NCBI RefSeq assembly: GCF_046119375.1
Contig: NW_027362769.1
Coordinates: 234,298,001-234,362,000 of the forward strand
Direction: 5' to 3'
Source: Phyllobates terribilis
Taxonomy: Eukaryota
Length of the DNA stretch: 64,000 nt
Within the stretch, counting starts at the first letter, position 1. The number at the start of each line of letters is the position of its first letter. The notes beneath the pieces are model-generated. The model did no database searches. It had not been told where the DNA came from and was given only the letters and a program-made list of their open reading frames with translations. Shown here one piece after another: positions 1-64,000 of the stretch. Made by a program: the position numbers and the translations under genes.

Positions 1-737
1 AGGGACAGGTACAGTTAAGTTTGGGACTAGCCCAGAGCAGGAGGGGCTAAGCTGAAGGCAGAGAGACAGCTTCCTGGTGGTGAGTCACAAATGGCCCAGA
101 GTGCGTAATAAGAGGGCCTATGGTCTAGTGTGAGTAGTGCCACAGTCTGTTGGTGTTTCTTAGTCTTGAGAAGAGACAGAGAAGAAAGGATAGTATGATG
201 AGGAGCAGTAAAGAGGAAAAGTGACAGACAGAGTGAAATACCGAAGAAGGGTCCCGGGAGAGGACATCTACCAATAAGGCCTAGAATTTATAACTCCTGA
301 AGGTAACAGGCCAAGATAGGACTGAGTACGTGAGACTAATATATTGCCTCGGACAGTAGTTCCAGATTTTCAGCATTAGATAAGATAAGTACCGGCCATA
401 CTGGCACCATAGCTCCCCTAAGGTGAAAGAAGACACGAAACCGTGGCTTGAGTAAAGGACTCTTGCTAAGCTGAACTGTAGTGTTGAGCTAGGTTGTGGT
501 GAAGTAATGAAAAACAGTGTATACAGAGGACAAGTAAAAAGAGTAAAGAAGGAATTGAAACTGTGTGGAAAATAGCACTGAATTGCAAAGGAAGCATTCA
601 AAATGTTATGTACCCGCTATCTACTGTATATATTCCCTACCAAGTTTCGGTTCACTAAAAAGTTTATTTTTGAATTGTGGTGTCCCTCAGTAAACTGTCA
701 AACATCTGGTTTTGGCTAACCACCATCAAAGGTTACA
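1..737 (+). mobile_element. Possible 3' part of an unrelated LTR, cut by the window start
   Basis: Purine-rich, LTR-like composition ending in ...GGTTACA. The left end is not visible. Confidence 0.3.
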
Positions 738-2119
738 TGTGGCCTGCATAGGTGTTGCAACCTCACAGCACAAGTCCACACACCCAGCCAGGACCCCCAC
801 TTTCATGTAACGTACCGGGTCATATGAGATGAGTACCTCGCCCATTGCTACCACGTTACACTCTGATGACCCAGGTACTGACCACCACTGTACAAGGAAT
901 GACAATCCATAAGATGTCATATCTGCAGGACATTATGGAGTGGTCCACGTGACAATGCAAAATGACATTAGCCTGCTCTACGATGCTTCAGCGGTGTGGG
1001 AAATGGTGCGGGGCAATTTATTTTTTTGCGAATCGAATCTCAAAATGTTCGACTTTGGGTGAAACCATGAATTTTATGAAATTCGACTGGAACTCAATCA
1101 TCTGCAGATCGATCCACTCATCTCCAGTTGTGACTTCATGTGAGCTTGCGTAGATCCATCCTGAACCTCATAACCTCATCAGAGACAGATTTCCCGGCCT
1201 ACTTGAAGAGGCCAGAGATTCAGCTCTATCTTCAGCTCCATAAAATGAAATAGTGCTACATTCAATTCCTCCTGCCCACAGTCTTACAGTCAGGTAAAAG
1301 CTAGGGGGGAATGGGAGAGAGAAATGAGACCCAGAGGGGCTATATCAGTTGTCATCCATCTAGTAGAACGTTGATAGCTTTCTGAGCCCAGAAAACTTCT
1401 TTTATGATCCTAATATTTTTATGTCACAATTTAGCATTGTATTGGTTTCTAGAAACTCTATAAAGGATAATTCATATCAGTAAGCTTAATCTATTATATT
1501 CCTAATACATAAGAATGTGCACATTTTTCAGCATTGTGTCCTGCATACTAAACATAAAAATATCTTGACATTTTTACTCTAAACTGTGGATTAATAAAAC
1601 ATTTTTTATTGACGCTCCCAGTTATCCTGCTCACTTTAAATGAATTAAATGCTTTTCAATTAGTAGTTCCCAGGGGTAAGAATGTATTTGCTATTGTACT
1701 GTCAGAGCCAGGTAATTATCTATTGCACGAGTTGTGTGGATTAACATTACAAACAAGTACATTATTTTAATACCGTGTCTCATAGTCGTCACACTCACAG
1801 ATTGCTCGTCAATGCCCGCAACGATTCTAGAAAATAAATACAAACAGTGGCCAAATGTTAAATGCTGTCTATAAGGATCATTTACAAACATTGCTCGGAG
1901 GCAAAGATATGTTCATATTACAACTATGCATACACAGTATCTGTCTCTTCTCACTTTGAGATTTTCTTCCCCTTAATTTATATAGTACTAACTTATTCCA
2001 CACCATTATATAAATCTCAGATTATAGTTTATTTACTGGATACTGAACACTCCTTTGGGCCTCCTATTCATGTTGTACTCCTTATAAAAATATTGTCCAG
2101 GATTAGAAAAACAAAGGGT

Positions 2120-2460
2120 CATGGAAGTGATGATCTCAACATCATCATGTCTGTGTGGAATTACATGAAGAGGCAGAAGGATTTGCACAAGCGACATCCT
2201 CAGAAGATCTGTGGTTAGTTCTCCAAGATGTTTGGAATAACCTTCCTGCTAAGTTCCTTCAAAAAACTGTGTACAAGTGATAAGTGTACCTAAAAGAATT
2301 GATGCTTCAATGTTGTTCTGAAGGCAAAGGGGCCGTTACACCAATTAATGATGTGATTTAGATTTCTTTTTTGTTAATTGATAAAAATAAACTATTAATG
2401 CTTCTATTTATGAAAGCATTCTTAATTTGCAGCATTTTTTCCTCACCTGCATAGTACTGT
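2120..2460 (+). mobile_element. Tc1-like 3' fragment
   Basis: Translation SDDLNIIMSVWNYMKRQK resembles the SPDLNPIE..W motif of Tc1 transposases. The same family lies inverted at ~10690-10910 and ~11860-12050. Confidence 0.65.
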
Positions 2461-2849
2461 AAGAAACAATGCTATACGTAATTTACATCAATGTTCACAA
2501 TCGTTTGGTTCAAAAGAAAATTTACCTCCAAACACTGCAAATCCTACCATTGTTTTGAGATTGTTGTTACTGGCTATATCCTGTAGTTTATATTCATAAA
2601 GTCGAGCATGCGCAGATTAATTCTGGACATTCTGCGGGAAGCGCAGTTTTACAATATGTAGCATGTGCTGTGCATTTGCGTTATCCTGACAATATAGAGT
2701 GGACATGTATAGGGTGTATAGTCTTTTCTTATAACTCAACACAGAGTGCAAACAGCATCCACTGTGCTTTTTTTCTCCTATTCCTCACATATTCAGGAGT
2801 TCTAATCAGAAGTTTGACGATTAAAGCTTAGCAGATTGATCTGTGCAGG

Positions 2850-3692
2850 ATTGAGTTCAAGTTGAATTTCCTGAAATTTGTGGTTTCACGCAAATTCGAA
2901 CACTTTGAGATTCGGTTCACTGCTCACAAAAAATAAAAAACTTGCCCAGCACCATTTCCCACACTGCTGAAGCATCAGAGAGTGGGATAATGTCTTTTTG
3001 CATTGCCTGTGGACCTCTCAACAATGTCCTGAAACTATGACATTTTATGGATTTTCATACTTTGTACAGTGGTGGTCAGTACCTGGGTCATCTCAGATCA
3101 GCGGTTCCCAGTGGAGCACAGTTTGTACGACAAAGTCGTTTTCCATCTCCAGTGTCACTGGGTAAGTCTCCCTGTCCTGTGCAGCAGGGTCCGCACTCTA
3201 TCTCTTCTGTAGAGTATAAGCTCTTATAGTCAGTGAGGTCCCTTTTCTCTCTCTTGCTCACTGTAAGCTCTTATAGTCAGTGAGATCCTCTCTCTCTTCT
3301 ATAAAATATGAGCTCTTATTGGCCTCTCTCTCCTGTAAAGTGTAAGCTCTTATGATCAATGTGGTCCTCTCTCTTTCTCTCTTGTTGAGTGTAAGTTCTT
3401 TTGGTCAGTGGGGTTCTCTCGGTCTCTCATTTAGAATATGAACTTTTATGGTCAGCAGCGTCCTCTCTCTCTCATTTAGAGTATGAACTTTTATGGTCAG
3501 CAGGGTCCTCTCCCATAAAGTGTAAGCTCTTATGGTCAGCAGGGTTCTCTCTCTCTCTCCTATTCCCCACATGTCTTTTCTAAGCAATTACAAGCTTTCC
3601 AGTATTGAGATTTCAGCAAATGTATTGTGAATCAAATTATTTTGCTAAAAGTAGGCAAAGCCAGCGAATTTCAAATGATTCACTCATCTCTA
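2850..3692. mobile_element. hAT-like MITE with an internal ~40-bp minisatellite (copy 1)
   Basis: Ends attcactcatctcta and is homologous to 28885-29425. Left boundary approximate. Confidence 0.65.
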
Positions 3693-6629
3693 CAGCCGAT
3701 ATGTTTCTGCAATGCTGTGTATCTTTGGATGGTTCTACAAACTGCCAACAACAGCTCCTATCTTGTTCTTGTTATCTATATTGCTTTCACACGCCATTCT
3801 GTGCACATTACATTCTTTCTGGGGTGTAATATAACCTTTCAACACTTCATAAGACGATTGGAAATATTTTTTAAATAAATTTGTCATGGGTGCTCAATAT
3901 AAGTTCAGGGAATTAATGGGTGATGGAGTTTTATCCATGAGAGCAATAGTCACATGACAGACGGGTAGACAACCCATTTATGACTCTGCACAGAAAAAAG
4001 AGAATGGAGCTGCAAGGGTCAGAAAAAAAAGAAAGTGCAGTGGAAACCATGGACCATGCAGTAAGCATGCTCATTGAAGTTCATTAAAGAAGCATTCAGC
4101 AAATTTTTTTTTTCCTAATCCCTACTAAATATGTACCGGAGCATTAAAATACTTACCCATCACCGTCTTCCCTAGTTACAAGTGCGGCTCCTCTCTTCTT
4201 CTAGATCATGACTTGCTGGACCACACAGGGTTTTAGGTATGAACCGGAACTTGTTTTAATGGTGCAAACTTTTGGAGGCTTGTTTAACAGTCCTTGTATG
4301 AACCAAGAAAGATGACAAGGGCTTGCATGACCCAGACGAGGGCTCGCATGACGCAGAAGAGGAACGGAGCAACGCTGGAAACTGGGAAAGAAATCGATCA
4401 ATTAATATTTTATTCCACCGATGCTACATTACAGACACATTTAGAAGGGGTTAGGGAATAAAAAAAAATCTACCAGGAATGTTTATTCAAAGTGATGTTA
4501 ATTGAGGGGAAAAATGTGTGCTAGTAGGAAAACCTTTTTTTATGAGATTTTTAACATTTACTATCATATTTGGAGGGACTTAGATCAATAATTTTTAGTT
4601 TAGCTACCTGGAATGTGAAACACTTGGGGTTGCATACCCCTATATCTGAGCACAATGACAAGATGAGCATCAGTACCATGTATACATGTTTAAAGACTAT
4701 TAAAAAAACAGTTCAGCATAAGAGGGATATTGTAATTTGGGTCAACCTGTTTCATATTCATTGACCTAAATAAATACACTCACTGGCTGTTAGCATACAT
4801 ATACTGGATCTCTTCGGCGTAATTATTTTCAATTCATACATGAGATGCTTAATAATAGCATTTTCTTTTAAATGTTATCTTTGCGCATAGCAATAAAAGA
4901 AGTCCTATTTTACCCAAATTGTAGAGTCGTAAAATAAAAATGTTCCCGAAGGCATTCCCCGGCATTTGACGCAGATCGGGATTTTTGCATTATGACCTGA
5001 AGCTCTCTAATGTTCTGGAGCATAAATGATTTTCAGCACATGCTGTTTGTCGGTACAAATGATCATAATACTTGCTTAAGAAAATCGAGCCTTGGTAATT
5101 ATTACATTATACATTTACACTAAATGTATGGATTTAAATGATGATGCCATATGTTATAGTTATAGCTCATATCCATGTACAATCCCTCCAGCAAATGTTC
5201 TTGGCATGTTAATTCAAGAAACTACCCACTGTCAGATATCCAATCACCTATTGCTGTACACTTTGAGCTTAATTTATCATTAAGTTTGCATAATTTTTAA
5301 GAAATAGAAGAGTCACATTTATGGTGCATGTCATATTTGTGTTATAATTCGTAAATCTTCTCACTTCTTGAAACTTTTGAAAAGTAGTGTAAAAAGGGAA
5401 GGGGCTTTGCAGGAGGGGATGTGACCTGCAATGGCCCAATAAAGTTAGAAGGTTTAAGGCCAGATAATAAAGTTTAAATCTATTTATTTTCTGATTTTAA
5501 GACAGACCAAAATGCGCCATGTCTTTTAGGGGATATGTAGCTCGTTATAAACAGGGAAAATTTACTAAAATGAAATCTGTCAGTAGGATCAATGATCCTA
5601 AGTCATCTATTTGGTCATGTGGTTCATAGGAAGCTGAAAGTGATACTTTGATTTGTGCTGTCCGATGTCTTATTCCAGAGATATCCATGTTTTCTTAGAT
5701 TTGTTTGTTATGAGACAATGTTCAGTTCTACTGTTAGTTATAAGTCTCACAATCAGGGAGATCTATGTCCGGCCCATAGATCTTAACAGCTCATTTACAT
5801 ATAAGAAAAACGTGAATTTTCTTGGAATAAGAGATCGGATCGCAGATATCAAGGTATCATTTTATTCAGCTTCCAATGACCTACATGCCTGATGGTTTAG
5901 GAGGGTTGATGCTACTGAGAGATTCCTTTAAATGTGAATCAGGTTAAGACTCTGTTCACATGTCTGTTTGGGAGATCCTACTTTTGAAATTAGAAGCACA
6001 TCATGCCTCAGTTCAGACTATGGGTTATGGGTCAGCTTTAGCGTTAATCTTGTTTGCCTCTTCCAAAAATAGAATAGACAAACGGACTTACCAAATGGAC
6101 ATGTGGGCACACCTCAAGAGTCTATTTACACTGCAAGATTATCATGAAAAAGCATTTCTAGGAATGCTTGGTCACATTAAAGTGTAAACAGGCTGCCGAT
6201 CATGCGTTCAATGGGTTAAATGCTTGTTTTGAGGAGGCAAATGATCTTTTGTGCTGCACAAAAGATCATCGTTTTCGGCAGCACATTGTGCTGTTTATGC
6301 TGTTTAAACAGGACCTGCACTACCAAAGACAATGGCAGCCTGTGCGCACTGCACAATCTATTACATATTGTTTAGTGTGCATCACTAAGCGCTGTCTGCC
6401 TGTGTATACAGGCTTATAAAAGACCGCGGACCAGCAAACAAGTTGCTGATTGGCGTTACTTTAATGCCTCCATTTCCTACATGTAAGCAAACCTTAAGAC
6501 TGGTGTGTATATATAGTAAATGCGAATTTTAATAATTCTGTTTAACTCCACTTAATTACCGTCACCAGGTTACTCAGTTCATTTATAGCTATGTCATCAT
6601 CCACTTACATAATTTATTTGACAAATTAA

Positions 6630-7271
6630 AGGGGTTGTCCATTATTTGGACAACCCCTTCTCAATCCATAAGTTTCCCCCTTTTAAAGTAATAACACTAA
6701 GGCCACGGCCCCACTATCAGTATTCGGTAAGCATTTTTTCTCAGGAGTGGGAGCCAAAATCAGGAGTGGGTGATAAATGCAGAATTGGTGACCTGTTTCT
6801 ATTATACCTTTTCTCTGATTGTTCTTCACCTGGTTTTGGCTCCCACTCCTGAAATAAATACTGACCGAATACTGACCAAATCAAATGCTGATAATAGGAC
6901 CATGGATTTATACTCACCTCAGGTGCTAGTGCCATTCCAGTGCTGTCGGCACAATCTCTCCAAACAATCGTGTAACAGTGTAACGCCAATAGGCGGCCGT
7001 TTCATTCTCCCCACCTTTGGACAAATCACTTGCATTAAGAAGAAGTGAGCGCTGCAGCTTTCTCTTTTCATCTGGATACATGTCATACATTCGAAGGGGG
7101 GGAGAATGAAGCAGCTGCTAATTGACCGCAAGGCTCACTTGACGTCACAATGATAACCAGGAGAGGTTGTGCCAACACTGCAGGAATGGCACCGACACTG
7201 GAGGTGTTATTATTTTAGAAGAGGGAAACAAAGGAACTGAGAAGCGGTTGTCTGAGTAATGGACAACCTCT
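6630..7271. mobile_element. T2/Kolobok-type MITE with a nested Harbinger MITE
   Basis: TTAA|AGGGGTTGTCC ... GGACAACCTCT|TTAA. Confidence 0.75.
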
Positions 7272-7560
7272 TTAAGTTATAATCATAACCGTAATGTAGG
7301 CAAATTACCTTCTAGTCATCTAGACCACTGGTGGACACAGACAAAAAAAGGCCCCTGTACAAGAACATTACATGGGCCCTTTGCAGTTCAAAAGCTCCTC
7401 ATAATGTACAATTCCACCTGTTTTGGAAAAGGAAATGGGCCCCCTTACCTCTTGGGCACTGTGCAGCTGCACAGGTTGCACCAATGATATGTTCACCTTT
7501 GATCTAGACAGTTCTGATCCTGTGACTGGTCAGGCTGCCCTGGGCTCTAATCATGCCTAC

Positions 7561-7871
7561 TAGTGTTGAGCGAGCGTGCTCATTTAACCCTTTAAATGAG
7601 CATGCTTGGGTGCTCGTCTAGTAGTTTCGGCATGCTCGGAATCTCTGTTTGAACCGCTGCAGCTGCATGTGTCGCGGCTGTTAGACAGCTGTGACACATG
7701 CAGGGATTGCCTAACAAACAGGCAATCCCTGCATATGTCACAGCTGTCTCACAGCCGCAACACATGCAGCTGCGGTGGCTCAAACAGAGATGTCGAGCAT
7801 GCCAAAACTACTCAGTGAGCACCCGAACATTCTTGTTTAAAGGGTTAAACAAGCTTGTTCGCTCAACACTA
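7561..7871. mobile_element. Palindromic hAT-like MITE related to 36845-37152
   Basis: Ends TAGTGTTGAGCG...CGCTCAACACTA and a shared central gggattgcct...aggcaatccc hairpin. Confidence 0.8.
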
Positions 7872-10689
7872 AAGCCACCTGTAAGATAATTGACATCCCA
7901 AAGAGTGTCCCATGTCACAGAGTAACTCATAAAACTCATGCTCTGTTGATTCCTGCTTTCTAGGTAAAATCTCCTTCACTGAAGCTTGCAGCACACTATG
8001 TGCAAATGAAGCTGGACAGAGATCTGTAAATTCAACTTTACAGTGCATTCCAATAGTGCATGGAAAGTGCTTCAAGAGGATTCTGGGACAATGGACTCTT
8101 TGAGACATCGATCCCAACTTTTTTTAAACCATTCTGAACTCCTTGAAAAATCTTTTATGTCCACTTTTATATAAAATAATAGACAATTAAAATGGTTTAC
8201 CAGCTGTACTGAAATGGTTTAATATTTTTTTTCTAAAATAATATGGTCAATGGTACATAGAATATGATAGAAATTAACTTTATCATAGAAATGGTAAAGC
8301 ATTGTTGGTTGCTAAATTTAACTTAATGTGATTACTTTAGGAAAAATAATGAAGTCGAAGCACTTGTTATATTTATCCACTAGACTTGACAAAATTTGAC
8401 ACAGGAAGACATGAAAGGAGTCCCTTTCATGTGAACTAACTACCATAGACAAGCATTTTACTAAATACCTTGCTTTCCCAAATCCTACTTTAACCTGAAC
8501 TAATCATATGATCTCTGACCGATAACCCTTTGACTGCCTGTGATATCATGTCAAAATGTCCCTGAGATCCTGACCCTGGAAACTGACAGGTGGGTGTGGC
8601 TTTCTGTTTGGGTAGGTGGAGCTCTGTTCAGCAGAGCTCACACTGCTCCCCTGCATGTTCCTGCAAACACAGCTCTGCCTACAGATACATCACTCCATGC
8701 AGACACAGCTCTCCCTGCAAACATAGCTCTCCCTTGTATCTGTATGTATAAAGAAGAGTGTGTATATACAGTCTATGCACACAAACTGATCTACACCCTT
8801 TGTAATGTATGTGCACTCTGCTCTCTCTTTAATATGAATACATTCATATCTCTCTCCCCACCATCCATCAGTCAGTGATGGGAAGTAGGTGATAATCTTT
8901 TTAAATAGGGCTGGTTATGTCTATTCACTCTAACAGTGTCCTGTACAGGAGATCATGCTGATGCAGTGTGTGGACTGTGCTCACTGCTGGCTTGCAGCCT
9001 AGCACAAAGGCTGATGAGAAATGTAGTAAGAAGGGAGCAAAAGAATCTGAAGAGGAAGTAATGGCATTGACAGCAGAGTTGATGCCAGGGAACAGCAAGC
9101 AAAGCAGAAAGCTATAAAGCAACATGAAAAGGCAGAAAAAGAATATGAGGGTTATTTAGGGGCATTATTCTTAAGCATTACGGAAAAAACAGAAGCTGAA
9201 TTAGAGTAATGAACAACCTCTTTAATAATTTCTTACCAATCCCTTTCTTGTCTGAAGGGATGGGTCTTCACAGAGGGCTGGAGCTGTGTCTTCTATGGAA
9301 GGCATTAAGTAAAATAGTTTTTTTTTTTTACCAAATTAGACTTACATTCTCTGTTCGTTAATTAAATAGACTCAATTGCTTCACAAAACTTCTGGAGCAC
9401 TCTCTAAATCCAGATTTATTATATTGCGCTCCAGTCACCCAGGTTTACTATAGTGTTGGAAGACTGAAAAAAATGATCAGTAATGGCAGAACTTATGGTT
9501 ATTAAGAAGCCTTTTAAGTCTCAGTACCAATACTTATAAATATCTGGTTACTGCATCCATGAAAGTTGGCAAGTGTGACCTAATGAATGTAAACATTGGG
9601 TTGCTAATAGTACCTTGTATGGGATGCTTATTCATACATACATACATAGGACCAGTATTGTTTTTCATTTTTTGCTGTTTCCACTCAGTTAAGATTCCCT
9701 CATGGTACTCGGCTCAAAAAAAGAATAATTTCAACTTCCAAATTAGGTGACATTTATTGAATATATCTGGCCAACATTAATAAATTTGTCTTCTTGTAAA
9801 GTGAAGGTAAGAGACTTTGCCAGCATGTTGGGACCTACAGTGACCATTGAACGCCCAAGTCTCTTTTGCAAGGCTCATATTTTAATTAATATAAGGGAGA
9901 CTTTAATCAACTTACGGCACTAATGGTACTATCCAACATGCTGGCAATGTCTCAGACTTGTCACTTCTAGCATAGGCAGCAGTTGCAACATCAGAGAAAT
10001 TATAGTGACCTTACAATTTTTCAGCACTTACTCTGCAAAAATTGACAAATTAACTAAAATGAGAATATGGTAATAGAATAGGTTAAACGTTAAACATAAA
10101 TATGAATGTCTTATCTTATGCAAGCTCAGCTGTATAAAGGTGTCCTTGGGTTCTAGATGCCATTGCCAGTAAAAAGATATGTGTGGAGTAGAGATGAGTG
10201 GATCCGATAAGAGTCAAATTCACCAAATCACATGTATTTTACTGGGAAATTCGATTTGCAGCAAAATTATTCTCAGCAAAATGAATGTCAGTTATTATAC
10301 TCAGGTGTCTAGAGAGGACCTTAAAGGGAGGACATGCAGCAGCGGTGGCGTAAGAGATATTATTTTTATAACCAGCTCTTCGGCAAAATGGTGGCCAGAG
10401 CAAACTATAAAAAATCTGCAGTCTGGAGAATTTTATAAAATTTGAGTAGAATTCAATTCCACTTGAATAAATTCATCCAATTTTAATGTGGAGCATAGGT
10501 AATGTAATGTGTATGTTCAACGTAATGATGGCACTAAAAGATTGAATGCTTTAACAAAGTTCAAGAAATGCTAATATTTTAGACAGGTATAGAAAAATTA
10601 CTGCAAAGTAAGAATGCTTAAAAATTTTAGTTTATTTTTTTATCAAGTAACAAGTGAATAAAATAGAAATTTAAACAAAATCATTATTT

Positions 10690-12050
10690 AGTGTGACCAC
10701 CCTAAATAAGGTACATTTGCACACAGTTTTTAAAGGAACTTGGCAGGGAGGTTGTTTCTAACATCTTTGGGAACTAACCACAGATCTTCTGTGGATGTCA
10801 CTTGTACAAAACCTTTTATTTCTTTATGTAATTCTAAACAGACTGGATGATGATGAGATCAGGGCTCTGTGGGGGCCATATCATCACTCCCAGGACTCCT
10901 TGTTCTTTTTTACACTTAAGATGTGGAATATGTTTACACTTTCGAAATTAAATTATTATTAAGATAAATAACCAAGTGGGGAGAACCCCATATTAATCCC
11001 TCTCTAGCAAGGAATAAAACATTACCTTTAATGCAATATTTAAAATTACAGGGTAAAATTACATGTATACGTTTTGTCCCTAATCTGAAAAAAAAGGCCA
11101 TCAACATCTGATTGGTGTTGGTGGGAAACCCAGCACACCCGTCGATCAACTGTTACTGGCGCCCACTGGAAGTTCTTGGATGCTGCCGGTACACAGCAGT
11201 TCTGTTATTTCTATTGTGGCAACGGCCGGGTACTGCAGATCCACAGCCTATACAAATGCAAATGAGGAGGACATGGAGTACCCAGCCATGTGCACTATAG
11301 TTTTAACAGAGCTGCTGTGTTTTGACAGCATCAGAGAACTTCCATCTGTTGCCGGTAACAGCTAATCAGCAGGGGTGCCAGATGTCGCACCAACACCGAT
11401 AAGATATTGATGGCTTATCTTTAGGACAGGCCAGCAATAAAAAAAAATTGTACCCAACCTCTTTAAACAAAACATTTGCAAATCTATGGAGAGAAATAAC
11501 ATACCTTGTAATGTCATCAGCTTAATTTTGCATTCTTGATATAGAAGATCTCCTTTGTAAATCAGAAGGTGTCCACTTTAGACGAACCTTTACACATATT
11601 ACTGAAAAACACAACTTTTTTTCATTCTCCAAGTAGATTTACAAGACACCTGGAAACAGTTCATGCAGAAATGAGCATAAGCATTCAAAGCCATATACAA
11701 TACTGTGCAAAAGTTTTAGGCAGGGGGTGCTAAAAATGCTGCAAAGTAATTATGCTTTCAAAAATAGTACAGTTAATGGTTTATTTATTATTAATTAGCA
11801 AACTGCAATGTGAATGAACAAAAGAGAAATATAGATCAAATTAATCTTTGGGGTGACCTTCCTTTGGCTTCAAAACAACATCAAAGCATCAAACTTGCGC
11901 ACAATGTTTTTTAACAGAACTCAGCAGAGAGATTGTTCCAAACATCTTGGTGAACTAACCACAGGTCTTCTGTGCATGTCACTTGTGCAAATCCTTCTAT
12001 TTCTTTATGTCATCCTAGACAGACTGGATGGTGTTGAGATCAGGGCTCTA
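10690..12050 (-). mobile_element. Tc1-like remnants (two similar segments) with an intervening MITE
   Basis: The segment gaactaaccacag.tcttctgtg.atgtcacttgt...gagatcagggctct occurs twice. A TIR-like tactgtgcaaaagttttaggca lies at ~11701. Confidence 0.55.
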
Positions 12051-13399
12051 CAATAATAAAGTAGTGGCCAACCCCTTTAAGCAAATGAAAGAGGTTCCTT
12101 TCTTATTGCAATGGCAAAAAGGAATATCTGTATTTTGTGATAGAAAGAAAAAGTAACAATATCATCATTTTAATTTATAATTAACAGCCAAAAATGTCTC
12201 AGAATTAGATATTCCTTGTTAACTCTATGACAGCATGGTCTAATTTGGTGCTTAAAGGCTAAGAAAACTTTTAAACAATTTTGATATGTTTAAGTCTGAC
12301 AATGTTCTTGCCACACATTAATATGTAACCAGGCATAAAGGGGTTAAGAAGAGCTTTTAATGAATTACCAGATTCCGCAGTCTGTAGAAATGCACAGCTG
12401 TGTGATAAAATCCCAGGTCTAAGGCTTCCTGGTGCTTTTCACTACATGGTTCTTTTCATCTTTCTCCACCTTTATCTGTCTTCGGTGGTACATCTTTCAA
12501 AATCATTTTCCTTCGCCCTTAGGGGTAAACTAAAGGTATAAAAAAAGATATTTAGAATCATTACAAAATTGCACCAACACTAGTTTTATTATAGCGTTTA
12601 AATATTACAAAGTCATAAAATCTTGCTAGTTCATAAAAAAAACTGTACAAGAAACAGCAGGAGAAAGATCAAACTGGAGGATTTAGGAACGATAATCCGA
12701 AAACAAAATGTTACATTTGATCTTTGATCATTCATTTTAAACTCTAGATATTTGTGGGTTTTTGTTTTTTCTCTTAGTTGTTTTCCTACGGTGTTGAAAA
12801 ATAATTGAAATATTGTATTGTGGCCTACAATATAAAAAAAATTCCCTTAGGATTGAGAATGCATAGAGTTTCCATTCTGGAGATGATATTTTATTGTTCT
12901 CCATTGTTGTTTCTAATGACTTTATACTTTCTCATTGGGAAGATAACTCTGGCAGACTGAAAATTAAAACACTTATTTTCTTGTCTTAGGAAAAAAAAAA
13001 CAATACAATGAGCAGTTAGCATAGTAATAGATCTGTAAGAATGAAATAGAAATGAGAACAAGAGGATGTCCCAAATGAATTACACTAACTATGATTCATA
13101 TATACTCATATAGCGCAAATCACATAAGTAAAGGAAAATTTTATTTATTTTTTTGTTTTAGAATTTTTATATACCAGTATGCCTCTGATTTTACAATGGT
13201 AAAAGAAAACAAGCAAATTTACCTTTTGGATACTGTGACAAAATACAAATTAATAAGTAGAGTCAAAAAGATTTACGGATTGCTGCATCTCAGCTTAAGC
13301 AATAAAAGCAATAATTTCGAAAATATTACCATGTTTTTCAGTTATATTCATCAATGCTAAATGCATTTTTTTATGACTTCTGAGTATATAAATTTGTAA

Positions 13400-13735
13400 A
13401 TAAGTAGAAAGATAGGGGCGCAATAGCGCTGTTATCCAACAACAACCAAGTAGGTAAAAAGAAAATGTGCTCACCTTTATGAGTTGTGTAATGCACAACT
13501 CATGTAAGAATTAGTAACGAAGGGCTGCAGCCAGCACAGAATCCCTAGGGGTCTTGTAGGTAGTCTGTAGTAGGATGAAGTAGGTGCCGGAAAAAAAAAA
13601 ATCCGCGCTCCTCCGTAGTGAAGAAATTTGACGAGAGATTGTATAATTAAACAATCTTGTAGTTTATTGTTAAAAGCTACGATTACTACGCGTTTCGTGG
13701 ACGTCCCGTCCACTTCCTCAGGTACATAGCTATAC
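13400..13735. mobile_element. Penelope-like terminal fragment containing the hammerhead
   Basis: Hammerhead plus poly(A) signal arrangement typical of PLE pseudo-LTRs. Boundaries are approximate. Confidence 0.45.
13675..13731 (-). ncRNA. Minimal type-I hammerhead ribozyme motif (Penelope-like)
   Basis: Minus strand reads agctatgtac-CTGAGGA-A-gtggac(gggac)gtccac-GAAA-CGC-GTA-gtaatcgtagct. It has the core, a 6-bp stem II, a palindromic ACGCGT stem III, a pairable stem I, and AATAAA just downstream (plus-strand 13663-13668). Confidence 0.8.
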
Positions 13736-14009
13736 ATAGAGTACCTTTAGTATTATACCTTAATGTGATTTCCCATTTTGTTTTATTGTACAAAATTCAG
13801 TGCAAATTATTTCCTAATATTAATAAGAATAGTGCTATTAATAATTGGGAAACATTTAAAGGGTTGGAGATTTAGAATTTGCTGCACAAATACATTTAAT
13901 TGAGTTTAGTCAAGGTCATATATGGTGCACTCTTCTCTACTTTGTAGTAACTACAAATACCCAGCGTTTTATCATTCAACTCAGGTGGTCTATAATGTGT
14001 GGCTCTCCA

Positions 14010-14290
14010 TCCGTTCCTCCAATACTGAGAAATCAGAGTTTGAATTTATATGTAAATAAGGCTGTAGATCTGAAGCCTCTGTCACTTCAGCTCTATTCCC
14101 CACCCAGTGTCGCCTCCTCCTGCTTGACTGACAGTCTCTGTGCTTTGTGATGTCAGATAAAGGAGTCGTTAGTCAAGCAGAAAAAGATACCACTGTGCGG
14201 AAAAAAGAGCTGGAGTGACAGAGGCTTCAGATCTACAGCCTCACTTGCATTTCAATTCAAACATTGATTTTTCAGTATTGGACGAACGGA
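14010..14290. repeat. Long palindromic MITE-like hairpin
   Basis: Arms aggctgtagatctgaagcctctgtcact / agtgacagaggcttcagatctacagcct. Confidence 0.75.
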
Positions 14291-15789
14291 CAGGACGATA
14301 TGCGGCAAATAAATTAACGGTAAATCACAGGTAGTTTAATTTTGATTAAATTATGTGGCTAACATTGTGAGATTTCCAAGTAGTGCATGCTGCTTGTTTT
14401 AATGTGATTAAGTGACCTAAGTAAGTTGGCGCAGTTCTGGCGTAGGTCAATGTGTGGTTGTCATGATGCTCCTTATGGACATGAGAATTTTGTGTCTGTT
14501 CGCCAATAGGGTATGTTCACACATTAAGTATTTGGTGCAGAAATTTCTGCACCATTTCTGCATATCTTGGCAGAAAAAAAACACTGTGTAAAGATTATTG
14601 TCTTTCCTCTTGTTAGAATTGGACTGTATTACAAGTATTGAGTTCCCTATATCTTAGTAGGCGTCTTGTAGGAGTGAATACAAGAGAAAGAGATGATGGG
14701 GAATCCCATGCAGCTGCAATCTACTACAATGTGTAAAATGGTGACCACCATATTAGAGTTATTTTCGTGGATCAAATTGCACATCGTTCGAATTAGACAG
14801 GATCTTTGGATTTCACTAAATTTGACTCATATTCAATTTGCATCAAATTGATTCTGATCATCTCCAATACTTTGGTTTATAGTTTAGTGATTTGTAGGAA
14901 TTTTTTTAAACTATTTCCATTAATTATTAATATGTATGATACATTGGGATGTTCGTGTGCACAGTTATACCGACTTGCAAAACAATTCCATGAGAAAAAG
15001 AAACAGACTTTTATTTAACATCCTGATTCATCGTGGTTTGCAAAAAAAAAAAGACAGATCAGAGAATCGTAATAATTGCGCCTATCTTTAGCAGAAAACT
15101 TTCAGCCTATTTTAAGCGATTTGTCATTTCAGTTTTCAGAAGTCTGGTGAGCAGTAGTTAAGACTGTGATGAAGAAGTCATCTGTCATATTGTACACAAA
15201 TGGTATCTATACATCATCAAATTGCCTTGCCTGTATTACGCAGTGAATGCTATTCCTTCCTGCTGCAATCAGCCTATTTTCCCACCGATATGACTGAACA
15301 CAGACGGTTGTACATAAAGAAAATGCTGCATGTTTTTTTGACGGAAGGATTGTCAGGAAATTGGCTAAGGCCATGAACAAATTAGTGCAAGTCTCCTCTT
15401 TGATGGCAAAAATAGCACAGTCTGCTTCTGCATGCTCATCAGTCTTCAGGGAGAAAGGAAAACAGAAAACCCAACAGAATGCAGGTCAATCATTTTGGTT
15501 AGTTAGGATCAATTTTACATTAAGGAGGTTGTTCTTGACTGTTTTATTGATAGCCTATCCATAGGGTAGGTCATCAATGTCTGTTCAATTGGGGTCCAAC
15601 ATCCTGCATCCCCCCCCCTGCCGATCAACTGTTCCCAAAACTGGCAGCGGCCAGTTGTGCTAAGATGCTGAGCTGTAGACCACAGCTCCATCAAAGCATG
15701 ATGGTCGCGAACAGGTACTGCACATTTGACATCTATTTATTTTAATAGGGGATGGATGTGCAGTACCCAGCTGCTACCACTATTCCATG

Positions 15790-17170
15790 AACTTATTGGA
15801 AGAAAAAAGCACTACATAGTAGACAAGCACACCTCCAATATAGAATAATGTAGAAAAAAAGTTTATTGGACCACACATAATAAAAACATTTTCAAAAAAG
15901 CCATCAATTGGCATACAAACTGCCCCCTGCATGACTGATGTCAATAATCAAACAGTGATATACACCCCCAAATGCATACGGGTATAATAGTGAATCGGGA
16001 ATAATGCTCAAATAATGTAACAATACATAATTTAGAAAAATCCCCAATAATATGTAGAAAAATACATTAATAGGTAGATGGCGCGTAAATTAACACAAGC
16101 ACAACTAATTATACATATGAGATAATGTCAATATAAATAGATGAGGATACATTTCATGATAGAGAATAACATCAATATAAATAAGAGAAGACACATCTCA
16201 TAGTAAATGCCAGCTCTAATGAAGTAACCTTCATAATAAAAGGTACTATAGGACCATGAATTAAATACAATTCAGGGGTGGGAAATAGCCCAAACCACTG
16301 AAAAATACAAAAAGACCCAATGATGGACTTTAGAAAATCCAGAGAGAATAATCATATGTCCCACAAGGGGGTATGTAAAAGCAAGCATCCTGTCAGGGCA
16401 CTGAATGGTTACCTAAAGTGCCAGCTAGTATGGAAGTAAAGGGGGCCTGGATAGCGTCACGCAGAGGGAAGAAGAAAGCCACACGCGTATCGCCGTGACC
16501 CACATGGCTTCGTCAGGGGAATGGTGTGCACAAATATTTGGTCTATTATATTTATCCTAGTGAAGGGTAATGATGTTTACGTATGATAGCGTGTCTCGGT
16601 CCCGTCGGCATGAACCGGAAGTCACGTGGCCGGAAATGACGTATGGGGCACCGCATCAGCAGGTAACGCCCCCAACAGTTAGGAGGACGCAAAATCTGTA
16701 ACCATGCCTCCCAATGGCCAGTTACTAGGGTGTCCATACACAGTATGATAGGAAAATGTTGGTAAATGATCAATCCGTGCCTGACAGCACAGGAAATGTG
16801 CATATAAGTACCAAAGAGTACATACACATTAAAACCACACATTCAGCAGATTGAAGAAATGTACATAACATACAAGCAAAATTCTAGATATCCAACACTG
16901 TCGAGATTGGCCACATGGGGTGAGGGACGGGGGCCCTCACTACGTGTAGTCAAGGTCGACAGAGTGGATCAATATCCTGTAAGGATAGAAGCCGGGATGT
17001 GTACATCCTGCAGCGTCCATCATATGTTGCAACATATAAATATCAAGCCATAAAGTTCAGAGAAGATTCAATTACTGCAAGTATTTTAACAAACTAATCA
17101 CTGGTCCCATAGTCTTTTTTCATATCAGTATTAGTATTGGTGGTGCAACCCCGCTCCCCCCTTTCTTTAT
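15790..17170. mobile_element. Probable Penelope-related insertion splitting a MITE
   Basis: It interrupts a MITE whose halves lie at ~15520-15790 and ~17170-17340, and it contains a degenerate hammerhead at ~16480-16520. Confidence 0.4.
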
Positions 17171-17896
17171 GCTACCACTATTCCATTGACAAAGCTGTAC
17201 CGCAACGCAACACATCTGGCCACCGCTGGCAACGGGAACAGCTGTTTGCCTGTGGTGCCTTGTGTCACACCTCCACAGTCAGATATTGATGACCTAGCCT
17301 AAGGGTAGGCCATCAATTATAAAAGTCCTGGATAACTCATTTTTATCTATCCTGCCTCCTCCACTTCAAAAAAATTTCAAATGTGCTTTCTCATGTGCAG
17401 TGTTTTACCTTTAGACAGCTCTGATCACATACTGCGCCATCAGCTGCCATGTTGAGAAGGACTCTGTGCAGTCCGTTAAAAAGGCTGCAGTAACATGCAT
17501 CAGATGGTGCTTCACAAAGCAGAAGAATGATGCTGAACCTAAAATACTTAAGTGCGCCAAACTCATGTCCTCTGCACATTTTTTAAAATAGAAGATATGG
17601 TGCAGGTGTAAACAAAGCCTTTGAAAACAAACCTCTCTTTTTTAAAGGAAATTCAGGTAGATTTTAAGCCACATCCTTTTGCTTTAGCCCACACCCCTTT
17701 ACCATCAAGCCACACACTTTTCAAGTAAAATACAAAAGTGTCTAAAACACATAATAAATATGACATAAATCAGGTATACCAAATTTTATTGAAAATCACT
17801 ATAGAATTCTGCCATATTTATCTCAATAAATCTTTTAATAAAATATGTTCAACATAATTGCGAATTCAGCTGTAAACTTATAACTTATATAGTAAC

Positions 17897-18554
17897 TAGA
17901 AATGAGCAGATTAGGTAAAATTCAATTTTGCCTTTTAGTGTGGATTTTCCCTAGAAAATTGATTTGTAAATAAGTCATTCTTCATTAATTGAATGTGCCT
18001 TATTATGCTCTGGTATCTGCCCAGATCCCAGAGCATAAGATGACTATACTCCCCTCACCACTCACATCTCTGGCCCCTCCGCTCCTCACCATCACTAGTC
18101 CAGTTCTTGTTATATTTTAGCACCACCACGAGCTCAGAACCCCGTGGAAGGTCACAACATTATGATGACATGGTGGGCACCCTGAAATTTCACGCTCACT
18201 TCCAGAGACATCCAGGGTCTCATCAGAGCCACGTCCTGGCCTGAAGTGAGAGTCCCAGGGATTTCAGAGATTGTGACAATGATAACGAGAGCCGAAGAGT
18301 GCCAGACTGCTGACAGTTTTGAACATAGGAGCCAGGAAGTTGAGCGGTAAGTTGAGTATAAATGTTTTTTAACCTTTTTAAGTTGAGTATAAATGTTTTT
18401 TAACCTTTTTAAGGCCATTTACGGTTCAGAAAATGGTTGCCAGTTTGCTGAATCCGCACTATTGTGAATAAAAAAAATAGTATTTTGGCAAATGTGGAGT
18501 TTTGTAGTATTCAAGTAGAATTCAATCCCACTTGCATATTTTTGCTCATCTCTA
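17897..18554. mobile_element. hAT-like MITE
   Basis: Ends TAGAAATGAGC...GCTCATCTCTA, TSD atagtaac/agggtaac (6/8). It contains a 31-bp tandem duplication at 18349-18410. Confidence 0.65.
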
Positions 18555-20147
18555 AGGGTAACCAAACTTTTTTTTTAACTTGATTGTCCTCCAGGCATTG
18601 CATAGTTATGATTTTTTTCTAATATACTTCATTAATTTATTTTCATTTTCTTTATTCTCTCCGAAACTCTATGCGTAGTGCTGTCCCAGTTTAGACTTCT
18701 TTAAACTGCTGCTTTTCAAGATCAATACACTGCGCTCGCACAGTCTGTGTACAGGACTTTCCCTATCTGAGCCTTTATATCCCCCTCGGCCTGTACTTAG
18801 ACAGATGAATTACTGTACATAGTTGGCTTGAATATAGAGTATTGGTCTTGCCAAGTATCACCAGAAAGGAGCGTCTAAAGAAGCATAAACTGGGCATGAA
18901 CAGCACTGCATAGTGTTTGGGAGAGAAGAAAGCAAAATAATGTCATGAAGGTTGCATAACTTTTGCAATGCCTGTGTAACAGTATTGAACGTATCTATTG
19001 AAATTCAAATTTGGCAATTGGCTCAATTTAGACAAAGAAATACAATTTATTTTGATATTATGCTATGCAAATCGAATATTCCTCTCCAGAAACCAAAGAA
19101 TAATAAACATAGGGTGTAAAGAAAAAAATACCTTACTACTCATATGTCCTGCTGTTGCACACAGTTCGGTTCTCTAATCTGTAAAGCTGTTTCTTTCCTC
19201 CAGTATTCAAAGTCCTCTTGGGCATCTTCAGTCTGCGCCAAGGCTTTTGGCAGAAAGCAGATGTCATGACGTGCAAATCCTGAGTCTAAGGCTATGGCTC
19301 AACTCAGTATTTTTTCTCAGGAGTGGGAGCCAAAACCATTATCAGAGATAATGTATAATAGAAACAAGTCAACAATTCTGCATTTATCACCCACTTCTGG
19401 TTTTAGCTCCCACTCATGAGAAAAAATACTGATCAAATACTGACCAAATACTGATAGTGGGGCCGTGACCTTAGTTAGTGCCTCGTGGCTGCATGTTGTT
19501 CAGATGTCTACTTGGTGCCAGAAGCTATGGAGGAAAAAAAAGGTTAAATGGAGGGGAAGACCAGATGTTGGGCTGTGGTGGGACAAATGAATGGTGAATT
19601 GAATATGAATTTATTTTACCCTTATCCTAACCTTCTGCAAGTCAGCAATAAGGCCACCATTTTGCTGAATTTGCATGAAGTGAATCTCGAAAAATTTGGA
19701 GTCAATAGAATTAAATTTTTTTTTAAAACTGAAGGCAAATTCAATTTTCCTTGGACCAATTTGCTCACCTCTACTTGATGATAATACAGAAATAAGTGTA
19801 GATTAGTTACTCTTTAAATAACTCAGAATCAGCTCAAAATAATTAAATCTATACATTTACAACTGTATATAGATGACATCGCTATTTTTAAAGACTTATA
19901 ATGGACATTATGAAAACGAAATCTACTCTATATACTTTTTGGGGTAATTTTTACCTGCTTGAGGTGTAAAATGTAATATTTTCATCTTAACAAAAAAAAT
20001 GATAGAATTACTTTCCTTTGACATGTTACATAATTTGAACAACTGTTGTCTTCTGCCTTCGCCTGAAGTGCCATTAATTGTAGATTAGCCAACCTTACTC
20101 AGTATAATGAATGTGGTGACAGTAGAGCTCTTGGCATGCTTCATTGG

Positions 20148-20304
20148 NNNNNNNNNNNNNNNNNNNNNNNNNNNNNNNNNNNNNNNNNNNNNNNNNNNNN
20201 NNNNNNNNNNNNNNNNNNNNNNNNNNNNNNNNNNNNNNNNNNNNNNNNNNNNNNNNNNNNNNNNNNNNNNNNNNNNNNNNNNNNNNNNNNNNNNNNNNNN
20301 NNNN
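20148..20304. other. Assembly gap
   Basis: Run of N. Confidence 1.
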
Positions 20305-20599
20305 TTCTCTGAAAATATGATCTACCCCAACAAAAGCTCTAGCATGATTTTTGAAGTATGCTTGAAAAATAAGCCCTACTCCAAAAATAAGCCCTAGTTA
20401 CCGTCAGGCCAGTGTTGGGGGAAGGTCTTACTGGGCAATTGACCAGAGTCCCCACTCTCTTAAGGGCCCCCAGCATTTCTGTTCCGAGGGCAAGACTGAT
20501 TAAGGACCTTTGGTGACTGTCATATGACCATAATGTCACCAAAAGTCCTTCATCTACGGGAATCTGGCGCAAATGAAGAGGAGACAGGCTGGTATGTAC

Positions 20600-20975
20600 C
20601 ATGTGTGAAGTCTGTATTATACATGTGTGTAGTGTGTGTGTGTATATACATGTGTATTTATGTGCAGTGTGTATATACTATGTGTATTTATTTGCAGTGT
20701 GCGTATACACATATGTATCTGCAGTATGTGTGTATATACACGTTTATGTGCAGTGTGTGTATATACATGTGTATGTGCAGTGTATGTGTGTATACATGTG
20801 TATATATGTGTACTGTGTGTGTATATATGTGTTCTTGCAGTGATTGAATATACACATGTTTATGTGCAGTGTGTGTGTATATACAGGTGTATGTGCAATG
20901 TGTGTGTGTGTATGAACATGTGTAACTGCAGTGTGTGTGTAATATACACATGTGTATGTGCAGTGTGTGTGATGT
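20600..20975. repeat. Degenerate TG/TA minisatellite inside a TcMar-like MITE (~20310-21140)
   Basis: Roughly 30-bp units of tgtgtatatacatgtgtatgtgcagtg. It accounts for the spurious Cys/Val/Tyr-rich ORFs in this region. Confidence 0.85.
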
Positions 20976-21187
20976 CATGATTATGTTTGAATAAATGTTG
21001 ATTTTTTTTTTGTTCCAAGAATAAATGTGGATTCCTGTTCATAGAAAAAAAAAACAAGACATCCCCTGAAAATAAGCACTAACCTATCTGTTTGAGCAAA
21101 ATATAATATAAGACCCTGTTTTATTATTTTGGTGAAAACATAATATATATGTTTTATCTAATATATATACAGTAGATAGATATATAT

Positions 21188-21612
21188 NNNNNNNNNNNNN
21201 NNNNNNNNNNNNNNNNNNNNNNNNNNNNNNNNNNNNNNNNNNNNNNNNNNNNNNNNNNNNNNNNNNNNNNNNNNNNNNNNNNNNNNNNNNNNNNNNNNNN
21301 NNNNNNNNNNNNNNNNNNNNNNNNNNNNNNNNNNNNNNNNNNNNNNNNNNNNNNNNNNNNNNNNNNNNNNNNNNNNNNNNNNNNNNNNNNNNNNNNNNNN
21401 NNNNNNNNNNNNNNNNNNNNNNNNNNNNNNNNNNNNNNNNNNNNNNNNNNNNNNNNNNNNNNNNNNNNNNNNNNNNNNNNNNNNNNNNNNNNNNNNNNNN
21501 NNNNNNNNNNNNNNNNNNNNNNNNNNNNNNNNNNNNNNNNNNNNNNNNNNNNNNNNNNNNNNNNNNNNNNNNNNNNNNNNNNNNNNNNNNNNNNNNNNNN
21601 NNNNNNNNNNNN
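21188..21612. other. Assembly gap
   Basis: Run of N. Confidence 1.
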
Positions 21613-23593
21613 TATGGACATACAGTATGTGCTGGATTTAGAACAATAAGTATAATGAAATGAGTTCTTCCCAACAAACAATTCATTTCTTTTTAAGGGC
21701 CAACTGAAGTGGGGTGACAGAGCTTTAGAAAGCATATTAAAAGTGTATATCACAAAAAACTGTTTTCTCTCTTTGATCGCTACAGCTGTGAACCGCAATG
21801 AAATAATATGCACTTCCTTCCAATCCAATCTTTAGATGCATTATTTATTACTATAGCTGCAATGATATGATTCCAACTGCATAACAATAGACTCATATCT
21901 AAGATCAGAAGAATAAAGGATAACGCTGTTTATTTTTTAAGGTGTTCTAGTTTACTTGAGATTCAAGGGTTGAAAAACATTAGTATGAATACATTTTATT
22001 TTTTTTACCAACAAAGAAGATTCTGGACACCAGCTCTGTGTCCATTAGCATATTCATGAGTTTAGCTTCTTTGGGACTTGTTATTCTAATAGGTTGGAAC
22101 GCAGCATCTTTGCTCTAAACACGAGTCCCCTGTCATTAGAACATCTGTAATCTTGTGCTTTACTGCATTCATTTTCCAAAAACTTTTCAACCTTTTCCCA
22201 AAAGTATTTTTCAGAGATACAACCTCATTCATTTTATTAGGACAAATGGCACAGAAAAGCTGGATGGCTATTAGGAAAATATGTCACTTCTTTTGGAGCT
22301 CATGAATATTTCTATAGTCTCTGCACCAGGAAAAGAATCAGGAGACTGAAGCTATCATCTAATGCTATTAGACAAGGAGGTCAGGAATAAAAGCAGAAAA
22401 TAAAACCATTAACTTGAAAGTAAATCTAATAATACAACGAGGAGCATGACAAATAAGAAGTATTCTGACATTAATGCTCTAGTCACTTCCATAGGATAAA
22501 GGAGGCCTTAAAGAGTTTACGCTATTGATACTTTTAGACGGTTGAAATAATCTATTGTTGCAAAAGGTACTTGAAAACAAAATGTTGTGGAAGGGGTAGG
22601 GAGACATTTTCTTTCCTTTGAGGTAATCTGTTACCATGTTTTTGCTACCCCATCTGAGACAAGCATGATGTAGGTGCAGAGACCCTGATTCCAGCTATGT
22701 GTCACTCACTGGACTGCTTGCTACCGTTTTGATATCACGGCTTTATCTAATGCAGATCTATTAGTTCTCTGAATACTGAGCTCTGTATAACCCCGCCCAC
22801 ATCACTGATTGACAGCTTACTGTGTACACTGTGCATAGGCAGAAAGCTGGCAATCAGTAGTGGGGGCGGGGTTATAGAGAGCTCATGAATATGGAGGACT
22901 ACATGGAAGCAGGTTTGTTAGTCCTATAGTAATAATCTCCTGCTGATAAAACAAAAACTGTGATTTTATAAATACTACGATGAGCAGCTGAGTAAGTGGG
23001 ACATCGCTGGAATCAGAGTCTCTGCCCCTTGTTTTCAGATTAGTTAGTAAAAATCGTGTAAAAGATCCTCATTACAAATTCTAGCTCAGTTTGGAGTGAT
23101 AGTGGCATTGATGCACTGGGGAAAATATCCATATTACCTCTACATAAGAAAGAAACTATCTCGCGAATACCATCTATTGGTGGTAGATACCCTATAACTA
23201 CATATGTATCCTATTGATGAGCTTTACCACTAGACATCAGCAAATCGCTTTGAGGCAAAATGAATTAGTCTCAAATTTCACAAAAAAATGTAGATTTGCC
23301 AGAATCCTGTTTTTTTGCTATTAGATTTGCACAAATCCAGTGAAATGGCAGCCATTTTGCTTGAATCTAAAGGGACAGGCTTAAAAAGTTTAAAAATACC
23401 TAATATTTACCTCTCCCTTTCCCTCACTTTATCCATGCAGTTTCCTGCTTGGTTTTTCGAGTCCAGTTTTTATTCACATTTGGCCATTGTTCTTCACACC
23501 ACAGATCCCATTGGGTCTTCAGCGCTTCCAATGCAAACTAGGGCTCGCAACGTCATGATCTTGCATGAGGCCTCAACTGGTGAGACCCTAGAG

Positions 23594-23770
23594 CAATGTT
23601 TCCCAACTCCAGTCCTCAAGAGCCACCAACAGGTCATGGTTTCAGTATTTCCTTAGTCGGCATAGGTGATGGAATTCTTGCTTTTCCAAGTGATGCAATT
23701 ATCACCTGGACAATACTAAGGAAACCATGACCTGTTGGTGGGCCTTGAGGACCGGGGTTGGGAAACACTG
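23594..23770. mobile_element. hAT MITE (177 bp)
   Basis: TIRs CAATGTTTCCCAAC / GTTGGGAAACACTG with a perfect 8-bp TSD CCCTAGAG. Confidence 0.9.
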
Positions 23771-24137
23771 CCCTAGAGCATAAGACTCATTCAATTTGCA
23801 TCAAACTAATTTGATGCTCATCATATTTCCTGTTCTAATTAAAGCAAACTGCTGAATTCGAATTTTGGCAAATTTTCGCACTATTACTTGCCCTCTGATT
23901 GGGTATAGTAGCCAAGCAAACCGCTATTTCAGGGTACTTCCCCTTCATCCATGTAGAGTAGGGTCTTCCTAGCTAAAAAAGATGCTGCTGATGCAGGTTT
24001 GCAGGGACTACATTATTGAATATTATTGGCAATGTTTCATGGGGAAAATATGCAAATTAGCTGTTCTTGAAAAATTAACCTGCCACCAATTGGAGGTATG
24101 AAAAAAAAAGATAAAACTTTCTTTTCAAAACCTATAA

Positions 24138-24627
24138 GGCTATGTTCCCACACGTTGTGTTTTTCAACATTTTTTGCTGCAGATTTTCATGTAAATTTTC
24201 AGCTGCGTTTTGCAGTATCAAGTCTTTGAGAAACCAGAATTCTCTGTTCCCTCATCTTGTTTTTTTTTTTTTTGCTGCGGATTTTGTGCCTCGGTTGTGT
24301 TCTTGGAAGAAATTGCGTGTCACTTCTTTCAGCGTTTTTTAATCCATAGGAAGTAATGGGTGGTGAAAAAAACACTGAAAAAACAACACAGGAACATTTT
24401 TTCAGCCTTTTTTCAGCGTTTTTGATGGAAAAATAGAATGGGGCTATTTTTTTCACAGAACTTTATGTACATGCATAAATAGAGACAGAAGGACAGTGGA
24501 AAAAAAACTTTGGAAAAACACATCAAAAACTCATCAAAAAATGCAGATTTGACGCAGCTGATTTCCAGAGATCAGTTTTGCTGCTGATTTCTAACTGAAA
24601 AAAAACACAATATGTGGGAACACAGCC
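24138..24627. mobile_element. PIF/Harbinger-type MITE
   Basis: TAA|GGCTATGTTCCCACA ... TGTGGGAACACAGCC|TAA. Confidence 0.85.
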
Positions 24628-25489
24628 TAAGAATAGAAAACTGCAAATCAATATCAACAGTATCAGACTGTGCAGGGACACAATCTATTGACAAATGGGA
24701 TTGGTAAAACCCAACTTAATTTCATAAAAATAAAAAATAAGATGCTCCAGCAATGAATTTTTTTGAGGGCAATACAAGAATACTAAAGCAGACATAGCGG
24801 GAAAGCGGATGGCCTCTTTAGGAATACTATTTTTTTCATTGAAGCAACTGTAAGACAAACAATAAAAAGAAAAATAAACTGTGTTTCTAACAAAATTGTC
24901 CAATTAGGATATTTTGTCGCTTGATAAATGCAACGATTTCATTAGACTACACAATATTTGTCACTCGACATATTCACTGTACAGGAACTCCTGCATTTTC
25001 TGATTTACATATAAAATACTAAGTCAGGCTCTGTGTGTGGTTCAGTAGATGCTTTAATTAGTGCCGGTGTGTCCTGCTTTACCAGCTATGGTGATAAATT
25101 GTACACATTGGGATCACGCATCCATATGTCATCTTGTTCTGAAAGACAGAACCCACAGTTTTCTTCTATTTAAAGCTTGTTATTACTAAAATAAAATGCC
25201 TGACTCATAACCTATAATTTTCGAACTGATTTGAAGGAATTATTATGGGCAATACCATTGAAGGCATATGTCTAACGAAGAATGAACAAATATAAGTGTG
25301 TGATATTCCAAGGAGAACTTTTTTTGACTCATTAGATTTCCCTAGCAGAACATGCAGAATGCTTTCGCATACAGTATATTTTGTATATTAGGGGTGAAAT
25401 ATGTAATGGGTCAAATAACGATCATGTCCTTACATCCATGAGCTCAATAAGAAGGAGCATGAATAGAGTGGTGACCAAGAACTTTATGG

Positions 25490-25790
25490 ATGCTCCCATC
25501 GAGCACATCTGGGACGTCATTATTTGGCAATGGTAAAGGGAGCTGCCAGGGGTGGATCTTGATGATTTGCTCAAAATGCATTTAGAATAGTAGAACATTC
25601 CTCAAACATCCATTAATAACCTCACTGATAGCAGCCAAGACTTGTAAGTGCGGGGATTGCTGCACGTGGCGCTCATACTCGATACTGAATAAATTTAGAT
25701 GCCTTGAAAATTTTGTTTCCATTTTTCCAGTATTTGCAAATCATTAACATATCTATCCATCCTGTGATTTCAGTATTTCCACGACTTTTC
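25490..25790 (+). mobile_element. Tc1-like 3' fragment
   Basis: cccatcgagcacatctgggac (PIEHIWD). Same family as 35765-36240. Confidence 0.6.
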
Positions 25791-26362
25791 TTTCTTGGTT
25801 TTTTAATTTCCATGCTGAGGAGTATATTTTCGAAAAGGAAGAATTGAACCATGTATGAACTAATGACCACCACTTCCATTGGCCACAGCTGTTTACATTT
25901 GATGAGATTTATATAAACTATTTCACTAATAACGTGAAGGTGTTGTTCAGTGAAACATGTGAAGATCCAAATTTACAAATCCTCTGTATATGGGTCACCA
26001 ATAATGGGTGTAAATTTGCAGAGATTATCTCTTAAAACAGGACTAAATCGAAACACTGTATACGAAAATTTGTGCTTGTCTTTTGTTTTATGGATAATAT
26101 CCTTGAAAGCTTTTATGCTAACCTGCAAAAAAAAGGAGCGTAATAGTACAATAAGCATTTTACACGATGAATAGGAGATCGCTATAATCTAACAAAGATG
26201 ATTGGCTTTTTATGACCTACAAATATTTTAAATATTGCCACTAACTAAATCACATTACAGACAGATTGAATAAAAAATTAGCTTTTTTATTTTTGCACAT
26301 TTTTATGTTTATTAATTTGTTCTTAATTTAAATGAGTTATTAAGTGATAAAATTTGTTTTAA

Positions 26363-28880
26363 GCCCTTCTCGACCTTTGATGTACACATATTTCATGGTT
26401 GGATAGGGTTTCTCGACCTTTTGCGGATGGGTAGGTCATGGGGTACAGGAGCAGTCCTCATGAGCCTAAGTTATAAAATAGCCCCTGCTGTCACTGCCAT
26501 TTAACCCCCTAAATTCCAAAATAAATATTGATTGCAGCATTTAGAAGACTAAGAGAGGGAGGGGACTCTCTTGATGACTCAACGTCATCGTGAGGGCCCA
26601 ATCATTGCCATGGCAATCCAAGGATGTCATGATTTCCTCCAGGTCACCCGGCTATGACGAGCCTGTTAGACCATGCCACGATCATGGTCTAAGAGACTTC
26701 TGCCAGAACAGCACCGACAGATATAGTGCATTTCAGTGCTGGTGCATTGCAATGCAGTATACCAGTGATCTGAGTAATACATGTTAAAGTCCCATAGTAA
26801 AAAAGTAAAAAATAAGTTAATAAAAATAAAATAAAACAAAATAAAGAGCAAAAACAATGAAAAAAAATACATAAAATTAATCTTAATGTAAAAAAAAAAA
26901 GGACACATATTTTGTATTGACCACATCTGGAACGACCCAACCTATAAAACTGTCACACTGGTTAACCTCTTCAGTGAACACCATAAAAAAATGAAATACA
27001 AAACGTGGCAAAAGACTATGCTTTTTCATCATAACTCCAAATAAAAAAGGAATGAAGCGCGATAAAAAAGTTGAATGGAAATTAAAATGGTATAGCTGAA
27101 AATGCCATCTTGTCCCGCAAAAAAACAAGCTGCCATACACTGTAGCTCTGTCAGCAGAGAAATAAAAAAGTTATAGCTCTCAGAATACAGTGATGCAAAA
27201 ACAATTTTTTGTTCTATAAAATACAGTAATTTTTTCTGTGTAAAAGAGGCAAAACAAAAAATTATATAAATGTGGTATCGCTGTAATCGTACTGACCCGA
27301 AGAAAAAGCTGTCTTATCAATTTTACCACACTCAGAATGGCATGAGAATTTGGATTTTGTTCATTCTGCCTCCCAAAAATTCGAATAGAAAGCAATCAAA
27401 AAATGTTATGTGACCGAAAATGGTCCCAATAAAAACGTCACTTGTCCCGCAAAAAACAAGCACTAACATGACTGTGCCACAGAAATATAGAAAAATTGTA
27501 GCTCTCAAAATAAAAAACTTTTTTTGGTATCTAACAGCAGCCAAAAAATAAAAACCCGATATAAATCTGGTATCGCTGTAATTGCACCGACCCAAAGAAT
27601 AAAGTTGTCTAATATCTTATACTACACAAGGAAAGGCATAAAATTCTTGACCTGCTGTTGATTTGTTCATTCTGCCTCCCAAAGATCACAGTAAGGCTCG
27701 GCTCACATTTATCCTGCTCTTTCCGCTGAGTGCTTACACCGGGGTTTCCGTGTAAATCTTTGAAATGCATGATTTAGGCGGAACCCCCGATGTTAGATTC
27801 CCTATAATGAGGCAGATGGAGACACAGTGGATGCCATATGGCGTATGATCTGGTTGTGTCCGTTTTTTATGCGTGCATAAAAGCACAGTCAGCCACAGAT
27901 TTGTGCACCTCTGAATAGAAATATACCACTAAGCAGAGGCCAGATGGAGACAAGAGTAACTTTGCTGCCTCATTATAGTGAATGGATCCCTCAGGGGTTT
28001 CATCTGAATCAGGTCATTTGGATATTGAGATTGAAACCCAGATGTAAGTGCTGAGTGTGGCGCATGAGATAAACATGATCCAAATTATTATGTAAAATGT
28101 TCCCAACAAAAGCTTCAACTCAATCCACAAAAAAAGTAAGTTCCCACTCAGGTCCGTCATCTGTTAACAGAAATATAGGGGCTTCCATGTTACTGGTAGC
28201 ACAAAGGCTCTGGAAAAGCGCTATGGCTCCGCACCCCCAAAAGAAATCCAGAGAATTCTGCACTCCCAAATCAAAATGCCCCTCTACCTTAAGAGCCCCA
28301 CAATGTGCCTAAATGACATTTAGTGTTCACATGTTTGATATTTCTATAGTGATGAGAGCCCGCCTAATTAACGGGGTCCATGTCTCCAGAAGCATGAGCT
28401 GGGCATAATGTACTGGGCACTACAATGTATTGGGCACTGCAAAGTACAGACACTACAATGGCAGATTTACAATTTTCACTCACAAAATCCACTACTGCTT
28501 GTTTCTAGAGAACACCCATGGAGTCAAAATCATCACTACGCCTGTAGATAAATTCCCAGAGGGGTGTAATTTCCAAAATGGGGTCACCTGAGGGGAAATT
28601 CTGCTCTTCTGGCACTTAGGGCCCTTTTACATGGAGTCTGCAAACTATTCTATGATAACTTGTTCATCAAGAGTCAAATAACGCTCCTTCCTTCCAGAGT
28701 CTTGGCTAAACAGTACTGTACAGCAGCATATGGGGTATTGCCATGTTCAACATAAATTGTGTGACAAATTTTGTTGCCAGTTTTATTCATTCACCCATAT
28801 GAAAATATAAACTCTGGGGCTAAGCCCAAATTTTTGTGGTAAAAATGTAATTATTTTTTATTCATGCCAATGGCATAAAA
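26363..28880. mobile_element. Large non-autonomous DNA element (piggyBac-like left end) with an internal ~320-bp tandem duplication
   Basis: The start TTAA|gcccttctcgac resembles TTAA|CCCCTTACCGAC at ~45910. Duplicated units at ~27110-27430 and ~27440-27680. Right end not identified. Confidence 0.45.
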
Positions 28881-28884
28881 TGAC

Positions 28885-29425
28885 ATTCGCAGTTCACAAA
28901 AAACAAACTTTCCCAGCACCATTTCCCACACTGCTGAAGCATTAGAGAGCAGGCAAGTGGCATGTTGCATAGCCACATGGGCTTCTTCCTAATGCCGTGC
29001 AGCTATAACATCTTACGGATTATTATAACTTGTACTGTGGGGTAAGTATCTGGGCCATCACAGATCAGCGGTTCCCAATGGATCACAGTTTATACTGCAG
29101 AGTCATTTTAAACATCCAGAGTCATCGGGTAAGTCTTTCATGTAGAGTACAAACTCTTATGGTCAGTGGGGTCCCCTCTCTATCTTGCTTCTGTAGAGTG
29201 TAAGCTCTTATAATAAGAAGAGTCCTCACTCTCATGAAGAGTGTAAGCTCTTATGGTCAGCACGGTTCTCTTTCTCTCTTGCTCTCTTCTTTCCCATGTA
29301 CATTTTCCGAGCAATTACAAACTTTCCAGTATTGAGCTTTGCACAAATTAATTTGTTGCAAATCTAGTGTTTTGGGACAATTCGGCAAAATCGGCAAGTT
29401 TGAGTTTCAAAAGATCCATTCATTT
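28885..29425. mobile_element. Same MITE family (copy 2)
   Basis: Shares cccagcaccatttcccacactgctgaagcat, cagatcagcggttccca and gtaagctcttatggtcag with copy 1. Confidence 0.65.
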
Positions 29426-30077
29426 ATGTTTTATTTTCCTTGCTATGGCATTCTTGGCTTTTCTGTTAGCAAAGTAGTTACCTTATATAACTGCATATAA
29501 TTTTTTTATCTCAGACTAAAAAAAATTTAACAAGATGTTTTTTAAAAAGAAAAATATAATTTTGGATTTATCTGGATTTCATTTGACAATTACCACACCA
29601 ATACCGATACTGCCTGTTCATGGTATTTAGTTGTACAATTTTGGATTTAGCTGTTACAAAGATTTAAAATTTAGAAACAAGGTCCATTAAGTGCCTCTCT
29701 GTAATAAGCAGTAAACATGAACATTGGCAGTCAAAGGCGAAATAAAACAAGTGGGGAATTAATTGAGTTGATCAAAATAAACTGAGAACACTTTGAATAG
29801 AAATGTATTTTAATTTCTTGAATATTTCTTCTTTTACTTTCCTCGGTTCTTGCTGTACAAGTAGTTTGAACTGGCAGAGCATATCTAAGTAATTATGTCT
29901 GAGCAATTAAACTTAAAGCCGTGTTTCAGCAAAAATGAACAGCATTGGCCATCTTGGTCAATGTTTGCAAATATATCTGAAATATGCTTTGTAAATTAGA
30001 AAATGAAAGTATTGCACCAAGACCTCATCTAGTGATTTCTCACTTCCAGATATAGCTGCCCCATGTATATTTGGATA

Positions 30078-31214
30078 TGACGCGCCCCCTGGGCCGTGGG
30101 GTACTCGGCAGCCAGGCCTCTGGCTGCTGGTGGATATCACGGTGCTGGCCCAGTCCGTGACCCAGGGCGGTCAGTCAAAAGGGGGAAATACATATAGGGG
30201 ATTTGGGAAAGTTCGTGACGCCTCCTGTGGATTCTGGTAGAGGTTACCAGCGCTGCGACAGTCCACTGAGGCTGATGTTAGGGGCAGCTATGATGGGTCG
30301 GCTCCCCACTGGTGGAGCAGGTCTCAGAGCAGTGTAGAGGTGTAGAAAGATGGTGGAAGCAGGAGAGAGACGGCAGGACGATCCCAGAGGAAATACAGGC
30401 ACACACACAAGGGCAAACTTCAATACCTTTACTGGTGGTGATGCAGGTACGGTCCAGGGCACTCAGGGCGAAGGGTACATTTCTGGACTCTCCCCAGTGA
30501 GCGGGTGTAAGGCCTCCTGATCAGTGTATTTTACTCTCTAAGCTTTGGGCCTGCCTGGAGCTAGGCCTGGCTTGCTTACTGCTTCCTTCTTGTACCTACT
30601 GTCCTGGCGGTAGTGTTTTCTCCTGGTTCCCACTATTCCTGGTCGCTCGAGCCTTAGTGGTACCTAACCCTGTTGCTGTGGTCAGCGGTTGGTTAACCTG
30701 GGACTTGTAGTTCTCCAGGGATTCCGGTTGTTCCTACTGGTCATAAAGATCCCTGTAGGCGCGGACCCGGTGTCCGGTATATGTTTCGGGGTGAGCCTGT
30801 TATGCTCCTCTGCCCCCTATGCGTTTCTCCTTCTTCACCTCAGTCTGCAGACTCTCTCATGCAGACTCCCTAAGCAGACTCTCTGAGTTCTGTCCCTGTC
30901 TGTTCCTGACAGGAACTCTCACTTGCCTTCTAGCCCGCTCCAGGCTCTCACTGGCCAGACTAGCCCACAGCTTGGGCCTAGCCTGGCCTTCAGCCACACA
31001 GACTTCAGCTTGTCTGGAGCTGCAGCATGGTGTCACACTGTCTGCTTCCCACTGACTGACTTCCTGGACTCCACCCCCCAGTATTTATATACCTGACAGG
31101 GCTCAATCTAGTGGACTTGGGTGGAGGTGTCTGCCTGTATTGAGGCCACTGGGGAGAATTCCATCCATGCACCCCTCTGGGATCTGTGGCACCAGTGCGC
31201 AGCAGGGCGCCACA
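30078..31214 (-). mobile_element. Solo LTR (1137 bp) of a related family
   Basis: On the minus strand it starts TGTGGCGCCCTG and ends GGCCCAGGGGGCGCGTCA, identical to the last 18 nt of the intact LTRs. U5 blocks are shared (tttgac...ccctggg.cacggac). GATA flanks both sides (30074-30077, 31215-31218). Confidence 0.9.
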
Positions 31215-31754
31215 GATACTCCCTTTTAGGCTCTGCTCACATTAAGTTTTGTGGGTTCTGTAGAGGTTTCTGTATGATTTTACGGTATTTTTAAGAATAG
31301 TCCACTTAACATCGGTATTTCTGCGATAAAATATTGAAACACCGATGAGTTCCATTGAAATCAATGTTATTCATCAGGCTTTGCTACCATCTACTGTAAA
31401 AATGGATAGGGCATAGCTATTATCGGCTTTGCAAAACCCAAAGTCATGATGCAAGTTTGAACACTCTAGCCTTAGGACTAAAACTACACTTGCATAGGGC
31501 CGCCGAACAATGACCCTATTTCAATTGAATCAGCATCATTAGGATACAAATATAGTTAAAAACTATAGGGAAACAGGGAGCCATCAGTTCTTTGTCCTGC
31601 AATTCTGTATAGTATGCAAAGCAGGCGTCACTCTTCCTGCATCAAACCCATGGCACCACAAAAAGTTAGCTGACCAGCATGGACGGCACAGTTCCTTCTC
31701 CGATTACCCACATTGTTGCCGCCATCTTGTAATACACTGGTCACATTGATGTAT

Positions 31755-32211
31755 AAGAAAGTCCTGGTACTACCTGAACAACCCCTTCTCATTCCTCATG
31801 CTTGGCCTCGCTAAAATAAAAACACTCATACTCACCTCCGTTCCAGCAGTGTCGGCACTTGTGTTCCCGGATCTCATATGAGGTTGTTATGTCACACAAG
31901 CCCCATGCCCATCAAGTGCTGGCTTTACTGTCACCATCTTTGGACGTATTCAACCTCAACAGGAAGTCAGGGCTGCAGCTGTGCTATCACTTCCTCTTGA
32001 TGTTCGATTTGTCCAATGGAGGGGGCAGTAATGTCAGGGCTGATTGGGCGCAGGGCTCACATGAGATAACAACCTCTCTTGAGCCCCGGGAAAATGAGTG
32101 ACGACACAGCAGGAATGATGCCTGCATCGGAAGGGGAATATAGGTGTTTTTATATTAATGGGACCAAACATGAGGAATGAGAAGGGATTATCCTAGTAGT
32201 GGACAACCTTT
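31755..32211. mobile_element. T2-type MITE
   Basis: Inverted arms ccttctcattcctcatg / catgaggaatgagaagg, ending ggacaacct|ttaa. Confidence 0.65.
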
Positions 32212-35052
32212 TTAATGTCAATAAAAACAAATTAAGTCATTACATGTAAAAAAGTTTATTCACTCCACTTTCTCATTGAAATCTTATTTGCCTATCACAA
32301 GAATGGTTCCAGAGTACATCGGTGACCAGAGGAAAAGAAGATGCAAGTCAAAGTACCGAGAGCCATTACATTCCCCAGCTTGATAAGTGTCTTATTTGAA
32401 CAACTTTAATTAGGACACAACATGTCATCCTGTTGTGTGGTTGACATTCATGACTCCAACCACCATGTATTAATTGCACTTTGTCCAGCAGAGCATTTCT
32501 CTAGTGCACTACATTAGTTTTAATTTTTAATTAGTCACTATTCTTTACGTTATATAAAAGCCTCATTCCGTAGCTTGTAAGAAATGGATGGATGACTGAG
32601 AAAATACAATGGAGTACATGAGGCTTTTTGTAGGACATGGTTTTTCTCATTTACCTCTTTTCAGCCCTGAGGGAGTTCTCTTATATTGAATCACTATGAA
32701 CATTGTGTATGAGCATCTCACTAATTATACTATATACAGATTGACTATATATAGTCACGACTGCAGTGGAGGACAAAGACCGCAAAGGACCCCCGTCCAA
32801 GAACGCTATATGGGCCCCTTGCTTCTGAATATATAGCATCCCTCTTTTGTCTATCGCCAGTAATTTTATATTTACCATGATTTTTTTTGCGTAAGATCAT
32901 AGTAAGCATCCTTACCTAGTGTTCCCCTGGTTGCAAATATGTATTTCGACCAAGACTTTGTGATAGGAACAATATGGCTTCCCAGTAACAGGCAGATTTT
33001 TCCCATTAGCAAACCCGGAATAGTGTCTCATGTGTTCTAGTTACAGAGTGTCATAGGAGAAGCAAATATCACCCAGGCATTCTTGCATCGATGGGTCTTA
33101 TGTTTCCTAGCTATACACTTTCATGTGAAAATGGATGATAGGTTGGCTGAATAATACATTTTGAACAACTGATCAATTTCCATTGATTAAAAAAATGTTT
33201 GTGCATAGAGGCGGGCAAAGACAATTTTGAAGCATCTTGATATGAAATTGGTAATTGTTGAACTATCATCTCAATTTCATTGTATTTTCACATCCAAGCA
33301 AGTTATAAACAAATGTTATAAAGAACAGATGAGTTGATATCTCAGTTTTACAATGAGAGTGCTGCCTCTTTCGTAGCAAGAGTTGATGAGGAACCAATGT
33401 GATCCCACATTCTGATGAGCCTTTTTAAATTTTTCATTAGATAAGTGCACAGCATTTGTTTTACTTTCCAATTGTTTAAGTACTACACCTTCAGGCATGA
33501 TTCTCTCTTTTCTCAAACTTTCACATGCCACGTTGAGTATTAGTGTCCTATAATGTGCCAGATAGATCATTGGCCATTAGGGACAGGATACAATTATTGT
33601 CACGTCTGTCTTAAGTCACAGGTTCAAAAATGCTACCTCAGACAGACTTGGCACAAGCCACTCCATCTGACAGATTCCAGAGGAACTCTGACTTTCACCC
33701 TTTAACCACTGTACAGTGATGTGGTCTTATAATGGGGTCCAGTAGATTGCTTGCACTGAAGGGCTGCCACCATGAAGAGTGAACAAGAGGCAGGGAAGGT
33801 CTCCAAGCAGGCTCAAAGCCAAGAGGTCATGTCAGTATGAGAATGATTAAAACAAGAGGATGGTCAAAATTCATGCAGAGGTCAGAAAACAGGAGGAATT
33901 AGAAAAACACCACAAGCAAGCATTAGCACAAACCAGGTAGCAAAACAAATTGACTGGCAATTGAAGTCATAGACCCCAAGGCTCTCAGAAGAAAGTAATC
34001 AAAATCATGCAATTCACCCCATAGTTCCCTAACCTCATGGCACCAAAAATCCCAGGAATAAAACAGGACTGATGCTGTCACGCATCACCCGCAACAAAGG
34101 TGTGGTGATGCCTAGCGGCTGAAGCAGAAAGAGGAGGGACAGGAACCAGCAGATGGTACAATTACAACCTCATGCCTGGTAAAAGTACTCAAATACTTTA
34201 AATAACTAGGGCAGACCTTTTTAGTAAATGGACCTGAAAATCAAAATTCCAAACTGTGTCCATAGAAAATGCTATAACTCCTTCTAAGCAAGTTGGTGGT
34301 ACAAAGTGGTAAAAAATAGAAAAAAATCCAAAGATGTAAGTTCTTTCATTAGCATTATGGCTTTTGTTAAATTATCTTCTTAGTGCTATGGACTAGCGAA
34401 GACGTAGTGTAGAACTTGCTATGCACATATGTGTACGTCCATTAGCCTAACCAACTTGTTTTTTATTTCTAGAGCACTGACTGAGTAATTATTATATCTA
34501 ATTACTTTATTAGCTGATTTGCTGAATGTTTACCATCCAAGCACTAAAACAGATTGTGTTTTGTAATAGCCCACTGCAGGGAAATCCCTGTAGCCTCCTG
34601 ATATTGTAGGAAGATGGCTCGCAGAAGGCTGCTAAGCAGTTTATTGGTTTTGGTTGGGAGTTCTGCATGCATTTGATCATTTTGCTCTGGCAATAAAGCG
34701 TCCAGCATGGACTTCTAGATGTGAAAGTAAAATTAAAGCAATTTGAAAAAGTTGAAGGCAGAAAATAAAACTATATGTTATCAATCACCCATCATTAAGA
34801 AAGCTGTAGGATCTGTCATCCCCATGCAAGCTCAGCTAATACTGACAATTTATATGATGTGTGGTTTGTATGCTTGACATTGTGGTAGAGTAGTGAAGGA
34901 GGACATAGAGGCAGTTGTGAAGAGGAAAAAAGAGCAATATGGTGCTGTAGGAGAAAGGAGAGAATGTGATGTTTTCTCTGTTTTAATAAAAAAAGGATTT
35001 CTGACTTCTCATGAACATATGACTTACCAAAGGGCAGCATGCTCCATTCTTA

Positions 35053-35446
35053 GGGTGCCTTCACATTGCGTTCAGTTACCCGTTCAGTGGCCCCATCGGG
35101 GTTTATGTCTGAACCCCCGCAAAACAGGATTCGGACGTAAGCACCAATGGGGCAGTGGACTGTGATGGTGAAGGCAGAGCAATCTGCATCTGACGTGTAT
35201 CATTATCAGGCGTATTCACCTACTGGAGGAGGACACCCAGATGTAGTAGACTGTGTCTGAGTGCCCGGCTGCAGTAGGCGCGCACTCCCAAAAATGAGGC
35301 ACGTAAGAGCACACTTTAGCATTGTCTGCACCATTACAGTCTATGGCCCTGTCGGTACATACGTCCAAATCATGTTTTGTGGGGGTTTCTGATGTAAAAC
35401 CCCGACGGCCACTGAATGGGTGACTAGACACAATGTGAAAGCACCC
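35053..35446. mobile_element. PIF/Harbinger-type palindromic MITE
   Basis: TTA|GGGTGCCTTCACATTG ... CAATGTGAAAGCACCC|TTA. Confidence 0.85.
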
Positions 35447-35532
35447 TTACATTTTTCCAAATTCACCCATAAAGACAAATGTGACACACTCAATAAAATC
35501 GAGCACATATACTAGAAATCTTTCCTTCTATA

Positions 35533-35708
35533 GGGTGGTTTCACACAAAGGTTTTTTCACAAAGCTGAAAATTTAGAAGTGGATTTAAAGAAATCGGAAA
35601 TATAAAGAAAGGCCCTATACACTTCAGGTATTGGCTCAAAAGATTGCATCAAAAATTGCATTAATGTTTTAAAAAAAAAAAAAAAACATACAGTATGTGA
35701 AACAATCC
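35533..35708. mobile_element. Short Harbinger-type MITE
   Basis: GGGTGGTTTCACA ... TGTGAAACAATCC|TAA. Confidence 0.6.
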
Positions 35709-35764
35709 TAAATGGCTTTTAAAGGGATAATAATACTACACTAACAGCTCAGTATTACAATGAA

Positions 35765-36240
35765 TTGGTGAAGGAAACAGTGGTACGGCCATTTCTCCAA
35801 AGTGTCCCAGCAGCCATTTTTCAACACGGTAACACTAGGCCCTATTTCTCTTGCACTACTGTTAGCAGCCTGAGTGGCCCAAATGTGCTACCTTTCCCTG
35901 CAGCATCTCCAGACTTGTCTCCCATTGATAACATCTGGGTTGTCATTGGTCGGCAATAGCAAAGGGAGCTGCCAGCAGTGGATCTTGACGATTTCCGTGC
36001 CCAATACCATTTAGCATGACAGAACAGTCCTTAGGCAACCATTATTAATATCAGTAATAGCTGCCAAGGCAGTAAGTGCGGGGATTTCAGTACGTTATGC
36101 TCATACTCGATACTTAATAAATCGAGATGTTTTGATATTTTGTTTCCATTTTTATCATTTGCTTATTATTTACATGTCTATCGATCCCACAGCTTTTCCT
36201 TCTTGGTGTTACAATTTCAATGTTCATGGGGTATACTTAC
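35765..36240 (+). pseudogene. Degenerate Tc1 transposase C-terminal fragment plus 3' terminal region
   Basis: The ORF reads IFQHGNTRPY...FPAASPDLSPIDNIW, a decayed form of FQQDNARPH / WPxxSPDLxPIE. Confidence 0.8.
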
Positions 36241-36844
36241 TTTAAAATTCTTTTACTATTTTTTTCAGCGTCACCATATCTCTTCCATGTTTGTGTCACG
36301 TGACAAATTTAGCCACAAGAATACATTTAGTGGCACTTTAGATGCAACTCCTTAGTAACGTAGTATAGGTTTGTGTGGCTTTTCACACTCACAAGCACTG
36401 AAGTGGGATTCAAAAAGAGATTCCAGACTTGCAACTGACCTATGGCTGGGATTGCAAAACTGGCTGACTGGTTTGGTCTAGAACTAGTCTTGTGTTCAAA
36501 ATGTGAATGGTTCTTGGTTAATTTAATTAACTGCTATGGTGGACCATCAAACATACTTCGATTATGAAGATTGAATATGAAACAATATTGTATTAATTGC
36601 CACAGTTATAGTTTATGGATGTTTTGAGGAAACTTTTACTTTCAAAAGAAATTTTTCAAAATATCATGTTCTGTAAAACTAAAAAATAGTTTTTGATCTT
36701 ATTTTATTCTCCCCTTCTCCTCGAAGTATTAAAGTTTTTTTTTGTTTCCAATCCACTGTACAGTTCCAGAGATATGTGCCTTTTTTAAGTGGCAATTTTT
36801 ATAGACTTTTCAAGGAAGCGGGGCCCCACAGGATTTTCTGTGAC

Positions 36845-37152
36845 TAGTGATGAGCGTAAGTGCTCGTTACTTGAGTTTGCATCGGGTGCTCGGGTATGCA
36901 CCGAGTATCACGGGTGTTCGAGTGACATGTTCGAGTCCTCGCGGCCTCAAGTTTCGTGTCTGTTAGTCAAGCACAAAACATACGGGGATTGCCTGTGTTT
37001 GCCAGGCAATCCCGCATGTTTTTTGGCTGCCTAATAGGCACGAAACATGAGGCTGCGAGGACTCAAACATGTCACTCGAACACTCGTGATACTCGGTGCA
37101 TACCCGAGCACCCGATGCAAAATCGAGTAACGAGTACTTGCACTCATCCCTG
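36845..37152. mobile_element. Palindromic hAT (Ac-like TIR) MITE
   Basis: Ends TAGTGATGAG...CTCATCCCTG, TSD tctgtgac/tctgtgat (7/8), whole element self-complementary. Confidence 0.85.
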
Positions 37153-37547
37153 TCTGTGATGTGTCTTTAGACAGCTTTGTATTAGTAAAAGACCATAAAA
37201 AATAGCAGTGAATATAAAGGTCCATATCTTTGCAACCGCATAGCAGATTTAAAAAAAAAATGGAATTCTCAAGGGAACAGCAAAAACTGTACACTTTTGA
37301 CCTAGTGTCAGGTCCTCTTTAAACAACCATGACTCCAGGTATAATCTGGAAATACTAATATCCATATGTCAAAGGAGAATTTTTATTTCTTAAAAACCTG
37401 AAAATTATGTGATATGTAACAAAAAAAGTGCTTACCGTCTATTTTGTGTTGTTCGCAAAGCAGCAATAGGTTCCATAGTGCTTTACAGAGATTATTTCCG
37501 TTCATTTTCCATAGTGGTTCTCCCCAGCTAATCCCTTTGAAATGATA

Positions 37548-38769
37548 TGTAGCACCCTGAGGATTCGGCTGCTACAGGGGTATTACACCTCAAGCCAGAG
37601 GTGTGGTATTCCACTCCCAGGTAAGGATGGAGTGTGGAACTGAGCTTAGTAGGCTGCATGCACTACATACATCCCATTTCCGGGGGACAGAACAACGGTA
37701 CTCCCACCAGTATATGTGCAGGTACGACAGCGTCTGTCCCTGGCTGGAGTGGGAGGGGGGTGGAACATCCCAGTAGTGTAGGGGCAGATAGGGGGTGTAG
37801 TCTGGGTAAAGCTAGGAGCCCATTGGGTGCTGGTCACCTGGGCTCACACATAGAGGGAGTATATAAGGTGGGCACCATCTTAGAATAGGGTCTTTGGTTC
37901 AGTTCAGGCAGGAGGAGAAGAGCAGAGGAGCTCAGCCAGGAGGGCTGACAGGGAGCTGTGGCTCCGGCTGGGCCCAGCTCCAGAACAGAGCCTGCTGAGA
38001 GAGAGAGAGAGAGGAGTAAGAAGGACCCAGAGAGGAAACAAGAAGAGAACCCCAAGATCCCAGAATAAGGACAGAAGGGTGAAGGGTTGGCGGACACGGG
38101 TACCGGAACCCAAGCTGGCAGAGGCAGAAGTAACCCTTAGCCAGGAACCAGAGGTCGTGGTCAAGATTTGCCACGACCCTCACCAAATCCACCAGAAAGG
38201 CACACCAAGCATAGGGTCAGGGAACCCAGAGGAGGTTTGACCACCAAGAGACCCGAGGGAGCCGGCCAAAGGTGGATCCCTGGTGGGAACGGCCAGGAGG
38301 AAGAGAGAGACAGGGAAGCTCAGGACCACGCTCCGGACTGCCTGGGGGTTGGCCGAGTCCAGGACCTGGTGGACGCAGCACGGCTCGGGTGGTCACTCAA
38401 GGCCAGAGTGACTAAAGCAACATCAGTGAGTAAAAACCCTGAAACTGCATCTCCTGACTCTGCCTCTCCTTCCTGCATCATCACAACCCCCATCATCCAC
38501 ACCTGCTGCCCTGAGGCCATACCCCTCCCGTTGGGGGTTATACCATCACTGCTGCACATATACCACCGGCCTCAGCGGACTGCTCTGCAGCGGCGGCTTC
38601 AAAGCCGCACTCAACGGGTGGCGTAGTCGACACTTAACAACATCTACAAAGACTGCCACACACTTAGTTTGACACCCTGGGCACGGACCGGGTCACCACC
38701 ACAAGGACTACTACCCCCATACAGATCCGGCTCCGGGTATCCCCTGAACATGGCCCAGGGGGCGCGTCA
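37548..38769 (+). repeat. 5' LTR (1222 bp)
   Basis: TG...CA ends, TATATAA at 37860-37866, AGTAAA at 38429-38434. By eye it differs from the 3' LTR by 5 transitions and a 4-bp (GA)n length difference. Confidence 0.95.
37860..37866 (+). promoter_or_regulatory. TATA box of the LTR promoter
   Basis: TATATAA ~310 nt into the LTR, present in both LTRs. The related solo LTR has TATATAAA on the minus strand near 31084-31091. Confidence 0.6.
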
Positions 38770-38774
38770 ACTTT

Positions 38775-38792
38775 TGGCGTAGTCGGCAGGAT
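38775..38792 (+). other. Primer-binding site complementary to the tRNA-Ser 3' end
   Basis: TGGCGTAGTCGGCAGGAT is the reverse complement of ATCCTGCCGACTACG-CCA, the 3' end of the vertebrate GTAGTCG-type tRNA-Ser (AGA/TGA). It lies 5 nt downstream of the LTR end. Confidence 0.9.
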
Positions 38793-39026
38793 AACGTGCC
38801 CGCAACCACCGGGTACTGCGTGCCTGAAGAAAAGTTCATATTTACCGTAAAAAGAAGTCTCCCGCCAATTCCGGAGGGTCCCCGCCATCGGACGCCATCT
38901 CGGATCGGTTCCCGCCGTTTGCCCGCCATCTGCAGTCTTTTCCCGCCATCCACAGAGTTTCCCGCCATTGGGAAGCGGTTCCCGCCATCTGAGAAGATTT
39001 CCCGCCTTGGCAGAGCAGACGCCATT

Positions 39027-40703
39027 ATGGGCGTGCCAGAGGGTGGCAAGAGGCCACCTCCCATCGTGGGCCAGGACCAAGAATGGCGCCAAAAACGGAG
39101 ACCGCCCCCACCAGTAGAGACTGTGATGCTTGAGATGTCCATCAGCGTGGGGGGTCTGCCCCTGGAACTGACAATCACCAAGTTGCCCCAGGACCGCCCT
39201 CAATGGGGGCGGAGAGAGAACAAAAGAGAGAAGATGGGAGCAGCTTGGAGGAGTCTGGAGGAGTCGTACCCGGAGATGGAGGGGGAGGCAGGCAGCACCG
39301 ACCCAGCGGTCAGGAGCCTGTTGCAAGCGACAACCCCACAAGGCCTGGTGGAGATCCTGGCGCAGCTCCCCAGAGATCGGGAGCATGCACGGACCACACT
39401 GGAGGGCTTGGCTCAGAGGATGGCCCGAGTGCAGCGAGACGTACTGGCCACATGGAGCAGAGATATGGCCCTGCAGGCAGGAACCCGCCAACGGAGCACG
39501 CCACCCGAGACGAGGAGTCAGACCGCCTCTGAGGATGGCGCAGGAGGAATCAAGGCCGGAGACGACGCCGAGGAAGGAGCTAAAGAAACGGAGGCAGGTA
39601 AAGGGGACGTCACTACCCCGAGCCGAGAAGCCGTGAGCCTGCCCCAGCTCCCCGTCGCAGAGCCCGAAATTTCCCCTGCCGTGCCCGTCGTTGCACCGTC
39701 ACCGCTCCCGACTAGGCCTCAAACAGAAGCCGCGGCCACGCCCCCTGTGACGTCACGCGCCTCAACCCTGAGCGCGGCCACGCGGGAGACGCCACCGGCC
39801 TGGTCGCAAGGCCGAGTACCCCCGGGCGCCGCAGTACCAACAGCGCCCTCTACCTCTGCCGAGCCACCGGCCTGGTCGCTGGGCCAAGTAACCCCGGGCG
39901 CCGCCGTTTTCACGGTGCCCTTTACATTCAGGGTGCCCCAAGCCTGGTCGCAAGGCCTGGTAAACCCGGGCGCCGCTACCACCACCGCGCCCTCAACTTC
40001 CACTGTGCCACACCTGGGTGAGGACTTGTTTGCCCAGCACACTTGCCCGGATGGGCAGCCCTTTGTGTGGCCACCGGAGTACCACCATCCCCGACTCCGG
40101 AAAGAAAGACCCCTGGATGAGCCCCTGATCCCGGCTCCGGCGCCCGCCAAGATCACCCCACTCTCGTTGGAGGAAGCGCAGTTTGCGTGGGACCCCACTG
40201 GAGGAGACCTCATAGGGTTCACTCAAGAGACCCGGGCGGCCGCAGCTCAGCGAGCAGAGTGCTGCCGGCAGCAGTTAGAGGTCTTTGACAGAGAAAGGAG
40301 AGAGAGGCGGGTCCGTGAGCAGCGGCTGCAAATAAAAAGTGCAGAGCAGAAAAGCCGGACCCGAAGGAACCCCCGTGCAGCCCACGGTCCCCGTGCCACC
40401 GGGACTGTAATAAAATTCCAAATGGAGCACGGGTGGGGTTTTATACGGGACCACAGAACCCCCGGCGACGTCTTTGTCACCCGCAGAGACGTAGAAAGCC
40501 ATCTGCCGGAGGGACACAGAGGTCGTGACCTTTACCTGGGAGATGAGGTCACCTTCACCCGGCACCAGTGTGCCAAAGGACCCTATGCCCTTCATGTACA
40601 TCGCCTGACTGAGGAGGAGATGCGGTGTGAGGAAGGTCAAGAGGACCCGGACGGGTCTGAAGCCTACCCTCAGGAAGGAGCAGGAGGGCATCGTCACCAT
40701 TAA
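39027..40703 (+). CDS. LTR-element protein, 558 aa: low-complexity Pro/Ala/Thr region, three 24-aa repeats, predicted coiled coil, C-terminal cold-shock domain
   Basis: The frame is open from 38796 (GTG in the ORF track, 635 aa). The first ATG at 39027 is in strong Kozak context (gccattATGG). The C-terminus GTVIKFQMEHGWGFIR...GDVFVTRRDV...LYLGDEVTF...KGPYALHV fits the CSD pattern, with RNP1-like HGWGFI and RNP2-like VFVT. Confidence 0.85.
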   Translation: MGVPEGGKRPPPIVGQDQEWRQKRRPPPPVETVMLEMSISVGGLPLELTITKLPQDRPQWGRRENKREKMGAAWRSLEESYPEMEGEAGSTDPAVRSLLQATTPQGLVEILAQLPRDREHARTTLEGLAQRMARVQRDVLATWSRDMALQAGTRQRSTPPETRSQTASEDGAGGIKAGDDAEEGAKETEAGKGDVTTPSREAVSLPQLPVAEPEISPAVPVVAPSPLPTRPQTEAAATPPVTSRASTLSAATRETPPAWSQGRVPPGAAVPTAPSTSAEPPAWSLGQVTPGAAVFTVPFTFRVPQAWSQGLVNPGAATTTAPSTSTVPHLGEDLFAQHTCPDGQPFVWPPEYHHPRLRKERPLDEPLIPAPAPAKITPLSLEEAQFAWDPTGGDLIGFTQETRAAAAQRAECCRQQLEVFDRERRERRVREQRLQIKSAEQKSRTRRNPRAAHGPRATGTVIKFQMEHGWGFIRDHRTPGDVFVTRRDVESHLPEGHRGRDLYLGDEVTFTRHQCAKGPYALHVHRLTEEEMRCEEGQEDPDGSEAYPQEGAGGHRHH

Positions 40704-41154
40704 GAGGTGAACTGAAACTGTAAAATAGTTACCCGTAAGGGTATATGCCATGCTGCTAATTTAAATATGTTCCCCCGTTGGGACAAGTGTGAACTGTTCC
40801 AGTGTGTCCCATCTCCCCACAGGCTGAGGACTGTGAACAGCCATTCCTGTTCCCCACTGGCCGAGGACTGAGAGCGGCCACCTCCCTTTGTATATAGTTG
40901 CGCTTTCTAAGGCGCCCCCTACTGGTTTTATAGGAAACTGTGTTTTTTTCAGAAGAGACTGTTGCACTTTACCCGGTCACAATTTGCACCGTGGCCGGAG
41001 GAACAAGAATGTTTACTATGAAAAGTTTTATATGAAAAGTTTTATGCTGATGATATATATAATGTTTTATATGTTTATGATGTTTTTGAAAAAAATTTGT
41101 ATGTTTGTGGATGTTTTTATTCTTTTACAGCCCGAGGACGTGCTGTGATTTACC

Positions 41155-41163
41155 AGGGGGGAA
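41155..41163 (+). other. Polypurine tract
   Basis: AGGGGGGAA directly abuts the TGT start of the 3' LTR. Confidence 0.85.
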
Positions 41164-42389
41164 TGTAGCACCCTGAGGATTCGGCTGCTACAGGGGTATT
41201 ACACCTCAAGCCAGAGGTGTGGTATTCCACTCCCGGGTAAGGATGGAGTGTGGAACTGAGCTTAGTAGGCTGCATGCACTACATACATCCCATTTCCGGG
41301 GGACAGAACAACGGTACTCCCACCAGTATATGTGCAGGTACGACAGCGTCTGTCCCTGGCTGGAGTGGGAGGGGGGTGGAACATCCCAGTAGTGTAGGGG
41401 CAGATAGGGGGTGTAGTCTGGGTAAAGCTAGGAGCCCATTGGGTGCTGGTCACCTGGGCTCACACATAGAGGGAGTATATAAGGTGGGCACCATCTTAGA
41501 ATAGGGTCTTTGGTTCAGTTCAGGCAGGAGGAGAAGAGCAGAGGAGCTCAGCCAGGAGGGCTGACAGGGAGCTGTGGCTCCGGCTGGGCCCAGCTCCAGA
41601 ACAGAGCCTGCTAAGAGAGAGAGAGAGAGAGAGGAGTAAGAAGGACCCAGAGAGGAAACAAGAAGAGAACCCCAAGATCCCAGAATAAGGACAGAAGGGT
41701 GAAGGGTTGGCGGACACGGGTACCGGAACCCAAGCTGGCAGAGGCAGAAGTAACCCTTAGCCAGGAACCGGAGGTCGTGGTCAAGATTTGCCACGACCCT
41801 CACCAAATCCACCAGAAAGGCACACCAAGCATAGGGTCAGGGAACCCAGAGGAGGTTTGACCACCAAGAGACCCAAGGGAGCCGGCCAAAGGTGGATCCC
41901 TGGTGGGAACGGCCAGGAGGAAGAGAGAGACAGGGAAGCTCAGGACCACGCTCCGGACTGCCTGGGGGTTGGCCGAGTCCAGGACCTGGTGGACGCAGCA
42001 CGGCTCGGGTGGTCACTCAAGGCCAGAGTGACTAAAGCAACATCAGTGAGTAAAAACCCTGAAACTGCATCTCCTGACTCTGCCTCTCCTTCCTGCATCA
42101 TCACAACCCCCATCATCCACACCTGCTGCCCTGAGGCCATACCCCTCCCGTTGGGGGTTATACCATCACTGCTGCACATATACCACCGGCCTCAGCGGAC
42201 TGCTCTGCAGCGGCGGCTTCAAAGCCGCACTCAACGGGTGGCGTAGTCGACACTTAACAACATCTACAAAGACTGCCACACACTTAGTTTGACACCCTGG
42301 GCACGGACCGGGTCACCGCCACAAGGACTACTACCCCCATACAGATCCGGCTCCGGGTATCCCCTGAACATGGCCCAGGGGGCGCGTCA
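41164..42389 (+). repeat. 3' LTR (1226 bp)
   Basis: Near-identical copy of the 5' LTR, preceded by the PPT and followed by the GATA TSD. TATATAA at 41476-41482. Confidence 0.95.
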
Positions 42390-43075
42390 GATACATACAG
42401 TAGAAGTAGTTTCATAAAAAAGACAATTCATCTCTGTATGATTTTGAGAAAAAAAACTTATGCGAAGGGAGAACATAAAATCTCCATTCAACCTTTGCCC
42501 CCAACTACTGCAAGGCAGAAGTGTTAACCACTGAGCTTTGGCTAGATACGACTAAGAGGGTCTGAGCAGAACAACTGAGATCACCATATTACATGTGCAC
42601 TGTGAGCATAATCATTAGGTAATTTTGTATTTTTGATGATTCATTTTATTATTGAACAACTACTGTGCTGTTGGTCAATCCAAAATGATAATGAAACCTG
42701 AACATATAAGAAATTAAAAGTGAGGTTTCGTCTTTTTTAGGATTTTAGGAGTGTGCAGAATTATTGGGCAACTATTATTGTGCAGAATTATTATGTAATT
42801 AAATTAAAAATGTAATTTTTTCCATTTCAATTGTATATTTTCATCTGTTAAAGTGAGCATAATAACCAAAAAACTCCATGTGCAAAAATACATTTCTGAC
42901 ATTCCAAAAAAATATCAGTGACCAATATAGCCGCCCTTGTTTTCACCAACAGTGATAAGCGCCATCCAGCGAGTCTGTCAGTTTTCCTAATCTGTTGATG
43001 ATCAACTTTTGTAGACAGCACCAACTACAACCTCCCAGACACTATTCAGAGAGGTGACTGTTTTCCTTCACAATG

Positions 43076-44047
43076 GGGCTATGTGCCCACGATGCAGATT
43101 TGAAGCAGAAATTTCCTGCGCATTTCTGCATCTCCTTGGCAGAAAAAATGCATGCGGATTTTACATGTGTTTTTTTCATCGTTTTTACATGCGTTTATGC
43201 ATGCGTTTTTTTCAAGCGGTTTTCCAAGTGATTTTGAGCATCACTTGGAAAAGGGCTTGACAAGTTGGTCACACAATATAAATCCATGCAACTGGCATTG
43301 ATTTATATTGTGTGACCAACTTATGAGGAGATTTCTGTTTCAAATCTTGCATCAAGTGTAAATAAAAAGAATTAAAAAGTAAAAAGAAAAAAAAAAACTT
43401 ATGCTCACCTCTTCGGCGGCCCCTGGTCTCCTCCCGGCGGCGATCCTCTCTCCTCGGCGGCCCGCGGTGTACTGGCAGGACCTGAAGTGACGTCATTTAG
43501 TCAGCTGATGGTCACGTGACCGCTGACGTCAGCGATCAGGTGGTGGTCACCTGACCATCAGCTGACTAAATGACATCACCGCAGGTCCTGCCAGTACACC
43601 GCGGGCCGCCGAGGAGAGAGGACGCCAAAGGAGGAAACCAGGGGCTGCTGGAGAAGAGAGTATGAATATTTTTTTTTATTTTTTACTTTTTAATTATTTT
43701 TTAATTTGCCGGTACTATGGTACCCGGCTCGCATGAGAGTCTCCTCTTCTCCCAACCCGGGTACCATCCACACATTGAACCGCACAATACAGGTATACAT
43801 GCGGATGTTATGCGGTTCAATGCAAGTCAATGGGCGCAATTTTGCCGCGAAATCGCGCCCAAATTGGTCGTGCTGCGGATTTTTTCGCAATGATAATCCG
43901 CAGCGGAAATTTCCGCAGCATGTGCACAGCACATGCGGATTATCATTGGGAAACATGGCAGACATCTTAACAAGCAATTTTAATGCGTTTCTGCGGCGTA
44001 AATGCCGCCATTGAAACGCATTACATCTGCATCGTGGGCCCACATCC
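43076..44047. mobile_element. Harbinger-like non-autonomous element with a GC-rich central palindrome, nested in the Tc1 element
   Basis: Ends ggctatgtgcccacgatgcagat / atctgcatcgtgggcccacatcc, with ~70-bp near-perfect inverted arms at 43445-43621. Confidence 0.7.
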
Positions 44048-44306
44048 TCACTCTCCTATTTAAGAAGGACTCCAAGTACTCAATAGGGTTTAGGTCAGGT
44101 GAAGAAGGGGAGAAGGGGGCCAAGTCGATCAGTGATGGTGGTTGGGTTTTAGCCTTCCTTATCTCGACCATGTCTCTGAACATTGAACACCTTGCACTTC
44201 TGGCCTCTAGGGAGGTTGTAGTTCTGGAATTTGACAGCACTGGAAGATAATAGGTTCCTGGTCGCTTCACATTCTTATTCTTCTAATGTGAGTCTTCGCT
44301 TCTCAA

Positions 44307-44577
44307 ATAAGGAGGATTTGTGGGTAATCTGCATTGCTGTTAAATGATATAATAGATCCAAGTCCAGATGGGGGGTATTAGTGGTTCTTCTTTATTCAGT
44401 TGACACATGTCAAAGTACTACAGACTTCTTCATCGGGACAATCATTTTTTCATAATTTTTTGTCCTGATGAAGAAGTCTGTAGTACTTCGAAACGCATCA
44501 ACTGAATAAAGGAAAACCGCTAATACCACCCGTCTGGACATGGATCTATTATATCACTTAACAAAAATCCTCCTTAT
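44307..44577. repeat. Inverted duplication carrying two degenerate hammerhead cores
   Basis: The arms ataaggaggatt... and ...aatcctccttat are reverse complements. The right arm reads CTGATGA-A-gaagt...acttc-GAAACGCATC. Confidence 0.7.
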
Positions 44578-44629
44578 CTGTGTTTCCCCGGTCTATTGAC
44601 CTATTGGACCTGCAGCAGCTGAATTTATA

Positions 44630-44695
44630 TGTCATGGAAAGCGCTGCAGAATATGTTGGCGCTATGTAAAAATAAAGATTATTATTATTATTATT
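44630..44695 (+). mobile_element. L2-type LINE/SINE tail
   Basis: gcgctgcagaatatgttggcgctatgtaaaaataaag followed by (ATT)n. Confidence 0.65.
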
Positions 44696-47600
44696 GTGCA
44701 TATATAACTAAATCAGATTAGCATAAGCCTTTTTAAACACTTTTATTCCTCTTAGATAAGACCTTATTGCGCTGTGTTTCTTCTCCTAGTTATCTTCTTC
44801 TCAACACATTTTTTGCAACCCTGTTGACTTTTGCAATAGGACTTTTAATGGTTCCCCTATATTTGAGCAATTTCAAGAGTGCCCGCATGCCTCTGTAAGA
44901 CTTGTAAGAATTTTTGACTTTTTAGAGTCGGTTAAATCTCTTTTTTGGCCCATTTGTGTTCCTGGGAAAAACAAGTTGCCTAATAATTCTGCACGCCTTG
45001 ATAAAGGATATTGTATCCTTAGGCCTCATCCTCTCTCATTATACAAATACACATCACCCGATCTGCTTCTTCCAATTAGTAATGAAGTTTATACAGCTTG
45101 GAGGTGGGATATCTGCATAAAAATGATCATATGGTCAAAATACTCACCTAATAATTCTGCACACAGTTTAGTTGGTGGCTACTAGAACGAGCTCCACTAT
45201 ATAACACAGACTAAAATACCATAAAATCAGTAGAGGGATTAGAGAAGTCCATATATAGGTCAATTGATATCTATCTTAATGTGTAAACTGGCATTTGGAC
45301 TCCAGCATTTGCAGTATACACAACAAGTTATCTTGACATTTATGTAATTGACTATTGTAAGAGTAGAAACAGTGATCTTTCCTTATACATTCTCTGCAGA
45401 ATATTGATTTATAAAGATTGTATCTTTTTTCTTTTCCTGATTCTTAAAAAGTACAAAAATGATAAACTAAACAACTGCCGGCCTGTATACCATACGGAAT
45501 ATACAAGAAACAGATTGACCGTCTGGCGAGCCAACCTTTATAAAGAAGCTTATTTGTCAGGTACCATTAATGTGTTCACTGCGAGAGGTTTATTTCTTTC
45601 TAAAGATGCTGATTTTGTGCATGGATTTTGGCATCCCCTGCAAGGAAGCTGTCTAAATGAAAACGATTCTTACTCAAAACCCTCTTCATGAATAATATAC
45701 TGCATTTTAATCAATTACTTCTTTAAAGGATTGAAATCAGTTCAACTAATGGAGAGTCTAGTTAAGCCTTAAAAATGGAGCGTTTTACCCGGCAACGTCG
45801 GGTCATATTTTAGATGGAGGTACACATTCATTAACTCTATAGGTTACACACTGTGGAGGGAATGACAATAGATTGGAGGGTCTTCATACCGTTAGTGTTT
45901 TCTACTTTAACCCCTTACCGACATCCGTCATGCATGTACGGCGCAAGTTGGTAGCGGGCTCACAGGGTGAGTTCGCCCTATACCTGGCAAGAAATGGCTG
46001 TGTGCTAAAGCCAGGACCAGCCTCAAGCAATCGCGGGTGGGCTGTGATTGTTAACCTGTTAAATGCCGCTGTCAAAATGGCAGCAGCATTAACAACACAC
46101 CAGCAGGAGGTTGCATTATTCAGTACAGCCATGTGATTGCGGGTTCCTGGTGGGTTGTGATGATGCCGGGGGTCTATTGAAGATTCCCGTGCTTGTCATT
46201 ACAGAGCTCCTTTGAAATCCAGACAGTGGCCGGGCTTCAAAGAAGACCATGATTTTTACTATATGCAGCAATACCTAGCAAGGTACCCCTTGAGTGCCCT
46301 GTAAATCCAAATTTGTATGAAATATTTAAAGTTATTTTAGGTACTGTATATATACAGTTTGCATCAGCAGGGAGAAAGTAAAGGGTTTAGTAATTCAGTT
46401 TACTGCTACAACAATACATTTTGCATCAGCAGGGAGAAAGTAAAGGGCTTTAGTACTTCCGTTTACTGCTACAGTACTTAACTGAATACTTCAAAAAGTA
46501 CAGAACCAGAGCCTTGACCCACTGTAGGAAAGTGACCAGTCCAGTTAACATAGCAGTCTAGTTATGTATCCATGACAAATTAATGAATACCATCCAGCTA
46601 ATTTAATTGTTAGGAAATGCAAATCAGTGTAGCAACTTTCTTATGGGATAACCCCTGTAATATTTTATTGGATCACCTTTGCTTTCTATCTTTCACAGAC
46701 GGCTACCAACCTGGTTTTGTAAGTGGATATTAGAAAAAAGGGCCTAAATATTGAGAGTCCGTTTAAACCCTAAATCTAGAACAGAGATCACCTGTCCCAC
46801 AGTACACCTAGTGATGTGACTGCTGGCCATCAGACCCAGACGGAAAGTGTGTCTCCCTATCCACTTCTATGGAACTTGGTAATAACCCCAACAACTAATG
46901 TGGATACATCCTTGGTCAAGTTCACATCTTCATGAATGGATATTTTCAGATAGTGCTTGTAAATTCAAGCAGTTTTGCCATATATTGTGTATTAGAATTT
47001 TCAGACATTGTTGAGATATTAACGCTTTTGTTTATAGCCTGTTGGAGATCGACCTCCGCTTTTAGACCTCTGAAGATGCACAGTGCTTACAAGTTCTTTT
47101 CTATTGATCTTGTAATCCCCGTTTTTAAGCTGTCCAGGATCGCAGGAACACATTTAATCACGGGCAACTTCAGTGCAGTGCTTACAAGCTAGTCAGCAGC
47201 AGTGGTCGATCTCCTAGGCAACAAAATAAAAGTCATAATATCTCAATGATAGTTACACATTTTATTAAGCAGTAAATTGAGAAAGTTCTTGTTTTTATAA
47301 GTACAATAGGACAATATCTATTCATGAAGATGAAAATAATCCTTTAATGGACAGACATGTGGCACATGTATTGTCTTCTATCCAATCATCAAGCAGGATA
47401 TGGCCTGAGACCTCCTATCGAAATATTGAAGAAGTGGACCCACACCTATTCATGATTTATTCAATATCCTGTCCTTAACGCATGAAATCAAAATATTCCT
47501 TTAAGAATTTATCAACCTCAGATTCTATTGTTCATTAGACTATTTAATGTTTAAATGTATATTAACACTTAAAAAACACGTTTCCACATATCTAGAATCA

Positions 47601-47718
47601 AATGGAGGATTGCTTTTCATTACTACGGGTCATGTTTAAAATTGGACATGTTGTTCACAAGCTTGAGGTGTACGTTTGGCAATGGAAAATCATGGAAATG
47701 TGTGAAGGAGCACCTTAA

Positions 47719-48279
47719 AGAAGCACTCCTCCCATCAAACTTTTTATCCTCCTAATATATTGCAATCGTCATATTATATAGCATATTATATAGCACATTA
47801 TATGCTCATTCTTCCTTTCTACCCAGCTAATTCTTCTCTTTTCCATTAGGTCTATGACATCACATGATTAAAATCAGACTAGCTGAACCCATCTAAGCTC
47901 TATGTAGAAACAGGAGGTCTCTTTTCCCTGCACGAGTCATCATTAGAACTACAATTCTACATCACTGCGAAGTCCCTGGAAGCCAAGATCCACCTCCTCT
48001 TCAACTCCGCCCCCCCCCTGCCAGAGACTTTGCAGTGAGGTAGAATTGTAGTTCTAATGATGACTCATGCAGGAAAAAGAGACTTCCTGTTGCTTACAGA
48101 ATTAAGAAGGATTCAGCTTGTCCGTTTCTAGTCAGATGATGTCATAGATCTAATGGAAAAGAGAAGAATTTACTAGGTAGAAGGGAAAAATTTGCAGTTG
48201 TAAGTATAACATCCTATATAATATGATGACTGCAATATATTAAGAGGATAAAAACTTTTATGGGAGGAGGAGTGTTTCT
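47719..48279. mobile_element. T2-type palindromic MITE
   Basis: TTAA|AGAAGCACTCC ... GGAGTGTTTCT|TTAA, with long inverted arms. Confidence 0.8.
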
Positions 48280-50699
48280 TTAAAATTCATTTCTGTGAGT
48301 TTATGTGGCCTATGGGGGGTGGGGGGGTAAGCTGTTATTTTCCCTTATGGGAAAGGTGTTATCTTGTACTAGTACCACATCACAAGCCACTGAGCTCTTC
48401 AGTTTGACTTTTATGTTTGACAATTTGCATACGAATTAATAGAAGCATGTCATTGCTCATACATGATAACAGTGTTACTTTAATTGTCAGACCACGGTTG
48501 TGGCAAATATCCATTGAAGACAGAGGAGACTATAGGAAACAATGGACGATTTCTTGTTATTTAATGCTTGCTTGTAAATTTAACTTTCAAAACACATTTT
48601 GAGTATGAGCAAAGATTTGACACATTATGCATTTAAAATTCTTTCAAATGTGTCAGATTGTGAGAAATCCTGCAACTGGCAGATTAATGATGGGAAAGTG
48701 TAGGAGGACAACATGCTGTACTGAGTAAGGAAGCTGGGGCTGCCCCCTCCAGCAACACGATCTAGAGTGAATGCTAAAATAAAGCTCCGTCATGCACTCT
48801 GGGGGCAGTGCTCTACATATACTGTGCTATATGTAGTACTTTGAGATATATGGAATACTGGAAAACCTAAACTGATAGAGAATTGCATCCTTTCCTATCA
48901 TTACCATCACCTAATTTACACACAGGACAAGTAATAAGCATGCTGGGGTGTGGGAAAGTCACATTCTACACCTTTACTGATTGAGTCTAGTAAAAGAACA
49001 TAAGCAAATGACCCATGCACACATAGATGGGACTCTCACTTAGGAGTCGGATACCTAAGGCAACGACTTCAAAATGCGCCCAACTCCCTCCTCCTTCTGT
49101 ACAGTTCAGTATGAAAACTGACAAACATTCAAGCTTTCATGTGACAGCTACTCTTAAGGACAAAAGGTGAATATCATGAAATGGAAGTCCCTTTAAATAT
49201 TTCCTATGCACATACATTGCACAGAAGCATGAGTATGTAAGGGTCACATGGGCTAAGGGGTCTTACTGTGACCCTAGACACCAATCTCTTAGTATAGATA
49301 AGGAAGAAGTCAGCTCACTTAATAAGAATAAATTTGACTTTACTGTGGAACTTGATGACACATACATACAGAAGGTTGCATGTACAAAGCTTAGCAGTTA
49401 CATCTTCTATATTGAATTGAGGCTCAGGCTTAAAGGTTACATCTTTGGTATAGTACATAGGCTCAGGGCTTATTGGTTACATGTGATGGCTCATCAATTG
49501 TTAGCAACATTTAAATTATACAGCAAAGCTTATCTGAGCCATCCTTGCTTTTAGATACAGTGCTCACAACCCTCTTCTGTGCATGACCAATGCTCCAGCC
49601 TGACAAGTCCAGTATTCTTTCACTAACACATCTGGTCGCCTCAGCACCAGCTTTGCTTTTGCTATCTCCTGGTCCACACAAACTTATCTATCTTCCTGGG
49701 CTGCCATCTCCATACCAGCTAGAGCTGAGCTCCCCTCTCTCTTTACTCCACTTTCCAGGGCATCAAGGATGCTCCAGCTGTGTATCGGATCCAAACTACC
49801 ACTTCACAATCAGTTGTTTCATGCTACTGTCCCCCCCCCCCCCCACACACACACACATGTGGTATATGCTCTCAGCTCCTCACTTTTCTCTTTAACTCTC
49901 AATTCCCAGCAGAACTCTAACAACTCCCAGGGATCCATTCATAGAACAAACCATTATCCTTCTTTTAGATGCTCCTCATTAGTGATGGGCCTTTTGCAAC
50001 TAATCCAAGACAATGAGTCGGCTTCCTACTGAGAATAATGGGAGCTGGCACTGAAGTGAGAGCCACTAAAGTCTCTGAATGGCTCTCAATTGGGGTAAAA
50101 TGATGGTTTTCTTTGGCCAAAACCCTGCCCGCCTAAACAAAACCCTACACATCTAACTATGAGTAGGCAAGGTTTTGGACACTGATGGGCAGGGTTTTGG
50201 CTGCATTATTTTCATCTTAAATGTGTATTCACCTATGGTGAACACATATTTAATAGGGATTCATTGAGGATCAAAAAGAATCGGCTTTTTTTTGGTGAGC
50301 GGAACCAAGTGATCAAGATCACCAAAAAGAGCCGAACTACACATCATTGCTCCCCATATTCAATTAATGCACAGTCATGCTTTGCAATGCCAAAAATCAG
50401 CAGTAGATGGTGCCAAAACCTTACACCACAGTTCCTAGCATAGGCACCACAATCTCCCAAGACTCCTCCCAGCTGCAGAGCTGACTCACTGCAGCTCTTC
50501 CATACCCAGCCGCCATTTCTCCATTAAACTCCACATAAAAGAGCCTACACTGATCCATAACATTAGCCATAAAACTACAATACTAATCATCAGTGTCGTG
50601 CAACAACATAATAAATAAAGCATTATTTCACACAAGAAATCTGTTCAGGGGATGCCAGACATCTTCCACTCCTTTACACATGCAATTGTGAGCAAAAGT

Positions 50700-51971
50700 T
50701 TGGAACCTGAAACACTGAGTACTGGACTGATGAACGACCGATCATCAGTCTGGCACTAATGCTGCCCTCGCGAGAACCGGCCGCTGTAAACTGAGGTAGC
50801 CTTACTTACTTCACCTCAGTTTACAGCGGCCGGTTCTCACGAGGGCAGCATGAGTGCTGGACTGATGAACGACCTCTCATCAGTCCAGCACTCGCACTGC
50901 CCTTGTGAGAACTGGCCCCTGTGAGCTGAGGTAACTTTACTGACGTCACCTCAGTTCACAGTAGCCAGGTCTCGGAGTACAGCGTGAGACCTGCTGCTCT
51001 AGTCTATGGAGCTTTGTCGTCTGAATGGAACTCCATACACTGGATGAAGAAGGTGGAGATCATCGTGGGACCTCCATTTGGATTACGCTGGACCCTGTAG
51101 ATTTTTTTTAAGAAATGAGGGAAAGAGGAAACTTGTAATGGAGGGCTTTTTACAAATAAAGGACTTTTCTGTGTGTGTGTTTCTTTCTTTTGTCTATGGA
51201 GTTAGTAATGGGGGTGTCTAATAGATGCCCCTCCATTACTAATCCTGGGCTTAATGTCAGCGGACATTGCACAGCTAACATCAATCGCAAAACCATTACC
51301 CCGATTGCCACTGCACCAGGACAATTGGGAAGAGCCGAGGCTAAGCTCCAGAATTGGCGCATCTAATGGATGCGCCATTTCTGAGGTGGCTGACTGCTGG
51401 TCTTATTAGGCTGGGAAGAGGCCAATATCCATGGCACTAACCAGCATATTAATATCAGCCCCAGACTGTCTGCTTTGCCTTAGCTGGTTATTAAAATATG
51501 GAGTACCAACGTAATTTTTTTACAGCCCCCCTGTTTTTAATAACCAGCTAAGGCAAAGCAGACAGCTGGGGGCTGATATTCATATGCTGGGAAGATCCAT
51601 GGGTATTGGCCCCTTCCCAACATAGTAATACCATCTCACAGCAATCTGCTTTGCCTTGGTTGGTTATGAAAATAAGGGGACCACAGATTGTTTTTTTAAT
51701 TTTTTTTCACACTGTCAGGCTGGGTCATGTGGAGCGACTGTCAGTCACACCAATGCCATTACTTGACATGGCTGTGATGGGGACAGAAGTGCCCACAGCC
51801 TTAAAGCTTGTTGATTGGTTGCACTGCAGCCTTTCAACAAGCTTTATTAGGCTGCTGAACCCAAACAGTAATACGGACATATAGTAAGAAGTCTGTGTTC
51901 AGGGTTTGGTACCGGACACTAGGTGTCCAGTACGAACCACGGTCTTTCCAGTTCAGGTTCGCTCATCCCTA
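50700..51971. mobile_element. hAT-like non-autonomous element with tandem internal hairpins
   Basis: Right end GTTCGCTCATCCCTA. Left end uncertain. Confidence 0.45.
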
Positions 51972-52593
51972 ATCATCTCTAATCCTGAAACCACTCATGT
52001 TTGGGGTTAATTTTCATCCATGGCTTGGGCTCACTCATAATTTTTTCTAAGAACACTGCCATGAATAAAGAATGGTCTTTAAACATTTCCAAAATCAACT
52101 TGGAGCAATGTTGTGATGAACAATGCTTTTTCCAGCATGATGGAGACCATGTCACAAGGCAAAATTGATAACATACTCTGCCCACCTGTATATATACAGT
52201 AGAAATATACTCTGCACATCATTATATATAACGCTGACTTATATTCTGCACACCTGTTTATGTACAGCAGACATACTATATACTCTGCATAACGGTATAC
52301 ATACAGCAGACATTTACTCTGCACTCCATTATACATAGAGCAAGCATATACAAGCAGTTTTTTTTTTAATTTTAAACTAATTGCACTGCCCCATAACATT
52401 TGAAACTTGATGGTGCCCTGGGCTAATGCCTACTGTTACCTACCCTTTCTCCCAGCCCTGTGTGCACACAAGAGAACTGTCTATATGGACGAGTTGGCAC
52501 TGAATATGCTGCTTTAAGCAACATTCACCCATCCATTGTACGCATCTGGATGCTATCCTCTTTTTACAGACAGCACAGTGACCTATAGAGTTT

Positions 52594-52778
52594 GGCCACG
52601 GCCCCACTATCTATCAGTATTTTTTCTCAGGAGTGGGAGCCAAAACCAGGTGAGGAACAATCAGAGAAAAGGTATAATAGAAACAAGTCATCAATTCTGC
52701 ATTTATCACCTACTCCTGGTTTTGGCTCCCACTCCTGGGAAAAAATTCTGACCGAATACTGATAGTGGGGCCGTGGCC
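52594..52778. mobile_element. PIF/Harbinger-type MITE (complete copy)
   Basis: TIRs GGCCACGGCCCCACTATC / GATAGTGGGGCCGTGGCC. Other copies at ~6700-6885 and ~19300-19470 sit next to TAA/TTA. Confidence 0.8.
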
Positions 52779-54460
52779 TTTCATTGATTCATGCACAAAC
52801 TTTAAAAAACAAATCCATGTGCCTGATCGATGAGACTCAGATCTCGTCCTATTCTCATCTGTTATGCAGCTCAACCCAGCCATTAAAGATTATGGGAATA
52901 AGTTTAACACAGAAGAAAAATGGATGATGTACTTTTTACTTCAGTGTTCCATGCTTGCTTCATCTGTTCTTCACTGATTTATTGTTAAGAATTAATGGAT
53001 GAACAAAAGTTCAGACGTTTCATCTCCATCAGTTTTTAAAAATGTATCAGAAAAAAACAGCCTGTGAGAGGAAAACAAGCTGATTGACATGTAGCTTTAT
53101 GGTGTATTACAATTTATTATGAATTAAATAACTTTTGTAGGGGACAAAATTTTGTTCCTGTAGAGACTTTTTCTATTTTTTGTAAATTCCTTATTTTAAC
53201 AAACACTGCTTCGCCACTACACAATAGAAAGTTACAGACAGCAATAATCTAAAATTGTAAAGAAATATAAGTGGTTAAATCTGTAACACATAAAACATGA
53301 AAGAAAGTGCATCTGACCAAGCAGGTATGGGGTCCAGCAATGCGTTTTAAACAATAAATAAAATTGCCCAATGGGATTGTAAAGGTTACACGGGCCGAGA
53401 TGTATAGATAATGGCCCCCAACAACAGTGAAGAGGGTCCCTGGGTGGGTGTGTATGATGATGTCCATTTTCTTCATCTTACTTCTGTAACTTAGTAACTT
53501 CTTAGGCAAGAAGTCAGGGTTTCCAACCGTCCAGAAATTCCAGGACATTCCGTAAAAATAGTGCACATTTTCGCCCTGTCCGTAAAAATTATTTAAGACG
53601 TCTTTGATTTTTTTAAACCTAAAGAAACTTATACTGACTATTTTGACTATAATTATCATAATTTTACAGGCTTACAGTGAATGCAGCTGATGTCTTCATA
53701 TCAGGATTATGGGCTGAAGACACAATCATCACTAATAATTATAATTTTTTTATGGTTTTCTAATGTGTCCGTAAAAAAATATTGTCTGTCCGTGATTTTT
53801 TGATAAAATGTCCAGAAAAAATAAAAAGCCAAGTTGGCATCTCTGGAAGGAGTCACTCCAGGATACAAAAATAAACTGATGTTTACTGGAGGCCTACATC
53901 TTATGAGTAACGTTACAGTAACACAGCATGTCTCAACGGAGCCGTCCAACTCCAGTTAGCTTCTTTCTCAACTCACTCCCTTGCAGTACTCGTGCCTCAG
54001 CCTGGCAAGGCTTAGTCCTTTTATTCCATTGTGACGTCCCATGGTCCCCAATAACCCATGGCTACCTCCTTTGGATCTCCTTCTCTGTAAAACATAAGCT
54101 GAACTCTCCAGTCTACTACTCCTTCACACACTAGGCACCCCAGCTTGCCTTCTGTCTACAGATCCTTCTCTTCTTAAAGTCAGCTGCTGGCTTGCTACCT
54201 GTGTATCTGGATCCCCATCTTAGCACACACACTGCAATGTCTCTCTCTTTGGAGACAACTCTCCCCTCCTTCTCTTTGTCACTGCACACTAACTTCTGGA
54301 ACTTCTAGCAACTTTCCCTTTTTCTTCCTAAAAGCTTATCCCAACTACAGAGCCTGGCTAACTGATAAATGCCTCTGTGTCGTGCATGTTCACAGTTACT
54401 TTAACTCCACCAACACAAGTTTATTAAGCTACATAACAATACTGTGAACACTTGTATTAA

Positions 54461-54947
54461 AGAGAATCTGTCACCCCCTGGCACTTATCTGTCCTCTAAT
54501 ATGGGCATACAGGTGATAAAAATGTAAATCTATACTAACCTGTATGCCTCATGTTAGATGTCTGGTTGCTGTAAAATGTCTTTTTATTCAGTCAAGTTTC
54601 TGATGCTGTGGAGCCGGGGCCTGGAAGAAATCCCTGCCTCCTGTGTGAATTACCTTGTTTCTCCCCTCCCCTGCATGTCACAGTGCCCTGTGATGTGCAG
54701 TTGCAGAAGCCAAATCCAGGCACTGTGACATGCAGGGGAGGTGGGAAACATTGTAATTTCCACAGGAGGCGGGGATTTCTTCCAGTCCCCGGGACTGGAA
54801 CACATCAGAAACTTGACTCAATAAAAAGACATTTCACAGCAACAAGACCTCAAATATGAGGCATACAGGTAGGTATCGATTCACATTTCTATCACCTGTA
54901 TGCCCATATTAGAGGTCAAATAAGTGCCAGGGGGTGACAGATTCCCT
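54461..54947. mobile_element. T2-type palindromic MITE
   Basis: TTAA|AGAGAATCTGTCACCCCC ... GGGGGTGACAGATTCCCT|TTAA. Confidence 0.85.
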
Positions 54948-57924
54948 TTAAACATCACATATAGAAAACGGAGCAATACAAGCTATACAGCACATTACAG
55001 TAGTCACAATATATTCAGGAGGATGCCGGTCACTTTACGTCTCCTTTGCAGGCTGAGAGGGTGAAGTGTGACAGTATGCATTTCGGGAGAGATCTGTCCA
55101 TCAACTAGGTCGATTCGAGGAGTGTTGGAGATCTTTCATGCTGTCCATGGTTTGGACAGCATTCATTGACTAACCAGGTATGAGAACTATGCTAGACTTG
55201 ATTTGTATTCTATAGGGTCTAGGAAGGCCAACTAGTGATGCCAGGTCTTGCTAAAGGAGGAGGTTGTGTTATGTGATGGCGCAATCAGGTCCTCCATCTT
55301 TATAATCTCATTGACCTTGGAAAACAAGAGATCTAACAAGGGTGGATCTGGGTACCCCACATGAGATTACTGCAAGCACGATCTGCATTAATCAAAGGCC
55401 TAAGGTGAGAGCGCTTGTATCATTGGATGGAGATATAACTGATTCAAAAATTAAAGAGACTTCTGACCAGCTAATGAAAAGTGGATTCTGTGATTTTTTT
55501 AGGCTTGCAGAGATTAGGGCTCTTTTTAAAGCACAAGCTTTAAGACAGACTTTCCCAAACTCAGATGGTGACATGTAATCCTATGCTTGATGCTAGACAA
55601 AATATAACCATGTGTGTGAGCCCCAACTTTTCTTATAAGTTGCAATCTATATGACGGCATTGCTGTATTTCCATTATGTGTCCTCTTTTATAGTAGTAAG
55701 AAAAATGATATCCACAGTCAGCTAAATCAGGTTCCTGGATTACACATATGTGAGAGACATGTTGCTAGCACACAAAATACAACCCGCTTTATCGATGTAA
55801 AATAGGTATGTGATTAAACCACTAGAGGGAAGTAGTAAGTTAATATAAAAAAGAAAGCAAGTGAAGGTGTCTGGTACTGCAGATGAAATACATTATAATG
55901 CTTTATTGTTCTGTCTATGCTACAGAGAACTAAGAAGCTTTAGAACAAAATTTTATGAGTAGATTGGGAAACAGTGTGGGCAGTAGAATCATCGGAAATT
56001 ACTAATACAGCGTACATTCTTTACAAATGTACATTTTATTTACATATTTATTGTATTTATTTATTAATCTACTATTGTAAATTACAAAAACATATATTAA
56101 GAGCGAAACAGAAGCAAAAAATGCCCAATACATTCCAACACTGCCACTGTCCAGTATACTGAATAGTCGGAAGGTCTCGTAAATATGAAAATCCAACAGT
56201 GTTATTAACTGTCTTCTATTGGCCATAAACATTAGATGTAGAGTACATTAAGAATATATCATCTGAACTGGATGATCAGCTGGACCGGTCATTTTTTCTC
56301 TATAATACATCATTCAAACTAATCATGTGTATATATAGTTGGGTTGTGAGATCTAACTGTTACAAATGAGTACTCGGCTATTAAAAGGGGACCTGTCAGC
56401 AGGTTTTTGCTGAGTGAATTGAGGACAGCATGAGGTAGGGGCTGAGACACAGAATTCAGCGATGTGTCGCTTATTAGACTGTGTGCTGTTGTTTCCATAC
56501 AATGAAAGTTTCATCACCAGGAGATTATTTCTGCCCAGACTAGCTCCCATATTCCATGTGCATGACTAGCCTTATGTTTTGTACATGTTCTAGACAACTG
56601 CTTAAAGAGGACCTTTCACTTTCCATAAATAGATAATTATTTTAACTAGTCTGAAAGCTAATATTCTCGAATCTGGACTTATTATTTTTCTTTAATTTTT
56701 GTTCCTATGCCCCTCAGTTCTTCTTCCTTTTTGCAATCTTTATGTAAATTCAATCTTGTTAGCCAAGGACATTAAATCTTCAACTTTTTTCTATGGGTAT
56801 CCACTTGAGGATCATGCCATCTTGGCTAAAAAAGATTTAGAGACAGGGGTCCAAAAAAGAAAGAACGGGGTATATGTCTGGAACGGAGAGGTACAGGAAC
56901 TAAAATAAACTAAATAAAACAATAAGCAGCAGCATTTAGAGTAGATAAAAAGTTACATAATTACAGGAAGTGACAGGTCCTCCTTAATAAATATTAATTT
57001 ATTACGGAATAGGAAGTGTAAATAAATACTGACCCAAGTTTCATTTTATAAAGATCTTGAAAATGTTGTGCAATCTATTTTCTGCATGTTATAGACTAGG
57101 AGGAGCTGAACATATTGATATATAGGTTTGCAGGAAAATATTCAGTATAACTTCCATTGAAATCCTTGCTGTTCCCGGGCATAAAACCAGTGGGTGGTTC
57201 TAAAGGGAACATACACTTATAAAGGGAAGACTGTCAATCACTTTGGAGGACCGACCTCTGGACTTTAATGCATAAAATAAGTTATACTGAATCTTTTCCC
57301 ATAAATCTTTATATTAATCAACTTAGCTTTTCCTGCTCTATAACATGCCGCCAAAAGATTGCATAGCATTTCCAAAATTGACAGGGTCTCTTTAAATCAG
57401 TATTACCTGCAAGTTTGGGTTAAGCACAATCTCTCACTTGGCCCTTGTCATACATTGGTGTTGGATGATGAGATCGAGGATGATTTATGCAAGGTCTTTG
57501 TGCAGATTGATTGCTCTAGCTCTACCATCCTCTGCTTGTAGGATAAAAGGAAAACAGTTGCAAAGCTTTTCTCTTTGCCATTTATGTCCCAGGCAAACAC
57601 AAGGTCACATTATGCAGCCGTATAATACAAAGATCATGTATGCAGAGAAATAGAACTTTGCTGAGAGCTGTATAAATTCCTATTCAGTGAGCTTTGACTA
57701 ATGCTAATAAAGAACTTTAGAACATACTAATATTTTTTTGTGTTTCACTTCCTCACTATTTTCAAGATCATTTCTCATTGCCTTTATTGTCAAAACACTC
57801 CTGTGGCTTATATGCATTTTATAAGCATCTTACATCCATCTTTTGTGTCCTTTTTAAAATATCCTAAACCGTAACCTCAGAGTCAGTTTATATTGTATTA
57901 ATTGCTTCTTTAAAAAAATAAAGC

Positions 57925-58110
57925 AGCACGGTCTCTCAGTGGTTAGCTCTGTTGCTTTGCAGCGCTGATGTCCTGGGTTCAACTCCCAGCAATGACAACA
58001 TCTTCAAGGAGTTTGTATGTTCTCTCCGTGTTTGCGTTGGTTTCCTCCAGGTTCTCTGTTGTATACTGATAGGGATTTTAGATTGTGAGCCCCAATGGGG
58101 ACAGTGAAGA
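57925..58110 (+). mobile_element. tRNA-derived V-SINE-like element
   Basis: tRNA-like head (cagtggttagc...gggttcaactc), V-domain-like ggagtttgtatgttctctccgtgtttgcgttggtttcctcc, and tail gattgtgagccccaatggggacag. Confidence 0.75.
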
Positions 58111-59559
58111 ATGCGTCAGTATAGCATAGTGGAATTTGATGGTGTAACTTTTAGTGTTTTACCCATTGTTATCGTCTCCTGCTCTTTCGGGGTCCATAGA
58201 AATTTGTCACATCTTACATATCATCATTTTTTGTGCATTTAGCATCAAATTAGTCATCCTTCTGTTTTTTATGAGAATACCGACTATTCCTTATTTATGC
58301 AAACAGCTTAAATACCGTGTCACTTTTTAAATGTTGCAGTATTATAGATAGTGGAAAAAGTCCTTGTGTGAAAAAAAAGCTTCTGTATTGGATGTAATTA
58401 TATTCCAGCTATCCCTATCACGCACAGTACTTCAATTGCGCTAAATAGTTGTTTTCAGATGAATGCAAATTAACTGTCAGGACATAGAAAACACTCTGAT
58501 TACTTTAAACATTATATTTAGTTACCCACTATAAAAACTCTACTGAAGCTATTGCTGAACCGATAAAGGACAAGTGTAGAAAGCACCATCAGCCTGTACA
58601 AGCCACTCAGCAGAGAAGAAATCCTCTTTCTTTTATAAGTTTTCCAGTACTTGTTCAATGGACTGAAGACAGCAGCTGGGTATATAACTCACAGTGAAAC
58701 AGGTTTTAAATATTTTAAAAAAACAAACAAACATTAATTTCTCCCTTGAACTCCTGTTTAGGGATGAGCGGACCCGTGGATGTTCGGATTCATCGAGTTC
58801 AACCAAACTTTTGTCTAAAGTTTAGTTCAGGTACCATGACTCTACCCAAAAACCCCATAGAAGTCAATACTGACCCGAACTTTGATGCTGTAATATTGTT
58901 GTAGTAAGGGCTGGGGGGCTGCCAGAGGAAGCAAAATACCCCCACAGAGTCAGTCTCTCTCTCTCTGACATAGTGCTCCCGGAACTCTAAATACTAAAAT
59001 GAACTTCCACGAGAAGTGGACACTTTACAGTTCTGATATTCTCATCTCTACTCCTGTTTGTTTGTTCATATTTTATCTCCATAATGCGTTCAAAAAATAA
59101 TCCTATGTAGTTACATATAGTTACAGAGTTATTACGGTTGCAAAAAGACACATTTATCAAGATCAGTCGAGGGATAGTAAATGATAAAGGGGATGGGGTA
59201 TATGCAAAATCATAATCCATGATCTGGTCAACCCCAAAAGTACTAAACCTCCTGAACTCAATTGTCGATCCACTGGACAAAAACAATCGGAAAATAACTT
59301 TTTGTAATTCTATAATTATTTTCTTCTAACAAAGCATTTGAAACCGACAATGGTTCCCGCTGTGACCAGCTCTTGATATAGAGTATTATACAGACTAAAA
59401 GTTCTTATGGTAAAGAAGCATTGTTTCCACTGGAGATTAAATCCATTTTTCTCCGGCCAGAGGCAGTGCCCCATTGTCTTTAGAACTATTTTTTTTAAAT
59501 GAAACATCTTACACCATTTTTGAAAAGGCCAACTGTTTATTTATTGTGTATGCTTTATT

Positions 59560-59828
59560 AGCGCTTTACAGACATAATCATCACTGTCCCCAATGGTTCT
59601 CACAATCTAAATTCCCTATCAGTATGTCTTTGGAGCATGGGGAGAAACTCACAGAAACACAAGGAGTCTAATAGGTGGCGCTATAGAGTACAAGTCCTCT
59701 TTTTCTCCGAAGAGGCAATTTGCATATAAGGAGAACATACAAACTCCTTGCAGATGTTGTCCTTGGTGCTATTTGAACTCAAAACCCTAGCATGGCAAGG
59801 CTGCAGTGCTAACCACTGAGCCACCACG
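59560..59828 (-). mobile_element. V-SINE-like element with a ~60-bp internal insertion
   Basis: Reverse complement of the 57.9-kb copy, interrupted at ~59668-59730. Confidence 0.75.
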
Positions 59829-61090
59829 ATGCTCATATATACTTCTACAAGTTTAGCATTTTCCCCCTTAGACATCTGTTCTCAAGACTACATACATAAT
59901 AAGTATTTTTTATGCGTCACAGTGAATCAGTAAATTCTTCTCTCCTTCTCCGATGTCTGACTGTAAGACAACCAGCTGCAGCAGGAACTTCCCCCCACTA
60001 TTCTGCATACTATAGGAGACAAAGTATGCTATGCCCTGCCCATGGTTATGCTTTCCAAAATAGAACCTGGGAATAATCCCAACATTTATACAATGATGCT
60101 TATTTCAACACCATGCCTGGTGATTGGTATTTCGGGCAGCTTTATATCCTGTTTACATCTCTCATTCTTTTTAGGTGTACTGTTCTTTTAATACATCGCA
60201 ATTTTCCTTTTGCCCCTTGGATAATATCATCCTATTTTCATACAGTCTCTTAGAAAATATGCCATAAGAATAATCCATATTTCTCACTAGCGTCTTTTCC
60301 TTTCTGTAGAAGGAGCCTCATGGAATAGTCCCTTTGGCTATAAAGTGTTATGTGTTTCTATTGTCCTATTGATCCTAGTAGGAAACAAAGTCAGTGGCAG
60401 TACCTTTCTGACCATTTGTATGCTGAAAAAAGAATGACAAAAAAAAATCCAATTGATTGCTATGTCACTTTGTTTTAGGTCTCCAGAATGCAGTGTTCAT
60501 TATGGCTCATTCTCGCTCTTGTTCATAAGCTGTGATTTCAGCACGGCTACCAAGTGATTACTAAGTAAGTTAATGCAGCACAAGTCTAAATGTCATACTG
60601 CAATGCAGACACTTTTCACAAAGCTTGCTTAGAAATACTGCATCTACTATCTATATTTTTGATAGCCAAAAATGAATGTATGCATATCCCATTTCTGAGA
60701 CACGTAATAATGCAGTATTAAAGCTACAGTTTATCGTTTTATTATTTCAATTACGGAGATTTGTGGGCAAAAGTGTATTTTATTAGGCACTGCAGTGATA
60801 TGCTTCTGTATGCAATACTCAGACCTGCCTTGACCTACTTTCCTATCAATAAAAACTGTTTTATAAATGTAAAGAGAATTATATTCTTAATTATTATTAA
60901 TAACAAAATGTAGTATCTCACACCTGTCTCATTACCAAGCTGCCATAGATCTTCAGGAATACTACTAGCTGTATGGCTAGATTATTTATATAATGGTTAC
61001 TATGTTTTCTGTATCCATATTCTTGTAGCGAGTAGACATTGGACATAGCAAAAGTTAAAATGGATACACACACAACCAAAATTAACTTCA

Positions 61091-61545
61091 AGAAGTTGTC
61101 CACTACTTTGACCACCACTGTTCATACCCCTCGCTTGGTCCCAATAAAATAATAAAGCCTATACTCCCCTACCATGCCGGCACCATTGCCATGGTGTTGG
61201 CATTCGAGGTCGCAAGACTCAAGTGCTGTTGTTGTGACACGTGATGCCAGCACCCAATCAGTGCTGGCATCATTGTCCCCACCTTCTGTCGAATTGAGCA
61301 TGAAGAGGAAGTCCGAGATCAGCTTCAACCCGGACTTCCTCTTCATGTTCAATTTGTACAAAGGCGGAGACAGTGACGCCAGAGTAGATTGGGCACCAGC
61401 GTAGCGTGTCACAACAACAGCACAGCAGCCCTGGGACCGCGATTGCCAACAGGTGCTAGCACAGCAGGTGAGTATAGGCTTTATTATTTTATGGGGGCCA
61501 AACATTTTGATCAAGAAGGGGTTGTCCTAGTAGTGGACCACCCCT
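61091..61545. mobile_element. T2-type palindromic MITE
   Basis: AGAAGTTGTCCACTACT ... AGTAGTGGACCACCCCT, flanked by TTCA on both sides. Confidence 0.65.
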
Positions 61546-61896
61546 TTCAGCAACAATTTTTTTCTGGAAGTGAGAAACTTAAAGTGTACCTCAGGCTTCA
61601 TGATGCTGGTAGATTCTAATGTAAAATGCAAAGCCTTTTTCATAAAATCTTTGAGCTGCAGAACTTTCCTTCTTCCTACCTGACAAATATGAAGTTATTT
61701 TAAATCTTTGCAATGTTAAAGATAAAGAAGAATGACCAGGTCACTGGTTACTATCTGCACAATTTTTACTCTCAACTCTAACACTGTGAACATTGCTTGC
61801 CTGAAAAGGTGCTGATGCTGCTGTAATCACAGGATGTTTTTCAAATCAGAAGAAGGTTTCTTCTAAAGTCATACAACTAGTGGTATTTTAGCTATA

Positions 61897-63324
61897 CAGT
61901 TTCTGTCAAAAGTTTGGACACAACTGTTAATGCAATTGCTTTCCTTGTTCTTACTGCAATGTGCATACTGTAGATCCAGACTCAAGGTAACAAGAAACAT
62001 AAAGGAATACATAGAAACAAGGAGTAAAAAAAATTTGACAAACAAATCAGAATATATGTTAAATTTTAAATTTCTCAAAGAACCCTCTTTTTAATCTGAT
62101 GACAGCTTAACACCCCCTAGGCATTCTCTCAAACATCTTTATCAGGCATGGGTTCCAATTACTTTAATAAACAGGTATTCCTTGTCAAGAGTTCATTTGT
62201 GGAGACAGAATCACCAGCCTCCAGAAAGTGCTTGTGACCATCAGGTGTGTTTTGTAGAGAAAGTGTTCATATAGAGTTCTATTCAGTGCTGAGTTCCATT
62301 ACACAACTTTTCTAAGCCAGAATATGGCAAGAACCACAGAAATAAGTAAAGAAAAAGGACAGCTCATGATTATTTTAAGAAATAGAGGTCAGTCAAACAC
62401 AAAAGTTGTTAAAATCTTGAAAGTATCCGTAAATGCAGTCATGAAAATCGTCAATCACTATAATGAAACTGACACTCGTGATGACTGCTCCAGGAAAGGA
62501 AGACCAAGAATTGCCTCTACTGCAGAGGATAAGTTCATCAGAGTTAGCAGCCTTAGAAAACACAAATTGACAGCACCTCAGATAACAGTCCTATTAATAT
62601 CAGTTGTCCAGACGACAATGCGAGAAGCATGACTTAATGATCAAATTGCTGCAAAGAAATACTGAGGACCAAAAACAAGAAGAGACTTGTTTGAGCCAAA
62701 CAACACAAGAGCTGGACAAGCAATCAGTGGAAATTTGAGATTTTTGCTGCTTCGCGCCATTGCTAAGTGAGATGCAGAAAAGGTGAGCAGGTGTTTTCTA
62801 CAAATGTACTTTGCTGGTAACATTGTTGGATATTTATTCTAAATTTATGGCACACTTACCCAACTTGGCTACCACAACATTTTGCAATGACATGCCATCC
62901 TATCTAGTTTGTACTTATTCAAACTATCATTTGTGTTACAACAAGACAATGACTAGAAACACACTTCTAGGCTATGTAAGGGTTATGTGACCAAGAAAAG
63001 CTGCGTCAGATGACATGGCCTCCACAATTAAAATAGTTTGAGATGAGATGGACAACAGAGTGAAGGCATGGCAGCCACAAGTACTCAGCACCTTTGAGAA
63101 CTGCTTCAAGACTTTTGGAGTGCAATTCCAGGTGACTTGCCGAAGAAGCTGCTTGAGAGAATGTCAAGAGAATATAAAGCTGTCATCAGAGAAGAAGGGG
63201 GTACTTTAAGGAATCTAAGGTTTAATACCTTTTCTGGTTTTACTTTGCATGTGTTTCATTGCTCCTTGCTTGAACAAGAAAAACCATTGCATGAACAGGT
63301 GTGCCCAAAATTTGATCGATACTA
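61897..63324 (+). mobile_element. Degenerate Tc1-like transposon
   Basis: TA-flanked ends CAGT.tctgtcaaaagtttggaca ... caaaatttgatcgatacta, with transposase remnants inside. Confidence 0.8.
62324..62632 (+). pseudogene. Tc1 transposase N-terminal HTH fragment
   Basis: MARTTEISKE...SVNAVMKIV...SRKGRPR...EDKFIRVSSLR: paired-like HTH with the GRPR motif. The downstream frame is broken. Confidence 0.85.
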
Positions 63325-63489
63325 TATACCACTAACTAGGAAGGGGCTGCAATAATACAAGTTTCTTCCCACCTTACTCTACAGTGAAATTTATAATGTG
63401 GAGAGTGTGCAAACCTGCAGAAAATGAAGCTACTAAATAGCAGAAAACACTCACATTTTAATTTATATCAGAAACTTGAATTCACACAC

Positions 63490-63890
63490 TGAACTGCATA
63501 TCTTCACCTAATGACCTCCAAGATTTTTCCCGAGCATCCCATGTCTTCTGTAATTCATTGTCTCAAAATGTCTGATTGTCTCCCATATTTGGAACTTTCA
63601 GAGGTAACCTGAAAATTATTGTCTTCAGAAAAGCCTACAACCTGCAATAACCCCGCTGTCACCTCACCACCACCGGAGGTGCTGCAACCCCCAACCTACT
63701 GTCTCCTTCCACAATCCCCTGTAGACTGTAAGCCAATGAGAGCAGGGCCCTCTCCACCTTTGTACCAATTAGTTTGTTAATTATAATTTTTATTTGTATT
63801 TTATATGTATAGCATCATGCATGTATTATATTTATTCTATATGTATTCACATGTACAGCACCATGAAAATAAATAATAATAATAATATAC
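63490..63890 (+). mobile_element. L2/CR1-type LINE 3' end
   Basis: Decayed LQDFSRAS..W...F...LK...FRKAY-like RT tail, tagactgtaagc...gcagggccctc 3' UTR, and (AAT)n end. Confidence 0.7.
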
Positions 63891-64000
63891 ATTTCAACTC
63901 TCTAATTTTCAGAAATAATTCACATACCCTAATTACTTTTAGGTTTCTTAGCCCAATGATGTTCTTTCTTTGATGGAACTGCTTCCTTTAATATAAAACC

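Follow-up and report, generated by a model that had tools for sequence, protein, structure and literature searches.

The window analysed here, a 64,000-nucleotide stretch of Phyllobates terribilis DNA, carries an LTR element at positions 37548–42389, all features of which lie on the plus strand. The 5' LTR (37548–38769, 1222 bp) and the 3' LTR (41164–42389, 1226 bp) are 99% identical, differing by four substitutions and one 4-nt indel; they have TG...CA ends and are flanked on either side by a 4-bp target-site duplication (TSD), GATA (37544–37547 and 42390–42393). A primer-binding site (PBS) for tRNA-Ser(AGA/TGA) is found at 38775–38792 and a polypurine tract (PPT) at 41155–41163. Host tRNA-Ser(AGA/TGA) genes match the PBS at their 3' end, over 15 nt plus CCA (24 loci were scanned, four had such a gene and three of these were compared); the first four loci matching the tRNA pattern were elements and not tRNA genes. 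The preliminary description of this DNA had reported intact LTRs, a TSD, a PBS and a PPT, all of which are borne out by these coordinates and by the LTR and TSD comparison.

The sole ORF of the element encodes a protein with a cold-shock domain (CSD), and elements of this type (CSD-type) were compared with gag-pol elements of a Gypsy family (helpers, described below). A TATA box (37860–37866) and an initiator-like TCAGTT (37899–37904) in the 5' LTR (37860–37904 together) predict a transcription start near 37901; of 17 CSD-type elements inspected, 15 have the TATA box at an equal offset. At 38426–38434 a GTGAGT resembling a splice donor overlaps an AGTAAA resembling a poly(A) signal, and the pair recurs in the 3' LTR; the combined GTRAGTAAA is present in 18 of 19 CSD-type elements versus 0 of 20 helpers. 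A pyrimidine tract followed by CAG, directly 5' of the PPT (41112–41130), resembles a splice acceptor and occurs in its strict form in 15 of 16 CSD-type copies. Both splice signals are predictions from sequence; the predicted donor/acceptor joint was absent among 15 of the 31 joints, and contigs from four sequencing runs span 30 of 30 bins, although such contigs cannot reveal transcription. The U5, the PBS and the start of the leader (38486–38971) presumably contain packaging and priming signals, and five spaced CCCGCCAT-type direct repeats lie in the leader (38863–39011). The leader has one ATG in 1126 nt versus 10.3 expected (0 of 1000 shuffles were that low), and the leaders of all 15 CSD-type and all 13 helper copies examined are likewise poor in ATG.

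The ORF starts with ATG and encodes 558 aa (39027–40703), uninterrupted and single as described previously. Its product comprises an N-terminal helical segment (residues 93–153; 39303–39485), a disordered linker rich in Pro, Ala, Thr and Ser with three 72-nt repeats (39791–40011), a 44-residue basic helix (residues 403–446; 40233–40364; net charge +8) adjoining the CSD, a Y-box-like CSD (PF00313, residues 458–525; 40398–40601) and an acidic C-terminal tail of 30 residues. The basic helix is seen in the AlphaFold model; the preliminary description had noted a charged helical stretch before the CSD. An upstream ATG, 24 nt 5' of the PBS, shares the frame of the ORF in 9 of 15 sampled copies; frames opened by it reach up to about 700 aa, and just 10 codons in the window copy. 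Only 8 of 19 sampled copies retain an intact frame between the start codon and the stop.

The cold-shock domain and the rest of the protein

A Pfam scan of the 558-aa protein detected the CSD and no other family (33.1 bits; cut-off 27; E 5e-8). AlphaFold confidently models this domain as a five-strand barrel, which aligned in Foldseek with a TM-score of 0.87 to CspA (rmsd 2.1, 72 columns) and 0.77 to YBX1/YBX2; among the matches listed, every one was a cold-shock domain or a complex containing one. The preliminary description had placed a CSD at about 40398–40607 and proposed AlphaFold and Foldseek as a check: the Pfam score exceeds the curated cut-off, and the model is an OB barrel of the cold-shock type.

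In a profile ranking against PDB sequences, Y-box proteins came highest (48.9 bits), followed by CspA (41.3), LIN28 (25.3), CARHSP1 (20.7) and CSDE1 (19.9), and a second profile matched the Y-box at 54.9 bits over 68 columns without gaps. With a single sequence as query, one bacterial Csp came ahead of YBX1, and bacterial Csps were on top in the Foldseek ranking. YBX1 and YBX2 (FRGY2) are the best profile match, including a longer loop missing from bacterial Csps. In Y-box proteins the CSD is nearly invariant, and a long basic/acidic tail comes after it. The element CSD, by contrast, is only about 30% identical to that of YBX1/YBX2 and lies C-terminally behind a new helix, with no such tail. 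It retains the RNP1 aromatics and the RNP2 Phe, whereas other residues stand in place of the Trp in the Y-box KWF motif and the VFVH His, so its affinity or specificity may differ from that of Y-box proteins. Two host Y-box genes have introns within the CSD; the element CSD is intron-free. From the profile scores we infer that the domain goes back to an ancient capture of a host Y-box mRNA. In a CSD tree of 42 rows and 74 columns, with zero Y-box rows (none was among the 159 collected proteins), two supported frog clades share a joint branch (93/82) that encloses one outgroup, so a single origin is not proven.

A scan of the protein for CCHC, D[ST]G and YxDD motifs found none, and tblastn of helper gag, RT and INT against the window gave zero matches. 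These motif, Pfam and tblastn scans agree with the earlier observation that zinc-knuckle, protease, RT, RNase H and integrase motifs are lacking. An autonomous Ty3/Gypsy element was ruled out for the window copy, which has neither gag nor a PR-RT-RH-INT pol. One YADD occurs in the interior in a frame different from that of the ORF, and was read as chance. The N-terminal part, examined in 13 members, has no Pfam family at E < 0.1 and no match to PDB sequences below E 0.039. Its models, inspected for the capsid fold that the preliminary description proposed to check, contain two short helices and one long one at low confidence (mean pLDDT 54), and a fold search with such a model returned only generic long-helix matches (Z up to 5.4). 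The best features in the ESM Atlas score 0.85 and serve as a lead only. An hhalign comparison of the 558-aa protein with helper Gag gave a probability of 0.1–0.2%, i.e. no similarity. By sequence, this ORF does not fall into the Gag-only, pol-less class (1A11, BHIKHARI, ENS-1 type), given the lack of Gag-like sequence by hhalign and Pfam and of a CCHC motif.

Family size, helper elements and selection

A family-specific 17-mer marking the 3' part of CSD-type elements has 26,331 exact occurrences in the genome, the PBS sequence occurs 69,769 times and a 3' marker of the helpers 32,421 times with up to one mismatch allowed. In a sample of 40 of the first 41 PBS sites on one contig, 19 elements were of the CSD-ORF type, 20 were Gypsy gag-pol elements, one was neither and none was both. 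Median LTR–LTR identity is 99.6% in 16 CSD-type elements and 99.1% in 17 helpers, both types being young, and 4-bp TSDs occur in the two alike. One helper (L035), about 7.9 kb long with LTRs of about 970 and gag and pol frames of 351 and 1402, has Pfam matches to RVT_1, RT_RNaseH, rve, Integrase_H2C2, PNMA/Retrotrans_gag and zf-CCHC; its protease was recognised by a DTG motif. It is an autonomous Ty3/Gypsy element, with a CCHC-containing gag and a pol in the order PR-RT-RH-INT. Barthez1 is reported to be 7871 bp long, with a 1116 LTR, a gag of 355 aa and a pol of 1394 aa; L035 is like such Barthez-type Ty3/Gypsy elements in size and layout only (PMC11117352).

The window element, with its LTRs, TSD, PBS and PPT, no RT and a partner sharing its cis signals, belongs to the LTR retrotransposons that are non-autonomous. 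The preliminary description had proposed a mobilised non-autonomous family, now seen to comprise at least 26,331 copies, and a search for a pol-bearing partner, which has been found with the same PBS and a related U5. Similarity to the helpers is confined to the U5-PBS-leader region (69–77%, four helpers compared). The U5 tree intermixes the two types: its well-supported branches require at least four switches of type, and none of 200 bootstrap trees separates them. Such repeated U5 swapping is as would be expected of a helper and a satellite packaged together, but ectopic conversion could also produce the mixing.

The selective constraint on the ORF was estimated from 20 copies. Omega is 0.065 in the CSD (2dlnL 473 versus omega = 1), 0.12 in the preceding basic helix, 0.23 in residues 326–395, 0.46 in N-terminal residues 1–150 and 0.68 in the linker (residues 151–325), and helper values are 0.087 for RT, 0.094 for INT and 0.20 for gag. 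These estimates indicate that the CSD is under purifying selection comparable to that on the helper RT; its omega is far from the value near 1 that the preliminary description had named as counter-evidence, and in the checks made no outcome arose that was listed there as refuting. Variable CSD columns are distributed 37/25/67 over codon positions 1/2/3. CSD alleles have been exchanged between otherwise near-identical copies: in L003 and L004 identity is 86% over the CSD segment and 92–100% elsewhere. Inserted copies gain stops and frameshifts freely. Large retrotransposon derivatives (LARDs) have a long interior without selected coding sequence, and the label was rejected here because the ORF is under purifying selection. 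Deletion junctions lacking the CSD were found at 131 places (first junction) and 31 places (second), and three copies with the first have different flanks; derivatives without the CSD have continued to spread to numerous sites.

A second CSD lineage has the same layout with other LTRs, a CSD about 37% alike and an omega of 0.15. What it has in common with a different Gypsy family, whose gag is about 25% alike, is limited to the LTR end and PBS; the gag match was found at three of five loci. Similar proteins are annotated in other dendrobatids and in Bufo, spanning several frog genera, and Bufo gene calls such as 'Y-box-binding protein 2-A-like' are probable element ORFs. Four proteins (P0002, P0003, P0157 and P0159) were left out of the range evidence as non-independent; P0002 is nearly identical to the ORF at L036. 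A further protein search, limited to lengths of 563–2000, gave two matches and thus samples the range beyond frogs poorly. Two more diverged CSD copies (L079 and L081) have no LTR pair within 10 kb, so not every CSD copy is shown to lie inside an LTR element.

Possible roles of the satellite protein

The best-fitting interpretation, which we hold to be moderately probable, is that these elements are satellites of an autonomous Ty3/Gypsy family and that their protein is a largely trans-acting, Y-box-derived RNA-binding accessory favouring element RNA. The relation of satellite to helper is supported by the sequence layout, from which co-packaging itself is deduced: satellite RNA with helper-type U5, PBS, leader and PPT would enter particles of helper Gag-Pol and be reverse-transcribed and integrated by it. 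The satellite product, mostly disordered up to its basic helix and CSD, may bind single-stranded element RNA in germ cells and coat, stabilise and store it, as host Y-box proteins do, or may protect it against decay and silencing, which would raise the amount of RNA that is packaged. Action largely in trans is suggested because CSD-less derivatives are still copied. A purely trans factor should decay via cheaters, so a partial cis benefit must be assumed, the protein presumably helping its own RNA or close kin enough to remain under selection. Of the roles proposed in the preliminary description, the accessory RNA-binder thus seems to fit best; its mobilised family, pol partner and selected CSD are supported, and its knuckle-free nucleocapsid is not.

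CSDs chaperone single-stranded nucleic acids, and this property, with the basic helix beside the domain, would suit a protein that is packaged with helper Gag and assists satellite RNA in tRNA annealing, dimerisation or strand transfer. Such a role is improbable: the protein shows no sequence likeness to helper Gag, which has its own CCHC knuckle, and CSD-less derivatives have completed reverse transcription and integration many times. For these reasons, and as no capsid similarity was found, the protein is probably not a substitute for nucleocapsid. Possible, if doubtful, is a mutualistic two-part retrotransposon in which the satellite protein is a counter-silencing or decoy factor that also boosts the helper, so that both amplify. 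The decoy would compete with host Y-box proteins or with piRNA/decay factors, and the near 1:1 abundance, the lack of a CSD in all 20 sampled helpers, the pairing of the second lineage with a different Gypsy family through only the LTR end and PBS, and the swapping of CSD alleles between otherwise near-identical copies are consistent with it; a plain packaging parasite could equally reach the 1:1 ratio, and omega is low along the whole CSD.

It is very unlikely that the protein serves the frog, for example as a germ-line RNA-binding protein supplied by dispersed young copies, even though family genes are predicted in several frog genera and a needed protein, the BHIKHARI Gag of zebrafish, is reported to come from a dispersed, young, pol-less element (PMC12067270). 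The selection detected lies between subfamilies that transpose, and stops and frameshifts accumulate freely in copies once inserted, a pattern of element-level selection. That the ORF is passive cargo, a functionless captured fragment in a LARD-like element, is hardly credible: LTR elements do acquire host mRNA through template switching, after which their movement is non-autonomous (PMC5131818), but the omega values of both lineages, the codon-position distribution and the ATG-depleted leader contradict it.

Known systems offer partial parallels. Gene-capturing non-autonomous LTR elements and LARDs likewise have host sequence between their LTRs instead of gag-pol, keep the PBS and PPT and are moved in trans; their retrocopies are young and few, and the parts of the sources covered describe no selection for the element's benefit (PMC5131818; PMC6431247). 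The window family differs: a domain in its sole gene is selected about as strongly as RT, its copies exceed 26,000 and there are two deep lineages. Xenopus 1A11, Xretpos and lambda-olt 2-1 (PMC4585706) and zebrafish BHIKHARI/crestin and chicken ENS-1/ERNI (PMC12067270) are, as outlined in these sources, multicopy, pol-less elements with one long ORF between LTRs. In the same outlines, however, 1A11, BHIKHARI and ERNI encode Gag/capsid-fold proteins (PMC4585706; PMC12067270), unlike the window ORF, in which no Gag likeness was found and which has a CSD at its end. In the titles and abstract openings searched, no description of the layout was found. VANC of the VANDAL elements, a DNA-binding protein of plant DNA transposons, is a transposon-encoded anti-silencing factor. 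It resembles the satellite protein in being an accessory, trans-acting and separate from the transposition core; here, an RNA-binding domain resides on a separate satellite, for which anti-silencing is only conjectured.

To our knowledge, the described vertebrate non-autonomous LTR elements are either non-coding or Gag-keeping. The class found here has no gag or pol; what it keeps is an RNA-binding domain, apparently taken from the host, whose degree of conservation is close to that of RT. By estimate, satellites make up about 126 Mb (26,331 × 4.8 kb) and helpers about 256 Mb (32,421 × 7.9 kb), together a few per cent of the genome of 10.6 Gb. Recent Ty3 activity goes along with genome size in anurans (PMC12822217), and poison-frog ova contain abundant Gypsy RNA (PMC6278860), which makes the satellite protein a specific candidate for escape from control. 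The satellite–helper arrangement may help to explain how elements multiply in giant frog genomes. It is tentatively suggested, with less confidence than the accessory role, that this is an old satellite class of frogs (the poison-frog/true-toad line), using different Gypsy helpers and a captured Y-box mimic that masks the elements' RNA in oocytes or blunts silencing for both partners. If so, satellite and helper would form a retrotransposon in two parts that directly drives genome gigantism.

Structure and surroundings of the window element

The window element (37548-42389) is bounded by a 5' LTR (37548-38769) and a 3' LTR (41164-42389) that differ by four substitutions and one 4-nt indel, with the target-site duplication GATA on either side. 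At their 3' end, tRNA-Ser(AGA/TGA) genes of the host match its PBS (38775-38792); 4 of the 24 loci scanned for this comparison contained such a gene. The single ORF (39027-40703) encodes a 558-aa protein in which Pfam recognizes a cold-shock domain (CSD) above cut-off at residues 458-525, and no other family. The predicted structure has a confident OB barrel downstream of a 44-residue helix and a weaker helical patch (93-153), the rest being disordered, and the Foldseek matches listed were all cold-shock domains or complexes holding them. The gag, RT and INT of helpers (autonomous Ty3/Gypsy gag-pol elements with the same PBS) matched nowhere in the window. The pol-less element of the preliminary description, with intact LTRs, TSD and PBS and one ORF ending in a CSD, is thus borne out.

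The leader (1126 nt from an inferred start near 37901) contains 1 ATG versus 10.3 expected (0 of 1000 shuffles), and ATGs are also depleted in the leaders of 15/15 CSD-type and 13/13 helper copies. In 9 of 15 copies, an ATG at 38750 (24 nt upstream of the PBS) shares the reading frame of the ORF, and translation may thus start within U5 and continue across the PBS. A splice-donor-like site (38426-38434) and a splice-acceptor-like site (41112-41130) flank the PBS and ORF, both of which would be lost by a putative splice between them. The donor-like GTRAGT lies on a poly(A)-like signal in 18/19 CSD-type copies versus 0/20 helpers, and the acceptor-like site lies upstream of the PPT in 15 of 16 copies of the window lineage (lineage A); the pattern is absent from lineage C (described below). 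In foamy viruses, a donor suppresses 5' polyadenylation; the predicted donor could act likewise, and the predicted splice could adjust genomic RNA levels.

Nearby, a 1137-bp solo LTR (30078-31214, minus strand; TGTGGCGCC...GCGTCA) has the same TSD, GATA, as the window element and is ~71% alike to the LTRs of lineage B (below). Inverted repeats at 36846-37151 and 43096-43953 (141-nt arms at 88%; nested 78-nt arms at 95%) are probably small non-autonomous DNA transposons.

Proposed satellites and helpers, and further lineages

The PBS 18-mer occurs 69,769 times in the 10.6-Gb assembly, and its reversed control 0 times. Forty of the first 41 PBS sites on contig C1 (one skipped) comprised 20 Gypsy gag-pol elements (order PR-RT-RH-INT, gag with CCHC), 19 of CSD-ORF type, 1 of neither and 0 with both; the envisaged pol-bearing partner with the same PBS therefore exists. 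Markers specific to each type, taken from the interior's 3' end, gave 26,331 exact matches for the CSD type, which agrees with the mobilised family proposed earlier, and 32,421 matches with at most one mismatch for helpers. Both types are recent, given their high median LTR-LTR identity (99.6%, n=16, and 99.1%, n=17, respectively). The frame is intact from start to stop in 8/19 CSD-type copies and the CSD is mostly or wholly missing in 4/19, the remainder carrying stops, frameshifts or an insertion or having lost the start. Evenly spaced matches, 3.1-3.6 kb apart (C4:695074784-695082440, C1:582554088-582561363 and C1:705427067-705436513 of assembly G000), suggest that lineage A, lineage C and a deletion derivative each form head-to-tail arrays with shared LTRs. 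Unplaced contigs (C172, C234, C245, C401 and others) carry dozens of equal-score matches, often hundreds of kb apart, perhaps a single copy within a large repeated unit.

The likeness of the window element to helpers (four compared) is confined to 38486-38971 (U5, PBS and first leader; 69-77%). A tree built from the final 270 LTR nucleotides mixes the two types, with at least four type changes forced by well-supported branches and the types separated in 0/200 bootstrap trees; the leader tree needs at least two changes. Template switching between co-packaged RNAs, established for retroelements, yields repeated U5 exchange, and the mixing seen here is as expected if satellite and helper RNAs were co-packaged, although ectopic conversion could also produce it. 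Across the CSD stretch, two loci (L003, L004) share 86% identity with the window element, versus 91-100% elsewhere, showing transfer of CSD alleles between near-identical copies.

Distant-homologue searches recovered further pol-less lineages, and CSD elements, judged by sequence, are a class of more than one family. Lineage B (L091, L094, L096) has LTR pairs 93-97% alike, the CSD between them being ~58-64% alike, and a different PBS in two of three loci. In lineage C, which has the same PBS, the 1-kb LTRs are unrelated and open frames of up to ~820 codons include a CSD ~37% alike. The LTR/PBS junction of this lineage occurs 569 times; in the first 20 junction loci, the ORF was at least partly present in all and gag or RT was found in none, and omega over the CSD was 0.15 (15 of these loci). 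There are 2,017 matches to a shorter junction, and gag matches at ~25% identity in three of five such loci outside lineage C suggest another helper family. A candidate helper of lineage C is a further Gypsy family (L161-L165) that shares its PBS and in which the gag frame seems to open at the last PBS bases. At locus L118, near 1500, an LTR end and PBS are followed immediately by an inverted LTR-end copy.

Origin, selection and function of the cold-shock domain

The proteins closest to the CSD ORF carry dendrobatid and Bufo labels. Two clades are supported in the CSD tree. The first unites the window lineage with proteins bearing the labels Ranitomeya and Anomaloglossus; the second comprises lineage C, one Logan protein and Bufo proteins annotated as 'Y-box-binding protein 2-A-like'. 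In five public gene models (P0003, P0155, P0157, P0158, P0159), this CSD is fused with host domains unrelated to it (R3H, astacin/CUB, trypsin and others); wrongly joined element exons are the probable explanation and real chimeras a possible one. Against solved structures, the family profile ranked Y-box first (48.9 bits), then CspA (41.3), LIN28 (25.3), CARHSP1 (20.7) and CSDE1 (19.9), and a second profile aligned gap-free to YBX1 (54.9 bits); single-sequence and fold rankings, which placed bacterial Csps equal to or above Y-box, did not confirm this placing. Two host Y-box genes have introns within the CSD, whereas the element CSD is intronless, which fits capture of host mRNA by template switching, as described for LTR elements (PMC5131818).

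Codon models over 20 CSD-type copies (near-duplicates, CSD-less and saturated distant copies left out) gave omega values of 0.46 for residues 1-150, 0.68 for 151-325, 0.23 for 326-395, 0.12 for the helix and 0.065 for the CSD (2dlnL 473 versus neutrality). Helper values were 0.20 for gag (18 copies), 0.087 for RT and 0.094 for INT (19 copies each); the CSD, close to RT, is kept by selection. Helix and CSD are both removed by two in-frame deletions, one at 131 places, with different flanks in three copies, and one at 31, many copies of which sit on unplaced contigs and could be segmental. With such deletions at many places, the CSD is not required in cis, yet its conservation is close to that of RT. 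In both amplified deletions (L033, L050; two cases only), the frame is kept to the normal stop (401 and 385 aa), and translation to the frame end may matter in cis.

The preliminary description offered a knuckle-free nucleocapsid substitute or an accessory protein. A Gag substitute is unlikely, since the CSD protein had no similarity to helper Gag when the two were compared, the helper keeps its own CCHC knuckle and CSD-less copies still spread. The accessory option stands as the simplest reading of the CSD-less copies and RT-level omega: the protein would bind RNA and act in trans while still favouring its own RNA to some extent. The replacement of two Y-box RNA-contact residues in the element CSD counts against this reading. 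In frog oocytes, storage of maternal mRNA involves coating by host Y-box proteins. Gypsy RNA is reported as abundant in poison-frog ova (PMC6278860).

Relation to described elements

The window element works like the gene-capturing non-autonomous LTR elements described in PMC5131818 and PMC6431247. It resembles in appearance the pol-less single-ORF elements of Xenopus, zebrafish and chicken, but those described encode Gag (PMC4585706, PMC12067270) whereas its own ORF encodes a CSD; TRIM-type elements are described as having no coding content (PMC10886601). One report has 66,046 LTR elements matching 'Unknown' repeats (PMC11152451). A search of the literature found no account of a CSD inside an LTR element, and 'cold shock' had zero occurrences in three poison-frog genome papers; a Repbase or Dfam entry may exist. 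The window element is real, abundant and under selection, a new form of non-autonomous LTR element with a putative accessory role for its CSD protein, which is open to experimental test.

What the first reader, a model, noticed from the sequence alone, without database searches (positions are those of the whole stretch)
38619..38629. Partial PBS copy inside U5 that appears to track a different tRNA-Ser in each LTR family
Seen: TGGCGTAGTCG, the first 11 nt of this element's own PBS, recurs ~140 nt before the end of both LTRs (38619-38629, 42239-42249). At the matching position the diverged solo LTR reads AGGCGTCACGAAC (plus-strand GTTCGTGACGCCT, 30211-30223). From memory, a vertebrate tRNA-Ser(CGA) ends ...CCTGTTCGTGACG-CCA, a 12-nt match. 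Inference: the U5 motif co-varies with primer choice, which suggests a function such as a second tRNA or 3'-tRF docking site, a decoy for tRF-mediated silencing, or an aid to priming or strand transfer.
Basis: partly seen in the sequence, partly recalled or inferred. Interest (0 to 1): 0.72.

Follow-up and report, generated by a model that had tools for sequence, protein, structure and literature searches.

The report
Retrotransposon LTR sites track primer tRNA
In a very abundant family of jumping genes in this genome, two short sites inside the terminal repeat match the two strands of the host tRNA that starts the element's copying and changed in step each time a lineage switched tRNA, so they likely help capture and open that tRNA.

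Summary
Confirmed and extended. The 11-nt PBS copy (M) lies in both LTRs of a young non-autonomous Gypsy element. The solo LTR's closest sampled full-length relative has the predicted Ser(CGA) PBS, and both tRNA-Ser genes exist in the host. Genome-wide exact patterns give 41,212 plus 3,838 concordant M/PBS pairs against 3 discordant ones, all chimeras or a deletion artefact. LTR and ORF trees reject a single primer switch (AU p 0.012 and 0.0002); the RT tree is inconclusive (p 0.09). New here: a second co-varying U5 site, about 75 nt before the PBS, is complementary to the cognate tRNA's 5' end. M covers CCA plus the 3' acceptor strand and directly follows a pseudoknot supported by compensatory changes. 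Only 3 copies show M extended to a full PBS, so M is not a routine priming site. Best model, inferred: U5 grips both acceptor strands to open and load the primer. A tRF decoy is unlikely, because M lacks the seed match. Extra tRNA contacts are known from HIV, Ty1, Ty3 and Drosophila gypsy; I did not find this layout in ten literature searches. No binding or activity was measured, and only one host genome was available.

The parts
37548..38769 (+). 5' LTR (TG...CA, 1222 bp) of a young non-autonomous Gypsy element; GATA target-site duplication
   Evidence: 4 substitutions and one 4-nt indel against the 3' LTR
37860..37866 (+). TATA-like box (inferred promoter)
   Evidence: sequence; position
38429..38434 (+). 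Conserved AGTAAA, a likely poly(A) signal that would place M in U5; its GTGAGTAAA context also resembles a splice donor
   Evidence: A[AGT]TAAA 150-260 nt upstream of M in 62 of 66 representatives
38522..38537 (+). Hairpin whose loop (38527-38533) is predicted to pair with 38612-38618, forming a pseudoknot
   Evidence: compensatory changes
38612..38618 (+). 3' strand of the pseudoknot helix, directly abutting M
   Evidence: helix 3: 96.6% of cells paired, 2 of 7 pairs with two-sided changes
38619..38629 (+). M: 11-nt PBS copy, complementary to CCA, the discriminator base and the 3' acceptor strand of tRNA-Ser(AGA/TGA)
38651..38659 (+). Proximal word predicted to form a hairpin with M; seen mainly in the main AGA lineage
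   Evidence: window fold; alignment
38670..38769 (+). Terminal U5 stem domain that would bring M and the PBS to the same stem base
   Evidence: folds; a T/A swap between the two arms in part of the set (37 T-A and 6 A-T against 5 non-matching, 18 of 66 not called)
38698..38711 (+). A5: site complementary, with a bulge in this lineage, to the 5' end (nt 1-11) of the cognate tRNA
38775..38792 (+). 18-nt primer-binding site for tRNA-Ser(AGA/TGA)
38796..40703 (+). Single internal ORF with a C-terminal cold-shock domain; no gag or pol match
   Evidence: purifying selection
41155..41163 (+). Polypurine tract
   Evidence: sequence
41164..42389 (+). 3' LTR
42239..42249 (+). M copy in the 3' LTR
42318..42331 (+). 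A5 copy in the 3' LTR
30078..31213 (-). Solo LTR of a Ser(CGA)-primed sister family; TATC target duplication
30211..30223 (-). M of the solo LTR (CGA type, first base differs)
30135..30147 (-). A5 of the solo LTR (CGA type)
   Evidence: compare

Best explanation
The motif is a primer-matched site in the LTR of a Gypsy superfamily that, with a second site complementary to the same tRNA's 5' end, likely grips both strands of the tRNA-Ser acceptor stem to open the primer and help load it onto the real PBS. Shown: M is complementary to the 3'-terminal 11 nt of the cognate tRNA, A5 is complementary to nt 1-11, and both changed together with the PBS in at least two independent lineages. Predicted: M is exposed, followed by a G-poor linker and preceded by a pseudoknot helix that would hinder extension from it. 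Inferred: the tRNA docks at M and A5, then passes to the 18-nt PBS through the extra T-arm pairing, and DNA synthesis starts there. Inferred from one copy: rare templated overwriting of M by the primer or PBS sequence may help M catch up after a primer switch.
For: Genome-wide exact patterns: 41,212 AGA/AGA, 3,838 CGA/CGA, 3 CGA-motif/AGA-PBS and 0 AGA-motif/CGA-PBS. Of those 3, one is a 2-nt deletion and two are chimeras whose 3' LTR is AGA-type. In loci chosen without reference to M, 56 of 56 are nearer their own PBS type; the A5 word matches in 21 of 27 AGA and 26 of 29 CGA loci, and none carries the other type's word. One AGA origin is rejected on the LTR sequence upstream of M (55 of 66 rows, AU p 0.012) and on the cold-shock ORF (26 rows, p 0.0002). 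In AGA copies, identity of M to the PBS is 0.91-1.0 over positions 1-11 and 0.45 or less after, which is the acceptor-stem boundary. A5 pairs better with the cognate tRNA 5' end in 59 of 76 and 41 of 51 loci, and in 21 of 28 and 26 of 28 when limited to the loop; all 7 AGA exceptions carry both the old and the new word. A5 pairs up to 11-12 contiguous nt in tRNA order, which M cannot offer. Predicted duplexes: M with the cognate tRNA about -22 kcal/mol, the acceptor stem -8.5, the PBS -34 to -36. The upstream structure has 97.5% of cells paired and 13 of 26 pairs with two-sided changes. The linker has 88 G in 1,650 nt and is predicted unpaired. In L220, M in the 5' LTR is a full 18-nt PBS while the same element's 3' LTR has 12 nt.
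Against: No binding, structure probing or activity was measured. Only two independent switches, between two related tRNAs, in one genome. The RT tree needs two changes but does not reject one (p 0.09). Single-sequence folds give no consistent partner or accessibility for M, and in the main AGA lineage M is often predicted in a hairpin. A cruder A5 anchor gave 19 to 7 for AGA but 14 to 15 for CGA. A5 is bulged in the largest lineage and weak in some CGA clades. A distant autonomous CGA family has a degenerate M in both copies seen, and other Ser-primed families have no M, so M is not universally required. The pair counts come from related sequences and a structure derived from the same alignment. 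The R/U5 boundary is inferred. L220 could also be a conversion from the nearby PBS.
Confidence: 0.5

Rival explanations
1. M stably holds a second, non-priming tRNA, and A5 binds the 5' strand of that tRNA or of the primer. The extra tRNA would bridge two genomic RNAs or enrich the primer in the particle.
For: The same covariation; a stable predicted M-tRNA duplex; tRNA-mediated bridging or dimerisation is described for Ty3 and Drosophila gypsy (passages of PMC5371799 and PMC1635307).
Against: In those systems the extra site binds other tRNA parts and lies at the 3' end of the RNA. No stoichiometry data here.
Confidence: 0.2
2. M is an intramolecular RNA switch strand that masks A5 or the PBS region until the tRNA binds, so it follows the primer only indirectly.
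For: M can pair 5-6 nt with A5 (about -10 to -12 kcal/mol) and with the proximal word in the main AGA lineage. The HIV-1 PAS is masked by a helix in a comparable way (passages of PMC3185550).
Against: A mask of A5 would read in tRNA 5'-end order, not as CCA-complement first. The CCA-complement part is nearly invariant. No conserved intramolecular partner with two-sided changes was found for M's type-specific bases beyond lineage-linked columns.
Confidence: 0.12
3. The function is at the DNA level: the minus-strand strong-stop copy of M mimics the tRNA 3' end and pairs with the primer's freed 5' strand or with a second RNA's PBS to aid strand transfer.
For: Follows directly from the complementarity.
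Against: Pairing with the primer's 5' strand needs only 7 nt and does not explain the conserved CCA complement, the adjoining RNA pseudoknot or A5.
Confidence: 0.08
4. M is a neutral relic of an old LTR-PBS junction that is kept in step by occasional templated overwriting and by hitch-hiking with each lineage.
For: M is preceded by CA plus 4-5 nt, like the real junction; L220 shows that overwriting occurs; there are only two switches.
Against: M columns are 0.98 and 0.90 conserved against 0.52 and 0.57 for the adjacent linker in loci chosen without reference to M. Overwriting is rare (1 of the 3 hits, against about 45,000 normal copies). A5 changed too, stepwise, with intermediates.
Confidence: 0.06
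5. M is a decoy for 3' tRNA fragments that silence the element through its PBS.
For: 3'-tRFs target PBSs of mammalian LTR elements (passages of PMC7472051), and M is complementary to their 3' part.
Against: The seed of an 18-nt or 22-nt 3'-tRF pairs with PBS positions 12-17 or 16-21, which M lacks. M binds far more weakly than the PBS. It does not explain A5.
Confidence: 0.04

Closest known systems
Drosophila gypsy two tRNA-Lys2 binding sites (PMC1635307, passages seen)
   Same: A Gypsy element with a second 11-nt site for its own primer tRNA that does not prime.
   Different: There the second site is near the RNA 3' end, binds the anticodon and T stems, and was dispensable for cDNA synthesis. 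Here M repeats the complement of the 3' acceptor end in U5, and a third site matches the 5' end.
Ty3 and Ty1 bipartite PBS (PMC5371799, passages seen)
   Same: Multi-site tRNA-template pairing sets up initiation.
   Different: Those segments cover different tRNA arms around a short PBS. Here a full 18-nt PBS is present and its first 11 nt are duplicated.
HIV-1 PAS and A-rich loop, HIV-2 and RSV U5-tRNA contacts (PMC3185550, PMC11181671, PMC11251516, passages seen)
   Same: U5 sites outside the PBS must be co-adapted for a stable primer switch.
   Different: They pair with the T stem, anticodon loop or variable arm, and the co-adaptation was engineered. Here it is natural, repeated, and involves both acceptor strands.
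FIV extended tRNA-Lys3 interaction (Miller et al. 2001; title seen in a reference list; content recalled)
   Same: As recalled, a U5 loop pairs with the tRNA 5' end, like A5.
   Different: No upstream PBS copy is recalled. The paper could not be read.
PNMA-Gag Ty3/Gypsy elements such as Gypsy12_DR (PMC3789554, PMC4131045, passages seen)
   Same: Autonomous partners have a PNMA-type Gag with a zinc knuckle and PR-RT-RH-IN order.
   Different: Clade not fixed by a tree with named references. The passages seen mention no U5 tRNA sites.
Helenus and Cassandra TRIMs (PMC10886601, passages seen)
   Same: Non-autonomous LTR elements with tRNA-related sequence in the LTR.
   Different: Those carry a sense tRNA-derived, promoter-like sequence with no complementarity to their PBS. 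Here the sites are short, antisense and matched to the primer.

Membership tests
Ty3/Gypsy LTR retrotransposon | TG...CA LTRs, short TSD, PBS and PPT | tested here: met
Ty3/Gypsy LTR retrotransposon | pol in the order PR-RT-RH-IN in autonomous relatives | tested here: met
   on L177; the window copy itself has no pol
Gmr1-type Gypsy | integrase upstream of RT | tested here: not met
   one search gives RT-RH before IN; definition from PMC4131045
Gypsy12_DR/PNMA-related lineage | PNMA-type Gag | tested here: met
   Pfam PF14893 at or just above cut-off in L177 and L172
Gypsy12_DR/PNMA-related lineage | RT groups with named reference elements | not testable with these tools
   no Repbase or GyDB references held
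Ty3-type bipartite PBS | PBS split into segments that bind different tRNA arms, one near the RNA 3' end | tested here: not met
   the PBS is a full 18 nt; M repeats the same tRNA segment
Retroviral primer activation signal | U5 site pairing with the 5' strand of the T stem | tested here: inconclusive
   a weak signal about 255 nt upstream coincides with the pseudoknot strand and is not kept in the main AGA lineage
Extended tRNA-template interaction (functional class) | site outside the PBS complementary to the cognate tRNA and co-adapted on primer switch | tested here: met
Extended tRNA-template interaction (functional class) | measured tRNA binding and effect on initiation | not testable with these tools
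   needs bench work
Argonaute-type 3'-tRF target or decoy | seed pairing (nt 2-7 of the fragment) | tested here: not met
Alternative priming site | frequent insertions with M extended to 18 nt or LTRs ending at M | tested here: not met
   3 hits genome-wide; 3' LTRs are full length in L220 and L221 and were not found for L222
Helenus-type TRIM | sense tRNA-derived sequence in the LTR | tested here: not met
   no tRNA gene in the window; no convincing Rfam match

The most novel reading that the evidence does not exclude
U5 of this vertebrate Gypsy superfamily is a dedicated tRNA loading dock: a pseudoknot-capped, non-priming copy of the PBS and a loop site clamp the two acceptor strands, then hand the opened tRNA to the PBS. 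The dock acts as a primer-specificity check and can be rewritten from the primer itself, so it re-tunes when a lineage changes tRNA.
Probability: 0.3. Interest if true: 0.82.

Novelty: new variant of a known kind. Interest (0 to 1): 0.66.

Why it matters
How retroelements choose and keep one primer tRNA has been studied mostly by engineering HIV and yeast Ty elements, where the roles of contacts outside the PBS are debated. This family gives a natural, repeated experiment: about 45,000 copies, two primers, at least two switches, visible intermediates, and two U5 sites that follow the primer. It names exact swap experiments on a short RNA, and suggests a primer-loading step that separates docking from priming.

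Tried and rejected
A third primer type with its own M: none found. 28 of 30 loci with other Ser PBSs were unrelated families without M, and 2 were single swaps that kept the CGA motif. A general non-Ser pattern gave 434 hits against 301 for the control, with no matching family in the listed rows. A pattern for the distant L036 family gave 0 hits. Other genomes: the 3 metagenome hits were unrelated chance matches, and viral contigs held no gag relative. Expression: no RNA holder listed, and the contigs laid cannot show transcript ends, so the R/U5 boundary stays inferred. My first idea, that the second word is a permuted anti-PBS for an RNA switch, was demoted when it proved to be the in-order complement of the tRNA 5' end. 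The RNAalifold long-range M-PBS and M-downstream pairs rest on invariant or one-sided columns and were not accepted. The A5 accessibility figure (0.29 unpaired) used a marker that often caught the neighbouring stem and is not used. Rfam gave two sub-threshold matches. The scan's earlier findings were empty. Literature searches showed no description of this layout; Repbase entries and most subscription papers could not be searched, and no supplements were read.

Full report
OBSERVATION. The 11-mer is at 38619, 38775 (PBS) and 42239 and nowhere else in the window, against 0.14 expected with one mismatch. The element has LTRs at 37548-38769 and 41164-42389, a GATA duplication and only 4 substitutions plus one indel between its LTRs. 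Its 2.4-kb interior holds one long ORF with a cold-shock domain and no gag or pol match, so it is non-autonomous. The solo LTR at 31213-30078 ends like the element's LTR and carries the CGA-type motif at the same place.

THE FAMILY AND ITS PRIMERS. An LTR-end-plus-PBS pattern has 48,695 matches in the own genome against 114 for the reversed control; 2,100 of that pattern type have the Ser(CGA) PBS. Autonomous relatives have a PNMA-type Gag and PR-RT-RH-IN. The six gag homologues found include five named by their sources from poison frogs. ARAGORN on 12 of 30 loci found Ser(CGA), Ser(AGA) and Ser(TGA) genes; the last two share their 5' and 3' ends, so 'AGA type' means either. Seven of the first eight loci were LTR junctions where the PBS runs on for about 31-54 nt of tRNA complement. 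These read-through copies show directly which tRNAs primed.

COVARIATION. Exact genome-wide patterns (motif, 130-160 nt, PBS) gave 41,212 AGA/AGA, 3,838 CGA/CGA, 3 CGA/AGA and 0 AGA/CGA; these are lower bounds. Of the three, L092 is an AGA copy with a 2-nt deletion, and L091 and L093 have a CGA-type 5' LTR but an AGA-type 3' LTR, so they are chimeras. In 56 loci chosen on LTR end and PBS only (60 fetched, 4 duplicates dropped), all 56 were nearer their own type: 27 of 27 AGA within one mismatch and 26 of 29 CGA within two, one having lost the motif. Motif columns were 0.98 and 0.90 conserved against 0.52 and 0.57 in the linker behind them.

INDEPENDENCE. Copy counts are not events. A tree of the 200 nt upstream of M, without M, A5 or PBS (55 of 66 representatives; 11 lacked the anchor), needs two changes and rejects one AGA clade (AU p 0.012). 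The cold-shock ORF tree (26 of 38 hits long enough, including the two chimeras) agrees (p 0.0002). The RT tree (28 of 34 hits kept) needs two changes but does not reject one (p 0.09); the second AGA lineage is missing from it because the copies fetched were non-autonomous. So there are at least two switches, each with matched M. No third primer type with its own M was found.

A SECOND SITE. About 75 nt before the PBS lies a word that also changes with the primer. It is the reverse complement of the cognate tRNA's first 11-12 nt. A scan along each tRNA showed its 3' end (at M) and, most clearly for CGA, its 5' end (at this site, A5) as the strongest U5 matches; AGA also had a weaker signal about 255 nt upstream. 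The cognate 5' end pairs better in 59 of 76 AGA and 41 of 51 CGA loci, and in 21 of 28 and 26 of 28 on the extracted loop (56 of 66 representatives). The seven AGA exceptions are basal copies in which the new word was added onto the old CGA word. A cruder anchor gave 19 to 7 and 14 to 15, which I ascribe to mis-anchoring but report as a weaker result. In the unbiased set no locus had the other type's word. Pairing is contiguous over 11-12 nt in the second AGA lineage and many CGA clades, bulged in the main AGA lineage, and only 8-9 nt in some CGA clades.

STRUCTURE. On 38 sequences, four helices upstream of M have 97.5% of cells paired and 13 of 26 pairs with two-sided changes, beating all 500 shuffles and the slid controls; relatedness and the alignment-derived structure inflate this. 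One helix joins a hairpin loop to the 7 nt right before M, a pseudoknot with 2 two-sided pairs. The 25 nt after M have 88 G in 1,650 nt and are predicted unpaired. In AGA copies, identity to the PBS falls from at least 0.91 to 0.45 after position 11, the acceptor-stem boundary; in CGA copies it fades over positions 12-14 (this set includes loci selected on M). Single-sequence folds gave no consistent partner for M. A conserved AGTAAA 150-260 nt upstream in 62 of 66 suggests that M is in U5, but it sits in a splice-donor-like context and no RNA ends could be read.

DOES M PRIME? Only 3 places have M extended to a full PBS. L221 and L222 read directly from M into the interior; L221 has a full 3' LTR, and no matching 3' LTR was found for L222. 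These fit a deletion between direct repeats or a rare transfer product. In L220, the 5' LTR's M is a full 18-nt PBS while the same element's 3' LTR has 12 nt, differing at a small cluster of bases. That is a templated overwrite, from the tRNA or from the PBS, seen once.

MECHANISM. Shown: complementarity, covariation, repeated switches, conservation. Predicted: an exposed M capped by a pseudoknot, and duplexes of about -22 (M), -15 to -19 (A5), -8.5 (acceptor stem) and -34 to -36 kcal/mol (PBS). Inferred: M and A5 unzip the acceptor stem, and the longer PBS then takes over the 3' strand (0.5). Rivals: a second resident tRNA (0.2), an intramolecular switch (0.12), a DNA-level transfer aid (0.08), a neutral relic (0.06), a tRF decoy (0.04; seed positions absent). 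M is degenerate in one distant autonomous family and absent from unrelated Ser-primed families, so it is a lineage feature.

COMPARISON. I read passages only (no whole texts, no supplements) of PMC1635307, PMC3185550, PMC5371799, PMC11181671, PMC4131045, PMC7472051, PMC11251516, PMC10886601 and PMC3789554. They establish extra tRNA-template contacts in HIV, Ty1, Ty3 and Drosophila gypsy, and the need to co-adapt U5 for a stable primer switch in HIV-1, but at other tRNA parts. The FIV 5'-end contact is recalled; only its title was seen. Ten searches showed no upstream PBS copy paired with a 5'-end site; the library lacks Repbase and most subscription journals.

VERDICT. A real, conserved, primer-tracking feature and a new variant of extended tRNA-template interaction, with function inferred. 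Interest 0.66.

Noticed in passing
window 38796-40703 (+): The non-autonomous elements carry a long ORF ending in a cold-shock domain, under purifying selection (median dN/dS 0.25 over 56 unsaturated pairs among 18 open copies), in both primer types. One database homologue, unnamed in function. A cold-shock RNA chaperone could plausibly assist tRNA annealing; untested.
   Followed up: partly
L031, L032, L034-L038: Insertions whose PBS continues for about 31-54 nt of tRNA complement, in one case through the anticodon: read-through copies of the primer.
   Followed up: partly
L220 (G000 C2, near 938330856): The U5 motif in the 5' LTR has become a full 18-nt PBS while the 3' LTR keeps the 12-nt form.
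   Followed up: yes
window 37544-37547 and 42390-42393; solo LTR flanks near 31214 and 30077: The two insertions have target duplications GATA and TATC, reverse complements of each other, hinting at a target preference.
   Followed up: no
G000 C1 about 438.86-440.02 Mb: A long tandem cluster of same-strand copies of the second AGA lineage.
   Followed up: no
G000 C11 about 604.8 Mb and C3 about 7-9 Mb: Arrays of tRNA-Ser-like genes; the C3 loci checked hold Ser(AGA) or Ser(TGA), two of them beside tRNA-Gly.
   Followed up: no
L130, L144: Single copies of CGA families whose PBS matches another tRNA-Ser, wholly or in part, while M stays CGA type.
   Followed up: partly
window 39791-40011: Three 72-nt in-frame repeats inside the cold-shock ORF.
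   Followed up: no
window, e.g. 7561-7871, 36846-37151, 54457-54951: Many long inverted repeats typical of small palindromic DNA transposons.
   Followed up: no
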